Part shown: one piece after another, positions 1 through 64,000 of the stretch
How positions within the stretch are numbered: position 1 is the stretch's first letter
Layout: each line of letters begins with the position of its first letter
DNA from: an uncultured Chloroflexia bacterium
GTDB taxonomy: Bacteria; Chloroflexota; Limnocylindria; Limnocylindrales; CSP1-4
NCBI GenBank assembly: GCA_963707215.1
Contig: CAVPPB010000002.1
Location: forward strand, 415,491 to 479,490
Direction of reading: 5' to 3'
Length of the DNA: 64,000 nt
Program-made: the position numbers and the translations under genes
Notes under the pieces: model-generated
Seen by the model: only the letters and a program-made list of their open reading frames with translations
Database searches by the model: none
Told to the model about the DNA's origin: nothing

Positions 1-327
1 GGCATCCGCAACAAGGTCGCCTACGCAGCCGCGAAGGGCGGCGTCAACAACCTCACCCGGGCGATGGCCATGGAGCTGGCACCCCACGGCATCCGGGTCA
101 ACACGTTGACCCCGACGCAGACCGGCAGTCCGGTCGGCATGGCCGACGAGGACTTCTCCGCCGAACGTGCCGGCGAGGCCAAGGGCATCCCGATCGGCCG
201 GTTCGGGCAGCCGGGGGACCAGGCCGCGGCCGCGCTCTTCCTCGCCTCGGACGAGGCCGGGTTCGTGACCGGCGCCGACCTGGTCTGCGACGGTGGCCTG
301 CTGGCGATCTTCCCGAAGTCGAACTAG
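1..327 (+). CDS. SDR-family oxidoreductase, 3' part (truncated by window edge)
   Basis: YAAAK (YxxxK) motif near the window start, ELAPHGIRVN, PIGRFGQP, FLASDEAGFVTG..L.CDGG. Confidence 0.9.
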   Translation, partial: GIRNKVAYAAAKGGVNNLTRAMAMELAPHGIRVNTLTPTQTGSPVGMADEDFSAERAGEAKGIPIGRFGQPGDQAAAALFLASDEAGFVTGADLVCDGGLLAIFPKSN

Positions 328-406
328 CCGGCGGCGCTCGGTCCTCCGGCCACGGCGCGGCACGCGCGACCGGTCGGGACCTGCCCCGGCCCGCCTCGGA
401 GACGCG

Positions 407-1132
407 TCATCCCCCCGAAGCGACTCCCATGTCGCGGAGGAGCCGCCCGTACCCGTCGATCGGGCGGTCGTAGCCGGCCCGGGCCAGGCAGGCCCGGACC
501 TGGGCCTGCACGTTGGTGACGACCGGGAGCCCCGTCTCGGTCTCGATCCGGTCGATCACCGAGGTCACGGGGAGGGATCCACAGGGCAGGTAGATGACGT
601 TGCCGTCCGGGTGGGCGGAGGCCAGGTCGATGGCCTGACGGGCGATGAGGTCCGGGTCCAGCTGGGCGATGTCCCGGTTCCGCTCGATGTCCAGGCTGTC
701 ATGGCCGACGACCGCGAGCCCCTCGTCCTGGAGCGTCGTGACCCTCCGCTCCGTCTGCTTGACCGGGTAGGGGCTGGCGATCAGGACCCGGGTGCCGTCG
801 ACCGCGTCGATCGCCTCCAGCTCGGCCTGCAGCGATGTCACGTACGGGCGCGATGTCCGAGCCCCGATCTCGGCGAGCAACCGCTCGTGGCCCGCCTTGC
901 CGTACAGCGTCACGACCGGGCTCCCGCCGACGTTGATGACGTCGACCCCCTCGTCGTCGAGCTGCTCGACCTTCTCCAGGATCTGGGCATGGGCCCGTTC
1001 GAGATCCTCGTCGCGCAGCCGTCGGACCCCGAGCGAGAAGACAGCCAGCCGGACATCGGGTGGCAGGATCTCGTGCCACCAGACGCCTTCCATCCACATG
1101 CTCGGCTCGATCCGTCCGATCCAGATCGTCAC
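407..1132 (-). CDS. Asp/Glu racemase-superfamily protein, arylmalonate decarboxylase / maleate isomerase-like
   Basis: C-terminal 241 aa of ORF 407-2338; GTG start at 1132 after GAAGGGAGG; motifs ASPY, YLPCGSL, IETETGLPVVTNVQAQ, GYGRLL. Confidence 0.8.
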   Translation of the reverse strand: MTIWIGRIEPSMWMEGVWWHEILPPDVRLAVFSLGVRRLRDEDLERAHAQILEKVEQLDDEGVDVINVGGSPVVTLYGKAGHERLLAEIGARTSRPYVTSLQAELEAIDAVDGTRVLIASPYPVKQTERRVTTLQDEGLAVVGHDSLDIERNRDIAQLDPDLIARQAIDLASAHPDGNVIYLPCGSLPVTSVIDRIETETGLPVVTNVQAQVRACLARAGYDRPIDGYGRLLRDMGVASGG

Positions 1133-1429
1133 GGTTCCTCCCTTCCGGGGAGCCTGCGCAGCCCCCGGGATCCGTTGCGTCGGCGATGCTCCATGCAGTA
1201 GGATACCAGCGCATACCGACGCCGACGGACGGGTCTCGGGCCCGCCTGACGCAGGGAGGATGAGCCGCCCAAGGGAGGGCGCTCCAGGTGCGGAGGAGGA
1301 CCAGCCATCCCGTGCGGACGACCCTCCGGATGGCCGGTGCACGACCCGGCGACCATGCGACCCGGACCGACGAGTGGCATCCGCTCGCAGCGTCTGCTGC
1401 CGCCCCCGGCGCCTCGCTGACGGCCGCCG

Positions 1430-2296
1430 ATGCCGCCGATCGATCCCAAGCTGATCGCGCTCGTGACGGCGATCTCGTTCGGGCTGAACCCGGTCACCCT
1501 GAAGCTGGGATTCGGGAAGGGCGGTCGACCCGACACGGCGATGATCCTGGGGCTCTTCATCGCCGTCCCGGCCTACCTCTTGATCCTGCCGCTGGCCGGC
1601 GGGCTCCAGTGGGAGCTGGTGACGGCGGCGGCGCTCTTCGGGTACATCCTGGGCGGCCTGTTCGGGACCGGGATCGGCCGGCGTTGGCTCTACATCGCGA
1701 TCGATCGGATCGGCGCCTCCCCGGCGACCGCCATCAAGAACTCGGCGCCGGTCATCACGACGATGCTGGCAGCCATCGTCTACGCCGAGCCGGTCACCCC
1801 GCTCCGCTGGGCGGCCGTCGGAGCGATCGTCCTCGGCGTGGTCCTGGTGACCTGGAAGCCCGGCTCCGGGGTCAAACGCTGGATCGACATCGGTGTGCTC
1901 GCTGCGATCGGCGCAGCGCTCTCGTACGGCGTCCGACCCCTGTTCCTCAAGTTCGGCCTCGAGGCTGCCGATCTGCCGGTCACGGCTGCCTTTGTCGGCG
2001 CGATCGCCGCGCTCGTATACGCGCTGTCGTTCGGCGACCGAACGGGCCTCCTGCATGCGCACCGTGAGCCCGCGTTCGGCCTGTTCGTCGCATCCGGGCT
2101 CCTGCAGGCACTCGGGTTCCTGGCGCTCAGTTTCGGCCTCTCGGGAGGTGAGGTGAGCGTCGTCTACCCGGTCACCGCCAGCGCACCGCTGTTCACGCTG
2201 GCGTTCACCGCGATCCTCCTGCGGGGAAAGGAGCAGCTGACCTGGCGGATCGTCCTCGGCGCCGTCGCCGTGGTGCTCGGGGTGATCGCGCTCTAG
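1430..2296 (+). CDS. EamA/DMT-family transporter
   Basis: 288 aa, about 10 hydrophobic helices in two repeats; VSVVYPV..SAPLFT signature. Confidence 0.85.
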   Translation: MPPIDPKLIALVTAISFGLNPVTLKLGFGKGGRPDTAMILGLFIAVPAYLLILPLAGGLQWELVTAAALFGYILGGLFGTGIGRRWLYIAIDRIGASPATAIKNSAPVITTMLAAIVYAEPVTPLRWAAVGAIVLGVVLVTWKPGSGVKRWIDIGVLAAIGAALSYGVRPLFLKFGLEAADLPVTAAFVGAIAALVYALSFGDRTGLLHAHREPAFGLFVASGLLQALGFLALSFGLSGGEVSVVYPVTASAPLFTLAFTAILLRGKEQLTWRIVLGAVAVVLGVIAL

Positions 2297-2363
2297 CTTC
2301 CGGTCGTCTACCCGGGCCGATCCGGAGACCGACCACAAGCCACACGAATCATGGGAGACGCGA

Positions 2364-3806
2364 ATGGCACAGGACCTACGGACATATCTCGATGCGCTTC
2401 TCGCTGCGGACCCAGATGGCGTCTACGTCGTCGAGGACGAGGTCGACCCGGAGTTCGAGGCGACCGCGATCGTCCACAAGATCCTCAACGACCCGGCCTA
2501 CCCCCGGTTCCCGGCCGTGCTCTTCAAGAACGTCAAGGGCTCGCCGGTCCCGCTGATGCTCAACCTCCACGGCACCTACGACCGGGTCGCCCTGAGCATC
2601 GGCGCCGACGTCCACGGGATGGTCGACGAGTACGCTCGCCGCGAAGGTAGCCCCATCCCGACGACGCTGGTCGAGAGCGACCAGGCGCCGGTCCACGAGG
2701 TCGTCTGGACCGGCGACCAGATCGACATCACCAAGTTCCCGTTCCTCGTCCACCAGGAGCTCGACGCGGGCAAGTACATCACCTCGGCCGCGACGATCTC
2801 CCGGGACCCCGACTCCGGCCGCCTCAACTCGGGCATCTTCCGGCACCAGATCCAGGGCCCCGGACAGGTCGGCTTCATGACCAACCCGGCCCACCACACC
2901 TCGTACATCCTCCGGGCGAACCGGGAGGCAGGCCAGCCGATGCAGGTCGCCCTGGTCATCGGCCACCACCCGGCGATGCTCATGTCGGCGGTCTCGAAGC
3001 TGCCGGGCATCGGCGGGGAGCTCGAGGTCATGGGCGGCCTCCTCGGCGAGTCGGTCGAGGTCGTCAAGGCCAAGACGGTCGACCTCGAGGTCCCGGCCCG
3101 CGCCGAGATCGTGATCGAGGGCATCGTCGACACCGACCCGGACAAGGTCCAGAACGAAGGACCCTTCGGTGAGTACCCGCTCTACTACACGCGCCTCGGC
3201 CCGATGCCGTGGGTGAAGGTCACCGCGGTCACCATGCGCCGCCAGCCGATCTACGTCGACGTCTTCAATGCCCATCGAGAGCACCTCGTCCTGGGCGCCC
3301 TGCCCCGCATGGGCTCGATCCTTCGCCGCGTCCGCGACGCGATGCCGACCGTCACCGCGGTCAACCTGCCGCTCATGGGCATCCGGAGCACCCTCTTCAT
3401 CGCCATGAAGAAGCGGGTCGAGGGTGAGCCCAAGATCGCGGCCAGCGCGGCCTTCGCGGTCGATCCGATCCTGAAGCACATCTTCATCGTCGACGACGAC
3501 ATCGACGTCTTCGACAGCGACCAGGTCATGTGGGCCTTCACGACCCGGTTCCAGGGCGACCGCGACCTGATCGTCATGCCCAACTTCCTTGGCGGCCACC
3601 TCAACCCGGTGACCTACGGCTGGCACCGGGAGGAGAAGGGCCCACAGGAGACGAAGATGATCCTGGACTGCACGAAGCCGGCCCCGCCGGTGACATTCCC
3701 GCCCGCCTGCCGGGTCCCCCCGGACGTCGTCGAGCGGGTCCGGCCGGGTCAGCTCCTGAAGCGCGCCACCACGACGGAGGCGCTCTTCAACGAGCCGATG
3801 GGCTGA
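2364..3806 (+). CDS. UbiD-family (prFMN-dependent) decarboxylase
   Basis: PAVLFKNVKG, DAGKYI, N.GIFR, EIVIEG, EGPFGEY, VDDDIDVF, TRFQ motifs; RBS GGGAG. Confidence 0.92.
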   Translation: MAQDLRTYLDALLAADPDGVYVVEDEVDPEFEATAIVHKILNDPAYPRFPAVLFKNVKGSPVPLMLNLHGTYDRVALSIGADVHGMVDEYARREGSPIPTTLVESDQAPVHEVVWTGDQIDITKFPFLVHQELDAGKYITSAATISRDPDSGRLNSGIFRHQIQGPGQVGFMTNPAHHTSYILRANREAGQPMQVALVIGHHPAMLMSAVSKLPGIGGELEVMGGLLGESVEVVKAKTVDLEVPARAEIVIEGIVDTDPDKVQNEGPFGEYPLYYTRLGPMPWVKVTAVTMRRQPIYVDVFNAHREHLVLGALPRMGSILRRVRDAMPTVTAVNLPLMGIRSTLFIAMKKRVEGEPKIAASAAFAVDPILKHIFIVDDDIDVFDSDQVMWAFTTRFQGDRDLIVMPNFLGGHLNPVTYGWHREEKGPQETKMILDCTKPAPPVTFPPACRVPPDVVERVRPGQLLKRATTTEALFNEPMG

Positions 3807-3824
3807 GCCCCGGCCCGACGAAGC

Positions 3825-3858
3825 AGGAAGGCCGCCGGGATGCCCCGGCGGCCTTCCT
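3825..3858. terminator. Hairpin between convergent genes (probable bidirectional terminator)
   Basis: AGGAAGGCCGCCGGG-atgc-CCCGGCGGCCTTCCT, perfect 15-bp stem. Confidence 0.7.
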
Positions 3859-3890
3859 CGTTCCGTCGTCGCCCGGCAGCGGACCCGGGA

Positions 3891-4574
3891 TCAGCCGGGC
3901 ATCGGTGGGGGAGCCGACCCCTGCCAGGTCTCGGCGTCGGGCCGAGGCTGGAGCCAGGCGACGTCCGTGTCATCGACGGCCACGACCCCGTCGATCCGCT
4001 CGGCCACGCGGCGAGCTGTCTCGGCAAGCGACTGGTGGGCGACCGTGCCGGCCAGCACGACGACCCCATCCTGGACCGCCACGACCCGCAGCCCGTCCAC
4101 GGCCCGCAGGCTCTCGCGGACGATGCCGGCGAGCTCGGCGTCATCGCGGGCGTAGGCCCGGACGATGTCGGCGCGGGTCACGATCCCGATGAGCCGCCCA
4201 TCCTCGACGACGGGCAGTCGGTTGATCCGCCCCTTCTCCATCCGGCTCGCCGCTTCGCCGAGCGGCCGATCCGGGGCGATGCTGACGACCGGCGAGGTCA
4301 TGGCCTCACCGGCGTTCCTCGCCCGGACCCGGTTGACCACCGCAGCGTCTTCGTGGGCGCTCAGGAAGGCGAGTGGTCGTCGGCGGCGCTCCGGCGAGCC
4401 GGCATCCTTGGTCAGGAAGTCCGCCTCCGAGACCACGCCGAGGAGCCGCCCGTCCGAGTCGATGACGGGGACGCCGCTTATGCGGTGCTCGACCAGGAGC
4501 CGTGCGACCTCCTTCAGGGATGTCTCGGGGCCCACCGTCAGGACCTGGCTCGTCATCGCGTCGCGGACGTACAT
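3891..4574 (-). CDS. CBS-pair + BON domain protein
   Basis: VRDAMT..V.TV, ISGVPV, GVVSEAD, INRLPVV, GIVTRAD, then BON-like V..GVVVLAGTV...IDGVVAV. Confidence 0.88.
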   Translation of the reverse strand: MYVRDAMTSQVLTVGPETSLKEVARLLVEHRISGVPVIDSDGRLLGVVSEADFLTKDAGSPERRRRPLAFLSAHEDAAVVNRVRARNAGEAMTSPVVSIAPDRPLGEAASRMEKGRINRLPVVEDGRLIGIVTRADIVRAYARDDAELAGIVRESLRAVDGLRVVAVQDGVVVLAGTVAHQSLAETARRVAERIDGVVAVDDTDVAWLQPRPDAETWQGSAPPPMPG

Positions 4575-4822
4575 CGCACACCTCTGATCCGTCGCAGCCA
4601 TCGTCGCCTGCGTCGCCTGCGTCTCGCGAGGGCCGTCCGGACCGGCCACCAGGCATCTGTCGAACGGCCATCGGGCCGAACGGCCCGGGGGCCGGTGGAC
4701 CGGTGGACCCGGGGCGTCGCTGCGCCGGCCGGCCGGGCTACCGTCCCGGCCCGTATACTACGGTGTACACCGTTTCCCGACGGGGGTGGGTCCGGAGGCG
4801 GTCGCCGGAACGAGGGACGTCG

Positions 4823-5059
4823 ATGACTGGCCCTGGCGATGACCGGACGGAGATCGAACGCTTCCAGGAGCTCTACCTCGCCGGCGTCATCGAGGGCGTG
4901 GCCCTGGTGGCGGCGGACGCCGAGGCCTGCCCGGCCTGCCTTGTCGTGAGCGACCGACTCTACCTTCCGACGCGGCTGCCACGGTTGCCGATCGAGGGCT
5001 GCGACCGTCTTGCTGGCTGCCGCTGCCGCTACGAGCCCTCGGTCACCGTCTACGAGTAG
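4823..5059 (+). CDS. Small Cys-rich hypothetical protein (78 aa)
   Basis: RBS GAGGG; CPAC...LPIEGC....CRC. Confidence 0.65.
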   Translation: MTGPGDDRTEIERFQELYLAGVIEGVALVAADAEACPACLVVSDRLYLPTRLPRLPIEGCDRLAGCRCRYEPSVTVYE

Positions 5060-5115
5060 GTGTCGGACGGATCCTCCGATCCAGGATCCGTCCCGGACGA
5101 TAGCCGGAGGGGATC

Positions 5116-6216
5116 ATGAGCAGTTTCGTCGTCATCGGTGGGGGTCTGCTCGGGGCCGCGACCGCGCATCGACTCAGTTCCGCAGGAGCGGACGTGACGA
5201 TCGTCGAGGCCGCTGAACCCGGATCCGGGACCTCGGGTCGGACCTTCGCCTGGCTCAATGCCCAGGAGAAGTCACCCGCTCACTACTTCGACCTGAACCG
5301 GGCCGGCATGCGGGCGTACGCGGCGATCCGCGACGAGCTGGGTGACGACAGCTGGTATCACCCGGGCGGCGACCTCGCCATCGGGGTCGGCCCGGCAGCG
5401 GCCGGCGCTGCCGATCGAGCGGCCCGACACGAAGCGCTGGGCTATGCGGTCAGGACCGTCGACCCGGGGGAGCTCGAGGATCTCGAGCCGAACATCCGGC
5501 TCGACACGGCGCTCGACCATGCGATCTTCCTGTACCCCGAGGAGGCCTGGGTCGAGGCCGACGTCCTGGCTCGCCGGCTCGTGGACGCCGCGGTCGGCCT
5601 GGGCGCACGTCTCCTCACGGGCGATGCGGTGGTGGCGTTCGACCGGTCGCCGCAGCGCATCGAGGGCGTCCGCCTACGGTCGGGCGCCCGGCTGACCGCC
5701 GACCAGGTCCTCCTGGCTGCCGGACCGGACTCGGAACGGATCGCCGCGCTGGCCGGGGTCCGGTTGCCGACGTCGCCGACCCCCGGACTCCTGGCCATCA
5801 CGACTCCCACGGCCGCGACCGTCGGTCGGGTCATCCACGCCGGTCAGCTGTCGCTTCGTCCGGAGCCCGGTGGTCGGATCATGCTGGCGTCACGGAGCAT
5901 CGACGGTCAGCTCGACAGGGAGGCGAGCACGGTGGCGCTGGACGGTCCGGAATGCTCGGCCCTGCTCGATCTCGCCCGTCGGCTGCTGCCCGGTCTTGCC
6001 GACACGCGGATCGGCGAGGTCCGCATCGGCCGGCGTTCCGTCGCCGAAGACGGCCTGCCGGTCGCCGGGCCCGCGCCCGATGTGGCCGGCCTCTACCTGC
6101 TCGTTTCGCACAGCGGGGTGACCCTGACCCCCCTGCTGGGGCGCCTGGTCGCCGGCGAGCTCCTCGACGGAGCGAACGAGCTCCTGGAGCCGTATCGACC
6201 CGACCGCTTCGCCTGA
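5116..6216 (+). CDS. FAD-dependent oxidoreductase (DAO / glycine oxidase family)
   Basis: VIGGGLLG dinucleotide motif, GTSGR, DGLPVAG, SHSGVTLTP, PYRPDRF. Confidence 0.88.
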   Translation: MSSFVVIGGGLLGAATAHRLSSAGADVTIVEAAEPGSGTSGRTFAWLNAQEKSPAHYFDLNRAGMRAYAAIRDELGDDSWYHPGGDLAIGVGPAAAGAADRAARHEALGYAVRTVDPGELEDLEPNIRLDTALDHAIFLYPEEAWVEADVLARRLVDAAVGLGARLLTGDAVVAFDRSPQRIEGVRLRSGARLTADQVLLAAGPDSERIAALAGVRLPTSPTPGLLAITTPTAATVGRVIHAGQLSLRPEPGGRIMLASRSIDGQLDREASTVALDGPECSALLDLARRLLPGLADTRIGEVRIGRRSVAEDGLPVAGPAPDVAGLYLLVSHSGVTLTPLLGRLVAGELLDGANELLEPYRPDRFA

Positions 6217-6265
6217 GTGGTCCATGCCCGAGCCGGAGGACCCGGTCGGGGGCGGCTACGCGCGG

Positions 6266-7339
6266 TCAGCCGGCCGGCTCGGTCCCGACGGGGATGGGAG
6301 CACCGATGGACGACGCTGGCGTGGCCGATGCCGCATCAGACCCGGGCGCGGTCGGTCGCCAGTGGGGTGCGCTCTCCGGGGGTCGGTAGCGGACCATGCG
6401 ACCGATCAGCCGTCGGATCCGGAGTCCCTCCAGCGGCCCCAGGGCGTAGAGCGGCATCGGGGTGAGCCAGACGGCGCTGCCGAGCGACACGGCGTCCGCG
6501 CCGGCCCAGAAGAACTCCCGGCAGTCGTCGAACGTCCGGATCCCGGCCGTCGCGATGATCGGCAGCCGGATGCCGGCGTCGCGTAGCTCCGCCACGACCC
6601 GCAGGCCGATCGGCTTGATGGCCCGGCCGGAGATGCTCCCGAAGCGATTGCGCATCCACGGCTCGCCGGTCTCCGGGTCGAGCCGGAGCCCCTTGACGGC
6701 GTTGATGGCCGTCACCGCAGCGACCCCGTTGCGCTCGGCGGCACGCGCCTGGGCGACGTAGTCCTCGTCAGGCGACAGCTTGAGGATGACCGGATGACGA
6801 CTCTGGGGAACGGCCCGGCGGAGGACGTCATCGAGGATCGTGTCGAAGGGGAAGTTCACGTTGTGGCACGAGACGTTGAACTCGACCGCGGCGATCTTGC
6901 CGGGCGCCACGCGTCGGTTGACGGTGTCGACGAGCTGCTCGAACTCGACCGCCGAGAAGCCACCGAGCGAGATGATCCGGTTGAGGTTCGAGGTCCTCGG
7001 GAAGTACTCGTCGAGGTAGGCCTCGATGCCGATGTTGCACCAGCCGAAGGCGTTCATCCAGCCGGCGTCGACCTTGCGGAGGGCCCGGCCGTACAAGCGC
7101 AGCATCGCCGGGAACTCGGTCAGCGACCAGTCCTCTCGAAGGCTGAAGTGTCCCTCGCGCGGCTCGGTCGTCAGGGTCCGCGTCGTCACCGCCCCGAAGC
7201 GCTCCAGGGGGACCCACTGGGCGATCGGGCTCATGCCGTACAGGATCAGCCGGCGCTTCGAGGCGCCGTAGCCGAGCAGGCTGGCCGACGTCAGCAGCCG
7301 GTTGCGAAGCCTGATCCCGTTGAGGTCGATCGTCGGCAT
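6266..7339 (-). CDS. Dihydroorotate dehydrogenase-like flavoprotein (class 1-like, divergent)
   Basis: L.GI.LRN, MNAFGWCN.G, EFNVSCHN, PVILKLSP, SGRAIKP, PIIATAGI, AGADAVSLG. Confidence 0.75.
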   Translation of the reverse strand: MPTIDLNGIRLRNRLLTSASLLGYGASKRRLILYGMSPIAQWVPLERFGAVTTRTLTTEPREGHFSLREDWSLTEFPAMLRLYGRALRKVDAGWMNAFGWCNIGIEAYLDEYFPRTSNLNRIISLGGFSAVEFEQLVDTVNRRVAPGKIAAVEFNVSCHNVNFPFDTILDDVLRRAVPQSRHPVILKLSPDEDYVAQARAAERNGVAAVTAINAVKGLRLDPETGEPWMRNRFGSISGRAIKPIGLRVVAELRDAGIRLPIIATAGIRTFDDCREFFWAGADAVSLGSAVWLTPMPLYALGPLEGLRIRRLIGRMVRYRPPESAPHWRPTAPGSDAASATPASSIGAPIPVGTEPAG

Positions 7340-7389
7340 GGGGGCCTATCGTGGCACGCGCCGAGGGTCCGCGTGGGGCCTCGCCGGGC

Positions 7390-7623
7390 TCAGCCGGCGC
7401 GCCAGTCGGAGGTGATCGATCTCGGCAGCGAGGAGCTCTCGCTGGGCGTCCCACACTCGCGAGCGTAGATCGCCCGCTTCTCGTCGATGATCCGGCGCAG
7501 CTCGCGGTAGCGCGGGGTCGGCGTCGCTCCAGCGCTCACCTTGATCCACAGTCCCTCGAACTCGGCCTGGAGGCCATCGATCTCGGTTCGGAGTGCCTCG
7601 CAGTCGGTCGTTTCGCCAGCCAT
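7390..7623 (-). CDS. Small hypothetical protein (77 aa, coiled-coil-like)
   Basis: ATG at 7623 preceded by GAGGAAGAG; typical codon usage. Confidence 0.6.
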   Translation of the reverse strand: MAGETTDCEALRTEIDGLQAEFEGLWIKVSAGATPTPRYRELRRIIDEKRAIYARECGTPSESSSLPRSITSDWRAG

Positions 7624-7723
7624 GCTCTTCCTCTGTCTCCCGGTCCTGCCCCAGGGCGGCCCAGCTTGGGATGCGATTGTATACTGCCGGAGGCCCGGCC
7701 AGCGACCGCCCAAGGAGGTGCCG

Positions 7724-8065
7724 ATGAGCGAACGATCCTCGTCCCACGGGCTGGCCACGGGCCTGCCCGTGATCTCCCTGGTCGAATGGCATGCGCCCGC
7801 CATGAACCCCGAGGCCGCCCGACGGCTGGCAGCCGACACGACCGAGGCGTTCGAGCGGATCCCCGGGATCATCGAGATCCGCTTCTTCGGAGACTTCGAG
7901 AGCGGGACCCACTACTACCTCCAGGTCTGGGAGAGTCGCGAAGCCCTCGACGCGTACATGTCCAGCGAGTCCATGTTCCGGATCCGCGAGATCGCCCAGC
8001 CGTTCCTCACCGACCGCCCGTCACGGCGGTTGTTCGACGACTACTCGGTCAGGCCACGGTCCTGA
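7724..8065 (+). CDS. ABM / dimeric alpha-beta barrel protein
   Basis: RBS AAGGAGG; IPG..., LQVWESREALDAY motif. Confidence 0.7.
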   Translation: MSERSSSHGLATGLPVISLVEWHAPAMNPEAARRLAADTTEAFERIPGIIEIRFFGDFESGTHYYLQVWESREALDAYMSSESMFRIREIAQPFLTDRPSRRLFDDYSVRPRS

Positions 8066-8105
8066 ACCCGCCAGCGCCGGCGAGCCGGCACGGAGGATCA
8101 CCACG

Positions 8106-8987
8106 ATGAAGCTCGGCATCGGCCTGCCCACCTGGACCGGGAACCTGATCGAGCCCGATGCGCTCCTCGCCTGGGCCAGGGCCGCTGACGCGGTCGGGTT
8201 CCACGCGGTGGCGGTCCACGACAAGCCGAACCACGACACGTGGGATCCGCTGGCGACCCTGGCCGCCATCGCCCCCGTCACGGAGCGCGTCCGACTCGTC
8301 ACCGCCGCCCTGCTCCTGCCGCCCCGTGATGAGGCGCTCGTGGCCAAGCAGGCGGCCGTGATCGACCGGCTGTCGGGCGGGAGGGTCGACCTGGGGGTCG
8401 CCGTGGGCGGGCGGGCCGACGACTTCGAGCTCCTGGGTCGGACCATGGCCGGGCGCGGTGACCGCTTCGCCTCCCAGCTCGAGCGGCTCCACGAGCTCTG
8501 GGCGGCAGCGCAGGCGACCGCCGAGTCAGGTGCGGCCATGGGTCCGGCGCCGGCCCAACAGCCCCATCCTCGCCTCTGGGTGGGGGGCTACGTCCCCGCG
8601 GCGATCGAGCGAGCCGTGCGCTTCGGCGACGGCTTCCTGTTCGGCGCCCCGGGCGTCGAGATGATGCGGGAGCGGATCCCGGTCATCCGGGAGGCTGCAG
8701 CCGCCGCCGGTCGCGAACCCCTCCCGGTCGCCGGCCTCGCCTACGTCCTCCCGTCGGAGGATCCGGCCGAGGTCGCCGAGGGCGAGCGCCTCCTCCTCCG
8801 CTACTACGGCTCGCTTCGGAAGCCGTTCCGCGAGATGGTCGCGACCGGATCCGGACGGCTCATCGCGGAAACGGCCCACGCCTACGAGGCCGCGGGCGTC
8901 GACGTGCTCCACCTGGTCCCGGTGATGACCTCCGTGAAGGCGGTCGAGCGTCTCGCGGACGAGGTGCTCCCCGAGTTCGAGCGATAG
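8106..8987 (+). CDS. LLM-class flavin-dependent oxidoreductase
   Basis: ADAVGFHAV, DPLATLAAIA..TERVRL, AKQAAVIDRLSGGRV.LG. Confidence 0.9.
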   Translation: MKLGIGLPTWTGNLIEPDALLAWARAADAVGFHAVAVHDKPNHDTWDPLATLAAIAPVTERVRLVTAALLLPPRDEALVAKQAAVIDRLSGGRVDLGVAVGGRADDFELLGRTMAGRGDRFASQLERLHELWAAAQATAESGAAMGPAPAQQPHPRLWVGGYVPAAIERAVRFGDGFLFGAPGVEMMRERIPVIREAAAAAGREPLPVAGLAYVLPSEDPAEVAEGERLLLRYYGSLRKPFREMVATGSGRLIAETAHAYEAAGVDVLHLVPVMTSVKAVERLADEVLPEFER

Positions 8988-9049
8988 GGAGCCCGGCGCT
9001 CGAATATCGTGGGCGCGCCGGAACCCGCAAGTCAGGAGAGGTCCGACCC

Positions 9050-9601
9050 GTGACGAATGCCGCAGCCACGACCGGGAGCGATGACGCCAGGGCGCAGCTG
9101 GGTCGCGACCTTCTCGACGCTGCGCTGCTGCGGGGCGATTTCGTCCTGAGCTCCGGGGCCAGGAGCGATTACTACCTCGACAAGTACCGTTTCGAGACCC
9201 GACCCGAGGTCCTGCGACGCATCGCCAAGGGATTGGCCGACCTCGTGCCCCGGGACATCGACCGCATCGCCGGTACCGAGCTCGGGGCGGTCGCCCTGGC
9301 CACCGCGCTCGCTCTCGCATGCGACCTGCCGTTCGTCATCGTCCGCAAGGCCGCCAAGCCGTACAGCACGGAGCGGATGATCGAAGGGGAGCTGGCGGCC
9401 GGTGATCGGGTCGTCCTCGTCGAGGACGTCGTGACATCCGGGGCCCAGGCGATCAAGGCCGCCCGGCACCTCCTGGAGGCCGGGGCCGAGGTCGCTCGGA
9501 TCGTCGCCGTCGTCGACCGCGAGGAGGGAGGCCAGGCGGCGATGGTCGAGGCCGGGTTCGAGCTCACCTCGCTCTTCACCCGGACCGAGCTCGGCATCTG
9601 A
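9050..9601 (+). CDS. pyrE: Orotate phosphoribosyltransferase
   Basis: GDFVLSSG..SDYYLDK, VRK, VVLVEDVVTSG PRPP motif, VVDREEG. Confidence 0.93.
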   Translation: MTNAAATTGSDDARAQLGRDLLDAALLRGDFVLSSGARSDYYLDKYRFETRPEVLRRIAKGLADLVPRDIDRIAGTELGAVALATALALACDLPFVIVRKAAKPYSTERMIEGELAAGDRVVLVEDVVTSGAQAIKAARHLLEAGAEVARIVAVVDREEGGQAAMVEAGFELTSLFTRTELGI

Positions 9602-9650
9602 TCGCCGGCGGGTCTACCGACGCGTGCCGGTAGCGGGGTGACCCGACGCC

Positions 9651-10826
9651 TCAGCGGGTACAGGGCCCCGTGTCGACCGCCGCGGTAGATCCGATCGCCG
9701 GAGCGATCGCCGCCGCGACGTCGGTCGGTGCGAGTGCGTAGCCGATCCCCGCGTCGCGCTTCGCCTCCGCGAAGACGAGCCCGCCTACGGTCCCGTCGGC
9801 CAGCATGAACGGGCCGCCGCTGTCGCCCTGGTCGACGATCGCCCGCAGCTCCAGGACCTGACGGGTCACGACCCGGTCGTCATAGATGTCCCGGCCGGTC
9901 GCGGCCAGCCGTCGGGCGACGGCGGCTGCCTCGATGACGAGGCCGCCACCACCCGGGTAGCCCAGGGTCGCGCCCTGGACACCCCGATCGGGATCGTCGG
10001 CGGCGAACCGGAGTGCCGGGGCATCAAGGCCCGGCGCGTGGAGCAGGGCCACGTCGAGGGCCGGATCGAACAGCACGGGCACTGCGTCCACGGTCGCCCC
10101 ACCGAGCCGGAGCCTCGTCGCGCTCGCGCCGGCGACCACGTGGGCGTTGGTCACGACGAAGCCGTCGGCGATGACGATGCCGCTCCCCACGAGCACGGTG
10201 CCGCAGGCGTTGCTGCTGACCTTGGGGGTCGAGGCCTCACCCGCCGCGCCGATGCGGGCGGCCTCCGGGTCGCTTGGTCGCTCGACCGGCGGCGCGGGCA
10301 GTGGCTCGAGGCCGACGAAGACATCGGGCAGGCCGGTCTCGTCCAGGGCCCGGGCCAGATCTCCGGCGACCTCCGGCGGCGGCGGCAGGAGCAGGCCGGT
10401 GAGCCTGGAGGCGGCCGACCCGGCGGCCTGCTCGGCAAGGCGCGGGAACGGGGCGACGATGAGCAGGCCGACCACGAGCCAGATGACCAGGACACCCTGG
10501 ATGACGCCGACGCCGGCCCCGACCACCTTCTCGGTAGCGCCGAGCAGGCCGTCGCCGAGGGCACGCCCCACGGCCATCCCGGACCGGGCCCCGACGACCT
10601 CCCCGAGCCCGACGGCGAGGATGATCCCGGTGAACACCAGGAGCGCCCGGATCAGGGGATCGACGTCGGCCAGCGGGACCAGCGCCCACGGGAGGGCCCA
10701 CAGCGCCGCCACGAGCCCGAGGACCGCGCCACCGAGCCCGCCCAGCTGGGGCAGCGCCCCCGAGCGGAACCCGGCGATCGCGGCGAGCGCGAGCACGAGC
10801 AGGGCCAGCAGGTCGATCGCGTTCAC
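9651..10826 (-). CDS. MarP-family serine protease (CvpA-like TM domain + trypsin)
   Basis: Four N-terminal TM helices; TNAHVV, DVALL, GDSGGP catalytic triad. Confidence 0.9.
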   Translation of the reverse strand: MNAIDLLALLVLALAAIAGFRSGALPQLGGLGGAVLGLVAALWALPWALVPLADVDPLIRALLVFTGIILAVGLGEVVGARSGMAVGRALGDGLLGATEKVVGAGVGVIQGVLVIWLVVGLLIVAPFPRLAEQAAGSAASRLTGLLLPPPPEVAGDLARALDETGLPDVFVGLEPLPAPPVERPSDPEAARIGAAGEASTPKVSSNACGTVLVGSGIVIADGFVVTNAHVVAGASATRLRLGGATVDAVPVLFDPALDVALLHAPGLDAPALRFAADDPDRGVQGATLGYPGGGGLVIEAAAVARRLAATGRDIYDDRVVTRQVLELRAIVDQGDSGGPFMLADGTVGGLVFAEAKRDAGIGYALAPTDVAAAIAPAIGSTAAVDTGPCTR

Positions 10827-10908
10827 GATCCCGATGGTCGCACGGGTCGGCGGGGCGCGTCGTGGGGCCGGGTCGAACGTCGGTCCGGGCGCGGTGAGGG
10901 CCGGTGCC

Positions 10909-11577
10909 TCAGGGGATGACGACGCTCACCGGGTCGGCGTCGCCCTCGCCCGCCCGAACGGTGTACCCGCCGGCTGGCAGGCTGCCGAGGTCGACGAGGG
11001 TCGCCTTGTACACCGCGATGTCGATGCAGGCGACGTCGCGGGCCGCGGATCCCTCGAGCGGGGTCAGGGTGAAGATCGGGCCGTCCCGCTCCACGATGAC
11101 CGTTGCGAGGGAGTAGCAGGGCTCGACGCCGCTGATCCATTCGAGCCGGACGACGAGCTGGCCGTCCTCGACCGTCGCGCTGATCGTGTTCACGGCCACC
11201 CGGTGGGGATCGATGACGCCCGGTACCGGCTCCACGAGCCCGGCCTGCGGCTCACTCGGGATCGATGCCCCGGGGGCGACTGGCGGGCTGGTGACGACGG
11301 CGTCCGGCCCGCCCGGTCCCGGCTCCACGGGCTCGCAGATCGGGGCTGACGGATCCGGTGCCGCCGGCTCACCGTCGGGCGACCCGGGCTGGCTGCAGCC
11401 CGCGCCGCCGTCGCTGGAGGGGCCGCGGTCCTCGGCCCCTCCGCCGGGCCGGGCCCCTGTCCCGTCGGCAGGCCAGGTGAGCGGGTCCGGCGAAGCGAGA
11501 GCCGTGCAGGCGGTCACGACGATGGCGATCGCCAGGAGGAAGCCTGCGACGGCGGCGGGGGCTCGTCGTCCGTTCAT
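10909..11577 (-). CDS. Hypothetical lipoprotein
   Basis: Signal peptide ending VTAC, Pro-rich linker, SGVEPC...ACIDIA domain. Confidence 0.7.
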   Translation of the reverse strand: MNGRRAPAAVAGFLLAIAIVVTACTALASPDPLTWPADGTGARPGGGAEDRGPSSDGGAGCSQPGSPDGEPAAPDPSAPICEPVEPGPGGPDAVVTSPPVAPGASIPSEPQAGLVEPVPGVIDPHRVAVNTISATVEDGQLVVRLEWISGVEPCYSLATVIVERDGPIFTLTPLEGSAARDVACIDIAVYKATLVDLGSLPAGGYTVRAGEGDADPVSVVIP

Positions 11578-11614
11578 GGGCCCCCGACGCGGGTCGGCGG
11601 CTCGAGGTTCCCGG

Positions 11615-12238
11615 TCAGCCGACCTCGGCGAGGGTGTCGACCCGGGCCGGGTGCTGCGCCTCCCAGGCGTCGATGAGGGACGTCTTGTCGAGCAGGTAGC
11701 CGAGCTCGTCGGTGCCGGCCAGCAGCATCATCCGGGCGAACGGATCGACCTCGAACTCGAACGTCGCTCCGTCGGGCAGGAGGACACCCTGCTCGGACAG
11801 GTCCACCGTCAGCTCGGCGTCAGGGTCCGCCTCGACCATCGCGAAGAGGCGGGCGTGGGTCGCCGGGTCGACGACGATCGGCAGCACCCCGTTCTTCAGC
11901 GAGTTGTTGCGGAAGATGTCGGCGAACGACGTCGACAGGATCGCCCGGATCCCCCACGAAGCGAGCGCCCACGGCGCGTGCTCGCGCGATGACCCGGCGC
12001 CGAAGTTGTCGCCGACGAGGAGGACCCGGCGACCGGCCATCCCGGGTCGGTCGAGCACGAACGGCGGATCCTTCAGCGAACCATCCTCCTCGAACCGCCA
12101 GTCGCGGAAGAGGGCCTCGGCCAGGCCGGCCTTGTCGGTGACCTTGAGGTAACGGGCCGGGACGATCTGGTCGGTGTCGACGTTCTCGGCCCGGATGGCC
12201 ACGACCCGGCTGGTGAACGCCCCGTACGGCTCGGCCAT
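11615..12238 (-). CDS. leuD: 3-isopropylmalate dehydratase small subunit
   Basis: NVDTDQIVPARYLK, NFGAGSSREHAPWAL, FADIFRNN. Confidence 0.96.
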   Translation of the reverse strand: MAEPYGAFTSRVVAIRAENVDTDQIVPARYLKVTDKAGLAEALFRDWRFEEDGSLKDPPFVLDRPGMAGRRVLLVGDNFGAGSSREHAPWALASWGIRAILSTSFADIFRNNSLKNGVLPIVVDPATHARLFAMVEADPDAELTVDLSEQGVLLPDGATFEFEVDPFARMMLLAGTDELGYLLDKTSLIDAWEAQHPARVDTLAEVG

Positions 12239-12241
12239 CGC

Positions 12242-13687
12242 TCAGCTCCCCCCGATCCCGGCGGTCGACTCGATGCCGGGCAGCGTCCGCGGATCACTGA
12301 CGACGCCGTGGACGGCACTCGCCGCGGCCGTCAGCGGCGAGGCCAGGAGCGTTCGCCCGCCCTTGCCCTGGCGGCCCTCGAAGTTGCGGTTGCTGGTGCT
12401 GATGGCGTACTGCCCGGGCGACAGCTGGTCGCCGTTCATGGCGATGCACATCGAGCAGCCGGCCTCGCGCCACTCCGCACCGGCCGCCCGGAAGACCTCG
12501 GCGAGGCCCTCCAGCTCGGCCTGCTTCTTCACCTCGGTCGAGCCGGGCACGACCATGACCCGGACGCCCTCGGCGACCCGACGCCCGCGGAGGACCTCGG
12601 CCGCCAGGCGGAGGTCGGAGATGCGGCCGTTGGTGCACGAGCCGATGAAGACGACGTCGACCTTCTGCCCCAGGATCGGCTGGCCGGGGCGCAGGTCCAT
12701 GTACTCGAGGGAGCGCTCGAGCGCCCGCCGAGCGGCGGCGTCCTCCTGCTCGTCCGGGGAGGGGACCGCGGCGCTGATCGGGATCCCCATGCCGGGGTTC
12801 GTGCCGTAGGTGACCATCGGCTCGAGGGCTGCCGCGTCGATGACGATCGAGCGGTCGAACTCGGCGTCCTCGTCGGTCGGGAGGGCTCGCCACGACTCGA
12901 TCGCGGCGTCCCAGGCGGTGCCCTGTGGGGCGTGGGGCCGCCCGGCGATGAACTCGAACGTCGTGTCGTCCGGTGCGACCAGTCCGGCCCGGGCCCCGCC
13001 CTCGATGCTCATGTTGCAGATCGTCATCCGCTGCTCCATGGTCAGCGCGCGGATGGCCTCGCCGCGGTACTCGAAGACGTGCCCGGTCCCGCCGCCGATG
13101 CCGATCCGGGCGATGAGGGCGAGGATGATGTCCTTGGCGCTTACGCCTGGCTTCAGCCGCCCGTCGACCCGGACCTCGTAGGTCCTCGGCCGGCGCTGCA
13201 GCAGGGTCTGGGTGGCGAGGACCATCTCGACCTCGCTGGTCCCGATGCCGAAGGCCAGCGCCCCGAAGGCGCCGTGCGTGCTGGTGTGACTGTCGCCGCA
13301 GACGATCGTCATCCCCGGCTGGGTCAGCCCCAGCTCCGGCCCGATGACGTGGACGATGCCCTGGTGAGGGGAGCCCATCCCGTGGAGCGGGATCCCGAAC
13401 TCACGGCAGTTGGCCTCGAGCTGGGCGACCTGGGCCGCCGCCATGGTGTCCAGGATCGGCAGGCTGCGGTCGTGGGTCGGGATCGAGTGGTCGGCGGTGG
13501 CGACCGTTCGTTCGGGGTGGCGGACGCGCAGGCCGCGGGCCCGGAGACCGGCAAAGGCCTGGGGGCTGGTGACCTCGTGGACGAGGTGCAGGTCGATCGC
13601 CAGGACCGTCGGTGCACCTGGGTCCTGGGCGACGACATGGTCGTCCCAGATCTTCTCGACGAGGGTTCGCGGTCGGGTGTCGGACAC
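12242..13687 (-). CDS. leuC: 3-isopropylmalate dehydratase large subunit
   Basis: GTG start 13687; [50 protein letters not shown]. Confidence 0.96.
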
Positions 13688-13897
13688 GGCGGGGCGACTC
13701 GCTGCGGTTCGAAGGAGCCTAGAGGGTAGCAGAGGCGGTCCGAGCGGCAGGTCCCCCGGCTCCGTCCGGCTCCCGGGGGCGGCCCGTCCGGCCCTTGGCC
13801 CGCGGCCCGGGCTGCGCTTGGCTGGAGCCGTAGCAGCCGGCCGTCGCGACGTCCGTGCCGTCGCCGCGCCCCGCGGTCGCTTCCTGGTGGAGCTCCC

Positions 13898-16564
13898 GTG
13901 TTCGAGCTGCTTGGTCGCCTCGTCGTTCGCCTCCGCCTCCCCATCGTCGTCGCCTGGCTGGTCGCTGCCGCGATCCTCTTCTTCGCCCCGTCGCTGCAGG
14001 ACGTCGGCACGGCCGACGAGTCCAGCTTCCTGCCGCGCGACGTCGGATCGGTCGCGGCCCGTGAGCTGCTGGCCAGGGGCTTTCCGGAGGACGACGCGGT
14101 CGGCACGGCGACCCTGGTCCTCGTCCGCGAGCCCGGCCCCCTGACCGACGCCGATCGTGCCTACCTCGACGAGCTGGCGGCGTGGCTGACCGACCCCGCT
14201 TCGGACCCGGCCCTGGATGGCGCCGTCAAGATGGTCGTGACGGCCGCGACCCGGCCGGAACGCGCGGCGCTCCTGAGGAGCGAGGACGGCACGACCGAGA
14301 TCGCGACGATCGAGCTGACCGTGCCGGCGTTCCAGGAGCGCGCCAACGAGGTGGTCGCGGCGCTGAGAGCGCGGATCGCCGGGACGGCCCCCGACGGCCT
14401 GCGCGTCCACGTCACCGGTCAGGCCGCCATCGGCGCCGACTACCTCCGGGCCATCGTCGACGGGACCGACCGGACGACGGTCGTGACGATCGCCCTGGTC
14501 ATCGTCATCCTGCTGGCGATCTACCGGGCTCCGCTCGCCGCCCTGGTACCGCTCCTGACGATCGGCGCCGCCTTCCTCGTCGCCCGTGGGCTCCTCGGGT
14601 GGCTGGCCCAGGCCGGCTGGTCGCTGAGCACCCTGATCGACTCCTTCGTCGTCGTCCTCGTCTTCGGCGTCGGAACCGACTACACCATCTTCCTCATCAG
14701 CCGCTACCGCGAGGAGCTGGGCCGGGTCGGCGCAGGTTCGCGGGACGCGGCGGGCCGAGGGATCGCCGCCCGGGTGACCGTGACCCGGATCGGTGCCGTG
14801 ATCACCGCCTCCGCGGCCACCGTGGTCGTCGGTCTCAGCGCCATGGTCATCGCCCGGTTCGGGATGATCCAGACGACCGGCCCCGCACTGGCCATCGCTA
14901 TCGTCGTGGCCCTGGCGGCGGGCCTGACCTTGGCGCCGGCGCTGCTCGTCCTCTTCGGGCCGGCGCTGTTCTGGCCACGTCACCCCAGGCCCGTCGGCCA
15001 GGAGACGGGTGCCGGCGTCTGGGACCGCGTGGCTGCCGGCATCGTCCGTCGGCCGCTGGTCGTCTCCCTGGTCGTCATCGCCGCCATGGCCCTGCCGATC
15101 CTGCTCATCCCCGGCGCCCGGACCGACTTCGACACGCTGGCCGAGCTGCCGGCCGAGTCGGACGCCCGGATGGGCTTCGACGTCGTGGCCGACCACATGG
15201 ACAAGGGGCGGCTCATGCCGATCATCGTCGCCATTCGGACGCCGGCGACCGACCTGACCTCGCCCGACGGCCTGACCGCGATCGCGGCCCTCGGCGATCG
15301 CCTGGCCGCGGTAGACGGCGTGGATTCGGTCCGCAGCCTCGTCAGCCCGACCGGTGAGGGCACCCCGGACGAGATGCGGATCTCGCCGCGCCTGCTCGAG
15401 CTGGCCGATGGGCTCGAGCGCCTGGGGGCTGGTCCAGCGGCGGTCCAGCTCGCCCTGGCCGATCCCGGCGCCGTGGCCGGACTGCGCACGGGACTGGGCT
15501 GGCTGGAGGCCAGGGCCGATGACGTGCCCGCGTTCCGTGCGCTGCCCGGGGCCGGCTCGCTCCGTGCCGACCTCGTGACCCTGACCGCCGCGATGGAGCG
15601 ACTAGCGGCCGCCGACGACCCGGCGACGGCTGCCGCCCTGGCCGGCGAGGCGTCCCAGGCCGCCGGGCGGGCTGCAGCGGCCCTCCGCTCGGCTGGCGTG
15701 GAGCTGGCCGGCGATCCCCGCCGCGACCTCTACCTCCCCGATGTCTCGGGGGGCGACGCCGGGGAAGAGCTCGACCGCCTCGTCGGCGAGTTCGTCGGTC
15801 CGGACGGGTCGGTCGGGCGGATCTACGTCGTCGCCGCAGACGACCCCTACTCGACGGTCGCCTTCGAGACGGTCGACCGGCTGCGCGACGCCGTGAGCGG
15901 GCAGATCGAGGGTATGCCCGAGGAGACGACCGTGCTGGTCGGCGGCTCGACCGCCGAGTTCACCGACATTCGGACGACGATGGACGGCGACTTCCGCTCG
16001 GTGGCCGTGGTCACGGTCATCGGCGTCCTGCTCGTCCTTGTCGTGCTCCTGCGGAGCCTGGTGGCCCCGATCTTCCTGGTCGCCACGGTCCTGCTGTCCT
16101 ACGGCACGACCCTCCACGTCGCTGGCGGCCTGTTCGAGGGCGTGCTGGGTCATGGCGGCATGAACTACTTCCTGCCCCTGCTCGTCTTCGTCCTCCTGGT
16201 CGCCCTCGGCTCGGACTACAACATCTTCGTGGTCAGCCGCATCCGCGAAGAGAGCGCCCACCGGCCCATCCGCGACGGCATCCGGGTGGGTGCGGCCCGG
16301 ACCGGCACGGTCATCACCTCGGCCGGGATCATCCTGGCCGGGACCTTCGCGGCCCTGATGACGGCGCCCCTGGAGCTGCTCTTCCAGGTGGGCGCGGCAG
16401 TCGCCCTCGGCGTCCTGCTCGACACCTTCGTCGTCCGCAGTCTCCTCGTGCCGGCCCTGATCGCGGTCTTCGGGGACCTGTCCTGGTGGCCCTCCGGATG
16501 GCATCGCCGGCGGCTCCCGCGCGGACGTCGTGCCGAGCTCTCGTCGGCGGGCCGGGGCCCCTGA
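13898..16564 (+). CDS. MMPL (RND-superfamily) transporter
   Basis: [18 protein letters not shown] and [33 protein letters not shown]. Confidence 0.92.
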
Positions 16565-16711
16565 CGTCGACCCGATCGCTGCCCGGTCGGCTATCCGACC
16601 GCGCCCCCCGATGGCTCGATGGTGTCCGCCGGCCGGTACCCTCGGGCCACATCGCCGCTCCCCACCGGCGGTGTACGAACCCCCCGAGCATCCCGGCTCG
16701 AAGGAGACACC

Positions 16712-17287
16712 GTGTTCATCCTCTATGCGCTCCTGGTCGGGCTCGTCGTCGGAGCGCTGACGGGGGGCCGACCGGCCCGCCTCGGCTCGCTGGAGATCCG
16801 CTGGCCATGGGTCATCGCCGGCGGACTCGCCGCCCAGCTGATCCTCTTCTCCGAGCCCGTGACCCGGGTCGTGGGCGACGCCGGGCCGCCCCTCTACATC
16901 CTCTCGACGCTGGCGGTCCTTGCTGCCGTCAGCGTCAACCGGCGGATCCCGGGCATCCCCCTGGTGATCGCCGGTGCCGTTTCGAACATGACCGCCATCG
17001 TCGCCAACGGCGGGTACATGCCGACCACGCCTGAGGCCCTGGCGGCCCTCGGCAAGCTGCCTCCGGAGACCTACTCGAACAGCTCGGTGCCGATCTCGCC
17101 GATGCTCTGGCCGCTGACCGACATCTTCGCCATGCCGGCCTGGCTGCCCTTCGCCAACGTCTTCAGCATCGGCGACGTGCTGATCGGGCTCGGCATCGCG
17201 ATCGCCGTGGTCGCCACGATGCGCCGGCCGGACGCCGATCCGGTGCCGCCCGGGGCGGCGGCCCCTCCGGGGGTCCTCGTCCCCTAG
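16712..17287 (+). CDS. DUF5317-like membrane protein with signal peptidase II-like motifs
   Basis: GTG after AAGGAG; GGR..RL..L..RW.W start, N..ANGGYMP, LTDIF, VFSIGD; multiple TM helices. Confidence 0.82.
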   Translation: MFILYALLVGLVVGALTGGRPARLGSLEIRWPWVIAGGLAAQLILFSEPVTRVVGDAGPPLYILSTLAVLAAVSVNRRIPGIPLVIAGAVSNMTAIVANGGYMPTTPEALAALGKLPPETYSNSSVPISPMLWPLTDIFAMPAWLPFANVFSIGDVLIGLGIAIAVVATMRRPDADPVPPGAAAPPGVLVP

Positions 17288-17438
17288 GGGCACCGACCGA
17301 CCCTCCCTCGAGCGGTCGTGGCGCCCCGGTGCACCGGCGAATCGGATCGGGCCCCCCGGTACCCATGAGCCAGTGGCCGCGATCCGGCCGTCACGTAGCG
17401 GTCGCCCCCGAGGGCGACGTCCGCCTTCCGCCGCAAGG

Positions 17439-17526
17439 CCGTCCAGGGCAAACCCGTCGCGAGGCGGGGACGCAAAGCCAGGGATCTTCAAGGACCAACG
17501 AAGACCGCCCGGTTGCCGGACCTACG
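17439..17526 (+). ncRNA. c-di-GMP-I (GEMM-I) riboswitch
   Basis: gtccAGGGCAAACCCGTC-GCGA-GGCGGGGACGCAAAGCC...GGTTGCCggac matches the class-I consensus; GNRA loop; P1 gtcc/ggac; G at the Vc2-G20-equivalent position. Confidence 0.92.
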
Positions 17527-17558
17527 GTGAGGTCTCGGGGAACGAGAGGTACAGACAC

Positions 17559-17648
17559 GTGAAGGCGAACCTGGCGCGCTTCACCACGGCCGTCGCGCTC
17601 CTGGCGTCGATGGCCCTCACCCTTGGCGCGGGGATGCGCTGGTGGTAG
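17559..17648 (+). CDS. Small signal-peptide-like precursor, 29 aa: MKANLARFTTAVALLASMALTLGAGMRWW
   Basis: RBS GAGAGG upstream of GTG, directly after the riboswitch; basic n-region, hydrophobic core, short aromatic tail. Confidence 0.75.
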   Translation: MKANLARFTTAVALLASMALTLGAGMRWW

Positions 17649-17680
17649 CTCCCTAGACGGGAACGACAAGGGAGACGACC

Positions 17681-17755
17681 ATGGACACGCTGAACATCCC
17701 CCTCGAGGATCGGGTGCCGGCCGTTGGTCCGATGGCCGGTCATCGGTGGAGCTGA
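17681..17755 (+). CDS. Second small peptide, 24 aa: MDTLNIPLEDRVPAVGPMAGHRWS
   Basis: Strong RBS AAGGGAG 6 nt before ATG; shares the AG-x-RW-x C-terminus with the preceding peptide. Confidence 0.55.
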   Translation: MDTLNIPLEDRVPAVGPMAGHRWS

Positions 17756-17788
17756 TCGCGACGACCGGTCGCGGCGGCCCGCATCGAG

Positions 17789-17817
17789 CGACCGCCGGGC
17801 GTCATGCCCGGCGGTCG
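17789..17817 (+). terminator. GC hairpin after the peptide ORFs
   Basis: CGACCGCCGGGC-gtcat-GCCCGGCGGTCG, perfect 12-bp stem, no clear U tract. Confidence 0.55.
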
Positions 17818-17946
17818 AGCGATTCAGGGGCTGGGACCGGTCCGTACCTTCGGGCCAGTCTCCCGGGGCTCGCTGCGGGCTAGTCTCGAGCCCTCCGGGG
17901 CGGTCCGGACGACCTGCCCCGAGCCTGCCGTACCAAGGGAGTGCCT

Positions 17947-20511
17947 GTGACCCCGAACCGGGTCATCCGAGCGCGCGCGATCGGGCTGTCCGTCGTCCTG
18001 GCTCGCCGCCCCAGGCTCGAGCCGTCGCAACGCGTCTGGCTGCTGACCATCGGCCTGGCCGTAGCGGCGACGCTCGTGCTCGCGCTGTCCGGCGGCTTCC
18101 TGTCCGGACGGGCGACGTCGGCGATCCCCTGGCCGCTCATCGCCCTGGGGATGTACCTGGCCGAGGTCAAGGTCGTCGTCGTCCACTTCCGTCGCGAGAG
18201 CCACTCCTTCTCGCTGAGCGAGATCCCGGCCGTCATCGGACTCTTCCTCCTGAGCCCCATGGACTACGTGCTGGCGGCGACGATCGGACCGACCCTGGCC
18301 TTCGTCTACCCGGCCCGTCAGCCCTTCATCAAGGCGGCCTTCAACGCCGTCAACTACCTTCTCATCGCCTCGGTCTCGCTGGTCACCTTCCAGATCCTGG
18401 CGCCCGGCGGCGTCGTCGGCCAGCCGGGCGCCCAGGCCTGGCTGGCGGCCTTCGTGGCGATGCTCGTCTCCACGGTCATCAGCAGCCTGACCATCGCCTC
18501 GGTCATCACCCTGTCGGGCGGGGCGCCGCAGTTCCAGAAGATGCCGGAGATGCTCCAGTTCGGCGGTCTCGTGGCGCTCGCCAACACCAGCATCGGTCTC
18601 CTTGCCCTCGCGGTCGTCAGCGTCGACCCGGCCGGCATCTGGCTCCTGATCGTGCCCATCGCCGCGGTCTTCCTTGCCTACCGGGCCTACGTCTCGGAGC
18701 GTGAGAAGAAGGAACGCCTGGAGCTGCTCTACCAGTCGAGCCGCATCCTCCAGCACACGCCCGAGCTCGACGCGGCGCTGATCGCCTTGCTCGACCACGC
18801 CCGCGACATGTTCCGGTCCGAGCGGGTCGACTGCCGTCTCGTGCCGGCGGCCGGGGGGCCCGTCCTGCTGACCCGCTCGCTGCTCGATGTCGAGCCGATC
18901 GTCATGGAGGCCCAGCCCGAGGGTCCGGACGACGAGCTCTCGGCCGTGCTCCAGCAGCGGAGCGACGCCTTCATCTACCGGCCGGAGGCACCGGGCTCCG
19001 GGATCCGCCAGGCGATGGTCGCTCCGCTGGCCGGCGAGGACCGGCCGATCGGCCACCTCATCGTCGCCAACCGGCTGGGGGAGGCCTCCTCCTACGGGGT
19101 CGACGACCTTCGCCTCCTCGAGACGCTCGCCGGGCAGGTGGCCGTCGCCCTCCAGAACGGCCAGCTGGAGCAGTCACTCACGGAGCTGTCCCGGCTGAAG
19201 GACGAGCTCCGTCACCAGGCCTATCACGACTCCCTGACAAGGCTGGGCAACCGGGTCCTCTTCGCCGAGGCCGTCGAACAGAGTCTGGCCGTGGCCTCGG
19301 ACCTGGAGACCGTCGTCCTGTTCCTGGACCTCGACGACTTCAAGATGGTCAACGACACGATGGGTCATGCCGTCGGGGACCGGCTCCTGGGCGTCGTCGC
19401 CGAGCGCATCTCCCGGAGCGTCCGCGAGACCGATGTGGCGGCCCGCCTGGGTGGCGACGAGTTCGCGGTCCTGGTCCACGACCAGCCCGATCTCCGGGTC
19501 GCACTGGCCCTGGCCGGTCGGCTCCGCGAGGAGCTCCATCGTCCCGTCCGCCTGGGTGGCAGCGAGACGGTGGTCGACGTCAGCATCGGGATCGCCGCCG
19601 CCTCGAAGGGCGTCGGCGCCGACGAGCTGCTCCGCAACGCGGACATCGCGATGTACAAGGCCAAGACCGATGGCAAGGGCCGGGTGGCGCTCTTCGACCC
19701 GACGATCCATGCCGCCATCGTCGCCCGCCATGCCCTCGGGACGGACCTGACCCGGGGGCTCCTGCAGAACCAGTTCGAGCTCTACTACCAGCCGATCGTC
19801 GTGCTCGGGACGGGATCGATCTCGGGCTACGAGGCGCTGCTGCGCTGGCATCACCCGCAGCGCGGTCTGATCACCCCCGACGACTTCATCCGGGTGGCCG
19901 AGGAGACGGGCTCCATCGTCGACATCGGGGCCTGGGTCCTCCGGGAGGCCTGTGGGCAGGCCACGGCCTGGTCGGCCCTGCCCGGCATGGACGATCGGCT
20001 CTCGATCAGCGTCAACGTCTCGCCGCGCCAGCTCCAGGACCCGGAGTTCGTGGACCTTGTCCTGGGAGTGCTCCGCGAGACCAGCCTTCCGCCCGAGCGG
20101 CTCGTCCTCGAAGTGACCGAGACGGCGATGTTCCAGGACCCGGTCACCGTCGGCGCGAAGCTCGAGGCGCTCCGCGAGGTGGGTGTGCGGGTCGCCCTGG
20201 ACGACTTCGGCACCGGCTATGCATCGCTCAGCCATCTCCGCCGGTTCCCGGTCGACATCCTCAAGATCGCCCGCGACTTCGTCGTCGACGCCGACGCCGA
20301 AGACGACGCCTGGGCCTTCGCGGCGGCGATCGTCGCACTGGCCCGGACCCTCCAGCTCCAGGTCGTGGCGGAGGGCATCGAGCAGTCGCGCCAGGTCGAG
20401 CGGCTGCGCGGCCTCGGGTGCCAGCTGGGCCAGGGCTACTTCCTCGCCCGCCCCGCTCCGGCGGCGGTCATCGATGCTTCCATCGGCGCCGTCGGCTCGG
20501 CGACGGCCTGA
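17947..20511 (+). CDS. Multipass membrane sensor-GAF-GGDEF-EAL diguanylate cyclase/phosphodiesterase
   Basis: About 6-7 N-terminal TM helices, GAF-like region, DLDDFK..ND..GH..GD, RETD I-site, GGDEF, EALLRW, DDFGTGY, AEGIE; start 17941 or 17947. Confidence 0.93.
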   Translation: MTPNRVIRARAIGLSVVLARRPRLEPSQRVWLLTIGLAVAATLVLALSGGFLSGRATSAIPWPLIALGMYLAEVKVVVVHFRRESHSFSLSEIPAVIGLFLLSPMDYVLAATIGPTLAFVYPARQPFIKAAFNAVNYLLIASVSLVTFQILAPGGVVGQPGAQAWLAAFVAMLVSTVISSLTIASVITLSGGAPQFQKMPEMLQFGGLVALANTSIGLLALAVVSVDPAGIWLLIVPIAAVFLAYRAYVSEREKKERLELLYQSSRILQHTPELDAALIALLDHARDMFRSERVDCRLVPAAGGPVLLTRSLLDVEPIVMEAQPEGPDDELSAVLQQRSDAFIYRPEAPGSGIRQAMVAPLAGEDRPIGHLIVANRLGEASSYGVDDLRLLETLAGQVAVALQNGQLEQSLTELSRLKDELRHQAYHDSLTRLGNRVLFAEAVEQSLAVASDLETVVLFLDLDDFKMVNDTMGHAVGDRLLGVVAERISRSVRETDVAARLGGDEFAVLVHDQPDLRVALALAGRLREELHRPVRLGGSETVVDVSIGIAAASKGVGADELLRNADIAMYKAKTDGKGRVALFDPTIHAAIVARHALGTDLTRGLLQNQFELYYQPIVVLGTGSISGYEALLRWHHPQRGLITPDDFIRVAEETGSIVDIGAWVLREACGQATAWSALPGMDDRLSISVNVSPRQLQDPEFVDLVLGVLRETSLPPERLVLEVTETAMFQDPVTVGAKLEALREVGVRVALDDFGTGYASLSHLRRFPVDILKIARDFVVDADAEDDAWAFAAAIVALARTLQLQVVAEGIEQSRQVERLRGLGCQLGQGYFLARPAPAAVIDASIGAVGSATA

Positions 20512-20526
20512 GCCGGGAGGTCCGAT

Positions 20527-20557
20527 TTGACGCTCACCCGCGTTCCCCTGCTAGACT
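20527..20557 (+). promoter_or_regulatory. Putative sigma70-type promoter of the ilv-leu operon
   Basis: TTGACG (20527-32) and extended -10 TGcTAGACT (20549-57); the 19-nt spacer is long. Confidence 0.5.
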
Positions 20558-20681
20558 GCGCAGACCACCGCGGGGAGACCGCGGAGGCCGCGCTACGGAG
20601 ACCAGGGGCTTGGGTCACTTCTCGGACCGGGATCGCCGCCATGTCGCCATCGTCGTGACCAGCGACGGCCGGCGCGTGCCG

Positions 20682-20810
20682 ATGCCCACCGACTCAGGCC
20701 TGATCGACCTCCCCATCGTCGGCTCGCTCCTTCTCGGGCTCGAGAGCCTTCTCGGGCTCATCACCGGCTCCCGGCGGGAGAACGGAGGGACGCGGAAGAC
20801 GGGCCGCTAG
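20682..20810 (+). CDS. Leu/Ile/Val-rich attenuator leader peptide
   Basis: MPTDSGLIDLPIVGSLLLGLESLLGLITGSRRENGGTRKTGR; alternative in-frame TTG start at 20610; includes CTT Leu codons, uncommon in this GC-rich DNA. Confidence 0.7.
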   Translation: MPTDSGLIDLPIVGSLLLGLESLLGLITGSRRENGGTRKTGR

Positions 20811-20832
20811 CGCGGACGGAGACCGAAGACCG

Positions 20833-20864
20833 AAGGGACCCTCGCCGGGAGGCGAGGGTCTTTT
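20833..20864 (+). terminator. Attenuator terminator upstream of ilvB
   Basis: GACCCTCGCC-ggga-GGCGAGGGTC-TTTT; complementary antiterminator CTCCCGGCGGG at 20768-20778. Confidence 0.82.
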
Positions 20865-20952
20865 GCATGCCGGGAGACGGCGCCGAACGGCTCGGCGGGT
20901 CGACCGGGACGGGGCGGGGCCCCGGAGCGGATCGAGAGGGCGGGTGATCACG

Positions 20953-22836
20953 ATGACGAAGGGCGAAGGAGCGGCAAGTCCGGCGCCGCCGGATGCCCCG
21001 TCGACGGCGACCGGCGGCGAGCGCCGCAGCCACGTCCCAGCGGCCGGGACGGCCCATGCGGCGGCGGTCGAGAAGGCCCAGCGCGACATGCTCCACGAGG
21101 CTGCTCCCCGGAAACGGACCCGGATCGGCGCGGACGTCGTCTGCGAGGCCCTGATCGGCCAGGGCGTCGACGTCTTCTTCAGCTACCCGGGCGGCGTCAT
21201 CCTGCCCCTCTACGACGTCCTCGGCGACTACCCGGAACTCCGCCACGTCCTCGTCCGTCACGAGCAGGGCGGCGCCCACGCCGCCGACGGCTACGCCCGG
21301 GCCACCGGCAGGGTCGGCGTCTGCATGGGCACATCGGGCCCCGGCGCCACCAACCTGGTCACCGGCCTGGCCACGGCGATGCTCGACTCGGTGCCGATGG
21401 TCGCCATCACCGGCAACGTGCCGGGGGCCCTCATCGGCAAGGACGCCTTCCAGGAGATCGACATCACCGGCATCACCCTGCCGATGACGAAGCACAACTA
21501 CCTGGTCCGCGACGCGGAGGACCTGCCGCGCGTCCTCGCCGAGGCCTTCCACATCGCCCGCACCGGCCGACCCGGCCCGGTCCACGTCGACATCACCAAG
21601 GACGCCCTCCAGCAGGAGACGGCGGCTCCGCACCCGACGATCGAGGAGGTCAAGGCGGGCCTGCCCGGCTTCCGGCCGACCTTCGACGGCCATCCCCGCC
21701 AGATCAAGGTGGCGGCCCGGGAGGTCGCCTCGGCCCGCCGGCCGGTCATCCTGGCCGGTCACGGCATCCTGATCGCCGGGGCCGAGGCCGAGCTCCTCGA
21801 GCTGGCCGAGAAGGCCCGCATCCCGATCACCTGGACCCTCCTGGGGATCGGCGCCGTGGACGAGACCCACCCGCTCGCCTACGGCTACATGGGCATGCAC
21901 GGCTGGAAGCACGTCAACCGCGCCATCCAGTCGGCCGACCTGCTCATCGCCCTGGGGATGCGCTTCGACGACCGGGTGACCGGCAACGTCAAGACGTACG
22001 CCCCGCACGCCAGGATCATCCATGTCGATCTCGACCCCTCCGAGATCGGCAAGAACGTGGCCGTCGAGGTCCCCATCGTCGGCGACGTCAAGCGCGTCCT
22101 GAAGGCCATGATCCCGATGATCGACGAGGTCGATCCCGCCGAGCGCGAGGCCTACCTGGCCGAGCTGGCCGAGTGGCGTGAGGAGTCCGAGGGCACCAGC
22201 TGGCACGGCTCGGGCGCCTGGCGCGACGGCTACCTCTCGGCCGACTACGTGATCGAGCGACTCGGTGAGCTGACCGACCATGACGCGACGTACGTCGCCG
22301 ACGTCGGCCAGCACCAGATGTGGCTGGCTCGCTACTGCGGCTTCCGGCGGCCCGGCTCGCACCTCTCGTCGGGCGGCCTCGGGACGATGGGCTACAGCAT
22401 GCCGGCGGCGATGGGCGCAGCCCTGGGCCGACCGGACAAGGAGACCTGGGCCATCTGTGGCGACGGGGGCTTCCAGATGACCCTCCAGGAGCTGGCCACC
22501 CTGGTCCAGGACGACATCCCGGTGAAGATCGCCCTGATGGACAACAAGAAGCTCGGGATGATCCGCCAGTGGCAGGAGATCGTCTACGCGGGCAACTATC
22601 ACTCGTCGAACATGCTGGGGCCCGACTACCTCAAGCTGGCCGACGCCTACGGCATCCCGGGCTTCAAGGCCTCGACGCCCGAGGAGGTCGACCCGGCCAT
22701 CCGGGCCGCCCAGGCGGCCGACGGCCCGGCGCTCGTCTGGTTCGAGACCGCCGAGTCGCAGAACGTCTACCCGATGATGCCGGCCGGCAAGGGCCTCTCC
22801 GACCTCATCGAGAAGTGGAACGAGCCCGAGGAATGA
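20953..22836 (+). CDS. ilvB: Acetolactate synthase large subunit (biosynthetic)
   Basis: YPGG..LP.YD, RHEQG..HAADGYARATG, TSGPGATN, FQE.D, GMHG, RFDDRVTG, GDGGFQM. Confidence 0.95.
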   Translation: MTKGEGAASPAPPDAPSTATGGERRSHVPAAGTAHAAAVEKAQRDMLHEAAPRKRTRIGADVVCEALIGQGVDVFFSYPGGVILPLYDVLGDYPELRHVLVRHEQGGAHAADGYARATGRVGVCMGTSGPGATNLVTGLATAMLDSVPMVAITGNVPGALIGKDAFQEIDITGITLPMTKHNYLVRDAEDLPRVLAEAFHIARTGRPGPVHVDITKDALQQETAAPHPTIEEVKAGLPGFRPTFDGHPRQIKVAAREVASARRPVILAGHGILIAGAEAELLELAEKARIPITWTLLGIGAVDETHPLAYGYMGMHGWKHVNRAIQSADLLIALGMRFDDRVTGNVKTYAPHARIIHVDLDPSEIGKNVAVEVPIVGDVKRVLKAMIPMIDEVDPAEREAYLAELAEWREESEGTSWHGSGAWRDGYLSADYVIERLGELTDHDATYVADVGQHQMWLARYCGFRRPGSHLSSGGLGTMGYSMPAAMGAALGRPDKETWAICGDGGFQMTLQELATLVQDDIPVKIALMDNKKLGMIRQWQEIVYAGNYHSSNMLGPDYLKLADAYGIPGFKASTPEEVDPAIRAAQAADGPALVWFETAESQNVYPMMPAGKGLSDLIEKWNEPEE

Positions 22837-23452
22837 GCGGACGATCCGGCGGCGATCCCGCCACCACCGCATCCGGCCCGACCGCCGCGCCGACCCCGGC
22901 GCCGGCCCACAGCGCGCCGCCCTCGCGGGCCGTCCCCGGCACGGGCGAGCACCACCGCCACGTCCTGGTGACCGTGGTCATGAACCGGCCCGGCGTCCTG
23001 AACCGCGTCGCCTCGCTGATGCGGGCCCGCAACTTCAACATCGAGTCGCTGGCGGTGAACCACACCGATGATCCCGAGATCAGCCGGATGACGATCACCC
23101 TCTACGGCGACGACGTGGCCGTAGAGCAGGCGACCAAGCAGCTCTACCGGCTCATCGACGTGCTCAAGGTCCAGGACGTCACCAGCGACCCGACCGTCGA
23201 GCACGAGCTGGCGCTCGTCAAGGTCCGGGCCACCGACCGGGCCCGGGCCGAGGTCCTCAAGGTCGTCGAGCTCTCGAAGGGCCGGGTCGTGGACCTCTCG
23301 CCGGACTCGGTCATCGTCGAGGTGACCGGAACGGAAGCCGAGGTGGACGCGGCCATCGCGCTCCTCCGCGGCTTCGGCATCAAGGAGCTCATCCGGACCG
23401 GGACCGTGGTCATGTCGCGGGGCTCGGGATCCATCGAGGAGGCGATCAAGCG

Positions 23453-23456
<4 letters not shown>
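22833..23456 (+). CDS. ilvN: Acetolactate synthase small subunit
   Basis: [37 protein letters not shown]; ATGA overlap with ilvB. Confidence 0.93.
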
Positions 23457-24501
<1,045 letters not shown>

Positions 24502-24502
<1 letters not shown>

Positions 24503-26139
24503 TGCCGACGCCCACTCCCCGTCCGGCCGGGCCGTTCGTGGCCCCCGGCAGCGTCCGCATCTTCGACACGACCCTCCGCGACGGCGAGCAGGCACCGGGC
24601 GCCGGCCTGACCGCGGCCGAGAAGCTGGAGGTCGCCCGCCAGCTCATGCGCCTCAAGGTCGACGTCATCGAGGCCGGCTTCCCGGCCGCCTCGCCGGGCG
24701 ATTTCGAGGCGGTCCGGCGGATCGCCCAGGAGGCCAGGGACGTCGCGGTCGCCGCCCTGGCCCGCTGCCGTGACGGCGACCCACAGCGAGCCATCGACGC
24801 CATCAAGGTCACCGAGCGGCCGCACCTCCACGTCTTCATCGCGACCTCGGACATCCACCTGAAGCACAAGCTCCGGCTCTCCCGCGACGAGGCCCTGGCC
24901 GAGGCGGTCCGCTGGGTCCGCCACGGTCGCGAGCAGCTCGGCCGTGACGCCGAGATCGAGTTCAGCGCCGAGGATGCCTCGCGGACCGACGTCGAGTACC
25001 TCATGCAGGTCTACGAGGCAGTCGTGGACGCCGGCGCGTCGACGGTCAACATCCCCGACACGGTCGGCTACGCGATCCCCGAGGAGTTCGGCCAGCTCGT
25101 CGGCCGGGTCGTCGACCTGGTCGGTCGCGACGCTACCGTCAGCGTCCACTGCCACAACGACCTCGGATTGGCCACGGCCAACACGCTGGCCGCCGTCCAG
25201 GCCGGCGCCCGCCAGGTGGAGGTCACCATCAACGGTCTCGGCGAGCGGGCCGGCAACGCGTCGCTCGAGGAGGTCGTCATGGCCCTCCGGACGCGGCCCA
25301 CCCAGTTCCCCGATCTGGGCAGTCGGGTCCAGACCGAGCAGATCACGGCGGCCAGCCGGCTGGTGAGCTACCTGACCGGCTTCAACATCCAGCCCAACAA
25401 GGCGATCGTCGGCGGCAACGCCTTCGCCCACGAATCCGGGATCCACCAGGACGGGGTCATCAAGAACCCGCTGACCTACGAGATCATGACCCCCCAGTCG
25501 GTCGGCCTGACCGGCAGCCAGCTCACGATCGGCAAGCTGTCGGGTCGAAAGGGGCTCCAGGCCAAGCTCAAGGCCCTCGGCTACGACATGGACGGCGACC
25601 GGCTCGATGCGCTCTATCGCTCGGCGATCGAGCTGGCCGACCGCAAGAAGGAGGTCACCGAGGCCGACCTGCTCGCGCTCGTCGAGCAGCAGTCCTCGGA
25701 CGTCCCGGCGTCGGCCGAGCTGCTCGGCTGGAGCGTCACCAGCTCCAAGGGCGGCAAGGCCACCGGCTCGGTCTCGCTGCTCGTCAGCGGCGAGGAACGG
25801 TCGGCGGAGGCGATCGGCAACGGCCCGGTCAACGCGCTCTACCGCTCGGTCGACGAGGCCGTCGACCCGGTCTTCGGCTGGCATCCGACGCTGACCGAGT
25901 ACGAGATCAAGGCCGTCTCTGCCGGCGAGGACGCCCAGGGACAGGTGGTCATCCACTGCCGTCGCTCGACCGACGACGGGCCAGGGGCGCTCGTCGTCAC
26001 CGGCCAGGGCCTCTCGACGGACATCATCGAGGCCTCGCTCGACGCCTACCTCGTGGCCGTCAACAAGCTCCGCGGGGCGGAGATCGAGCCGGTCGCCGGG
26101 GCCTTCGCCGCCCAGCGCTCCGCCGAGGGGCTGCCGTGA
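24502..26139 (+). CDS. leuA: 2-isopropylmalate synthase
   Basis: FDTTLRDGEQ, HCHNDLG, GERAGN, FAHESGIHQDG, C-terminal GNGPV regulatory domain. Confidence 0.95.
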
Positions 26140-27338
26140 GCGACACCGAGGCCGATCTCGCCCGAGGCGCGGCCGGCGCTCCGGCCGAGGCGGCCCCGAC
26201 CTATCGCATCGCCACGATCCCGGGCGACGGGGTCGGGCCGGACGTGGTGGCGGCCGCCCGCGCCGTCGTCGACTCGGTGGCGGCCGCCGACGGGTTCGTC
26301 GTCGCCTGGTCGGAACACCTCGTCGGCGGCATCGCCATCGACACCTTCGGGGTGCCGATCCGCGACGAGGACCTGGCCGCCTGCGGAGCCTCCGACGCCA
26401 TCCTCCTGGGCGCGGTTGGCGGGCCCCGGTGGGACGACCCGAACGCCAGCGTCCGCCCGGAGCAGGCCCTCTTCGCCCTCCGCGGCGGGTTCGAGCTCTA
26501 CGCGAACCTGCGCCCGGTCGCCGTCCACCCGGCCCTTGTCCCCGCGTCGCCGCTCCGCCCGGAGCGCCTCCAGGGCGTCGACGTCCTCATCGTCCGCGAG
26601 CTGACCGGGGGGCTCTACTTCGGGCGCCCGAGCGAGGAGCGAGCGACGCCCCAGGGCCGCGTCGCCGTCGACACGCTCTGGTACAGCGAGGGCGAGATCC
26701 GGCGGGTCATCCGGCTCGCCTTCGAGCTGGCCCGGGGCCGACGCGGCCGGGTGACCCAGGTCGACAAGGCCAACGTCCTCGCCTCGTCGCGACTCTGGCG
26801 CAAGGTCGCCGAGGAGACCCGGGCCGACTTCCCGGACGTCGAGCTGGAGCACCGCCTGGTGGACGCCGCGGCGATGCTCCTGGTGACTCGGCCGGCAGCC
26901 TTCGACGTCCTCGTCACCGAGAACCTCTTCGGCGACATCCTGTCCGACGAGGCCAGCGTCCTGGCCGGCTCGCTGGGGATGCTGCCGTCCGCCTCGCTGG
27001 GGACGCGCGAGACCGCCCACGGTCGCTTCGGCCTCTACGAACCCATCCACGGGTCGGCGCCGGACATCGCGGGCCGCGACCTGGCAAACCCGATCGGGAC
27101 CGTCCTGTCAGCCGCCATGCTCCTGCGCTGGTCGCTCGGCCGGGAGGCTGCCGCGGCCGCCGTCGAAGCCGCCGTGGGGCAGGCCCTCGACGACGGCTTC
27201 CGGACCCGTGACCTGCTCATCCCGGGTCGCGAGGACGCGGCCGAGGCCGACGGGCTCCGACTCGTCGGGACGACGGACATGACCCGGGCGATCGTCGACC
27301 GCATCGCGATCCCCCGGCCGGTGCCGGGCGACCGGTGA
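26136..27338 (+). CDS. leuB: 3-isopropylmalate dehydrogenase
   Basis: GDGVGP, RELTGGLYFG, DKANVL, ENLFGDILSDEA, EPIHGSAPDIAG. Confidence 0.96.
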   Translation: MSDTEADLARGAAGAPAEAAPTYRIATIPGDGVGPDVVAAARAVVDSVAAADGFVVAWSEHLVGGIAIDTFGVPIRDEDLAACGASDAILLGAVGGPRWDDPNASVRPEQALFALRGGFELYANLRPVAVHPALVPASPLRPERLQGVDVLIVRELTGGLYFGRPSEERATPQGRVAVDTLWYSEGEIRRVIRLAFELARGRRGRVTQVDKANVLASSRLWRKVAEETRADFPDVELEHRLVDAAAMLLVTRPAAFDVLVTENLFGDILSDEASVLAGSLGMLPSASLGTRETAHGRFGLYEPIHGSAPDIAGRDLANPIGTVLSAAMLLRWSLGREAAAAAVEAAVGQALDDGFRTRDLLIPGREDAAEADGLRLVGTTDMTRAIVDRIAIPRPVPGDR

Positions 27339-27390
27339 CCGGCCGAGCCACGATGCGACCATCCGACGATCCGTGGGAGCCGACCCCGCC

Positions 27391-29117
<1,727 letters not shown>

Positions 29118-29121
<4 letters not shown>

Positions 29122-29666
29122 CCGTGGACACGACGACCGGCAGCGCGACCCCCGGGGCGGCCCTGCGGCTGGTCCGCTGGACCGTCACCTCGGGCAGCAG
29201 CACGCAGAGCCGTGGCGCGGTCGTGCTCCGTGCCGCCGAGCATCGATGGGAGGCGGCTGCCGAGGGCAACGGCCCGATCGACGCCCTCTTCAACGCCGTC
29301 GACCGGGCGATCGCCGACATCCTGGCCGGCCATCCGAGGCTGCTCGCCTACGACATCCACGCCCTGGCCGAGGGGCCCGACGCCGAGGGCGAGGTGCGGG
29401 TCGAGATCGGCCCTCCGGCCGAGGCCGCCGGGGAGCGCGCGGCCGGCACGTTCACCGGTGTCGCCCGGAGCACGAACATCGTGGCCGCCTCGATCGAGGC
29501 CTACATCCAGGCCCTCGAGGCGCTGCTGGGCCAGGCGCCCTGGGCGGGAGCCGCCGAGGCGGCCGCGGACCGGCGGGGCCGGCCCAGCCCGGACCGCGGC
29601 GCCGAGCGGACCGAGCTCGACGAGAACGCGGGCGGGATCGACACGACGGACTGGTTCAACCGCTGA
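29118..29666 (+). CDS. Stand-alone LeuA-type allosteric/dimerisation domain protein
   Basis: WTVTSG, EGNGPIDALF.AVD, L..YDIHAL.EG.DA.G.V, STNIV.AS..AY; parallels the LeuA C-terminus; GTGA overlap with cimA. Confidence 0.8.
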
Positions 29667-29701
29667 CCGGACCAGCGCTGACGACCGCTAGACTCGAGAC
29701 G

Positions 29702-30550
29702 ATGCCGACCGAACCGCCGATCGCCTACGCTGGCGAGCCCGGCGCCTTCGCCGAGGACGCCGTCCTGGCCTACTTCGGCGAGATCCCGAGGGTCCCCGTC
29801 GGGAGCTTCCGGGACGTCTTCGCGGCCGTCGAGGATCGCCGGGCCAGCGCCGGCGTCGTTCCCATCGAGAACCTCGTCAACGGGACCGTTCGAGAGAACT
29901 ACGATCTGCTGCTGGAGCACGACCTGCGGATCGTCGGGGAGGCGGTGGTTCCGGTCCGTCTCTGCCTGGCCGCGTTGCCGGGTCAGCCGCTCGAGTCGAT
30001 CGAGCGGGTCTATTCGCACGTCCAGGCCCTCGGCCAGGCCGAGGTCTTCCTGCGGACCCGTCCGTGGACGCTCCTGACGACGTACAACACCGCCGGCGCC
30101 GGCAGGTCGATCGTCGAGCGCGGGGAGCGCGGGGCGGCTGCCGTCCTGTCGCCCCGGGCCGCTGCCCTCCTCGACCTCGAGGTCCTCGCGGACGGCATCC
30201 AGGCGGTCCCCGACAATCGGACCCGCTTCCTCGTGCTGGCCCGGCCGGACGCGGTCGTGGCGGCCCGGGTCGGCGAGGCCGCCGCCCACCGGACGACCCT
30301 GGTCATCTCGGTCACCAACGAGCCCGGGACGCTCCTGGCGGTCCTCCGGATCTTCGCCGAGCGCGGCATCAACCTCTCCAAGCTGGAGTCGCGACCGCGC
30401 GTCGACCGGGCCTGGGAGTACGTCTTCTGGATCGACCTCGACGTGGCGGCGACCGACCGGGCCTTCGGTGAAGCGCTGGAGGCGCTCGGTCCGGTCACCA
30501 CGATGGTCCGGCTGCTCGGCTCGTACCCGCGGGCCGCCGAGCCCGGCTAG
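29702..30550 (+). CDS. pheA: Prephenate dehydratase (PDT + ACT)
   Basis: AYAGEPGAF, VVPIEN...G.V, SHVQALGQ, NRTRF, NLSKLESRP, LLGSYP. Confidence 0.92.
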   Translation: MPTEPPIAYAGEPGAFAEDAVLAYFGEIPRVPVGSFRDVFAAVEDRRASAGVVPIENLVNGTVRENYDLLLEHDLRIVGEAVVPVRLCLAALPGQPLESIERVYSHVQALGQAEVFLRTRPWTLLTTYNTAGAGRSIVERGERGAAAVLSPRAAALLDLEVLADGIQAVPDNRTRFLVLARPDAVVAARVGEAAAHRTTLVISVTNEPGTLLAVLRIFAERGINLSKLESRPRVDRAWEYVFWIDLDVAATDRAFGEALEALGPVTTMVRLLGSYPRAAEPG

Positions 30551-30611
30551 CCGAGGGCTTCGGCTGGTCCCGACGCGACCCCCGGGATCACCCGCGGCCC
30601 GGGCGAGGTGA

Positions 30612-30998
30612 TCAGATCGCGCTGGCGCATGCCCGGCACTTCGTGGCGCCCTCGGCGTTGGCCTCCTTGCAGAAGGGGCACTCCTTCGTCGGCGCAGGCG
30701 GTGCGTCCTTGATGAACTGCCGAGCGATCAGGTAGACGACGAAGGCGACGACCACGAAGCTGATGACCGAGTTGATGAACAGGCCATAGCTGATCGCGAC
30801 CTCGGCCCCCGCGGAGTCGGTCCCGAGCACGATCTTGAGCTCGGCGAAGTCCACGCCGCCAAGGGCCCACCCGATCGGCGGCATGATGATGTCGTTGACC
30901 AGCGAGTTGACGACGGCGCCGAGGGCCGTGCCGATGATCACGCCGATGGCCAGGGCCAGGGCGTTCGTCTTGGTCAGGAACTCGCGGAACCCACTCAT
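30612..30998 (-). CDS. mscL: Large-conductance mechanosensitive channel with C-terminal CxxC-CxxC
   Basis: FREF...N...LAIGVIIG.A....VNSLVNDIIMPPIG, YG.FI; CPFC...CRAC. Confidence 0.9.
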   Translation of the reverse strand: MSGFREFLTKTNALALAIGVIIGTALGAVVNSLVNDIIMPPIGWALGGVDFAELKIVLGTDSAGAEVAISYGLFINSVISFVVVAFVVYLIARQFIKDAPPAPTKECPFCKEANAEGATKCRACASAI

Positions 30999-31063
30999 CG
31001 AACCCTCCTCCTCTTCCTCGCGCTCATCGACCCGGGTCGACGTCACGACCCGGTCCTGCGGGG

Positions 31064-31468
31064 CTAGTGATCGACCGCGGCTGGCAGGGTCGCGGCTGCG
31101 GCGATCCAGTCGCCGATCTCCTGGGCGGACGGCACCCGACGCACCGTGCCTGGGTTCGCGGCAGCGGCGTCCGCCACCGTCGCGGCCAGGTGCCCGGGGT
31201 TGCGCGTCGCCAGCTCGGTGGGTGACGCGACCCCGGCAGCCCGGAGCAGCTCAGCGTACTCGGGCCCGACGCCCGGCACGCGCATGAGATCCGCCGAGCC
31301 GACCCAGCCGAGCATCGTCGCGTCGCCCACCCCGACCATCCGGGCCAGGGCGGCCCGGCCGGCCCGCGAGGCGCCCTTCTCGAGCAGATCCTCGACCGTG
31401 AAGATGCCGACCGCGCGGAGGCGCTCGCCGAGTGTCGGTCCGATGCCCTCGATCGAGTCGGCTCTCAC
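31064..31468 (-). CDS. DUF4332-like helix-hairpin-helix protein
   Basis: IEGIGP...L..GI.TV.DLL, ADLMRVPGVG.EYAELL.AAGV, ELA.RNP. Confidence 0.8.
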   Translation of the reverse strand: MRADSIEGIGPTLGERLRAVGIFTVEDLLEKGASRAGRAALARMVGVGDATMLGWVGSADLMRVPGVGPEYAELLRAAGVASPTELATRNPGHLAATVADAAAANPGTVRRVPSAQEIGDWIAAAATLPAAVDH

Positions 31469-31580
31469 GGTCGACCTCCGGCCCGAGAGATGGCGAAGGT
31501 GACCATTCACGGATGATAGGCGGGCGCATCGACCGCCGGGAGGTCCCGCGCGGCGCGGGTCTGCCGACCCGGGATCTCGG

Positions 31581-32993
31581 TCAGTCGGTCTCGACGGAGC
31601 GCAGCGTCGTCCGATGGACCCAGCCGACCGCCTCGTCCGGGGTAAGGACCAGAACGAAGCTGGCCTCCTGGCGGAGGACCTCGACCTCGTCGCCACGGTC
31701 GAGCATGCCGACCTCCTGGCCCAGGTACTCGTCCGGCTCGCTGGCCAGTCGGACCAGGTTGTAGCTGACGATCCGCCGGTCGACGTCCGGGCCGGGCGGC
31801 TCGCGGAAGCGCAGCGGCTCCCGGTAGCTCCCCACGTCACGCTCCGATCTCGCGCGCGCCTCGCGCAGGGACGGGCGCCGCCAGCGCGGGATCATCGCCT
31901 CCTCGAGTGGCGTGTCGGGCGGCAGCTGGGTCATCGCCAGGCCCCGGCTCTCGACGTACGAGGTCGCCATGCCGGCCGCCCCGGCGGCGACCATCGCCCC
32001 ACTGGCCGTGGCGCCGCTCAGGACGGTGCCGCCGAGGGCTGCGCCGCTCGGACCCGCCCTGGCGCCGGAGGCATCCGCCAGGGCCGGATCGAGGTCGCGG
32101 CGTCGCCGCGACGCAGCGACGAAGAACAGGGTCAGCGCGCCGGCCCCTGCGACGATCACCGCGACCGGCAGGAACGCGACGGGGTCGGGGTCCTGCCCCG
32201 GCAGGCCACTCGTGCCGGTCGATCGACCGGTGGTGCCGCTCCCGCCGCCGCGTCCCGGGACCACCACTGCCGTGTCGCCCGGGCTTGTCGACGGGCGCGG
32301 CGAGGGGCTGGGCGCTGCCGACGGTGAGCCGGCGGGCGGCGGGACGACCACTGCCGGGGACGGCGACGGGGACGGTACCGGGGTCGGTGTCGCGGCCGGG
32401 GCAGGAGCCGCAGCCTTGGGGGTCGGGGTGGGAGCAGGCGTCGGCTTCGGCGTCGGCTTCGGCGTCGGCACGGGCGTCGGCACGGGCGTCGGCTTGGGCG
32501 TCGGCTTGGGCGTCGGCTTGGGCGTCGGCGTCGGGGTCGGCTTGGGTGTCGGCGTCGGTGTCGGTGTCGGGGCGGTGATGGCCACGAACCGCGGCGTCAC
32601 CGCCGTCAGCGTCACCGTCTCCTGGCCGTTGCCGTCCCCTGCCGTCGCCCGGAACCCGTACGCCCGGTTGCCGGTCGGCAGGGTCCGCGTGGCGGTGTAG
32701 ACGACCCCGTTCTTGAAGTCCGTGCCCGTCGTCGCGAGCGCGACGTCGCCGACGCCGCCGATGGAGACGACGATGGTCGTCGGGACGCAGCCGGCGTTGC
32801 TGGCGTAGGTGACCGAGAAGGTGATCGGGGTCGTCGTCGTTCCCGCTCCGGGGGTAGCTCCGCCCGCTGAGAGGGTGACGACGTGGTTCGGCCCCTTGCA
32901 GCTCACGGCATGGGCTTCCGGCGCGCTCACCTGGAGCGCGAACGCGATGACGGTCATCATCGCCACGGCGAGCGCGGCGCGAGCTCGGATCAA
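31581..32993 (-). CDS. Signal peptide-domain-Pro/Thr stalk-TM-SH3-like membrane protein
   Basis: Signal ending AHA, (PT/PK)n stalk, TM followed by RRRR, C-terminal L..GDEVEV...V.....GWV; start uncertain. Confidence 0.72.
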
Positions 32994-33226
32994 GGGTCGG
33001 TCGTCCTCGTTGCCTTCCCCGGCGGCGGCGGACGGATGCGTCCGCATGCCCGATGGTCGACCTCGTGAGGGCCCCTGGACCATGACCCTGAAGTACGGTC
33101 CGGACCTGACCGGGTGGCTCAGGGTGTGGTCGTGGTCGGTCCGGTCGTGGTCGGTCCGGTCGAGGAGTCCGACCGATGCCTTCCGGCCGACGACGCGGCA
33201 AGATGGGCCCGACAGGGAGGTCCGCC

Positions 33227-34126
33227 ATGCCCGACGACCGCCGACCCCGCCTCAAGGAGTTCATCTCGCCGTTCCGGGTCGAGCCCGGGCGGAAGGTCAG
33301 GCTCGGCCGCGACTTCGATCCCGGCTACAAGGCCGACTTCGTCAAGAAGGGCGATGCCGCGGCGCTGCTCCAGCAAGGGGTCGAGGAGCTCAGCGAGTAC
33401 CAGGCCAAGCTCGCGGCACAGGACACCTACGCCCTGCTCGTCGTGCTCCAGGCGATGGACGCCGCGGGCAAGGACGGGACGATCCGCCACGTCATGAGCG
33501 GCGTCAACCCGCAGGGCGTCAGCGTCAGCAGCTTCAAGGCGCCGTCGCCGGAGGAACTCGACCACGATTACCTGTGGCGCTACGCACAGCGGCTGCCGGC
33601 GCGCGGGATGATCGGCATCTTCAACCGCAGCCACTACGAGGAGGTCCTGGTCGTCCGGGTGCACCCGGCGATCCTCGAGAGCCAGAAGCTGCCGCTCGGG
33701 ATGAAGGGCCGGGGGATCTGGCAGCGCCGCTTCCGGGAGATCAACGACTGGGAGCGGTATCTCTCCGACAACGGCATCCGCATCGTCAAGCTGTTCCTCC
33801 ATCTCTCGTACGAGGAGCAGCGGCGCCGGTTCCTGGCCCGCATCGACGAGCCGGAGAAGAACTGGAAGTTCTCTGCCAACGACATCCGGGAGCGTCGCTA
33901 CTGGGAGGACTACCAGGCGGCCTTCTCGGACGTCCTCTCGAGCACCAGCACGGAGTGGGCCCCCTGGCACGTCATCCCCGCCGACCGCAAGTGGTTCCTT
34001 CGCCTGGGAGCGGCAGCGGTCATCATCGAGGCGCTCATGTCCATCGACCCGCAGTTCCCGACGGTGAGCGACGATGCCAGGGCAGAGCTGCTCGCCGCCC
34101 GCGACGAGCTCCTCGGTGAGGGCTGA
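33227..34126 (+). CDS. ppk2: Polyphosphate kinase 2 family (class III-like)
   Basis: [39 protein letters not shown]; RBS GGGAGG. Confidence 0.92.
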
Positions 34127-34217
34127 GCGACCGTAGAATCGGAGGGAGCGTCCCCGGGGCCCGGTGCTCCCTGCCCGCGACCCGGGCCACCCTCGCGACC
34201 GACCGCCAAGGAGAGTC

Positions 34218-35664
34218 ATGGCAACCGCCACCGCCGTCACCCCGCATCCGATCTACCTCGCCGGCCGCTGGGTCGAATCGCCGGATGTCCTCGAGGTCGT
34301 GAACCCTGCCGGCGCGGGCGAGGTCACCGGGGCGACCTACAACGCCACGCCCGAGCAGTACGAGGAGGCGGTCCGGGCCGCCGAGGCCGCCTTCAAGGTC
34401 ACCAGGAAGCTGCCGGCGTACGAGCGGAGCCGCATCCTGCGGGCCATCAGCGACGGGATCCGAGCCCGCCGCGAGGAGCTCGGGAACCTCATCGCCCTGG
34501 AAGCCGGCAAGCCCATCCGCGACGCCATGGTCGAGGTCGACCGGGCGGTGTTCACCTTCCGGCTCGGCGCCGAGGAGGCCGAGCGGATCGGCGGCGAGGT
34601 CATGCCCCTCGACCTCCTGGAGTCGTCGAAGGGCCGGACCGCGATGACCCGCCGCTTCCCGATCGGTCCGATCGCCGCCATCAGCCCCTTCAACTTCCCG
34701 CTCAACCTGGCCGCCCACAAGGTCGCCCCGGCGATCGCCTCGGGCAACCCGATCGTCCTCAAGCCCCCGTCCAAGGACCCGCTGGTGATGCTGGCGGTGG
34801 CCGAGATCATCGACGAGGTCGGCGTGCCCGAGGGGATGGTCAGCATCCTGCCGATGACCCGCGAGCTGGGCGACCGGATGGTCGAGGACGACCGCTTCAA
34901 GCTCCTCACCTTCACGGGCAGCCCGTCGGTCGGCTGGCGGATGAAGGCCCGGGCCGGTCGCAAGAAGGTCGTCCTGGAGCTGGGCGGGAACGCCGGCGTG
35001 ATGGTCGACGCCACGGCCGATCTCGACTGGGCCGTGAAGCGGATCCTGGTGGGTGCCTTCACGTACGCCGGCCAGGTCTGCATCAGCGTCCAGCGGATGT
35101 ACGTCCACGAGGACGTCTGGGAGCCGTTCATGGAGCGGTTCGTCGCCGGCTCGGCGGCACTCAGGGTCGGCGACCCCCTCGACCCGGAGACCGACCTGGG
35201 CCCGATGGTCGACGCCAACGCCGCCTCGCGGACCCAGCGCTGGGTCGACGAGGCCGTCCAGCTGGGCGGCAAGGTGCTTCTGGGCGGCACGCGCGGACGG
35301 CAACTTCTTCCCGCCGACGATCCTCACCGACACGCCGGTCACCGCCCAGGTCTGCTCGAGTGAGGCCTTCGCGCCGCTCGTCGTGGTCTCCCGGTTCCGA
35401 GACTTCGACGACGCCGTCCACCAGATCAACGACTCGTCGTTCGGGCTCCAGACGGGCGTCTTCACCAACGATCTGCGGAACGCCTGGGCGGCGTTCGAGG
35501 AGCTGGAGGTCGGCGGCGTCGTTCTCAACGACATCCCCACCTACCGGATCGATCACATGCCGTACGGCGGCGTCAAGGACTCGGGCCACGGCCGCGAGGG
35601 CCTGCGCTACGCCATCGACGATATGACGGAGATCAAGATCCTCGTCTTCGCCTGGCCGCAGTAG
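34218..35664 (+). CDS. Aldehyde dehydrogenase (one frameshift near 35290, probably a sequencing error)
   Basis: ISPFNFP, FTGS, LELGGN, AGQVC; continues in another frame as EAFAP...FGLQ.GVFT...PYGGVKDSG.GREG. Confidence 0.88.
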
Positions 35665-35719
35665 GGGCGCCGGAGTCGGCGCGGCGGGCGCGGGCGGGGC
35701 GGGCGCTGCGTTTCTGGCG

Positions 35720-35875
35720 TCATACCAGTGTGACTGGTGCTGTCACGGCCGATCTTGCGGGCCACCAGTCGGGCTGGTGCTATCCAGGAGTCGAGCGTCG
35801 GGTCGAGCGTGGGCGGCGGATCCGCTGGCGTCGGGACGGTGCCGGACCCGGTGTTGCACCAGTCACGCTGGTGGG
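35720..35875. repeat. ~150-bp triple-palindrome element, copy 1
   Basis: ACCAG-N5-CTGGT at 35724, 35764 and 35858. Confidence 0.75.
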
Positions 35876-36532
35876 CGCGAGGAACCAGAGGCCGCGGAGC
35901 GGCGCCGCCGGGTGATGAAGCCAGCGACGGACTGCAACGGTCCGGGCCGGGAACGCCGAATCGAACACCGCGGCGTGACGACGGACCAGAGCGTAGGCCG
36001 CGGCGTCTCCCGGCAGGACCACGACCCCGCCGACGGTCCGGGGCCGCCAGCCTCGCTCGTCGGGGAGGAGGCGGGTGGCGACCCGTACCTTCCGATCGAC
36101 GCCGGCGAGCAGCTGGCCGACCTCCACCACCCGTGACTTGACCTCGATGACGAGCAAGGCCCTGGCGTCTCCTCGCCAGCCGAGCACGTCGATCGCCCCT
36201 CGCTCGCCGAAGTGGTTGAAGGTCCACTCGGCGACCGTCTCCCAGCCGGTGGCGTGGAGCGCCGCCAGTACCGTGTCCACGAGAGCGGCGTGGTCTGCGT
36301 CGAGCAGCCTCGGCAGCTCGGGCCCGCGCCAGCGCGGCTGCAGCTCGAGCGAAGCGTCAAGCGCGACCGCGACCCGGCGGAGCGTGGCGAGGTCGACTTC
36401 GTCGAGGCGGCCCAGCTCGATCACCGACACCGTCTGCTGGCTGACGCGAGCTCGCACGGCCACATCCGCCTGGCGCCAGCGTCGCCGACGACGGAGGGCT
36501 CGGATGACCTGACCGACGCGCTGGTCGTCCAC
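35780..36532 (-). CDS. XRE-type HTH fused to a PD-(D/E)xK nuclease-like domain
   Basis: IRALRRRRRWRQADVA.RA.VSQ.TVS.IE.G; E.....GERG.IDVL.W......LVIEVKS. Confidence 0.8.
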   Translation of the reverse strand: MDDQRVGQVIRALRRRRRWRQADVAVRARVSQQTVSVIELGRLDEVDLATLRRVAVALDASLELQPRWRGPELPRLLDADHAALVDTVLAALHATGWETVAEWTFNHFGERGAIDVLGWRGDARALLVIEVKSRVVEVGQLLAGVDRKVRVATRLLPDERGWRPRTVGGVVVLPGDAAAYALVRRHAAVFDSAFPARTVAVRRWLHHPAAPLRGLWFLAPTSVTGATPGPAPSRRQRIRRPRSTRRSTPG

Positions 36533-36831
36533 TGCGGCGATGGTCCTGCCGCAAGCTTCGCTGCGGCTTCGTTGCTGGTCATCCCCAGTGCAGCGGGCAC
36601 GGGCACGACACAGCGGGCATGGGCACGACGACCAACGAGCGGGCACGATGGCTGCCGCCCCGCCCCCGTCCCCGCGCCCGCCCCGGCCACGCCGAGAGGG
36701 CCGTCGGTTTCGGGCCGAGCGGCACTAGGGCGGCCCGCCTGGGCCCGCAAGGGTGAGCGTGGGTCATCGGACCCGCCCGAGCCGGCAGAGGCATCGCCGG
36801 CGGGCAAGCGCATGCGGAGGCCCGGCGTCTC

Positions 36832-39525
36832 GTGAAGAAGGTCGCCCTCACCGTCAACGGTCGCCCCGTCGAAGTCGTCGCCGACGAGAAGCAGACCGTC
36901 CTGCTCGACCTGGTCCGCGAGGACCTCGGCCTGACCGGGACGAAGCAGTCCTGTGACCGCAAGGGTCAGTGCGGCACCTGCATGGTCCTGGTCGACGGCA
37001 AGGCCGTCCTCTCGTGCATCACGAAGGTGGCGGCCCTCGAGGGGGCCGACGTCGCCACGATCGAGGGCCTCGGGACTCCGGACCGCCCGAACCTCGTCCA
37101 GCAGGCCTTCGTCCTGTCGGGCGCGGTCCAGTGCGGCTTCTGCATCCCGGGCATGATCGTCACCGCGACGGAGCTGCTCGAGGCGAACCCCAGCCCGACC
37201 CGGGCCGAGATCCGCCGTGCGCTGCGCCGCAACCTCTGCCGCTGCACGGGCTACAAGAAGATCATCGACGCGATCCAGCTCGCCGGCCGCTTCATCCGCG
37301 GCGAGATCGCCCCGGCCGACCTGCTGCCCGCTGCCGACGCCCCGGCGCTTGGTGTCTCCCACCCGCGGCCCAGCGCCATGGCCAAGGCCTGTGGCACGGC
37401 CCGCTTCGGGGCGGACATCCGGATGCCCGGTGCGCTCGAGCTCGCGGTCGTCCGCAGCCCGCACCACCACGCCCGGATCCTCGGCGTCGACACCTCTGCC
37501 GCTGCGAGCATGCCCGGCGTAGCCGGGGTGATGACGGCGCAGGACATCCGGGGCACCAACCGCATCAAGTACACGGTCGCCGACCGACCGGTCCTCTGCG
37601 ACGACAAGGTCCGCACGCTCGGCGATCCCGTCGCCATCGTCGCCGCGGCCACCCGCGACCAGGCCCTGGCGGCCGCCGACGCCGTGGTCGTCGACTACGA
37701 GCCGCTGCCGGCGCTCCTCTCGCCCGACGCGGCGCTGGCCGACGACGCCCCGCAGATCCACCCGGACACCCCGAACCTCTGTCACCGCCAGCCGGTCATC
37801 AAGGGCGACGCTGCGAGCGCATTCGCCAGCGCGGCCGCCGTCGTCGAGGGCCGCTTCAAGACCCAGATCGTCCACCAGGCGCCGCTCGAGCCGGAGGTGA
37901 GCCTGGCCTACATGGACGGCGAAGGCGAGGACGCCGAGCTCGTCGTCATCGGGCGGAGCATCAACATCCACCTGGCCATGGACAGCCTCCAGACGGCCCT
38001 CGGTTGGGAGGCGATCCGCTACGAGGAGCCCTTCTCGGGCGGCCAGTTCGGCATCAAGGTCGAAGTCATCACGGAGCCGATCGCCGCCGCCGCCGCTCTC
38101 CACTTCGGACAGGCGGTCCGCTACGTGCCCAGCATGGCCGAATCGATGCTGGCGACCTCCAAGCGCCACCCGTTCGACATGGACATCCGCCTGGCCGCCG
38201 ACGAGGACGGCCGGCTCACGGCCCTGGGCATGGACATCACCGTCGACAACGGCGCCTACATGTCGCTCGGCATCGTGATCCTCCGCCGAGCCCTCCACAT
38301 GCTCACCAGCTCGTACTACGTCCCGAACATCGAGGTCACCTCCCGCCTCGTCTACACGAACAACCCGTGGGGCAGCGCCGCCCGGGGCGCCGGGCCGCCC
38401 CAGGCCCACTACGCGGTCGAGTGCGCGATCGACATGCTGGCCGAGAAGATGGGCATCGACCCGCTCGAGTTCCGGCGCCGCAACGCGCTCAAGCCGGGCG
38501 AGACGAAGGCCACCGGACACGTCGCGACCGAGTGGCCCTTCCCCGGTCTCGTCGACGCCATCCAGCCTGCCTACGAGACGGCCCGCGCGGAGGCCGCCCA
38601 CGCGAACGCCGAGGCGTCGAACGGCTTCCGCCGGGGCGTCGGGTTCGGGGCGGCGGCCTTCGGCATCGCCATGCCGGGCGACAAGTCGATGGCCGCCATC
38701 GAGCTCGATCCCGACGACGGGGTGACCGTCTACGTGGCGGCGGCCGACCCCGGCGAGGGCAACGACTCGATGCTCAGCCAGCTCGTCGCCCACGTCCTGG
38801 ACCTGCCGCTGGGCAAGGTCCGCCTGCGGACCCGCAGCACGGCCGACACCACGGCCTCGGGGCCCGCCTCGGGCAGCCGGGTCACCTACATGATCGGCGG
38901 CGCCGCCGTGGACGCGGCCCAGCAGCTGCGGGCGGCCATGGACGATCTCGGCGCACGGACCCATGCGGCCTTCGTGGCGGCCGAGCGGGAGACCCGCTAC
39001 GTCGGCCGGCGGACGACGCTCGAGACGGCGCCGCTCGACCCCGAGACCGGCCAGGGACCCTCGTTCGAGGTCCAGGTCTTCTCGATCCAGATGGCCGAGG
39101 TCGAGGTGGACACCTCGACGGGCGAGGTCAAGGTGGTCCGCCTCACCTCGGCGGCCGATCCGGGCCGGGTCATCCACCCGCTCAACGTCGAGGGCCAGCT
39201 CGAGGGCGGCATGGACATGGGTGCCGGCTTCGCGCTCCGCGAGGAGTACGTGGCCGGCAAGACGCGGGACTACGTCACCTTCAAGTTCCCGAACATCCGC
39301 CACGCCATGGACCTGGAGTCGATCATCGTCGAGACGCCCCGCGAGCTGGGCACGCTCGGCTCGGTCGGCGTCGGCGAGATGGCCATGGTCTCGACGGCCC
39401 CGGCCATCGTGAACGCCATCCGGGACGCCTGCGGGGCCATGGTCTTCGAGCTGCCGGCCACCCCGGAGAGGGTCAAGGCCGCCCTCGCGGTGGCCGAGCG
39501 GCCGCTCGTGGGCAGCGGGGCCTGA
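36832..39525 (+). CDS. Xanthine-oxidase-family molybdenum aldehyde oxidoreductase (2x[2Fe-2S] + Moco, no FAD domain)
   Basis: GTK.SC...GQCGTC, QCGFC.PG, NLCRCTGY, GGQFG, EGQ.EGG, GVGE. Confidence 0.92.
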   Translation: MKKVALTVNGRPVEVVADEKQTVLLDLVREDLGLTGTKQSCDRKGQCGTCMVLVDGKAVLSCITKVAALEGADVATIEGLGTPDRPNLVQQAFVLSGAVQCGFCIPGMIVTATELLEANPSPTRAEIRRALRRNLCRCTGYKKIIDAIQLAGRFIRGEIAPADLLPAADAPALGVSHPRPSAMAKACGTARFGADIRMPGALELAVVRSPHHHARILGVDTSAAASMPGVAGVMTAQDIRGTNRIKYTVADRPVLCDDKVRTLGDPVAIVAAATRDQALAAADAVVVDYEPLPALLSPDAALADDAPQIHPDTPNLCHRQPVIKGDAASAFASAAAVVEGRFKTQIVHQAPLEPEVSLAYMDGEGEDAELVVIGRSINIHLAMDSLQTALGWEAIRYEEPFSGGQFGIKVEVITEPIAAAAALHFGQAVRYVPSMAESMLATSKRHPFDMDIRLAADEDGRLTALGMDITVDNGAYMSLGIVILRRALHMLTSSYYVPNIEVTSRLVYTNNPWGSAARGAGPPQAHYAVECAIDMLAEKMGIDPLEFRRRNALKPGETKATGHVATEWPFPGLVDAIQPAYETARAEAAHANAEASNGFRRGVGFGAAAFGIAMPGDKSMAAIELDPDDGVTVYVAAADPGEGNDSMLSQLVAHVLDLPLGKVRLRTRSTADTTASGPASGSRVTYMIGGAAVDAAQQLRAAMDDLGARTHAAFVAAERETRYVGRRTTLETAPLDPETGQGPSFEVQVFSIQMAEVEVDTSTGEVKVVRLTSAADPGRVIHPLNVEGQLEGGMDMGAGFALREEYVAGKTRDYVTFKFPNIRHAMDLESIIVETPRELGTLGSVGVGEMAMVSTAPAIVNAIRDACGAMVFELPATPERVKAALAVAERPLVGSGA

Positions 39526-39555
39526 GCGTCCCGCGGCCGCCGGGCGGGCTCGCAC

Positions 39556-39912
39556 GTGGCGCCAGCGGTGACGACGGAGCCGGTCCGGACCCGCGAGCTC
39601 CGGTCGATCGCCGGTCGCGAGGTCTGGTTCGACTCCGAGGGGTTCATCTGGGAGCCGGACGACTGGAGCGAGGACGTCGCCAGCGAGCTCGCCCGCGAGA
39701 GCGGGATGACCGACCTCGACGACATCCACTGGCGGGTGCTCCGCTTCCTCCGCGGCTACTACCTGCGCAACGGGCGGGCGCCGATGAACCGCGAGCTGAA
39801 GGCCGGGACCGAGCTCAGCCTCGTGGAGCTGGAGCGCCTCTTCCCCGACGGCATCCGACAGGGCGCCCGTCGCCTCGCCGGGCTGCCGAACCCCAAGACC
39901 TGCCTGGACTAG
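39556..39912 (+). CDS. TusE/DsrC-family sulfur relay protein
   Basis: D.EGF....DW...VA..LA...G...L...HW.V..FLR.YY, LFP.G, AGLP.P..C; start 39556 or 39568. Confidence 0.88.
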   Translation: MAPAVTTEPVRTRELRSIAGREVWFDSEGFIWEPDDWSEDVASELARESGMTDLDDIHWRVLRFLRGYYLRNGRAPMNRELKAGTELSLVELERLFPDGIRQGARRLAGLPNPKTCLD

Positions 39913-39925
39913 ATCGAGGCATGGC

Positions 39926-41080
39926 ATGACCGATCGTCTCGTCTACCTGGACAACGCCGCCACGACCTTCCCCAAGCCACCCGAGATGCTCCGGGGGATG
40001 GTCGAGACATACGGTCGGCTGGGGGCCTCGCCCGGTCGGAGCAGCCACGACCTGGCGGCCCAGGCCGGGCAGCTCGTCGAGGAGGTCCGGGCCCGGGTGG
40101 CCGGCTTCTTCGGGGCGCCGGACGCGACCCGGGTGATCTTCGGGGCGAACGCGTCGGACGCCCTCAACACCGCGATCCTCGGGCTCGTCCGCCCGGGCGA
40201 CCACGTCGTGGCGACCCGCCTCGACCACAACTCGATCCTGCGCCCGCTCCACCACCTGGCCGAGCGCGGGACCATCACCTACGACCTCGCGCCGTTCGAT
40301 GGCCGCGGCTACGTGGACCCGGACGCGGTCGTCGCGCTGCTTCGCCCAAGCACGCGGCTGGTCGTCATGACCCACGCCTCGAACGTCCTTGGCACGGTCC
40401 AGCCGGTCGCCGAGATCGCCCGAGGCTGCGCGGAGCGAGGGGTACCGGTCGTCATCGATGCCGCCCAGTCGGCGGGCCAGGTACCGGTCGACATGCGGGT
40501 CCTCGGGGTGGCCGCCGTCGCGTTCACCGGGCACAAGTCCCTCTACGGCCCGTCCGGGATCGGCGGACTCGTGCTCCGGCCCGACCTGGACGTGGCGACC
40601 ACTCGTTTCGGCGGGACCGGCATGGACTCGGCCAGCCTGGTCCACAGCCAGGCCTACCCGCTGCGCCTGGAGCTGGGGACGCTGAACCTGCTGGGCGTGA
40701 TCGGTCTCGCGCTCGGCCTGGACTTCGTCGAGGAGCAGGGGATCGCGGCCCTCCATGCCCGCGAGATGGCCCTCACGCAACGGCTGCGCGACGGCCTGGC
40801 GGCCATCCCCGGGGTGGTCACCTACTGCGCCGACGACCTGGCCGGTCACCTCCCCGTCCTGACCGCCAACGTGGACGGCGTCCACCCGCAGGACGTCGGG
40901 GCGATCCTCGACGGCGACTTCGGGATCGCCGTTCGGGTCGGCGTGCACTGCGCGCCGCTCGTCCACCGCGATCTGGGCACGATCGAGCGGGGCGCGGTCC
41001 GCTTCAGTCTCGGGGCGTTCAACACCGTCGAGGACATCGACCGGGCGATCGAGGCGGTGGCGGCCATTCCGCACCGCTGA
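39926..41080 (+). CDS. Cysteine desulfurase-family (class V PLP) protein
   Basis: YLDNAATT.PKP, THASNV, DAAQSAG, TGHK.LYGP.G, R.G.HCAP, VRFS. Confidence 0.88.
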   Translation: MTDRLVYLDNAATTFPKPPEMLRGMVETYGRLGASPGRSSHDLAAQAGQLVEEVRARVAGFFGAPDATRVIFGANASDALNTAILGLVRPGDHVVATRLDHNSILRPLHHLAERGTITYDLAPFDGRGYVDPDAVVALLRPSTRLVVMTHASNVLGTVQPVAEIARGCAERGVPVVIDAAQSAGQVPVDMRVLGVAAVAFTGHKSLYGPSGIGGLVLRPDLDVATTRFGGTGMDSASLVHSQAYPLRLELGTLNLLGVIGLALGLDFVEEQGIAALHAREMALTQRLRDGLAAIPGVVTYCADDLAGHLPVLTANVDGVHPQDVGAILDGDFGIAVRVGVHCAPLVHRDLGTIERGAVRFSLGAFNTVEDIDRAIEAVAAIPHR

Positions 41081-41277
41081 CGCGGCCGACGAGGCGAGGG
41101 CGGCCGACGAGGCGATGGCGGCCATCCCGCACCGGCCGGCCTGCACCGCCGACGCGGTCGACGAGGCGATGGCGGCCCGCCTGCACCGGCCGGCCTGCAC
41201 CGCCGGCCCGGGCGACAGCCTCTCGGTCCCGGAACCGGCCCCCAAACGTCCCTCGCGACTCAGTGGTGGATCTTCGC

Positions 41278-41433
41278 TCCTACCAGCGTGGCTGGTGCTA
41301 TCACGGGAGATCGTGTGCGCTACCAGCCTGACTGGTCGCATCCCGGAACCGACGTCGGCCCCAAGCGCGGCCAGGTCGCGGCATCGCGTCGTCCACGCTT
41401 GAGACCCGGAATAGCACCAGTAGGGCTGGTATG
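41278..41433. repeat. ~150-bp triple-palindrome element, copy 2
   Basis: ACCAG-N5-CTGGT at 41282, 41322 and 41416 (same offsets as copy 1). Confidence 0.75.
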
Positions 41434-41445
41434 CGACAGATCCTC

Positions 41446-41590
41446 GGGCTCCCCGGGCCCGCACCGGGCTCCCCGGGCTCCCCGGGCCCGCACCGGGCTC
41501 CCCGGGCTCCCCGGGCTCCCCGGGCCCGCACCGGGCTCCCCGGGCTCCCCGGGCCCGCACCGGGCTCCCCGGGCTCCCCGGGCCCGCACC
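41446..41590. repeat. Compound GC-rich tandem repeat
   Basis: 10x GGGCTCCCC interspersed with 5x GGGCCCGCACC. Confidence 0.9.
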
Positions 41591-41731
41591 GAGCCCGGCC
41601 GCACCGCGCCCGGCCCAGACCGAGCCGTCCGCCGCCGCACAACGGCCTCTCGTCGGGTGCCCGGGCGTCGCTCGACCGCCTGACGGGACGACGACGCGCC
41701 TGCCCGAGGACTGCGGCCACACTCCGGCGCC

Positions 41732-42909
41732 ATGGACCTGACCCTCAGCCCCGGCCAGCTCGAGCTCCAGGCCCGGGCGCGCCGCTACGTCGAAGAGCAC
41801 CTCTGGCCCCTCGAGATCGAGTTCGAGCGTGGCGGCGGACGCCTCCCGCCCGCGACGGTCACCGAGCTCCGCGACGCTGCGATCGCGCTCGACCTGCATG
41901 GCGGCAGCTTCCCGAAGGCGATGGGCGGCCAGGGCTGGACCATGCTCGAGCAGGTCCTCGTCCACGAGCAGCTGGGCCAGGCCACGGGCGGCCTGTGGTC
42001 GTACATCCCGGGCGCCTACAACGCGCTGATCCACTGCGACGACGAGCAGCGCCGCCGGTACCTGGAACCCAGCCTCCGCGGCGAGCGCTTCGGGTCGTAC
42101 GCCATCACCGAGCCCGGAGCCGGCTCCGACGCCCGGAGCCTCAACGCCACCGCGGTCCGCGAACCGGCCAGCGGCGACTACGTCCTCAACGGCGAGAAGT
42201 GGTTCGTGACCGGCGTCGAGATCACCGACTTCATGATCTTCCACTGCCACGTCCTGGAGGACGGCGAGCGCAAGCCGACCCTCTTCCTGGTCGACTACGA
42301 CGCGACCCGGCCTGCGGATGGCCTACGACCCCGACTACACCCACACGTTCGCCGACCGTCATCCCCAGTTCGTGCTGGAGGACGTGCGCGTGCCGGCCTC
42401 GGCGATCCTCGGCGGGGTCGGCCGGGCTGACGAGTTGACCAACGAGTGGTTCGTCGAAGAGCGGATCCACATCGGCGCGCGCTGCTCCGGCGCCATGGAG
42501 CGACTGCTGGACCTCGGCGTCCGGCACGCCACGAGCCGGGAGCAGTTCGGGCAGCGGATCTACGACTTCCAGGGGGTGAGCTTCCCGCTGGCCGACTCGG
42601 CGGCCGACGCCTCGGCGGCCCGACTGCTGACCCGCGAGACGGCCTGTCTCTTCGACAGCGGCGCCGACCCCAAGGTCGTCCACGCCAAGGCGTCGCTCTG
42701 CAAGCTGTTCGCCTCGGAGGCGGCCTATCCGCTGCGCCGATCGGGTCGTCCAGGTCTTCGGCGGCCGCGGCTACATGCGCGACTTCGCCCCGGAGCGCTT
42801 CCTTCGAGAGCTGCGGGTCGACCGGATCTGGGAGGGGACCTCGGAGATCCAGCGCGTCGTCATCGCTCGTGCCCTGGAGAAGCGGGGCGTCGGTCGGGTC
42901 GTCGGATGA
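41732..42909 (+). CDS. Acyl-CoA dehydrogenase (frameshifts near 42305 and 42735)
   Basis: AITEPGAGSDA, LNGEKWFVT, REQFG..I..FQG, VQVFGGRGY, IWEGTSEIQR spread over three frames. Confidence 0.85.
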
Positions 42910-42913
42910 CGGC

Positions 42914-45275
42914 ATGACCGAGGCGACCGAGCGACCGAGGGCCGACCCTGACGAGCCCGCCGACCCTGACGAGCCCGCCGACCCTGACGAGCCCGCCGAG
43001 CCCGCTGAGCCCGCTGACCCTGACGAGCCCGCCCGGCCGACCGAGCCCACCGGACCGGCCCCGGCAGCCGAGCGGCCCTCGATCGACCTCCAGGCCCTCT
43101 TCGCTCCACGGAGCGTCGCGGTCGTCGGGGCCTCGCCGCGCTCGGACATCGCCAAGGTCCTTCGCGACAACGCCCGGATCATCGGCAGCGACGCCCCGGT
43201 CCGCTTCGTCAACCCGCGCTACGAGGAGCTCCTCGGCGAGCGCTGCTACCCGTCGCTCGACGCGCTGCCCGAGGTGCCGGATTCGGTCGTCCTGGCCGTC
43301 AACCCGCTCCGGGCCGCCCCCATCGCCGCCGATGCCGCCCGGGTCGGCGCCCGGGCCCTGATCATCCCCGGCGGCGGGGTCGTGGAGGGCGGTGACGCCG
43401 CCCGCCACATGCAGGCCGAGGTCCGCCGGATCGCCCTGGACCATGGGATCGCCCTGCTGGGCCCGAACTGCATGGGCCTCATCGACTGGACGACCCGCTG
43501 CGCGACCTACATCGGCGACGTCAACCCGTGGCTACCCCGCGGCCCGGTGGCGGCCATCGCCCAGAGCGGCTCGGTGACCGATGCCTTCATCCACTCCGGG
43601 AACCGGATCGGCTTCAGCCGCATCGTCAGCTGCGGCGCCGAGGTCGTCCTCGACATCTGCGACTACCTGGCCCACTCGCTCGACGACCCCGAGACCCGGG
43701 TCGTCCTCCTCTTCGTCGAGGGCTTCAAGCGGCCGGAGCGCTTCCTCGCCCTGGCCGACCGTGCCCTCGAGCTGGGCAAGCCCATCGCCGTGGTCAAGGT
43801 CGGTCGCTCGGCCCAGGCCCAGGTCGCCGCGCTCGCCCACAGCGGCTCGCTGGCCGGAGAGGGAGCCGTCACCGATGCCGCCCTTGACGCGGTCGGGGTC
43901 ATCCGCTGCCGTGATCTCGATGAGCTCCACGAGACGGCCGAGCTGCTGGCCGGAGCCCACCGGATGGGCCGCTCGGTCGGGCGTGGTCGGACCGGGGTCG
44001 TCACCGCCTCGACCGGCGAGGCCTCGCTGATCGCCGACCTCGCCCTCGAGACGGGCCTCGACCTGCCGACCGTCCCCGAGGCCACCCGGGAGCGGATCGT
44101 CGAGGCCCTGCCGACGATGGGCTACGTCGGCAACCCGCTCGACCCGTGGGGCGCCGACGACCCGGACGTCGCCTATCCGGCCTGCTTCGAGGCGTTCGCC
44201 GACTCGGGCGTCCTCGACGTGCTCGTCGGCGTCTACGACTTCCCGTACCGTTCGCTGCCGGCCGAGGTCGAGGGCGCGATGTCGGTCGCCAGGGCCCTGG
44301 TGGCAGCCACGACTGATCGACCCGGGATCCTGCCCGTCTACGTCTCGCTGACCTCGAACGAGCCGAGCCCGGAGATCCTCGACGCTCTCGCCGGCGACGG
44401 CGGCGTGCCCGTCCTCCGGGGCGCCGTCGAGGCGTTCTCGGCCATCGCCCGGGCCGCCACCTGGGAGGCGCGTCGGCAGCACCGGCTGGAGGTCGGCCCG
44501 CGCCGCCCGGAGTGGCCCGCCCTGGCTGACGAACGGATCCCGTACGGCTACGACCGGCGGCACGCGGACGGCGTGGCCGAGGTCGACGTGAGCGAGCCGG
44601 AGGCGGCGCCCGAGCCGGTCCGCCGGGTCCTCGCCGAGCGCGAGAGCCTCGAGCTGCTCCGCGAGGCCGGGCTGCCGATGGTCGAGGCCCGCTTCGCGGC
44701 CGAGCCGGCCGAGGCCGCCCACATCGCCGGCGAGCTGGGCTTCCCGGTCGCCGTGAAGCTCGACGCCGTCGGGTTCGCCCACAAGAGCGACGTCGGTGGG
44801 GTCCACCTCGGCCTGGCCGACGCCTACGCGGTCCGTGCCGCGGCCGCGGCCGCGGTGCAGGCGGGTCGGGCCGTCCGGGCTGGAGGTCCGCGGCGTGCTC
44901 GTCGAGCCGATGGCCGCGCCGGGCGTCGAGCTCATCGCCGGCGTCAAGCGCGATCCGCTCTTCGGGCCGGTCGTCCTGGTCGGGATCGGCGGGATCCTGG
45001 CCGAGGTGCTGGCCGACGTGTCGATCCGTCTCGCCCCGATCGACCCCGAGGAGGCGCTGGAGATGCTCGACTCGCTCCGCGGCGGGGCGCTCCTGCGGGG
45101 TGTGCGCGGCGCCGCGCCGGTCGCCCGCCGGCCCATCGCGGACCTGCTCGTGGAGCTGGGCCGCCTGGCGATGGAGCGGCCGGACATCGCCGAGGTCGAC
45201 CTGAACCCGGTCATCGCCACGCCCGAGGGGGCGTTGGCGGTCGACGGGCTCGTGGTCCTGGAGGAGCGCCGATGA
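42914..45275 (+). CDS. Acetate/acyl-CoA ligase (ADP-forming) alpha-beta fusion (frameshift near 44870)
   Basis: P.SVAVVGAS, GPNCMG, QSG, HSGSLAG, NPLD, FPVAVK..HKSDVGGV, DP.FGP, DLNP; N-terminal (DPDEPA)n repeat. Confidence 0.87.
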
Positions 45276-46135
45276 GCGATCGAGCCGAGGAGCCCGCTCC
45301 CGAGCCACGCCGGAGCCCGTCCTCCTGTCCGAGCCCACCGCGTGGGGCGTCCGCCTGACCCTCAACCGGCCGGGCAAGCTCAACGCGCTGTCGAACGAGC
45401 TGCTCGACGCGCTCGTCGACGCCGTCGAGGCGGCCGGCCGCGACCCGAGGTCCGGGTCGTCGTCATCCGCGGCTCCGGGCGAGCCTTCTGCGCCGGCTTC
45501 GACCTCGACTCCGGCGAGGAGGTCCCGACGGCCGCGGCCTGGCGCGAGCTGCTCGGCGCGACGTCCGCCAGACCCTCCGGATCTGGGGCTCGCCCAAGCC
45601 GGTCATCGCCCAGGTCCACGGCTACTGCCTGGCCGGCGGCCTGGAGCTGGCGATGGCCTGCGACCTCGTCGTGGCGGCCGACGGACGCGCAGCTGGGCGA
45701 GCCGGAGATCCGCTTCGGGTCGGCGCCGGTGACGCTGCTCATGCCGTATCTCGTCGGCCAGAAGAAGACCCGCGAGCTGCTGCTCACCGGCGACCTGGTG
45801 GACGGCGAGGAGGCGGCCCGGATCGGGCTGGTCAACCGCGCCGTGGAGCCGGACCGGCTGGAGGCGGAGGTCGATGCGCTGGCCGACCGGATCGCCCGGG
45901 CCAGCCCCGAGGTCCTCACGCCGACGAAGCGGATGCTGAACCGGGTCCAGGAGGCCCAGGGGTTCCTGACCGCGGTCGAGGCCGGGCATCGACCTGGGCT
46001 CGCTCATCAACGACCTGCCCGAGCAGCGCGAGTTCGACGCGATCGTCCGGCGCGACGGGCATGAAGGCCGCCCTGGCCTGGCGGGACGCCCGCTACGGGG
46101 AGCGGCTGGCCGAGCGAGGACGCCGGGAGGGATAG
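45272..46135 (+). CDS. Enoyl-CoA hydratase/isomerase (several frameshifts)
   Basis: LTLNRP.K.NALS, GRAFCAGFDL, KPVIAQVHGYCLAGG.ELA.ACD, G.PE, ELLLTG...GLVN across frames. Confidence 0.8.
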
Positions 46136-46394
46136 CGGTCGATCCTGGTGCGCCGACGCACCGGGCGCGGTGCGCGGCGGCACTCGGCAGGACCCCACCC
46201 GACCGCACCCGACCGCTCCCCGTCGCTGACCAAGGTACCGGCCGGGCCCCGCCGACCGTGCGATGGGCGGTTCCGGTGCGGACTGGTGTCATCCGTCAAC
46301 GAGGGGTAGTGCGGTCAGGCACCGCCCCCGCCAACGGATCGGCCCACGACCGGCGAGCGCCGGCCGCCTCGGCCGCACAGGGAGTACCGCACCC

Positions 46395-46967
46395 ATGGGA
46401 TCGACTCCGTACGAGACCGAGGAAGCGCCCCGCCGACGACGGCGTGGCCTGCTCGTCCTGCTCCTCACCGGATCCATCGTCACGATGATCGGCGCCGGCA
46501 CCATGTCGATGGCGCTGTTCACGGACTCCGACGCCGTCGGCGGCACGTTCAATGCCGGGACGGTCATCATCGACGCTACGCCGGCGGAGCTCGAGTTCGA
46601 CGTCGACCCGCTCATGCCGGGCGACGAGACCGAGGCCGACGTCAATGTCGCCAACACGGGCACGGGCGACCTCCGCTACGCGATGTCGACCGCGGCCAGC
46701 GGGGCGCTGGCTCCGGGCCTGGCGCTGACCGTCTACGAGGGCACGTGTGCGGACAAGGGCACGAGCCTCGGCAGGGCCGCCCTGAACGGATACGGCTTCG
46801 GGAGTGCGGCGACCGGCGCGCAGTCCGGCGATCGCGCCCTCCTCGCCGGCGCTGACGAGGACTTCTGCTTCGTCGTCGACCTGCCGCTGGGTGCTGGCGA
46901 CGAGTACCAGGACGCCGCGGCGACGGCCACCTTCACCTTCGACGCCGAGCAGACCGCCAACAACTAG
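46395..46967 (+). CDS. TasA/CalY-like protein with SipW-type signal peptide
   Basis: RRRRR + hydrophobic stretch + SMA|LFTDS...TFNAGTV; L.PGD, V.NTG...LRY, YQ.A.....FTF.AEQ. Confidence 0.82.
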   Translation: MGSTPYETEEAPRRRRRGLLVLLLTGSIVTMIGAGTMSMALFTDSDAVGGTFNAGTVIIDATPAELEFDVDPLMPGDETEADVNVANTGTGDLRYAMSTAASGALAPGLALTVYEGTCADKGTSLGRAALNGYGFGSAATGAQSGDRALLAGADEDFCFVVDLPLGAGDEYQDAAATATFTFDAEQTANN

Positions 46968-46988
46968 TCACCCACCCAAGCAGACCGC

Positions 46989-47021
46989 CGGCTGCGGCTC
47001 GCCCTCGGCGGGTCGCAGCCG
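46989..47021 (+). terminator. Hairpin between the tasA-like gene and sipW
   Basis: CGGCTGCGGCTCGCC-ctc-GGCGGGTCGCAGCCG. Confidence 0.5.
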
Positions 47022-47038
47022 CACCGCGATCGAGAACG

Positions 47039-47950
47039 ATGCGACCGATCCACGGCCTCGCCTTTCTTCGCTGGGTCTTCGACCTGGGGCTGGTCGCACT
47101 CGTCCTCGGCGTCCTTCTCGCCCTCGTGGTCGCACGGGGGCTGCCCGCGTACGGGCACCCCACGCTGACCCTGACCGGCGGCTCGATGGAGCCGGCGATC
47201 CCCAAGGGAGCGGTCGTCGTCCTCGAGCCCGTGGACTCATCGGCCCTGCGGGTCGGTGACGTCGTCACGGTCCGCCTCCCGACGAGCGGCTCCCACGTCA
47301 CCCACCGGATCCTCGACGTCACCGAGGTCGAGGGGGCCACCTGGCTCAGGACCAAGGGCGACGCCAACCCGACCCCCGACCCCGCCCTCCTGCCGGCTGC
47401 CGACCTCGAGGGTCGGGTCATCGCCTGGATCCCGGCGCTCGGCTACCTCATGCGGCTGCTCTCGGCGCCGCAGGGGGTCCTGTTCGTGTTGGCGTTCTCG
47501 ATCGCCCTGTACGCCTCGGCCCGCCTGGTCGAGGAGCTCGAGTGGGAGCTGGGCCGGGGCCATCGGGCGCGAGCGCGCGCTGCGGCGAGCGGCTTCGTGC
47601 CGCTGCCAGCCATCCCATCGACCACCGCCGAGCCGGGCAACGGGCAGGGCTCGCCACGCAGTCCCGGCTTCGAGCCCCGGCCGGCAGCCACCTGGGCCCC
47701 GGCCGCGTCCGGTGACCCGGACCCGGTGCCGCCGCCGACGTTCCTCGTCGCCGCCGGAGGCACGGCCGCCCCGACCGCCCCGACCGCGGCCGTCATGAAC
47801 CCCGACCCCGCACCCTGGTCGCGTCCGATCCCGCTCGTCGAGCCGTCCGTGGCCCGCGACCCGAGCGCCGGCCTCTCCCCGGCCGCCCGCCGAGCCTACG
47901 AGCACCGCGCCCGACGGCGTCGCTCGTCCCGGGCCGGAGGGCTCGCCTGA
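47039..47950 (+). CDS. sipW: Signal peptidase I, SipW/ER-type
   Basis: GGSMEP.I..G, VGDVVT, VTHRI, TKGDAN..PD, IP.LGY. Confidence 0.88.
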   Translation: MRPIHGLAFLRWVFDLGLVALVLGVLLALVVARGLPAYGHPTLTLTGGSMEPAIPKGAVVVLEPVDSSALRVGDVVTVRLPTSGSHVTHRILDVTEVEGATWLRTKGDANPTPDPALLPAADLEGRVIAWIPALGYLMRLLSAPQGVLFVLAFSIALYASARLVEELEWELGRGHRARARAAASGFVPLPAIPSTTAEPGNGQGSPRSPGFEPRPAATWAPAASGDPDPVPPPTFLVAAGGTAAPTAPTAAVMNPDPAPWSRPIPLVEPSVARDPSAGLSPAARRAYEHRARRRRSSRAGGLA

Positions 47951-48624
47951 TGGGGCGTGACCTGCGAACGGCGCTCCCGCTCCTCGCCCTCGGTGCGCTC
48001 CTCGCCGCGGCCTCCACCGGGGGCTTCGCGACCTCGGGCGCGATCTTCGTCGACACCTCGTCGGCCGAGGGCACCGTCACCGCCGGCTCGTGGTCCACGA
48101 CCCGCTACCTCCAGCATCGACCGTCCCCGGCGACCGCCGACACGCTGGCCCAGGTCGACCTGCCGGTCGGCTTCGCTGCTCCCACGGCGACCACCCTGTT
48201 CAACCTGGCGACCGACTGTGACGGCAAGCCCGGTCGGCGGATCACCCGCGGCTCGGCCCTGCCCACCGAGACGGACGTCTGCCGGTACGTCGACTGGCGG
48301 CTGGCCCCGGCGACCGAGGACACCGAGCTCACCGGCGTCGTGACGGCGACGATCTGGGCCGCCAAGTCGAACCCCCAGGGGCGGACCCCGACGCTCGTCG
48401 CCTACCTGCGGGCGTGGGACGGGGTCGGCCACGTGGAGCTCGGCTCGGCCCGGGTCTCGATGCCGTCCCAGGTTCTGGCCCCGGTCACCTTCTCGTTCCC
48501 GGTCTCGACGATGCTCCTCGCCGGACAGGCCCTGGAGCTGAAGCTGGTCGTCGAGGGGTTCAACCGGAACGTCACCATCGCCTACGACACGGCCGACCAC
48601 CCGAGCTCGATCACGCTGCCGTAG
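47950..48624 (+). CDS. Second putative SipW-dependent secreted protein
   Basis: Signal ending SGA|IFVDT......VTAGSW; translationally coupled to sipW. Confidence 0.72.
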   Translation: MGRDLRTALPLLALGALLAAASTGGFATSGAIFVDTSSAEGTVTAGSWSTTRYLQHRPSPATADTLAQVDLPVGFAAPTATTLFNLATDCDGKPGRRITRGSALPTETDVCRYVDWRLAPATEDTELTGVVTATIWAAKSNPQGRTPTLVAYLRAWDGVGHVELGSARVSMPSQVLAPVTFSFPVSTMLLAGQALELKLVVEGFNRNVTIAYDTADHPSSITLP

Positions 48625-48652
48625 GGCCCGACGCCCCGGGTAGACTCGGCCC

Positions 48653-50431
48653 ATGAGCCGATCGTCCCGCCGGGACTCCACCACGCGGACCGCCGCCGAC
48701 CTGCTGGTCGCCTGCCTGGAGGCCGAGGGCTGCGAGTACGTCTTCTCGGTCCCTGGCGAGGAGACCATGGACATCCTCGAGGCGATGGCCAACCGGGCCG
48801 AGACCGCCGAGGACACCCCCGGGAGCGACCGCGAGCCGGGCACGCCCGGCTCCGTCCGTCACGTCACGACCCGCCACGAGCAGGGGGCCGCCTTCATGGC
48901 CGACGTCTACGGTCGCCTGACCGGCCGCGCGGCCGTCGCGATGGCGACCCTCGGGCCGGGTGCGACGAACCTCGTCACCGGCGTGGCCGACGCCTTCCTC
49001 GACCGCGCACCGCTCGTCGCCATCACCGGCCAGGCGGCCATCGACAAGCTCCACAAGGAGGCCCACCAGGTCGTCGACGTCGTCGCGATGCTCGAGCCGA
49101 TCACGAAGTGGAACACCCGGGTCCAGCGTCCGGCAGCGATCCCCGAGATCGTCCGCAAGGCGTTCCGGGTCGCCCAGTTCGAGAAGCCCGGCCCGACCCA
49201 CGTCGAGCTCTCCGAGGACATCGCCGCGACCGAGCTGCCGGCCTCCGGACCGAACGCCGTCGAGCCGCTGCCGCGCCTGCGGACCTACTTCCCCGAGCCG
49301 ACCGACGAGGCGATCGAGCACGCCGCGCGTCTCCTCGCGTCGTCGCAGCGACCGCTCATCCTGGCCGGCAACGGCGTCATCCGGCGCCGCGCCGCTGACG
49401 CGCTGCGAGGCTTCGCTCGCGGGCTGCACATCCCCGTGGCGACGACCTTCATGGGCAAGGGATCGATCGACGACCGCAGCCACCTGTCGCTGATGGCCGT
49501 CGGGCTCCAGGCGCGCGACCATGTCCTGGCCGGGTTCGATCGCGCCGACCTCGTCATCGCGGTCGGCTACGACCTCGTCGAGTACGGTCCGTCGCGCTGG
49601 AACCCGGACGGGCACAAGCGGATCGTCCACGTCGACACGACCCCGGCCGAGGTCGATGCGTCCTACCGGACCGAGGTCGAGCTGGTCGGCGACATCGACA
49701 AGTCCCTCCGGCGCCTGCTCGCCGCCGTCCTGCCGAGCGGGATCGCCGGCCGCGACGCTTCCGAGCGGCACGAGGCCCGGGAGGCTCTCGTCCACGCCGA
49801 CCTGCGGACCGCCCTGCTCGAGGACCTGCGGGTCGGGGCCGCCGACGACGGCTGGCCGATCACCCCACCACGGGCGATCGCCGACCTCCGCGAGGCCCTG
49901 GGCCCGGCCGACATCGTCGTCAGCGACGTCGGCGCACACAAGGTCTGGGTCGCCCGCCTGTTCCAGGCCTACGAGCCCAACACCGTGATCATCAGCAATG
50001 GGTTCGCGGCGATGGGCATCGCGGTCCCCGGGGCGATCGCGGCAAGCCTGGTCCACCCGGAGCGAAAGGTGGTCGCGCTCACCGGCGACGGCGGCTTCCT
50101 CATGAACAGCCAGGAGCTCGAGACCGCGGTCCGCCTGGACGTCGACATCACGATCGTGATCTGGCGCGACGATGGCTACGGGCTCATCGATTGGAAGCAG
50201 CGCAACGAGTTCGACCGGCCGTACGCGGTCGAGTTCGGGAACCCCGACTTCCTTGGCTACGCCAGGTCGTTCGGGGTGCCCGGCTTCCGGCCCGAGACGG
50301 CGGCCGACCTGCTGCCGACCCTGCGGCGCGCCCTCGACGTCCGAGGCCCGTCGCTGGTCGAGGTGCCGATCGACTACGCGGAGAACGTCCGCCTGACCCA
50401 GCGGCTCGGGAAGCTCGAGACGCCGGATTGA
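48653..50431 (+). CDS. ThDP-dependent acetolactate synthase-like enzyme (second, no small subunit)
   Basis: VPGEE, RHEQGAAFMA..YGRLTG, TLGPGATN, SDVGAHK, SNGFAAMG, GDGGFLMN.QE. Confidence 0.9.
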   Translation: MSRSSRRDSTTRTAADLLVACLEAEGCEYVFSVPGEETMDILEAMANRAETAEDTPGSDREPGTPGSVRHVTTRHEQGAAFMADVYGRLTGRAAVAMATLGPGATNLVTGVADAFLDRAPLVAITGQAAIDKLHKEAHQVVDVVAMLEPITKWNTRVQRPAAIPEIVRKAFRVAQFEKPGPTHVELSEDIAATELPASGPNAVEPLPRLRTYFPEPTDEAIEHAARLLASSQRPLILAGNGVIRRRAADALRGFARGLHIPVATTFMGKGSIDDRSHLSLMAVGLQARDHVLAGFDRADLVIAVGYDLVEYGPSRWNPDGHKRIVHVDTTPAEVDASYRTEVELVGDIDKSLRRLLAAVLPSGIAGRDASERHEAREALVHADLRTALLEDLRVGAADDGWPITPPRAIADLREALGPADIVVSDVGAHKVWVARLFQAYEPNTVIISNGFAAMGIAVPGAIAASLVHPERKVVALTGDGGFLMNSQELETAVRLDVDITIVIWRDDGYGLIDWKQRNEFDRPYAVEFGNPDFLGYARSFGVPGFRPETAADLLPTLRRALDVRGPSLVEVPIDYAENVRLTQRLGKLETPD

Positions 50432-50440
50432 GGCGCGTCG

Positions 50441-50570
50441 CTCGACGGCGCTCCTCGTCGGGCAGGCCCTGGAGTCGAAGCTGGTCGTCGAGGGGCTCGA
50501 CCGGAACGTGATCGTCGCCTACGACACGGTCGGCTACCCGAGCTCGATCACCCCGCCGAGGGGCCCGACG
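50441..50570 (+). repeat. Degenerate 130-bp copy of 48504-48633
   Basis: Collinear match, e.g. CAGGCCCTGGAG..GAAGCTGGTCGTCGAGGGG...CCGGAACGT...CGCCTACGACACGG...ACCCGAGCTCGATCAC. Confidence 0.85.
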
Positions 50571-50721
50571 GCATCGGGCGAGGACGAGGAGGAGGGGAGG
50601 AGGATGCGACCTCCCGTCCGCTAGTCGAGTCAGGGCACAACCGCATAGCCCAGCCGACAACCCCATGCGGGTATGCCCAGACCTGACTGGGGAACCAAGG
50701 TGCCCTCTCGCTCGCCATGCC
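50570..50721. ncRNA. Candidate structured ncRNA (long hairpin with central bubble, 6S-like)
   Basis: Outer stem 50570-50592/50704-50721; inner stem AGTCAG..GGCA..CCGCAT/ATGCGG..TGCC..CTGACT. Confidence 0.3.
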
Positions 50722-50881
50722 CCCCGGGGCATGGGCCCGGGCTCGCCACCGCGGCGGGCGAACGGCGCCGCCGAACCACCCGTGTATGACCGTCGACGCA
50801 TCGCCCACGGGGGGCGCCCCATCGGCACAAGGGTCTGCATGGCAGGTCCACCGGGCTCGACGCGCTCGCTAGACTCCGGCC

Positions 50882-51412
50882 ATGACCCAGCCGGCACCAG
50901 GGTCCGGTCCCGCTCCGACCGTCCCGCGGGTCCTGGTCGCGTACGCGTCCAAGCTCGGCTCGACCCGCGACATCGCCGAGACCATCGGCGAGACGATCCG
51001 GGCCGAGGGCCTTGAGGCCGACGTCCTTCCGGCCGGCGAGGTCGAGGACCTGGGTCCGTACGGCGCCGTCGTGCTGGGCAGCGCGCTGTACTCGGCGACC
51101 TGGCTGCGCGAGGCCAACCGGTTCGCGCGCGACCACGCCGACGCACTCCGGGCCCTGCCGGTCTGGCTCTTCAGCAGCGGCCCCCTCGACCGCTCGGCGG
51201 ACGCCGGCGACCTGCCCGTCGCGCCGCACGTCGCGCAGGCCACGAACGCCATCGGCGCCCGCGAGCACCGGACCTTCGGAGGGCGTCTCGCGGAGGGGAC
51301 GCCGGGCCTCGACCCCAAGCTCCTGCAGACGCATCGCCAGGGCGACTTCCGGGACTGGGACGCCATCCACGACTGGGCCCGATCGATCGCGGAAGCGCTG
51401 AAGGCCGGCTAG
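50882..51412 (+). CDS. Flavodoxin-domain protein (HemG-like)
   Basis: VLVAYASK.GST..IAE.I, AVVLGS.LY, PVWLFSSGPL, GDFRDW..I..WA. Confidence 0.88.
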   Translation: MTQPAPGSGPAPTVPRVLVAYASKLGSTRDIAETIGETIRAEGLEADVLPAGEVEDLGPYGAVVLGSALYSATWLREANRFARDHADALRALPVWLFSSGPLDRSADAGDLPVAPHVAQATNAIGAREHRTFGGRLAEGTPGLDPKLLQTHRQGDFRDWDAIHDWARSIAEALKAG

Positions 51413-51463
51413 GGACCCGACGACCGCCGCCCGGCGGCCCCGCGAGCCACCGCCCGAGCCGCC

Positions 51464-51934
51464 TCAGCCCCGGGAGCCCACCTCGAGCGCGTCGCCCTCG
51501 AAACCGATGACCGCCTCGCGCCACTCGTCGGGAATCGGCGTGGGTCGGCGCGAGACGTGGTCGACCATGACGACCGTCATCCGGGCCCGGCACATGACCC
51601 GGTCGTCGGCGACCCGGCGGACCTCGGCCTCGCTCGTCGCGCTCGTCCTGCCCAGCCGCGAGGTCCGGATGAAGATCTCCAGGAGGTCGTCCCAGACGGC
51701 CGGGGCCTCGTACTCGACCTCGACCGAGCGCATGACGAACTCGCGCTCGCCCTTCCAGCGACCCAGCAGGCCCAGGTGCCGCAGGTACTCGTGGCGGGCG
51801 TGGTCCAGGTAGGGGAGGTAGCGGCCGTAGTAGACGACACCCTGGGCGTCGGTGTCGCTGAACCAGACCCGGGCCAGCGCCGAGTAGCGGAAGGGCGGGC
51901 AGCGGTCGGTCAGCCGGCCGGTCTCGAGCTCCAT
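51464..51934 (-). CDS. Acyl-CoA thioesterase (4HBT/YbgC family)
   Basis: RV.FSDTDAQGVVYYG.Y..Y...AR, Y..PA..DD, LGRTS. Confidence 0.88.
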   Translation of the reverse strand: MELETGRLTDRCPPFRYSALARVWFSDTDAQGVVYYGRYLPYLDHARHEYLRHLGLLGRWKGEREFVMRSVEVEYEAPAVWDDLLEIFIRTSRLGRTSATSEAEVRRVADDRVMCRARMTVVMVDHVSRRPTPIPDEWREAVIGFEGDALEVGSRG

Positions 51935-52053
51935 GGCGGCCAGCGTAGCGGAGCGGCGAGGGTCGGCGTAGCCGAGCGGCGACGGGCCGGCGCGGCCATC
52001 GATCCGCCCTTCGGCACTTGTGGGGCCGTGGTGCCGCCGGGCACCGTACGGGC

Positions 52054-52269
52054 ATGCCGCTGGAGGATCCCGCTCATCCGGTCCTGGACGAGCGGTTCGG
52101 TCACTGGCTCGTCTGGCTCGTGCTCGACGTCCTCGCCTTCGTCGTCGTCCTGGGCGCCGCCTTCGGGGCGCTCGCCGTGGCCCTGACGCTCGTGCTCGAG
52201 CCGATCCTGCAGCCCGTTCCCGGGCGCCCCCGCCTGGTCCTCGCCGAGGTGGCGGTACGGCACCCCTGA
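52054..52269 (+). CDS. Small membrane protein
   Basis: 71 aa with one long hydrophobic stretch. Confidence 0.5.
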   Translation: MPLEDPAHPVLDERFGHWLVWLVLDVLAFVVVLGAAFGALAVALTLVLEPILQPVPGRPRLVLAEVAVRHP

Positions 52270-52293
52270 CCGGGGCCTGATCGGGGCCCGACG

Positions 52294-52665
52294 TCAGGCG
52301 GTCGCCGTCCCCCGGCGTGCCCGAGCGGTCAGCGCTTCGCCGAGCCCGATGGCCACCAGCCCCACCAGCAGATGGGCGATCTCCACGACGACGTGGCCGT
52401 CGCCGGGCAGGATCTGGTCCTGGGTCAGCCCGAAGGCGACGGTCAGCAGGCCCCAGCCGATGGCGATGGCGACGAGCGAGGTGGAGGCACCGGCCCGCGC
52501 GGCCAGCAGGGCGACCGCCCAGAGGCCCACGACCAGGACGATCCCGGCCAGCATGTGGATCGGCGTCGCGACCGGGTAGGCGTCGGTCCAGACGATCAAC
52601 CCCAGGACGAGGACGACGAGGCCGGAGACCCGGACGGTCCAGCCGGCGGCGGTCAGCAGGTTCAT
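52294..52665 (-). CDS. Four-TM membrane protein with conserved-looking His residues
   Basis: RBS AAGGAG; IHML.G and AHLLVG helices. Confidence 0.75.
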   Translation of the reverse strand: MNLLTAAGWTVRVSGLVVLVLGLIVWTDAYPVATPIHMLAGIVLVVGLWAVALLAARAGASTSLVAIAIGWGLLTVAFGLTQDQILPGDGHVVVEIAHLLVGLVAIGLGEALTARARRGTATA

Positions 52666-52750
52666 GCACGCTCCTTTCGGGGCTCGATCGTAGCCGAGCG
52701 ACCGAGGCGTGGGCTGTCGGTGTCCCGGCCGGCGGCGCTACGCTTGGGGC

Positions 52751-53311
52751 ATGCGCGAGCTGCGGATCGGCGAGGCGACCCTGGCCCTCGTGCAGGGCGA
52801 CATCACGCGAGTCCCGGCGGATGCCATCGTCAACGCGGCCAACGAGGGGCTGCGTGGCGGCGGCGGCGTGGACGGGGCGATCCACCGGGCCGGTGGTCCG
52901 GCCGTCATGGCGGACCTGGAGGCGCGGTACGGCCCGATCGGCATACGCCACTGCCCGACCGGCTCGGCGGTCGTGACGGCCGCCGGTTACCTGCCCGCGA
53001 CCTGGGTCATCCACGCCGTCGGTCCCGTCTGGCACGGCGGCCGGTCGGGCGAGGCGTCCGACCTGGCGGCCGCCTATCGGACCGCGATGGGTCTTGCGGC
53101 GTCGGCCGGCGCCCGGACCGTGACCCTCCCGGCCATCAGCTCCGGCGTCTACGGCTACCCGGTCGACCAGGCGGCCAGGGTCGCGATCCGGGCCGTCGCC
53201 GGGGCGCTCGCGGAGGACACGCCTGTCGAGCGGGCGACGTTCGTGCTCTTCTCGGCGGACTCGCTGGCCGCCTTCGAGGCGGCGCTGGACGAGGTGGCGG
53301 CGGGGCGCTGA
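52751..53311 (+). CDS. Macro-domain O-acetyl-ADP-ribose deacetylase (YmdB-like)
   Basis: GDIT...DAIVNAAN..L.GGGGVDGAIHRAGG, VIHAVGPVW, PAISSGVYGYP. Confidence 0.93.
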   Translation: MRELRIGEATLALVQGDITRVPADAIVNAANEGLRGGGGVDGAIHRAGGPAVMADLEARYGPIGIRHCPTGSAVVTAAGYLPATWVIHAVGPVWHGGRSGEASDLAAAYRTAMGLAASAGARTVTLPAISSGVYGYPVDQAARVAIRAVAGALAEDTPVERATFVLFSADSLAAFEAALDEVAAGR

Positions 53312-53711
53312 GGCACCCCTGGTTGCCGACCGTTGCGCGCGGTCAACGCGAACATGGCGACGAACGGCTCTGGACGACACCGAACTGCAGTAGGACCTTC
53401 GTACCTCCATTGACCGGGACCTATGGCCCGGTCAGACTCGTCGGTCCACTGGTCGCGCCCGGCGGGGGCCACGTCGCGCGACCAATAGGGGAGTGGAGAA
53501 CAGGTCGCGCGTGCCCAGGACGACCCATCGCCCCGGACATCCGCGCCCTCACGTATCGGGAGGTGAGCGCGCATGTCACAGGGTCCCACCCATCGCCGAG
53601 CGGCGGAGGCCGGGCGTTGACGCCTGCCCGCCGGCCCGGGCCCGATCGGGCGAGACCGGCCGCCAGCCGACACAGCAGCGTCCCACGTACTGAACCGGGA
53701 GGAAGTATCGG

Positions 53712-56700
53712 ATGACCCTCGGGATGGATCGCCCACGCGCGCGGCGCAGGTGGGCGGGCCTCATCGCCGTCGTCGCCATCATCACGGCGCTGGCGGCCGG
53801 AGCCGTGCTCGCCGTCCACGACGTCGGCGAGTTCGAGCTCGACAAGAACGCCAGCAACAACACGAACGTCACCAAGCTCGGCGACCTCGGCGCCAACGTC
53901 AACGCCACGGCGACCTCGATCAACGTCTGTCGGACCGCGACGAGCGAGCCGAGTACCGACTTCACGATCCTCATCCGCTGCGAGCGGATGCTCGGTCGAC
54001 GTGCCGAGCCGTCAACGGCAACTTCGGCGGCAACTGCGGTGGCACCAAGCGGACCTACACGGTCACCCGCGGCTTCGACGGCACGACCGCGATCGCCCAG
54101 GCCAAGGGCGGCGTCGACGGGATCGTCAGCCTCATCGAGACCGCGACCGAAGGAACGGGCCCGACTGGGACCAGGTCTATGCCGCGATCATGAGCGGGGA
54201 TGACAAGTGCGCCACCGTCCCTGACCTCGTCGAGTGCTCGTACGTCAATGACGGCATCGGCCCGTCGACGTTCATCGGCGGGGCCTCCAAGGACCACCTG
54301 CCGATCGACGGCTGGCAGCACACCAGCGGCGCCTCGCCCGACAAGGCCGAGATCCTCAACGCCTATGCCGCCAAGGCCATCGACGAGAACGATGACGAGA
54401 TCCTCTACTTCGGGATGGACCGCTACGCCGTCGACGGCTCGACCGACATCGGCTTCTGGTTCTTCCGCGGTCCGGTCGTCGCCAACCCCGACGGGACCTT
54501 CACCGGCGAGCACCAGGGGACGCTCGACTCGAGTCCGGCCGACAACGACATCCTCGCCCTCGCCACCTTCACCCAGGGCGGCGCGGCGACGAACATCCGG
54601 GTCTTCCGCTGGGTCGGCGCCGGCGGCAACGAGTCGGGCACGATCAACGGCCCCGACGCCGGCGCCGGCGACTGCGTCCAGGACCCGCCGCTGACCGACG
54701 ACCCGCTTTGTGGGACCGTCAACGACACGACGATCGAGGTGCCCTGGGAGTACCAGTTCAAGGGCGCCGCGACCGGCAACTGGGTCCCCGCCGGCGGCTT
54801 CTTCGAGGGCGGCATCAACCTGACCGAGCTCGGCCTCGAAGGCTGCTTCAGCAGCTTCCTCGCCGAGACCCGCTCGTCGCCCGAGATCACCGCCATCCTC
54901 AAGGACTTCACCCTCGGTGACTTCGAGTCCTGCGACACCGAGCTGACCACGACCCCCAAGACCGGGGCCGGCGGCGGGCTGACCGCCGACAGCGACAACG
55001 ACGCCCTCGAGGAGATCTCGACCGGGACCGGCTCGGTCCAGGTCAAGGACTCGGCCGTCCTCGACGTCAAGGGCATCGCCTCCTTCACCGGCACCCTGTC
55101 CTTCTACCTCTGTGGCCCGATCCCCAACGGTGCCTGCGACGAGAACGGCGTCCCTGCCGGCTCGTCCACGGTGACGACGAACGACACCTACCTCTCGGAT
55201 GCGATGACCGTGACCTCGGTCGGGCGCTACTGCTGGTACGCCTTCTTCGACTCGACGACCGAGGGTGTCCCCGACGCCTCCGACGGCACCACCGAGACCC
55301 TTGGCCCGCCCAAGAGCACCGGCGAGTGCTTCGAGGTCACCCCGGTCACGCCGACGCTATCGACGACGGCCGGCCCGACGGTCAAGGTCGGCTCGGCCGT
55401 GACCGACACGGCCACCTTGGGCGGCACCGCCACCCAGCCCGGCACCGACGGGCCCAACGCCACCTACCCGACCATCAACGCCACCAACGGCGCGGCCGCC
55501 GGCGGTTCGATCACCTTCACGCTCCGGAACGACAGCTGTGTGGCGATTGACGCCAGCGAAACGGCCAGGGCCGTGTCCGGTGACGGGACGTACCCCACGG
55601 TCTCGCAGGATCCGGTGAGCTACACACCGGCCTCGACTGGCACCTACCACTGGGTGGCTTCGTACAGCGGCAGCTCGCCGAACACCAGCGGGAAGTCGCA
55701 CAACACCGACTGCTCCGATGCATCGGAGACGGTCAAGGTCGTCGACGCCCAGATCAGCATCGCGACCGACGCGGTCAACAAGGTCGGTGACGAGCACACC
55801 TTCACCGTGACGGTCAAGGCCGACTACGGTGACGGCTCGGGCTTCGTCCCGGTCCAGGGCGTCGACGTCCTCGCCGTCCTCGACGGGACCTCCACGGCCG
55901 GCTCGATCACCGGCGGCACCTGCGACAACACCGGTGGCGACACCGACGCTGCCGGGCAGTGCACGGTCGTCGTCGACTCCGACGCGACCGGCATCGCCTA
56001 CGTCAATGCCTCGGCCAACGTCCCGATCACCGGCCTTGCCGGTGGCATCGACGTGGCCACCAACGGCTACGGCGTCCTCACCAACGAGAACAGCAAGACC
56101 TGGGCCGACGCCCAGATCAGCATCGCGACCGACGCGGTCAACAAGGTCGGTGACGAGCACACCTTCACCGTGACGGTCAAGGCCGACTACGGTGACGGCT
56201 CGGGCTTCGTCCCGGTCCAGGGCGTCGACGTCCTCGCCGTCCTCGACGGGACCTCCACGGCCGGCTCGATCACCGGCGGCACCTGCGACAACACCGGGGC
56301 GACACCGACGCTGCCGGGCAGTGCACGGTCGTCGTCGACTCCGACGCGACCGGCATCGCCTACGTCAACGCCTCGGCCAACGTCCCGATCACCGGCCTTG
56401 CCGGTGGCATCGACGTGGCCACCAACGGCTACGGCGTCCTCACCAACGAGAACAGCAAGACCTGGGCCGACGCCCAGATCAGCATCGCGACCGACGCGGT
56501 CAACAAGGTCGGTGACGAGCACACCTTCACCGTGACGGTCAAGGCCGACTACGGTGACGGCTCGGGCTTCGTCCCGGTCCAGGGCGTCGACGTCCTCGCC
56601 GTCCTCGACGGGACCTCCACGGCCGGCTCGATCACCGGCGGCACCTGCGACAACACCGGTGGCGCACCGACGCTGCCGGGCAGTGCACGGTGGTCGTCGA

Positions 56701-58116
56701 CTCCGACGCGACCGGCATCGCCTACGTCAATGCCTCGGCCACCGTCCCGATCACCGGCCTCGCCGTGGGCATCGACGTGGCCACCAACGGCTACGGCGTC
56801 CTCACCAACGAGAACAGCAAGACCTGGGCCGACGCCCAGATCAGCATCGCGACCGACGCGGTCAACAAGGTCGGTGACCAGCACACCTTCACCGTGACGG
56901 TCAAGGCCGACTACGGTGACGGCTCGGGCTTCGTCCCGGCCGGGCGTCGACGTCCACGCCGTCCTCGACGGGTCACGGCCGGCTCGATCACCGGCGGCAC
57001 CTGCGACAACACCGGTCGCGACACCGACGCGGCCGGCCAGTGCACGGTGATCGTCGACTCCGACGCGACCGGCATCGCCTACGTCAATGCCTCGGCCAAC
57101 GTCCCGTCACCGGCCCTGCCGGCGGCATCGACGTCGCGACGAACGGCTACGGCGTCCTCACCAACGAGAACAGGAAGACCTGGGCCGACGCCCAGATCAG
57201 CATCGCGACGAGCGAGTTGAACGGGATCACGGAGGAGCACACGTTCACCGTGACGGTCAAGGCCGACTACGGTGACGGCTCGGGCTTCGTCCCGGTCCAG
57301 GGCGTCGACGTCCTCGCCGTCCTCGACGGGACCTCCACGGCCGGCTCGATCACCGGCGGCACCTGCGACAACACCGGTGGCGACACCGACGCTGCCGGGC
57401 AGTGCACGGTCGTGGTCTACTCGGTCACCGCAGGTCAAGCCATCGTCAATGCCTCGGCCAACGTCCCGATCACCGGCCTTGCCGGTGGCATCGACGTGGC
57501 CACCAACGGCTACGGCAACGGCCTCGTCCTCAACGTGAAGACGTGGATCGACGGTTCTCTGGCCTGGACCAAGATCGATTCCACCAGCGGCGAGTTTCTT
57601 GGCGGGACGACCTTCGAGGTCTGCCGCGTCGAAGATCGCTTCGGAACTGACATCGACGACGAGTGCCAGTCCGTCACCGACGGCTCGGCTCCAGACGTCG
57701 ACGGCGATGACGGCAAGTTCCTGCTCGAGGACCTGCTCCTCGGCAAGTGGACGATCCGTGAGACCGCGGCGCCTCCCGGCTACGCATTCGACGATGAGTA
57801 CACGCAGGAAGTCGACTTGACCCTGCTGAGCCCGGACGGCTCTGCGGAGTTCGCGTTCGAGAACGAGCGGCTGTACAAGATCATCGTCTTCGTCTGCAAT
57901 GAATTGCTCCAGACCCTGGAGCCAAGCGACGTGACGCTCGACGGCGACAACGCCACCGTGACGGTCGGTGATGTCCCGGCGGCGCTCGCGAACCTCGGTG
58001 TCACCGAGGCGGACATCTGCGGTCTCGAGCCCGAGCCCGGCGACGGCGGTGCCGTCTACGGTGGTCTCGAGCAGGGCACCTACGCCGCCTCCATCACTAT
58101 CCCTCGAGTCCAGTAG
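53712..58116 (+). CDS. Giant secreted repeat protein 1 (multiple frameshifts); five ~121-aa repeats and a SpaA/prealbumin-like domain
   Basis: Signal peptide ..VLA|VHDVGEFELD; repeats DAQISIATDAVNKVGDEHTFTVTV...; KID....LGGTTF...W.IRETAAPPGY. Confidence 0.78.
55744..57515 (+). repeat. Five near-identical ~363-bp intragenic tandem repeats
   Basis: GACGCCCAGATCAGCATCGCGAC at 55744, 56107, 56469, 56831 and 57187. Confidence 0.92.
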
Positions 58117-58140
58117 GGGCGGAACCCGTCGCCTCGCGCC

Positions 58141-58173
58141 AAGAGGCCCCGGCTCGCCGAGCCGGGGCCTCTT
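58141..58173. terminator. Bidirectional terminator
   Basis: AAGAGGCCCCGGCTC-gcc-GAGCCGGGGCCTCTT between convergent genes. Confidence 0.82.
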
Positions 58174-58203
58174 CTGTTGTCGCGATTCCTGCAGCCGCGT
58201 TCG

Positions 58204-58723
58204 TTAGGGCGCCACCATCAGGTCGAGTGTTGCCAGCAGCTTCTGAATTGCCGCGCTTGTCGTATGCTGGTACAGACGTGCGGTGCAGTTCGCTTCTGCT
58301 CCATCAACCCAGTACGTCGAGTCGAGCGTGAACGAGGGGTCGACAAGTAGCTCCCGAAGGTCCCGATTGACAAGCTGCAGACGCATTCGTCCCTGCCAGC
58401 ACCAGAGGCTGACGAAGGGCCAGTCCGTCGCCGAGGTCGTGACCTCGAACGTGAGGCGCTCGCCGTGGTTGGCGACCTGGTCGGAACCGTCGAGCAGACG
58501 GTGGCGTCAGGTGCCCGTCTGCTTGCCGCTCCCTTGCCGCCCCCTTGCCGCCGTTCCCTCCCTTGCCGGCGAACGCCGTGCCCGCGATGAGGCCGACCGT
58601 CAGCAGGGCGATGATCGTGCCCTCGGCGACGACCTCGAGGGCGTGACGCCGGCGACTCGGTCGAGCCTTCGGCGGTGGCGCGGCATCCTCGCGCTCCCAG
58701 TGCGTGCCATCCCAGTAGGACAT
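58204..58723 (-). CDS. Small secreted/membrane-anchored protein under the c-di-GMP riboswitch (frameshifted)
   Basis: RBS GGGGAGG; MSYWDGTHW...AEGTIIALLTVGLIAGTAFA|GKGGNG; C-terminus FTL.STYW..GA.A.C.A.L...LLAT..V in another frame. Confidence 0.65.
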
Positions 58724-58728
58724 GGCGT

Positions 58729-58822
58729 ACCTCCCCGGCAACCCGGCTGACTGGGAAGGCCATCGGCCGCCAGTCCCGTGGCTTTGCGTCCCCGCCTCGC
58801 GACGGGTTTGCCTTGATCGGAG
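58729..58822 (-). ncRNA. c-di-GMP-I (GEMM-I) riboswitch, translational type
   Basis: Minus strand AAGGCAAACCCGTC-GCGA-GGCGGGGACGCAAAGCCACGGG...GGGTTGCC directly followed by RBS GGGGAGG. Confidence 0.92.
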
Positions 58823-59501
58823 CGCCCCGCACCGATCCGGTCCGAGGCGTCGGCCAGGCCAGATCGACCTGTTCCGACGCATCCGAGGCTAGGCCCGCAG
58901 CGAACCCGGCGCCATGGGTCGGTGGGCAGGCCCGGGGGGCGCGTCGGTACCCCGACCGGACCGGGCCGCACCCTCGGCGAGGGCACCGGACCACCCTCAT
59001 GCGCTCGCGGATGACCGCTTGGCGAGCAGCGTCGATAGGGGCTGGTCCCAGGTCGAGGTTGCCTGGTGCGTCCTGGCAACGCCACGGGGTGGAACGTCGA
59101 CCGAGCGCTGACGACGGTCGGCGCCGGATGTCCCTTGACCAAGGGCCCGGGACAGGACCAGACTCCACCCCACTGACGCCCCGGCGGGGGCCACGGCGTC
59201 GCGTCAGCGTGTTTCAGGAGGCCGTATCGAGACAGGCCCCGTCGCAACTGGCGGCGGGAGTGTCCGACCGGGGGAAGGTGAGGATCCGCTGGACATCCGA
59301 TGGCGGGGGCCATCGCACGTCGATCTCTCGGCATTCACGCGCCCGTCGGAAGGCGCTGTACGGCTCGGCCATCTGGCCGGGCCGCTTTCGATTCGCCGGT
59401 CCCCGAGACCGGGCGTGGAGCCCCGTGTCCCCCGAACGCGGGGCTCCCGCCGCTCTCGGCTCGTATCGGGAATGACGCTCGAGTAGCCAGGGAGGGCTGA
59501 T

Positions 59502-62500
59502 ATGACCGAGCGATCAACGTCAACCGGTGGCACCCGATTGGTGTCGCCGGGCGAGCTCCTTCAGGAGCTCGAAACCAGAACAGCCGTCCCGAAGCGCGCA
59601 AGGGCGCGGCGGGCCGCGTCGTCTCGCCGCTTCGGGCTTGCGGGCGGCCTTCGGCGCCGCCATGCTGATGTCGGGCTCGTGCCGGGCGTGTTCGGCACGA
59701 CCGTGATCAGCATGACGACCGCTGGAGCGACCGCGGACCAAACGGAGCCATCTTCCAGCAGGGTCCGTTGCCCACCTCGGCCGGCACCGGCGTGCTCGAT
59801 CCGTTCCTTCGGATCAGCGCAATCTGGATGAGGTGAAGGGCTACAACACTGACTACCGGCCGCTGCAGTACCAGGAAGACAGTCCCTGGACGGAGTCGCT
59901 CCTCCTGAGCACCGTTCCGACGATCGAGTACAACGGGGGCCTCTATCGAGTCTTTCTCCTGGACATCAACCAGGTGAACAGCGTCCCGGCTGTCGCTGGA
60001 CGAGCTCCGCTCTTCCTTGCGAACAGCCCCACGCTCACCAACTTCGATCCGGCGGCGAACACGTTCGGGGGCGTCCCATACACGCCGGTACTGGGAGTTG
60101 GGCGATGCGTGGATCCACCTGAACCGCGCTCGAGGCAGGCTCCGGCGACTCCGACATGTCCATGCTCGTTCCGAGTCGGTCTTCGCTGGTGCTGAGAACT
60201 GCGACTACGGGCAGGCCGGATGCACCACCTGGTTGTACATGTACAACCACTTCGGCATCCAATACCCGAACAACGACGGCTTCGAGGAATGGGCCACGCA
60301 GGTCCTGCCGTTCGTCCAGGTCGAGAAGACGGCCGAAGGCACCTTCGACCGCGAGTACGACTGGGACATCACCAAGGACTTCGACGGCACGTACTCGAAG
60401 TTCATCGGCGATTCGGCGACCAGCCACGGCTACGAGGTCTCCGTCGACCTGACGACGACCGACTCGAACGCCGAGGTCACCGGCGAGATCACCCTCACTG
60501 TCCCTGACAAGCTCCCGGACGGCGAGAAGAACGCGCCGGATGCCGTCGTTACGAGTATCGAGGACGTCTTCGACGTCGGGCCGACGACCGGGACGGTCAC
60601 GTGTCCGGACCTGTTCCCGTTCACGGTCCAGGCGGGCGATCCCGTCGTCTGCACCTACAGCCTGACACCGCCGACGGCGACCCCTGGGACGAACACGGTG
60701 TCGTGTCGAGAATCGAGGACAACCCGACGCCGTTCGAGGCCACGGCCGACGTGACCACGTGCACGGAGAACTCGATCGGCTACACCTCGATCAACGTCAC
60801 CGACACGAATGGGCAGGCGTGGGGTCCGGTCTCAGGTGACACCACCTGGACCTACAACAAGGACTTCACCTGCTCGTCGAACCGGCCGACTACACCGACG
60901 GCTATTACAGCTACTCGGTGACCAACACGGCCTCGATCGACGAGACCGGTGCGTCTGATACGGCCACCGTCACCGTCAACTGCTACGCCCCGGTGGTGAG
61001 CAAGACGGCCGACGGCGCGTTCGATCGGACCTACACCTGGACGATCGACAAGGAGTACGACGGCACGTACTCGAAGTTCATCGGCGATCCGGCGACGACC
61101 CACGACTACCTCGTGACCGTCGACAAGACGACCACCGACTCGAACTTCGAGGTCACCGGCTCGATCACCATCGAGAACCCGCACCCGACCGCCGCGATGT
61201 CGCTGACCTCGGTCACCGACGCGCTCTCCTCGGGTGAGACGGCGACCGTCGACTGCGGTGGGGCCACCTCGGTCCCGGCAGCCGACAGCCTCGTCTGCAC
61301 CTACTCGGCCGAGCCGGCCAATGCCGACCCCGGCACGAACCGGCCACGGTCGCGTTCAACGGGATCGACTTCCCGGCGACCGACGGCTACACCTTCAGCT
61401 TCACCGAGTACGGCTACCCGACGATCAACGTCACCGACGACATCGAAGGGTCGCTCGGCTCGGCGTCAGATGACGCCACGTTCCCGTACGACGCCGACTT
61501 CACCTGCTCGTCGAACCCGGCCGACTACACCGACGGCTATTACAGCTACTCGGTGACCAACACGGCCTCGATCGACGAGACCGGTGCGTCGATACGGCCA
61601 CCGTCACCGTCAACTGCTACGCCCCGGTGGTGAGCAAGACGGCCGACGGCGCGTTCGATCGGACCTACACCTGGACGATCGACAAGGAGTACGACGGCAC
61701 GTACTCGAAGTTCATCGGCGATCCGGCGACGACCCACGACTACCTCGTGACCGTCGACAAGACGACCACCGACTCGAACTTCGAGGTCACCGGCTCGATC
61801 ACCATCGAGAACCCGCACCCGACCGCCGCGATGTCGCTGACCTCGGTCACCGACGCGCTCTCCTCGGGTGAGACGGCGACCGTCGACTGCGGTGGGGCCA
61901 CCTCGGTCCCGGCAGCCGACAGCCTCGTCTGCACCTACTCGGCCGAGCCGGCCAATGCCGACCCCGGCACGAACACGGCCACGGTCGCGTTCAACGGGAT
62001 CGACTTCCCGGCGACCGACGGCTACACCTTCAGCTTCACCGAGTACGGCTACCCGACGATCAACGTCACCGACGACATCGAAGGGTCGCTCGGCTCGGCG
62101 TCAGATGACGCCACGTTCCCGTACGACGCCGACTTCACCTGCTCGTCGAACCCGGCCGACTACACCGACGGCTATTACAGCTACTCGGTGACCAACGCGG
62201 CCTCGATCGACGAGACCGGTGCGTCTGATACGGCCACCGTCACCGTCAACTGCTACGCCCCGGTGGTGAGCAAGACCGCTGACGGAACGTTCGACCGCGA
62301 TTGGACCTGGGAGATCGACAAGACGGGCGACCAGACGAACCTGGAGCTCGCCGTCGGCCAGCAGTTCCTCGTCAACTACTCGGTGACCGTGACGGCCACC
62401 AGCGCTGACTCGGACTACGAGGTCACCGGCAATATCTACGTCGAGAACCCGACCGGCTCGCCCGGCTCGATGGCCGTAGACGTCGCCGACAAGATCGGCA

Positions 62501-63389
62501 CGATTGATGCGGTCATCGACTGCGGCGGCGGACCCGGCGACACGACCCTGTCGGTCGCCACGGGCGTCACCGCCTATTGCACGTATTTCGTGGACTTCGG
62601 CGACACGATGCCGTCGGAGACGACGAACACGGCGACGGTCACCTTCAACAGCATCGACTTCACGGCGACGGACGACTTCGGCTTCTCGCTCGACGAGGAG
62701 ACCGATGAGTGCATCGACCTGACGGACAGCCAGTACGGCAACCTCGGGACGGTCTGCGCCGACGAGTCACCCAAGACCATCACCTACAGCATGTACGTGG
62801 GCCCGTACCCCGTCTGCGCGACGTACGAGTTCCGGAACATCGCCTCGTTCGTCACCAACGACACCGGGGCCACGGGACAGGACGACTGGATCGTCTACAT
62901 CGACATCCCGTGCGGTGGCTGCACCCTCACCCCGGGCTACTGGAAGACCCACAGCGAGTACGGCCCGGCGCCTATGACGACGCCTGGAGTCTGCTGGATG
63001 CCCTCGAGGGCTCAGGCGAGCCGCTCGTCTGGGCGCCCGACGGGAACAAGGACGGCGCAGACGAGTCTTGCCCCGAACACCGGGTTCAGCTGGTTCCAGG
63101 TCTTCTGGATGGCGCCCAAGGGCAACGTCTACTACCAGTTGGCCCACCACTACCAAGCCGCTGTGCTGAACGTCCTCAACGAGGCGTCGGCTCCGGCTGA
63201 GGTGACGGCTGCGATCGCGCATGCCGAAGAGCTCTTCGAGGAATGACGCCCGCGGAGATTGACGACCTCAAGGGCAACAATGGCCTGCGCAAGGACTTCC
63301 TTGCGACGATGTCCACGCTCGCCCAGTACAACGAGGGCTACATCGGCCCCGGCCACTGCGACGAGGACCAGACGTCAGCTGCCCACTGA
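59502..63389 (+). CDS. Giant secreted repeat protein 2 (multiple frameshifts); ~212-aa repeats
   Basis: RBS GGAGG; SAGTG.LDPFLRI...GYNTDYRP domain; repeats VSKTADGAFDRTYTWTIDK; C-terminal CTLTPGYWKTH...AAVLN...YNEG.IGPGHC. Confidence 0.75.
60862..62285 (+). repeat. ~636-bp intragenic tandem repeats (two full, one partial, plus diverged flanking units)
   Basis: GACTTCACCTGCTCGTCGAACC at 60862, 61496 and 62131. Confidence 0.9.
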
Positions 63390-63410
63390 GCCCTGGCTCT
63401 AGCCGAGCGC

Positions 63411-63443
63411 CGAAGGGCCGGCCCCCGAGGGGCCGGCCCTTCG
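63411..63443. terminator. Bidirectional terminator
   Basis: CGAAGGGCCGGCCCC-cga-GGGGCCGGCCCTTCG between convergent genes. Confidence 0.82.
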
Positions 63444-63469
63444 ATTTCTGCAGTGGACTCGACGATCCC

Positions 63470-63976
63470 TTAGCCACTGACGAAGAACGAGGTCGTCGCA
63501 AGCTCCTTGTACACGCGGTGTCCGCCCTTCATCACGGCATTGAGGAGGTCGGCGTCGCAGCTCGCCGAGCCGCCACTCCAGCTGGAGCCGGCCAGCTTGA
63601 ACGTCGCGTAGCCGTCCGTGGACCATGTCCCGGTCTTGATGTTCTCCCAGTCCTCGTAGACCCACTGGCCATCCTGGGTGCAGACGACCCGCACATAGAC
63701 CAGGAAGTAGTCCTTGCCCAGCGTCGACAGCGTGGTGACGCTGCCGCCATAGCTCGCGGCCACCCGGGCGGTGGCGGCACTGGCGACGACGATCGAATTG
63801 CCGTTGCCGCCCCGGCCCGCGTCCACGCCCTGGGTCCCGGAGAGGAACCCGGCCGGCGCGTAGATCGGCGAGAGGGCGAGGAGCAGGGCCGCGATGATCG
63901 CGGCGAGGAGGATGGCCTCGGCGGCGGCGCCCAGCGTGTGGCGCACGACCCCCGTGGCCGAGGACAGGGCCTTCAT
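63470..63976 (-). CDS. Small secreted protein, paralog of 58204-58723
   Basis: RBS AAGGAGG; RH.L...AE....A, G.GGNG, V.V.C.Q, F.L...W.GG.A.C.A.L...LAT..F.V. Confidence 0.75.
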   Translation of the reverse strand: MKALSSATGVVRHTLGAAAEAILLAAIIAALLLALSPIYAPAGFLSGTQGVDAGRGGNGNSIVVASAATARVAASYGGSVTTLSTLGKDYFLVYVRVVCTQDGQWVYEDWENIKTGTWSTDGYATFKLAGSSWSGGSASCDADLLNAVMKGGHRVYKELATTSFFVSG

Positions 63977-64000
63977 GGCGACCTCCTTGGTCCGGTTCGA

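Follow-up and report, generated by a model that had tools for sequence, protein, structure and literature searches.

Within the window, by which we mean the whole 64,000-nucleotide stretch of DNA analysed here, a reading frame of 29 codons (ORF1) lies behind an aptamer of the c-di-GMP-I riboswitch type and is followed on the same strand by a second short frame (ORF2) and a terminator-like hairpin. A gene for a DUF5317 membrane protein precedes this set and a gene for a membrane GAF-GGDEF-EAL protein lies beyond it (Table 1), GGDEF and EAL being the domains of c-di-GMP synthesis and breakdown.

Table 1. Features of the ORF1 locus, with positions counted along the window
Feature	Position	Strand	Properties and basis
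DUF5317 (PF17248) membrane protein gene	16712..17287	+	Pfam E 2.6e-27
c-di-GMP-I type riboswitch aptamer	17438..17521	+	RF03167 and RF01051
Shine-Dalgarno-like GAGAGG	17544..17549	+	9 nt 5' of the ORF1 start; sequence
ORF1	17559..17648	+	29 codons, GTG start, TAG stop; sequence and frame list
26-nt segment invariant as DNA, start-codon hairpin	17559..17584	+	alignment and folding
ORF2	17681..17755	+	24 codons, MDTLNIPLEDRVPAVGPMAGHRWS; GGGAG 6 nt upstream; C-terminal motif as in ORF1
Terminator-like hairpin	17789..17817	+	perfect 12-bp GC stem, 5-nt loop; sequence
Membrane GAF-GGDEF-EAL protein gene	17941..20511	+	Pfam EAL 1.6e-71, GGDEF 3.8e-42, GAF

ORF1 (GTG AAG GCG ... TGG TGG TAG) encodes M/V-KANLARFTTAVALLASMALTLGAGMRWW-stop, a peptide with a basic N-terminus, ~18 hydrophobic residues and the tail GAGMRWW. 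The first-pass annotation of this DNA had described a 29-residue peptide at 17559-17648 that has no Cys and turns up in the list of frames only as the tail of a longer ORF, and the sequence and its translation bear out each of these points. The longer ORF is a 91-aa frame (17373..17648) whose front is the riboswitch aptamer read as protein. Standard gene calling misses the cargo of the riboswitch in this way, ORF1 being visible only as the tail of that spurious frame.

A start at 17559 is supported by three features of the sequence. The Shine-Dalgarno-like site of the window has a GAGG/GGAG-like counterpart at equal distance 5' of the start in relatives; conservation sets in exactly at the start codon in 34/34 instances; and the open frame around the ORF1 match spans only 29-33 codons in six relatives (G379, G214, G226, G266, G124 and G313), so no earlier start is possible there.

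Searches with the ORF1 peptide returned no Pfam family at E<=1 and no NCBIfam family at E<=10, and the ESM Atlas gave only unnamed clusters of 29-34 aa, at 0.89. A library of 1.84 billion representative proteins contains 138 matches at E<=0.001, of which 31 reach E<=1e-10; almost all of them have lengths of 28-126 aa, and many are the tails of over-extended gene calls. Three long matches (P0049, P0119 and P0135) were ruled out as relatives, being translated tandem repeats. The public copies that we looked up are annotated as 'hypothetical protein' or unnamed, and the named records that carry ORF1 are Chloroflexota MAGs, including 'Chloroflexi bacterium CSP1-4'.

Coding signal and occurrence of ORF1

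For comparison of sequences we gathered 34 distinct instances of ORF1 from 31 loci of related genomes. Judged by its substitution pattern, ORF1 beyond codon 9 is evolving as protein-coding sequence. Within codons 10-28 of the 34 instances, minor alleles number 131, 52 and 218 at the first, second and third codon position, and pN/pS is 0.41 in frame (561 pairs) versus 1.16 in frame +1 (66 pairs; 22/34 sequences are interrupted by a stop there) and 3.58 in frame +2, figures that are descriptive and not independent tests since the sequences are kin. The invariant residues A16, A19, A24 and G25 each occur in all four of their synonymous codons, five codons (CGN, AGG, AAG) encode the R or K of position 27, W28 is invariant, and the conserved unit of the tail is A-G-x-[R/K]-W.

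These counts bear on the possibility that the frame is untranslated and that the conserved sequence is only RNA, acting as the expression platform of the riboswitch or as a small RNA. Such an explanation draws on the first 26 nt, which are invariant with synonymous sites included and are predicted to fold into a hairpin that shows covariation (see below), but past codon 9 the sequence behaves like protein, with its four synonymous codons at invariant residues and a pN/pS that exceeds 1 only in the other frames, and the Shine-Dalgarno-like site stands at the right distance; we find this explanation scarcely credible. The first-pass annotation had made its interpretation depend on conservation of the reading frame and of the C-terminal motif in orthologous loci. 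Both are conserved there, which argues that the micro-gene is real, and we consider it very probable that ORF1 is a translated gene behind a c-di-GMP-I aptamer. Twenty sequencing runs (six of RNA; best share 0.22) share little with the window and were left unused for expression or habitat.

The end of the peptide is less uniform than its conserved unit. The residue after W28 is a second W in one of the 34 instances, namely the window's own, and W28 is separated from the stop by 0 to 12 codons, depending on the copy. An attenuation leader whose tandem TGG TGG senses charged tRNA-Trp would suit the two Trp codons at the end of the window's ORF1, but this doublet is absent from the other instances, no trp gene was found beside the cassette (the downstream genes vary, and those identified are GGDEF-EAL homologues), and the leader RNA is a c-di-GMP aptamer. 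We see virtually no chance that ORF1 works in this manner.

A profile search found ORF1 in 130/401 genomes of the order and in 30/44 of its genera, a tally that takes in one unpublished genome (G241); among high-quality genomes of the order it is present in 46/163. The window's family accounts for 128 of 358 genomes searched, and the sister family gave one weak match among 42. Across the phylum, ORF1 was found in 10/401 genomes, with 4/23 in the window's family and 3/16 in a second family of the class, which we take to be Limnocylindria (GTDB); two weak matches fell outside the two families. All three loci of the second family have the same order, DUF5317 followed by an RF03167 aptamer and then an ORF1-like peptide, whose tails read AGMRWN, SAGVRWG and GAERKWGPF. 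ORF2 is present in two of the three, with tails AGHRWY and EAGRRWH.

ORF2, the shared tail and the leader RNA

In the window ORF2 begins 32 nt past the ORF1 stop. It follows ORF1 in 31/34 instances, its start lying between -10 and +32 nt relative to the ORF1 stop and most commonly at +2 (15/31). Three forms of ORF2 occur: hydrophobic ones that resemble ORF1, hydrophilic ones, and two of just 11 residues; in the window and in many relatives the peptide is without a hydrophobic segment. All these carriers end in [AS]-G-[H/R/K/Q]-R-W plus 0-1 residues, and the tail common to ORF1 and ORF2 is [AS]-G-x-[R/K]-W. Its codons in ORF2 vary synonymously, with G written in four codons and H as CAT in 14 and CAC in 14 cases, and where the A/S position is Ser it is encoded by TCN as well as by AGC. 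Two public gene calls, P0003 (70 aa) and P0004 (61 aa), read ORF1 and ORF2 as one protein and are either natural fusions or sequencing errors.

Since the same tail is found on hydrophobic, hydrophilic and 11-residue carriers, the pattern of conservation says that the tail is the business end of the peptides. A function of the tail alone would fit the hydrophilic and 11-residue forms of ORF2 better than would the role of a classical membrane subunit. The first-pass annotation had taken ORF1 for a signal peptide with the cargo GMRWW, as in a pheromone precursor. What stands of this is a conserved micro-gene with, as far as layout goes, a basic n-region and a hydrophobic core, followed in most copies by only 3-5 residues. 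The cargo does not stand as described, the conserved unit being A-G-x-[R/K]-W and the second W a peculiarity of the window's copy, nor is the tail merely what a Sec signal peptide carries, since it recurs on ORF2 products that have no hydrophobic segment, down to those of 11 residues.

A strong GC hairpin lies 3' of ORF2 in 30/31 instances (the remaining locus runs into Ns), and the next gene downstream is convergent in 12/34 instances, its orientation being taken from a GC3-based gene call. As the hairpin ends the unit and the next gene is often convergent, the riboswitch would in many genomes control just ORF1 and ORF2. This arrangement weighs against a cis-acting leader or arrest peptide of the TnaC or SecM kind, in which ribosomes would pause on A-G-x-R-W close to the stop codon and so govern the transcription or translation of a gene further downstream. 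Several features would suit such a peptide: it is the final 5-7 residues that are conserved, ORF2 is in some cases no more than 11 codons long and has its stop 0-1 codons past the W in all 31 copies listed, and ORF1 and ORF2 are tightly coupled, as their commonest spacing indicates. However, there is no conserved downstream gene, transcription would meet the terminator-like hairpin 3' of ORF2, the W of ORF1 lies at varying distance from its stop, and the hydrophobic body of ORF1, which would be superfluous in an arrest peptide, is conserved in its amino acids; we judge stalling to be improbable. The leader, Trp-attenuator and RNA-only explanations are thus each contradicted by specific counts.

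The whole unit of riboswitch, ORF1 and ORF2 is tandemly duplicated or triplicated in some genomes, with copies ~490-600 nt apart (L027, L039 and L037; G379:C392 and G124:C16).

Upstream of ORF1, the aptamer scores 65.6 bits against the variant model RF03167 (gathering 59, E 9e-15; Rfam scan of 16500-18500) and 59.6 bits against the canonical RF01051 (gathering 35); where the RF03167 consensus has ACGCGAA the window has ACGCAAA, and identity as a 'GGC' variant is not claimed. Between the end of the aptamer and the ORF1 start codon, on the same strand, lie 37 nt, and in all ORF1 loci compared ORF1 starts +24 to +42 nt past the aptamer. The sequence GCCAGG in P1b was considered as a mark of ORF1-linked aptamers and rejected: seven of nine other aptamers have GCCACGGG, but two have GCCAGGG.

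The first 26 nt of ORF1, comprising codons 1-9, are identical as DNA in 33/34 instances, four-fold sites included. A 9-bp hairpin with the start codon inside it is predicted for them (-10.3 kcal/mol), and nt 12-24 could alternatively form 13 bp with the core of the aptamer, which is itself invariant (-19.7 kcal/mol). GTG starts carry C26 in 33/34. Among six distinct sequences with an ATG start, a compensating U26 (A1-U26) is present in four, one of them from the second family, and absent in two; it restores pairing with A1 at the cost of a Thr-to-Met change. The invariance of the 26 nt as DNA and the covariation in the hairpin argue for selection at the RNA level on the 5' end of ORF1, and the covariation supports the assignment of the predicted start-codon sequestering stem to the expression platform. 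In ensemble folding the mean probability that the start codon is unpaired was 0.18 with the aptamer free to mispair versus 0.14 with the aptamer sequestered, and was higher in the former state in 22/33 sequences, the start codon being mostly paired in both.

Just 5' of the aptamer, at ~17405-17432 (+), lies a short GC hairpin that is found at the same place in all 9 aligned loci with differing stems (e.g. GAAGG/CCTTC, GAAGAC/GTCTTC and GGAAGCG/CGCTTCC); it may terminate the DUF5317 gene or form a stem at the 5' end of the riboswitch transcript.

No more than two c-di-GMP-I aptamers were found in the genome (84.8% complete), and both lie inside the window. The second, at 58733-58821 (-), scores 67.6 bits against RF03167 and precedes an unrelated ORF that starts at 58722 (-) with MSYWDGTHW. 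The same pairing occurs, with proteins of >480 aa, in the relatives L011, L012 and L014. In the window this frame ends after 139 aa and other frames carry on, and the gene may be frameshifted or misassembled.

DUF5317 and the neighbouring genes

The DUF5317 gene, whose start we set at the conserved M/V-FILY, is the conserved neighbour of ORF1: in 26/31 ORF1 loci it is the immediate upstream gene, in the same orientation. Among the five loci without it, contig ends truncate two but not the other three (L032, L044 and L050). As the genes downstream differ between loci, the cassette had been considered to be unlinked to its neighbours, an idea overturned by the conserved upstream DUF5317. A homologue of the GAF-GGDEF-EAL protein is likewise adjacent in 26/31 loci, either upstream of DUF5317 or, as in the window, downstream of the cassette. 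The first 260 residues of that protein in the window (17941-18720, +) make up a region that spans the membrane several times and matches no Pfam family at E<=0.01; this region is another possible target of the micropeptides.

DUF5317 is considerably more widespread than the peptides. It is present in 91/301 Chloroflexota genomes, a tally that takes in the unpublished genome G621, and also in the Thermus and Thermotoga controls. Among 27 DUF5317 loci of Chloroflexota outside the class, a profile search together with a looser pattern found six with a small hydrophobic ORF on the same strand ending in [AS]G[AG]-x(1-4)-W, compared with 0/27 on the opposite strand and 0.05 in shuffles; the stricter pattern G-x-[RK]-W occurred in none of the 27. 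Because the family is so much more widespread, and 21/27 outside loci are without such a small ORF, DUF5317 does not need the peptide.

In complex prediction DUF5317 and ORF1, both of genome G021 and each with its own alignment, scored 0.41, the best of 3 controls reaching 0.01. The mark used is reached by 58/80 solved complexes and by 2/110 mismatched pairs; 7 of the 80 solved complexes and both of the passing mismatches score <=0.60, and passes in this range are more often wrong than right. At least 86% of contacts recur between runs, and the partner pLDDT is at least 61. Modelling thus lends weak support to a DUF5317-ORF1 complex.

The same genome as that of the window's cassette holds further copies of both families. 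A 684-aa protein joins DUF5317 (26-172) to an MFS_3/MFS_1 transporter (290-677; G000:C2 ~16290-18343, minus strand; L086:493-2544), and ~29 DUF5317 matches, among the matches listed, sit in frames of 600-753 aa, all from the two families of the class. A riboswitch-less hydrophobic paralogue of ORF1 with the tail EAGRRWF (G000:C2:342649-342747, minus strand) lies directly after a second DUF5317 gene, and another riboswitch-less paralogue (G000:C2:331477-331575, plus strand) ends in QAGMRWH.

The AF2 model of DUF5317 has a pLDDT of 81 and no fold match in the PDB at E<2 (best Foldseek E 2.0), a profile search of the PDB gave no match at E<=10, and the Atlas search yielded no usable match. An enzyme like signal peptidase II that acts at a lipobox-like L-x-[AS]-G | x was rejected: the lead was Pfam Peptidase_A8 at E 0.26, LspA was absent from the Foldseek PDB matches and the PDB profile search was empty. 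Invariant polar residues of the family include N76, N92, N99, N123, D137, N149 and D155. Our literature search found no paper on DUF5317, and nothing on c-di-GMP in Limnocylindria or on small proteins behind c-di-GMP riboswitches in Chloroflexota.

The most substantial alternative that these genes bring up is that the peptides are processed or exported signals. ORF1 and ORF2 would then be precursors from which the C-terminal x-[R/K]-W is freed or exported, handled by DUF5317 alone or in its MFS_3-fused form, with c-di-GMP as the gate. A short conserved C-terminal motif on otherwise variable carriers, down to the 11-residue ORF2, would suit such precursors, as would the small residues (G/A/S) that occupy -1 and -3 relative to the variable residue and are compatible with a cleavage site. 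The many invariant polar residues of DUF5317, its fusion to an MFS_3 exporter in the same genome and the adjacency of peptide gene and DUF5317 in most loci point the same way. Yet the searches above revealed no fold of a protease or transferase in DUF5317, Cys is absent from all 31 aligned ORF1 copies as from the window's and with it any lipobox Cys, and the hydrophilic forms of ORF2 have no export signal. The neighbours scanned in the window (DUF5317, the GAF-GGDEF-EAL protein and an MMPL-type transporter, the last read by eye) include no gene of receptor type or known for processing, and in particular no processing enzyme or receptor gene of the Agr, ComX or SHP/XIP type. The residues after the W are variable as well, up to 12 in some ORF1 copies, so that a free C-terminal W is not required. 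On balance we hold processed signals to be unlikely. In a bolder version, to which we give still less credence, DUF5317 would be a membrane machine of new fold that cleaves or exports at [AS]-G | x-[R/K]-W, and the cassette a c-di-GMP-gated peptide signal. If that were true, the production of a tiny peptide cue, extracellular or periplasmic, would be timed directly by an intracellular second messenger through a riboswitch, and DUF5317 would gain its first function.

Proposed working of the cassette and comparison with known systems

With moderate confidence in the statement as a whole, we favour a c-di-GMP-gated cassette of two micropeptides that works with DUF5317 in a local c-di-GMP module. 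It would consist, in this order, of the c-di-GMP-I riboswitch, ORF1 as first cistron with its 29-aa single-pass hydrophobic peptide, ORF2 and the terminator, and the recurrence of the synteny in the second family of the class speaks for it. Binding of c-di-GMP to the aptamer would set the amount of both peptides, and control would be exerted via the start-codon hairpin, the 3' arm of which may alternatively pair with the aptamer core. The simplest model, and a guess, is an OFF switch, in which the ligand would close the aptamer, the hairpin would form and translation would drop. ORF1 would insert in the membrane and act via its tail together with DUF5317, be it as small subunit, regulator or substrate, and a micropeptide layer would in this way have been added to the local module. 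We regard ORF1 as a probable, hitherto unrecognised output of c-di-GMP signalling and not as an established pheromone.

The direct outputs of c-di-GMP riboswitches are understood in very few cases, and in uncultured soil and freshwater Chloroflexota this part would be played by a pair of micropeptides. The proposed cassette has features that can be tested, namely a short tail on two otherwise different peptides, an expression platform that extends into the coding sequence and DUF5317 as a fixed genetic partner, and it offers a concrete handle on an orphan family of membrane proteins.

Other aptamers of this class are a first point of comparison. The Vibrio cholerae riboswitches Vc2 and Vc1 (RF01051), associated with the genes tfoY and gbpA, resemble the aptamer of the window in class, by covariance-model score, and in their position in a 5' leader. 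They differ in that the cargo here is only two micropeptides and that the platform would lie partly in nt 1-26 of ORF1.

MgrB and SafA are single-pass peptides of ~30-65 aa encoded beside signalling genes, and they act on a larger membrane protein. ORF1 is similarly a small single-pass peptide near signalling genes that is proposed to bind a larger membrane protein, but a relationship in sequence is not expected, and its proposed partner is DUF5317 and not a histidine kinase, as suggested by synteny and a weak complex prediction.

The streptococcal SHP and ComS/XIP pheromones, the latter with a WW motif, come from precursors of ~20-30 aa in which a basic N-terminus and a hydrophobic body precede the active part, an aromatic C-terminus. 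ORF1 resembles them in length, basic N-terminus, hydrophobic body and aromatic C-terminus. In contrast to these systems, the scanned neighbourhood has no Rgg/ComR-type receptor gene and no Eep or PptAB gene, the motif of ORF1 and ORF2 is also found on hydrophilic carriers, and control is by a riboswitch.

The closest precedent, alike in its way of working, is the CD1980.2 family of C. difficile, which consists of 58-aa membrane-associated proteins that are encoded behind class I c-di-GMP riboswitches and promote sporulation (PMC13724677). It is the one published case that we found of tiny unannotated proteins as outputs of c-di-GMP riboswitches, and CD1980.2 is reported to have no homologues outside C. 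difficile (PMC13724677). Both systems have a class I c-di-GMP riboswitch with a tiny, formerly unannotated hydrophobic protein as its cargo, and in both the genes are multicopy or duplicated. We do not file ORF1 as a member: CD1980.2 is a 58-aa protein of Firmicutes, whereas ORF1 is a 29-aa peptide of uncultured Chloroflexota. Further differences are that here two coupled cistrons share a C-terminal motif and are linked to DUF5317, and that the platform is predicted to act on translation and not by termination; sporulation is irrelevant here. The principle is that of CD1980.2, but the family, phylum, architecture and partner differ.

What the first reader, a model, noticed from the sequence alone, without database searches (positions are those of the whole stretch)
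17681..17755. Second micro-ORF with the same C-terminal motif but a hydrophilic leader
Seen: AAGGGAG-N6-ATG, encoding MDTLNIPLEDRVPAVGPMAGHRWS. It ends in AG-x-RW-x-stop exactly like peptide 1, and both ORFs are preceded by GGGAACGA. It is absent from the supplied track. Inference: a second signal, a cytoplasmic decoy/antagonist, or a substrate for a different export route. Two independent ORFs ending in the same motif argue that the motif is functional.
Basis: partly seen in the sequence, partly recalled or inferred. Interest (0 to 1): 0.76.

Follow-up and report, generated by a model that had tools for sequence, protein, structure and literature searches.

The report
Conserved second riboswitch-controlled micro-gene
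The 24-codon reading frame is a real, conserved tiny gene, the second of a pair that sits behind a c-di-GMP-type riboswitch in a group of soil and water bacteria, and only its last few amino acids (…A-G-H-R-W) are kept by evolution, so that short motif is probably what does the work.

Summary
Observation confirmed. ATG 17681-17755 (+) encodes MDTLNIPLEDRVPAVGPMAGHRWS behind AAGGGAG-N6. It lies 32 nt after a 29-codon ORF (17559-17648, …LGAGMRWW). Only these 2 of 678 window ORFs end in AG-x-RW-x.

New here: a c-di-GMP-I-GGC riboswitch (17438-17521; 65.6 bits, cut-off 59) precedes the pair, and a terminator-like hairpin (17789-17817) follows it. The unit recurs in 58 loci, mostly labelled Chloroflexota/Limnocylindria. 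In one search, 59 of 61 first ORFs are followed by a second ORF within -10 to +39 nt. Arg-Trp is invariant in 60 of 60 second ORFs and Gly is kept in 57 of 60 through all four Gly codons, which indicates selection on the protein.

The second ORF is a paralogue of the first. Of 59 unique versions, 25 keep a membrane helix, 23 are non-membrane like this one, and 11 have only 9-15 codons. The helix state changed at least 3-8 times.

The cassette usually adjoins a DUF5317 membrane protein and a GGDEF-EAL enzyme. Function is inferred: a riboswitch-gated peptide effector acting through its motif. Rivals are a cis-acting nascent peptide and an exported signal. The closest analogue is the C. difficile riboswitch-controlled small-protein family. 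Expression was not tested.

The parts
16712..17287 (+). DUF5317 membrane-protein gene. The ORF is open from 16619; the conserved start is Met32 of that ORF.
   Evidence: Pfam PF17248, E 2.6e-27. The start was placed from alignment A4 of 25 homologues. It lies next to the micro-ORF cassette in most related loci.
17438..17521 (+). c-di-GMP-I-GGC type riboswitch aptamer
   Evidence: Rfam RF03167, 65.6 bits against a gathering score of 59, E 2.7e-14, full model 1-80. It was found again in the whole-genome search.
17533..17547 (+). Short hairpin whose 3' arm overlaps the Shine-Dalgarno sequence (GAGAGG) of micro-ORF 1. It is a candidate expression platform.
   Evidence: Minimum-free-energy fold of the stretch after the aptamer. 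Similar hairpins containing the ribosome-binding site appear in many related loci. The direction of switching is unresolved.
17538..17545 (+). First copy of GGGAACGA, 13 nt before the GTG of micro-ORF 1
17559..17648 (+). Micro-ORF 1 (pep1): MKANLARFTTAVALLASMALTLGAGMRWW. It has a basic N-terminus, one hydrophobic helix, and G-A-G-x-R-W.
   Evidence: Alignment A1 has 10 invariant columns. 61 homologous ORFs were found in 56 of 58 loci.
17659..17666 (+). Second copy of GGGAACGA, 14 nt before the ATG of micro-ORF 2
17668..17674 (+). Shine-Dalgarno sequence AAGGGAG of micro-ORF 2, 6 nt before the ATG
17681..17755 (+). Micro-ORF 2 (pep2, the finding): MDTLNIPLEDRVPAVGPMAGHRWS. It is hydrophilic (best 15-residue Kyte-Doolittle mean 0.34). 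Its conserved part is G-P-x-(A/S)-G-H-R-W.
17751..17778 (+). First hairpin after pep2. Its 5' arm includes the pep2 stop codon.
   Evidence: RNA fold of 17750-17945, z = -3.38
17789..17817 (+). Terminator-like hairpin of 12 G+C-rich pairs (CGACCGCCGGGC / GCCCGGCGGTCG). The tail GAUUCAGG is poor in U.
   Evidence: Homologous hairpins, often GACCG(C/T)CGG…CCGGCGGTC plus a U-rich tail, follow pep2 in 59 of 59 sequences examined.
17941..20511 (+). Membrane GAF-GGDEF-EAL protein gene (makes or breaks c-di-GMP). Here it lies downstream of the cassette; in most relatives it lies upstream of DUF5317.
   Evidence: Pfam EAL 1.6e-71, GGDEF 3.8e-42, GAF. Synteny.

Best explanation
Micro-ORF 2 is a genuine, translated micro-gene. 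It is the second cistron of a small self-contained unit. The unit consists of a c-di-GMP-type riboswitch, pep1 (a 29-aa single-helix membrane peptide), pep2, and a terminator hairpin. This unit is characteristic of a Chloroflexota lineage whose named records are labelled Limnocylindria.

Pep2 is a paralogue of pep1 and of a wider family of about 32-aa membrane micro-proteins that end in L-E-A-G-x-R-W. Members of that family are usually encoded right after a DUF5317 membrane-protein gene.

In the window's clade, pep2 has lost the membrane helix and keeps only the motif (A/S)-G-H-R-W near its C-terminus.

Inferred mechanism:
- The riboswitch sets how much pep1 and pep2 are made, depending on the level of c-di-GMP or a related dinucleotide.
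- The peptides act as products through the R-W motif on a shared partner. The best candidate is the neighbouring DUF5317 membrane protein, and through it or beside it the GGDEF-EAL enzyme. This would give the c-di-GMP module a peptide-mediated feedback.
- The helix-less pep2 serves as a motif-only modulator of pep1's action, either a competitor or a co-factor.

What is shown and what is inferred:
- Shown: the ORF, the riboswitch, the conservation, protein-level selection, the gene linkage and the terminator hairpin.
- Inferred: translation in vivo, the ligand, the partner and the direction of regulation.
For: 1. Anatomy. The ORF has a strong Shine-Dalgarno sequence. A riboswitch above Rfam's cut-off lies directly upstream.

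2. Recurrence.
- The search for related loci returned 58 loci.
- My pattern found 61 pep1 ORFs in 56 of these loci. 59 of them are followed by a pep2 that starts -10 to +39 nt from the pep1 stop, often as TGATG or TAGnnATG.
- The two loci the pattern missed (L089, L099) show both ORFs.

3. Protein-level selection, in 60 distinct pep2 DNA sequences.
- R is present in 60/60 and W in 60/60.
- G is present in 57/60, spread over GGC 18, GGT 16, GGA 16 and GGG 7.
- H is present in 45/60, with CAC 28 and CAT 17.
- A or S fills the preceding position in 60/60 through 7 codons.

4. Paralogy. Pep1, helix-type pep2 and the riboswitch-less peptides align over their whole length with the same spacing from the basic residue to A-G-x-R-W.

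5. The motif outlives the helix.
- The 59 unique pep2 comprise 25 helix-type, 23 non-helix longer than 15 aa, and 11 of 9-15 aa.
- On a DUF5317 tree of 49 rows the helix/no-helix state needs at least 8 changes, 3 of them forced by well-supported branches.
- The window sits in a clade of 6 helix-less rows (SH-aLRT 88) with end branches of 0.01-0.84 changes per site. All six keep …(A/S)GHRW.

6. Self-contained unit.
- A G+C-rich hairpin of 9-14 pairs lies 14-47 nt after the pep2 stop in 59 of 59 sequences.
- It is predicted to form (P >= 0.8) in 55 of 59, both free and with a ribosome footprint at the stop masked.
- The downstream gene varies: GGDEF-EAL here, ilvB at 228-3616 nt in 29 loci, and others.

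7. Link to DUF5317.
- DUF5317 is adjacent in most cassette loci.
- A second DUF5317 gene in the same genome is followed by a single riboswitch-less peptide, MKRIKLETVRVVLVLSALASMALALEAGRRWF. The same arrangement occurs in 5 other genomes.
- 13 of 17 family hits with E <= 1e-6 lie within 2.5 kb of a DUF5317 hit.
- Both DUF5317 and the peptides were found in family f1 (34/36 and 19/36 genomes). Neither was found in the small-genome family f2 (0/24 and 0/24).

8. Precedent. C. difficile has small membrane-associated proteins behind class I c-di-GMP riboswitches, with riboswitch-less paralogues (PMC13724677; abstract, section 7 and Discussion read).
Against: - No expression or translation data.
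- Neither peptide matches a Pfam or NCBIfam family, so nothing is known about the motif's chemistry.
- Topology problem. By the positive-inside rule (established knowledge, not computed by a tool here), helix-type peptides should put A-G-x-R-W outside the cell. A helix-less pep2 has no export signal and should stay inside. One shared binding site is therefore not easy to picture.
- Pep2 versions of 9-11 aa are very short for a stable product.
- DUF5317 occurs widely without such peptides: 0 of 19 DUF5317 loci from other Chloroflexota families have them. 4 of the 17 strong peptide hits are not near a DUF5317 gene.
- The DUF5317 model (pLDDT 81.7) matched no solved fold at E <= 0.001, so its activity is unknown.
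- RF03167 is a variant aptamer, and its ligand was not verified here.
- In about half of the loci a co-directional ilvB follows, so a cis effect on downstream genes is not excluded by synteny alone.
Confidence: 0.45

Rival explanations
1. Cis-acting regulatory micro-ORF. What matters is the act of translating pep2, or its nascent chain …A-G-H-R-W inside the ribosome. In this view, a pause at or near the motif sets the fate of the mRNA or the read-through of the following hairpin. It would thereby set expression of whatever lies downstream, which in this window is the GGDEF-EAL gene.
For: - Only the last 5-7 residues are conserved. 11 of 59 unique pep2 have just 9-15 codons, a size typical of regulatory leader ORFs (recalled: TnaC, SpeFL, Erm leaders).
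- Conservation is at the amino-acid level, not the nucleotide level, as expected for a nascent-chain effector.
- Pep2 is almost always translationally coupled to pep1.
- In the window it lies 185 nt upstream of a gene on the same strand, with two stable hairpins between (z -3.38). The first hairpin includes the stop codon.
- The Arg codon is CGC in 57 of 60 sequences, an unexplained bias.
Against: - The hairpin is predicted to form equally well with a ribosome footprint at the stop masked (55 of 59 in both states).
- I saw no recurrent antiterminator pairing, but I looked by eye in only 3 loci (window, L044, L049).
- The distance from Trp to the stop varies: 0-8 residues in pep2 and 0-20 in pep1.
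- The downstream gene is not conserved.
- 25 of 59 pep2 keep a full, conserved membrane helix.
- Riboswitch-less single copies stand after DUF5317, which fits a product better than a leader.
Confidence: 0.2
2. Exported peptide signals. In this view pep1 and helix-type pep2 are signal-peptide-like precursors. They have a basic N-terminus, a hydrophobic core, and small residues L-(G/E)-A before G. Cleavage would release a 4-6 residue peptide G-x-R-W-x outside the cell. The helix-less pep2 would then be a non-exported variant, either a decoy or a peptide exported by another route.
For: - The architecture of pep1 and of the 25 helix-type pep2 resembles short pheromone precursors whose C-terminal residues form the mature peptide (recalled: SHP, ComS/XIP with a WW motif, PrgQ/iCF10).
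- Paralogue-specific residues just before R-W (M/I in pep1, H/Q in pep2) would give two distinct signals.
- A DUF5317 domain is fused to an MFS_3 exporter-type transporter elsewhere in the genome.
- An MMPL transporter gene precedes DUF5317 in the window.
Against: - No receptor of the kinds known for such peptides lies among the window's neighbours. The neighbours are leuC-like, MMPL, DUF5317, GGDEF-EAL and ilvBNC.
- No peptidase or ABC exporter is adjacent.
- 34 of 59 pep2, including this one, have no hydrophobic export segment yet keep the motif.
- The tail after Trp varies from 0 to 20 residues.
- Cleavage was not predicted by any tool here.
Confidence: 0.12
3. Decaying duplicate. In this view pep2 in this clade is a remnant of a membrane micro-protein gene that lost its function, and the motif survives by inertia.
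For: - The N-terminal two thirds of pep2 are poorly conserved (alignment A2: 5 invariant columns, all within the last 7).
- The genome has an intact helix-type paralogue elsewhere (L102).
Against: - R-W is kept in 60 of 60 sequences and Gly in 57 of 60 despite free use of synonymous codons.
- The frame stays open, with a start next to the pep1 stop, in 59 of 61 cases.
- The motif is kept across at least 3-8 separate changes of helix state, and within a helix-less clade with long branches.
Confidence: 0.05
4. Minimal precursor of a modified peptide. In this view the H-R-W end is cross-linked or otherwise modified by an enzyme, as in very small ribosomally made natural products.
For: A tiny ORF with a conserved aromatic C-terminal tripeptide (H-x-W) recalls the 5-residue biarylitide precursors (recalled, not checked in a paper here).
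Against: - No P450, radical-SAM or other tailoring enzyme lies among the conserved neighbours.
- In pep1 the position before R is hydrophobic, not His.
- The conserved partner gene is a membrane protein of unknown function.
Confidence: 0.04

Closest known systems
C. difficile CD1980.2 family: small membrane-associated proteins behind class I c-di-GMP riboswitches (PMC13724677; abstract, section 7 and Discussion read)
   Same: - Small unannotated or 'hypothetical' ORFs are the only cargo of c-di-GMP-I type riboswitches.
- The family is multicopy.
- Some paralogues lack a riboswitch.
- The proteins are membrane-associated (true here of pep1 and helix-type pep2).
- Their molecular partner is unknown.
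   Different: - The C. difficile proteins are 58 aa and nearly identical to each other, and the paper reports no homologues outside C. difficile.
- The peptides here are 9-37 aa and occur as a coupled pair of two diverged paralogues.
- They share an (A/S)-G-x-R-W motif.
- Pep2 of this window has no membrane segment.
- They are linked to DUF5317 and a GGDEF-EAL gene, in Chloroflexota.
- Regulation and phenotype are untested.
- Sequence similarity to the C. difficile proteins was not tested, because I held no sequence of them.
Small membrane proteins that tune larger membrane proteins (recalled: MgrB-PhoQ, KdpF-KdpABC, AcrZ-AcrB, MgtS)
   Same: Pep1 and helix-type pep2 have the size and single-helix build. 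They are encoded beside a candidate partner, and a feedback logic is possible.
   Different: - There is no homology to these proteins.
- The functional part appears to be a short polar or aromatic motif after the helix.
- The motif persists when the helix is lost.
- Control is by a riboswitch.
Regulatory leader and arrest peptides (recalled: TnaC, SpeFL, TrpL, Erm leaders)
   Same: Very short ORFs in a leader-like RNA. The C-terminal residues, including Trp, are conserved at the amino-acid level. A hairpin follows.
   Different: - There is no run of regulatory codons.
- The distance from the motif to the stop varies.
- The hairpin is not predicted to respond to a ribosome at the stop.
- The downstream gene is not conserved.
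Short hydrophobic peptide pheromone precursors (recalled: SHP/Rgg, ComS/ComR XIP, PrgQ/iCF10)
   Same: ORFs of 20-35 codons with a basic N-terminus and a hydrophobic body. The C-terminal residues carry the information. Some end in Trp-Trp, as does pep1 of the window.
   Different: There is no cognate cytoplasmic receptor gene nearby. Pep2 of the window has no hydrophobic body. The phylum is different. Processing and export are unknown.

Membership tests
c-di-GMP-I-GGC riboswitch (Rfam RF03167), for the element in front of the pair | Covariance-model score at or above the curated gathering score over the full model | tested here: met
   65.6 bits against 59, model positions 1-80 of 80, E 2.7e-14. 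Found again in the genome search, together with a second copy at window 58733-58821 (-) scoring 67.6 bits.
c-di-GMP-I-GGC riboswitch (Rfam RF03167) | Binds its ligand and switches expression | not testable with these tools
   The ligand of this variant was not verified in any paper I could read (one search failed; two searches gave passages only). A hairpin containing the ribosome-binding site follows the aptamer, but the direction of switching is unresolved.
R-W micro-protein family of this lineage (unnamed; defined in this report) | Short ORF with (A/S)-(G/Q)-x-(R/K)-W within 0-8 residues of the stop | tested here: met
   The window's pep2 ends in A-G-H-R-W-S. The same holds in 59 relatives (A5; codon table).
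R-W micro-protein family of this lineage | Single hydrophobic helix before the motif | tested here: not met
   The best 15-residue Kyte-Doolittle mean is 0.34 for the window's pep2, against my threshold of 1.6. 34 of 59 unique pep2 fail in the same way. It is a derived member, placed in the family by position, motif and intermediate forms.
R-W micro-protein family of this lineage | Encoded directly after pep1 and/or near a DUF5317 gene | tested here: met
   It lies 32 nt after pep1 and 394 nt after the DUF5317 stop.
C. difficile CD1980.2-type riboswitch-controlled small proteins | Downstream of a class I c-di-GMP riboswitch | tested here: met
   A variant of the same Rfam clan (CL00126) lies 38 nt before pep1 and 160 nt before pep2.
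C. difficile CD1980.2-type riboswitch-controlled small proteins | 58-aa protein homologous to CD1980.2, membrane-associated | tested here: not met
   Pep2 is 24 aa and has no hydrophobic segment. Sequence homology was not tested, because I held no sequence. The paper states that there are no homologues outside C. difficile.
Attenuation leader peptides (trpL / ilv leader type) | Run of codons for the regulating amino acid | tested here: not met
   Pep2 has a single Trp codon and no run of Ile, Leu or Val codons.
Attenuation leader peptides (trpL / ilv leader type) | Terminator whose formation depends on ribosome position, followed by the regulated biosynthetic operon | tested here: not met
   The predicted probability of the hairpin is unchanged by masking a ribosome footprint at the stop (55 of 59 in both states). 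ilvB follows in 29 of 58 loci at 228-3616 nt; other genes follow elsewhere, and GGDEF-EAL follows here. This is a folding prediction only.
Ribosome arrest peptides (TnaC / SpeFL / SecM type) | Conserved C-terminal residues at a fixed distance from the arrest or stop site | tested here: inconclusive
   The motif is conserved at the amino-acid level, but Trp lies 0-8 residues from the stop in pep2. Arrest itself cannot be tested here.
Peptide pheromone precursors of the SHP / ComS / PrgQ kind | Adjacent gene for the cognate cytoplasmic receptor, and a hydrophobic precursor | tested here: not met
   The window's neighbours are leuC-like, MMPL, DUF5317, GGDEF-EAL, ilvB, ilvN and ilvC. Pep2 is hydrophilic.
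Type I toxins (small hydrophobic membrane toxins) | Hydrophobic membrane-spanning peptide | tested here: not met
   Pep2 of the window has no such segment. An antisense RNA was not looked for.
Minimal modified-peptide precursors (biarylitide type) | Adjacent tailoring enzyme (P450 or similar) | tested here: not met
   None was found among the Pfam assignments of the neighbours.

The most novel reading that the evidence does not exclude
The five-to-seven-residue motif (E/D)-(A/S)-G-(H/Q)-R-W would itself be the effector. On this reading, a genetically encoded mini-peptide, in some genomes only 9-11 codons long (for example MAPLAGHRW), is made under riboswitch control. It acts inside the cell as a ligand of the c-di-GMP machinery, either on DUF5317 or the GGDEF-EAL enzyme, or by binding the dinucleotide itself through Arg-Trp stacking. 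That would make the unit a new class of second-messenger output: a riboswitch whose only cargo is a pair of peptide ligands, one anchored in the membrane and one free.
Probability: 0.2. Interest if true: 0.85.

Novelty: new variant of a known kind. Interest (0 to 1): 0.68.

Why it matters
Riboswitch-controlled small proteins have only just been tied to c-di-GMP signalling, in one pathogen (PMC13724677). This locus shows a second, unrelated case in an uncultivated, environmentally common Chloroflexota lineage.

It has an unusual feature. Evolution has repeatedly stripped the second peptide down to a short motif, leaving ORFs of 9-24 codons that gene callers miss. If the motif is the active part, it gives a directly testable handle: synthetic peptides, point mutants and binding assays.

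Such tests could address three things:
- the function of the widespread DUF5317 membrane family;
- what the variant c-di-GMP-I-GGC aptamer controls;
- how very small gene products can act.

It also gives annotators a concrete family to add. A profile search found 147 representative clusters, none with a name other than 'hypothetical protein' among those I looked up.

Tried and rejected
- Scan of genome contigs with a degenerate DNA pattern of my own for pep1. Distribution was then taken from the search for related loci with alignment A1.
- The search for homologous proteins with the pep2 alignment failed because the query is too short (24 aa, minimum 40). The large named-protein collection therefore could not be searched for helix-less pep2.
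- Complex prediction of the L102 DUF5317 with its 32-aa peptide gave scores of 0.25 and 0.27, below the mark of 0.32. The tool gave no verdict, so this is not evidence either way.
- The look-up of sequencing runs failed four times and then listed 24 runs. There is therefore no expression evidence and no habitat claim.
- Idea that DUF5317 is a GxGD-type intramembrane aspartyl protease. It came from the conserved T-D and S-I-G-D seen in alignments A4 and A6. It is not supported: Foldseek against the PDB found no match at E <= 0.001, and the top hits were MraY at E 1.8.
- My first synteny reading was wrong. I took it that a convergent 703-aa gene follows the cassette. That frame is the antisense of ilvB (TPP-enzyme domains on the + strand). 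ilvB is co-directional.
- ilv or trp attenuation leader: rejected (see the membership tests).
- ON or OFF logic of the riboswitch. The mean probability that the ribosome-binding site is unpaired was 0.38 with the aptamer included in the fold and 0.40 without it (50 sequences). No conclusion could be drawn.
- The sigma-70 promoter scan of 17200-18100 found none. The terminator scan, which needs a T-run, found only one site on the minus strand inside the aptamer.
- The Rfam hit mir-598 at 18111-18186 (26.6 bits against 69) is a chance match.
- The ESM Atlas search with the 32-aa paralogue returned only unnamed 'hypothetical protein' clusters, at 0.93, 0.91 and 0.90.
- Literature searches found nothing on these peptides:
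  - 'DUF5317': 0 papers.
  - 'Limnocylindria' + 'c-di-GMP': 0 papers.
  - 'c-di-GMP-I-GGC': 3 papers, listing only.
  - 'Chloroflex' + 'c-di-GMP riboswitch': 5 papers, listing only.
  - A five-term search: 11 papers, listing only.
  - A DOI look-up of the paper I recall as the source of the GGC variant: not held.
  - Supplementary files were not opened.
Full report
1. THE OBSERVATION

The ORF is there as described. One search shows AAGGGAG at 17668-17674, six bases, then ATG at 17681. One search lists 17681..17755 (+), 24 aa. The product is MDTLNIPLEDRVPAVGPMAGHRWS.

The ORF lies 32 nt downstream of GTG 17559-17648, which encodes MKANLARFTTAVALLASMALTLGAGMRWW. Both end in A-G-x-R-W-x-stop.

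- Of 678 stop-delimited ORFs of at least 10 aa in the six frames of the window, these are the only 2 with that ending.
- The 8-mer GGGAACGA occurs twice on the + strand of the window, at 17538 and 17659. That is 13 and 14 nt before the two start codons. About one occurrence is expected. This looks like a local duplication of the translation-initiation region.
- Neither peptide matches Pfam or NCBIfam.
- Neither exact sequence is among about 15 billion predicted proteins.

2. WHAT SURROUNDS IT

2.1 The riboswitch. Rfam RF03167 (c-di-GMP-I-GGC) matches 17438-17521 at 65.6 bits, against a gathering score of 59, over the full model.

2.2 The genes on the + strand:
- an MMPL transporter (13898-16564);
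- a DUF5317 membrane protein (16712-17287; Pfam 2.6e-27);
- the riboswitch, pep1 and pep2;
- a membrane GAF-GGDEF-EAL protein (17941-20511);
- ilvB, ilvN and ilvC.

A leuC-like gene lies on the other strand upstream.

2.3 The hairpins after pep2. Two stable hairpins follow (fold z = -3.38). The second, at 17789-17817, has 12 G+C-rich pairs.

3. RELATED SEQUENCES

3.1 Where the unit is found.
- A DNA search of 60 relatives matched mainly the riboswitch and pep1, not pep2.
- Translating the loci showed a second micro-ORF ending in …G-H-R-W behind pep1 in other genera.
- A scan of one genome per species with the pep1 alignment A1 returned 58 loci. 52 are labelled Chloroflexota, Chloroflexia, Anaerolineaceae or Candidatus Limnocylindria/-ales. 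6 carry other phylum labels but have the same gene neighbourhood.
- These named loci overlap with the unnamed relatives. The two sets must therefore not be added together.

3.2 How regularly pep2 follows pep1.
- My pattern found 61 pep1 ORFs in 56 of the 58 loci. Four loci have 2-3 tandem cassettes.
- 59 of the 61 are followed by a pep2 whose start lies -10 to +39 nt from the pep1 stop, typically as TGATG or TAGnnATG.
- The two loci that the pattern missed (L089, L099) show both ORFs.
- The window's own arrangement, a 32-nt gap and a separate ribosome-binding site, is the exception.

4. IS IT CODING?

In 60 distinct pep2 DNA sequences:
- Arg and Trp of the motif are invariant.
- Gly before them is kept in 57, through GGC 18, GGT 16, GGA 16 and GGG 7.
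- His (45) uses CAC 28 and CAT 17. Gln replaces it in 14.
- The Ala/Ser position uses seven codons.

This is the signature of selection on the amino acids, not on an RNA motif. One oddity remains: the Arg codon is CGC in 57 of 60 pep2, but CGG in 37 of 62 pep1.

5. WHAT KIND OF GENE IS IT?

5.1 Paralogy. Pep1 (A1), helix-type pep2 (A3, A7) and the window's type (A2) all belong to one family. A5 aligns the 59 pep2 of all types together. The family plan is a basic N-terminus, one hydrophobic helix with a central Ser, then (G/E)-A-G-x-R-W. Each paralogue has its own signature:
- pep1: T-L-G-A-G-(M/I)-R-W;
- pep2: V-(L/I)-(E/D)-(A/S)-G-(H/Q)-R-W.

5.2 Loss of the helix. Among 59 unique pep2, 25 keep the helix, 23 are longer than 15 aa but not hydrophobic (this one has a best 15-residue mean of 0.34), and 11 have only 9-15 residues, for example MAPLAGHRW, MEPTAQQRWQ and MTIESGHRWELITTL. 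Intermediates are visible, for example MKTPFMAQLRALSIGTRGDTDVVIDSGHRW.

5.3 How often the helix state changed.
- The tree was built from 49 of the adjacent DUF5317 proteins. 10 loci were left out for lack of a qualifying DUF5317 match or of a pep2.
- On it the helix/no-helix state needs at least 8 changes, 3 of them forced by well-supported branches. Label shuffles gave a mean of 15, and 0 of 500 were as low.
- The window falls in a clade of six helix-less rows (SH-aLRT 88) that all keep …P-x-(A/S)-G-H-R-W.

So the helix of pep2 is dispensable in this setting and the motif is not.

6. THE UNIT IS SELF-CONTAINED

- A G+C-rich hairpin of 9-14 pairs lies 14-47 nt (median 30) after the pep2 stop in 59 of 59 sequences. 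It is often GACCG(C/T)CGG…CCGGCGGTC.
- At least 4 U occur in the next 10 nt in 27 of 59.
- The hairpin is predicted to form with P >= 0.8 in 55 of 59. The figure is the same when a ribosome footprint at the stop codon is masked.
- What follows varies: GGDEF-EAL here; ilvB on the same strand at 228-3616 nt in 29 loci; other or no recognised genes within the flank elsewhere.
- I first misread the antisense frame of ilvB as a convergent gene. One search corrected this.

7. THE LINK TO DUF5317 AND c-di-GMP ENZYMES

7.1 Gene order. The commonest order is GGDEF-EAL, DUF5317, riboswitch, pep1, pep2.

7.2 Other copies in the window's genome.
- There are three DUF5317 matches in all.
- One, outside the window, is followed after about 120 nt by a single peptide, MKRIKLETVRVVLVLSALASMALALEAGRRWF. 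It has no riboswitch at Rfam's cut-off. The same arrangement occurs in five other genomes.
- The third DUF5317 match is fused to an MFS_3 transporter.

7.3 Co-occurrence.
- Of 17 family hits with E <= 1e-6 in the relatives, 13 lie within 2.5 kb of a DUF5317 hit.
- DUF5317 and the peptides were found in family f1 (34/36 and 19/36 genomes). Neither was found in the 24 small genomes of family f2.
- A genome of another family of the same class has DUF5317, an RF03167 riboswitch, pep1 and pep2 (L133).
- In 19 DUF5317 loci from other Chloroflexota families no such micro-ORF follows. DUF5317 itself was found in 92 of 301 genomes of the phylum. That tally includes one genome flagged as unpublished, G280.
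- The peptides are therefore a lineage-specific addition to DUF5317.

7.4 Size of the helix-type family. A profile of the helix-type peptides found 147 representative clusters at E <= 0.001 among 1.84 billion proteins. The long hits are ORFs called too far upstream, through the riboswitch. One (P0002) is a natural pep1-pep2 fusion, and one (P0129) is a chance hit. Where a name exists it is 'hypothetical protein'.

8. HOW IT MOST LIKELY WORKS

8.1 Shown: the riboswitch, the two selected ORFs, their coupling, the terminator-like hairpin and the linkage to DUF5317 and GGDEF-EAL.

8.2 Inferred:
- The riboswitch gates synthesis of both peptides. A hairpin containing the ribosome-binding site follows the aptamer, but I could not tell ON from OFF.
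- The peptides act as products through the R-W motif on a shared partner, most plausibly DUF5317 and/or the GGDEF-EAL enzyme. This would give the second-messenger module a peptide feedback.
- The helix-less pep2 of this window would be a motif-only modulator.

I put this at 0.45.

8.3 Main difficulties:
- Topology. The motif of helix-type peptides should face outwards, while a helix-less pep2 should stay inside.
- The extreme shortness of some pep2.

8.4 Rivals:
- A cis-acting nascent peptide or translation-dependent control (0.20). It is favoured by the shortness and the C-terminal-only conservation. It is weakened by the ribosome-insensitive hairpin, the variable distance from motif to stop, the variable downstream gene and the riboswitch-less copies.
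- Exported signal peptides (0.12).
- A decaying duplicate (0.05).
- A modified-peptide precursor (0.04).

9. COMPARISON WITH WHAT IS KNOWN

- The closest described system is the C. difficile CD1980.2 family. These are 58-aa membrane-associated proteins behind class I c-di-GMP riboswitches. They are repressed by c-di-GMP, are multicopy and have riboswitch-less paralogues. The paper reports no homologues outside that species (PMC13724677; abstract, section 7 and Discussion read).
- The present unit works like that system in outline. It is not a member: the size, the pairing, the motif and the lineage all differ.
- Six literature searches found nothing on these peptides or on DUF5317. Supplements were not seen.
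- The DUF5317 model (pLDDT 81.7) matched no solved structure at E <= 0.001.

10. WHAT REMAINS OPEN

- Expression and translation are untested.
- The complex prediction gave no verdict.
- The large named-protein search does not accept such short queries.

11. VERDICT

The micro-ORF is a real, selected gene of a previously undescribed family. Its mechanism is still a hypothesis.

Noticed in passing
window 58733-58821 (-): A second c-di-GMP-I-GGC riboswitch (67.6 bits). It is not followed by an R-W micro-ORF. It is followed by a frame starting around MSYWDGTHWERED… that contains one hydrophobic helix (…EGTIIALLTVGLIAGTAFAG…) and then low-complexity sequence. This may be another small riboswitch-controlled membrane protein.
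   Followed up: partly
G000:C2:342652-343391 (-), locus L102 (outside the window): A second DUF5317 gene of the same genome is followed by a single 32-aa helix-type R-W peptide without a riboswitch. That exact peptide is on record in public collections without a name.
   Followed up: yes
G000:C2:331513-331569 (+), locus L107: A fourth R-W micro-ORF (…LTLVALTAIALSLQAGMRWH) that is not next to a DUF5317 gene. Its neighbours are unresolved; the only assignment is a weak BPD_transp_1 hit on the other strand.
   Followed up: partly
G000:C2:17828-18268 (-), locus L108:1293-3344: A 684-aa protein with DUF5317 at the N-terminus (residues 26-172) fused to an MFS_3/MFS_1 transporter (residues 290-677). 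Open frames of similar length around DUF5317 hits occur in many relatives.
   Followed up: partly
protein P0002 (metagenome, 70 aa): A natural fusion of pep1 and pep2 into one frame (…TLGAGIQ-VKAVLRSQ…EAGRRWS). The R-W and stop of pep1 are missing. It is a single record and could be a sequencing error.
   Followed up: no
window 20761-22872 (-) versus 20863-22836 (+): A 703-aa open frame antisense to ilvB is conserved in relatives at 50-65% identity only because it mirrors ilvB. It has no Pfam family, whereas the + frame has all three TPP-enzyme domains. This is a trap for ORF-based annotation in this G+C-rich genome. In the same way, the 984-aa 'aconitase' frame 12242-15196 (-) is real only in its C-terminal half and overlaps the MMPL gene.
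   Followed up: yes
window 60949-60999, 61553-61633, 62219-62269 (+): Three short frames end in the same …IRPPSPSTATPRW, about 600-670 nt apart. Tandem Repeats Finder (longest period 500) reports no array there. This may be a dispersed or long-period repeat, or a repeated protein domain read out of frame.
   Followed up: partly
loci L054, L066, L079, L086: The whole unit (riboswitch, pep1, pep2) is duplicated in tandem 2-3 times. In L054 and L079 one copy lacks pep2.
   Followed up: partly
loci L010 and L027: Cassettes in which the aptamer scores best as ordinary c-di-GMP-I (RF01051; 52.2 and 43.7 bits) rather than as the GGC variant. In L010 pep1 is degenerate (MRANLARFITSGANVLPDLTSGETDR) while pep2 is an intact helix type. 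L027 has only the pep2 type.
   Followed up: partly
pep2 motif, all loci: The invariant Arg of pep2 is encoded by CGC in 57 of 60 sequences, while the equivalent Arg of pep1 uses CGG 37, CGC 15 and AAG (Lys) 7. This codon bias is unexplained.
   Followed up: no
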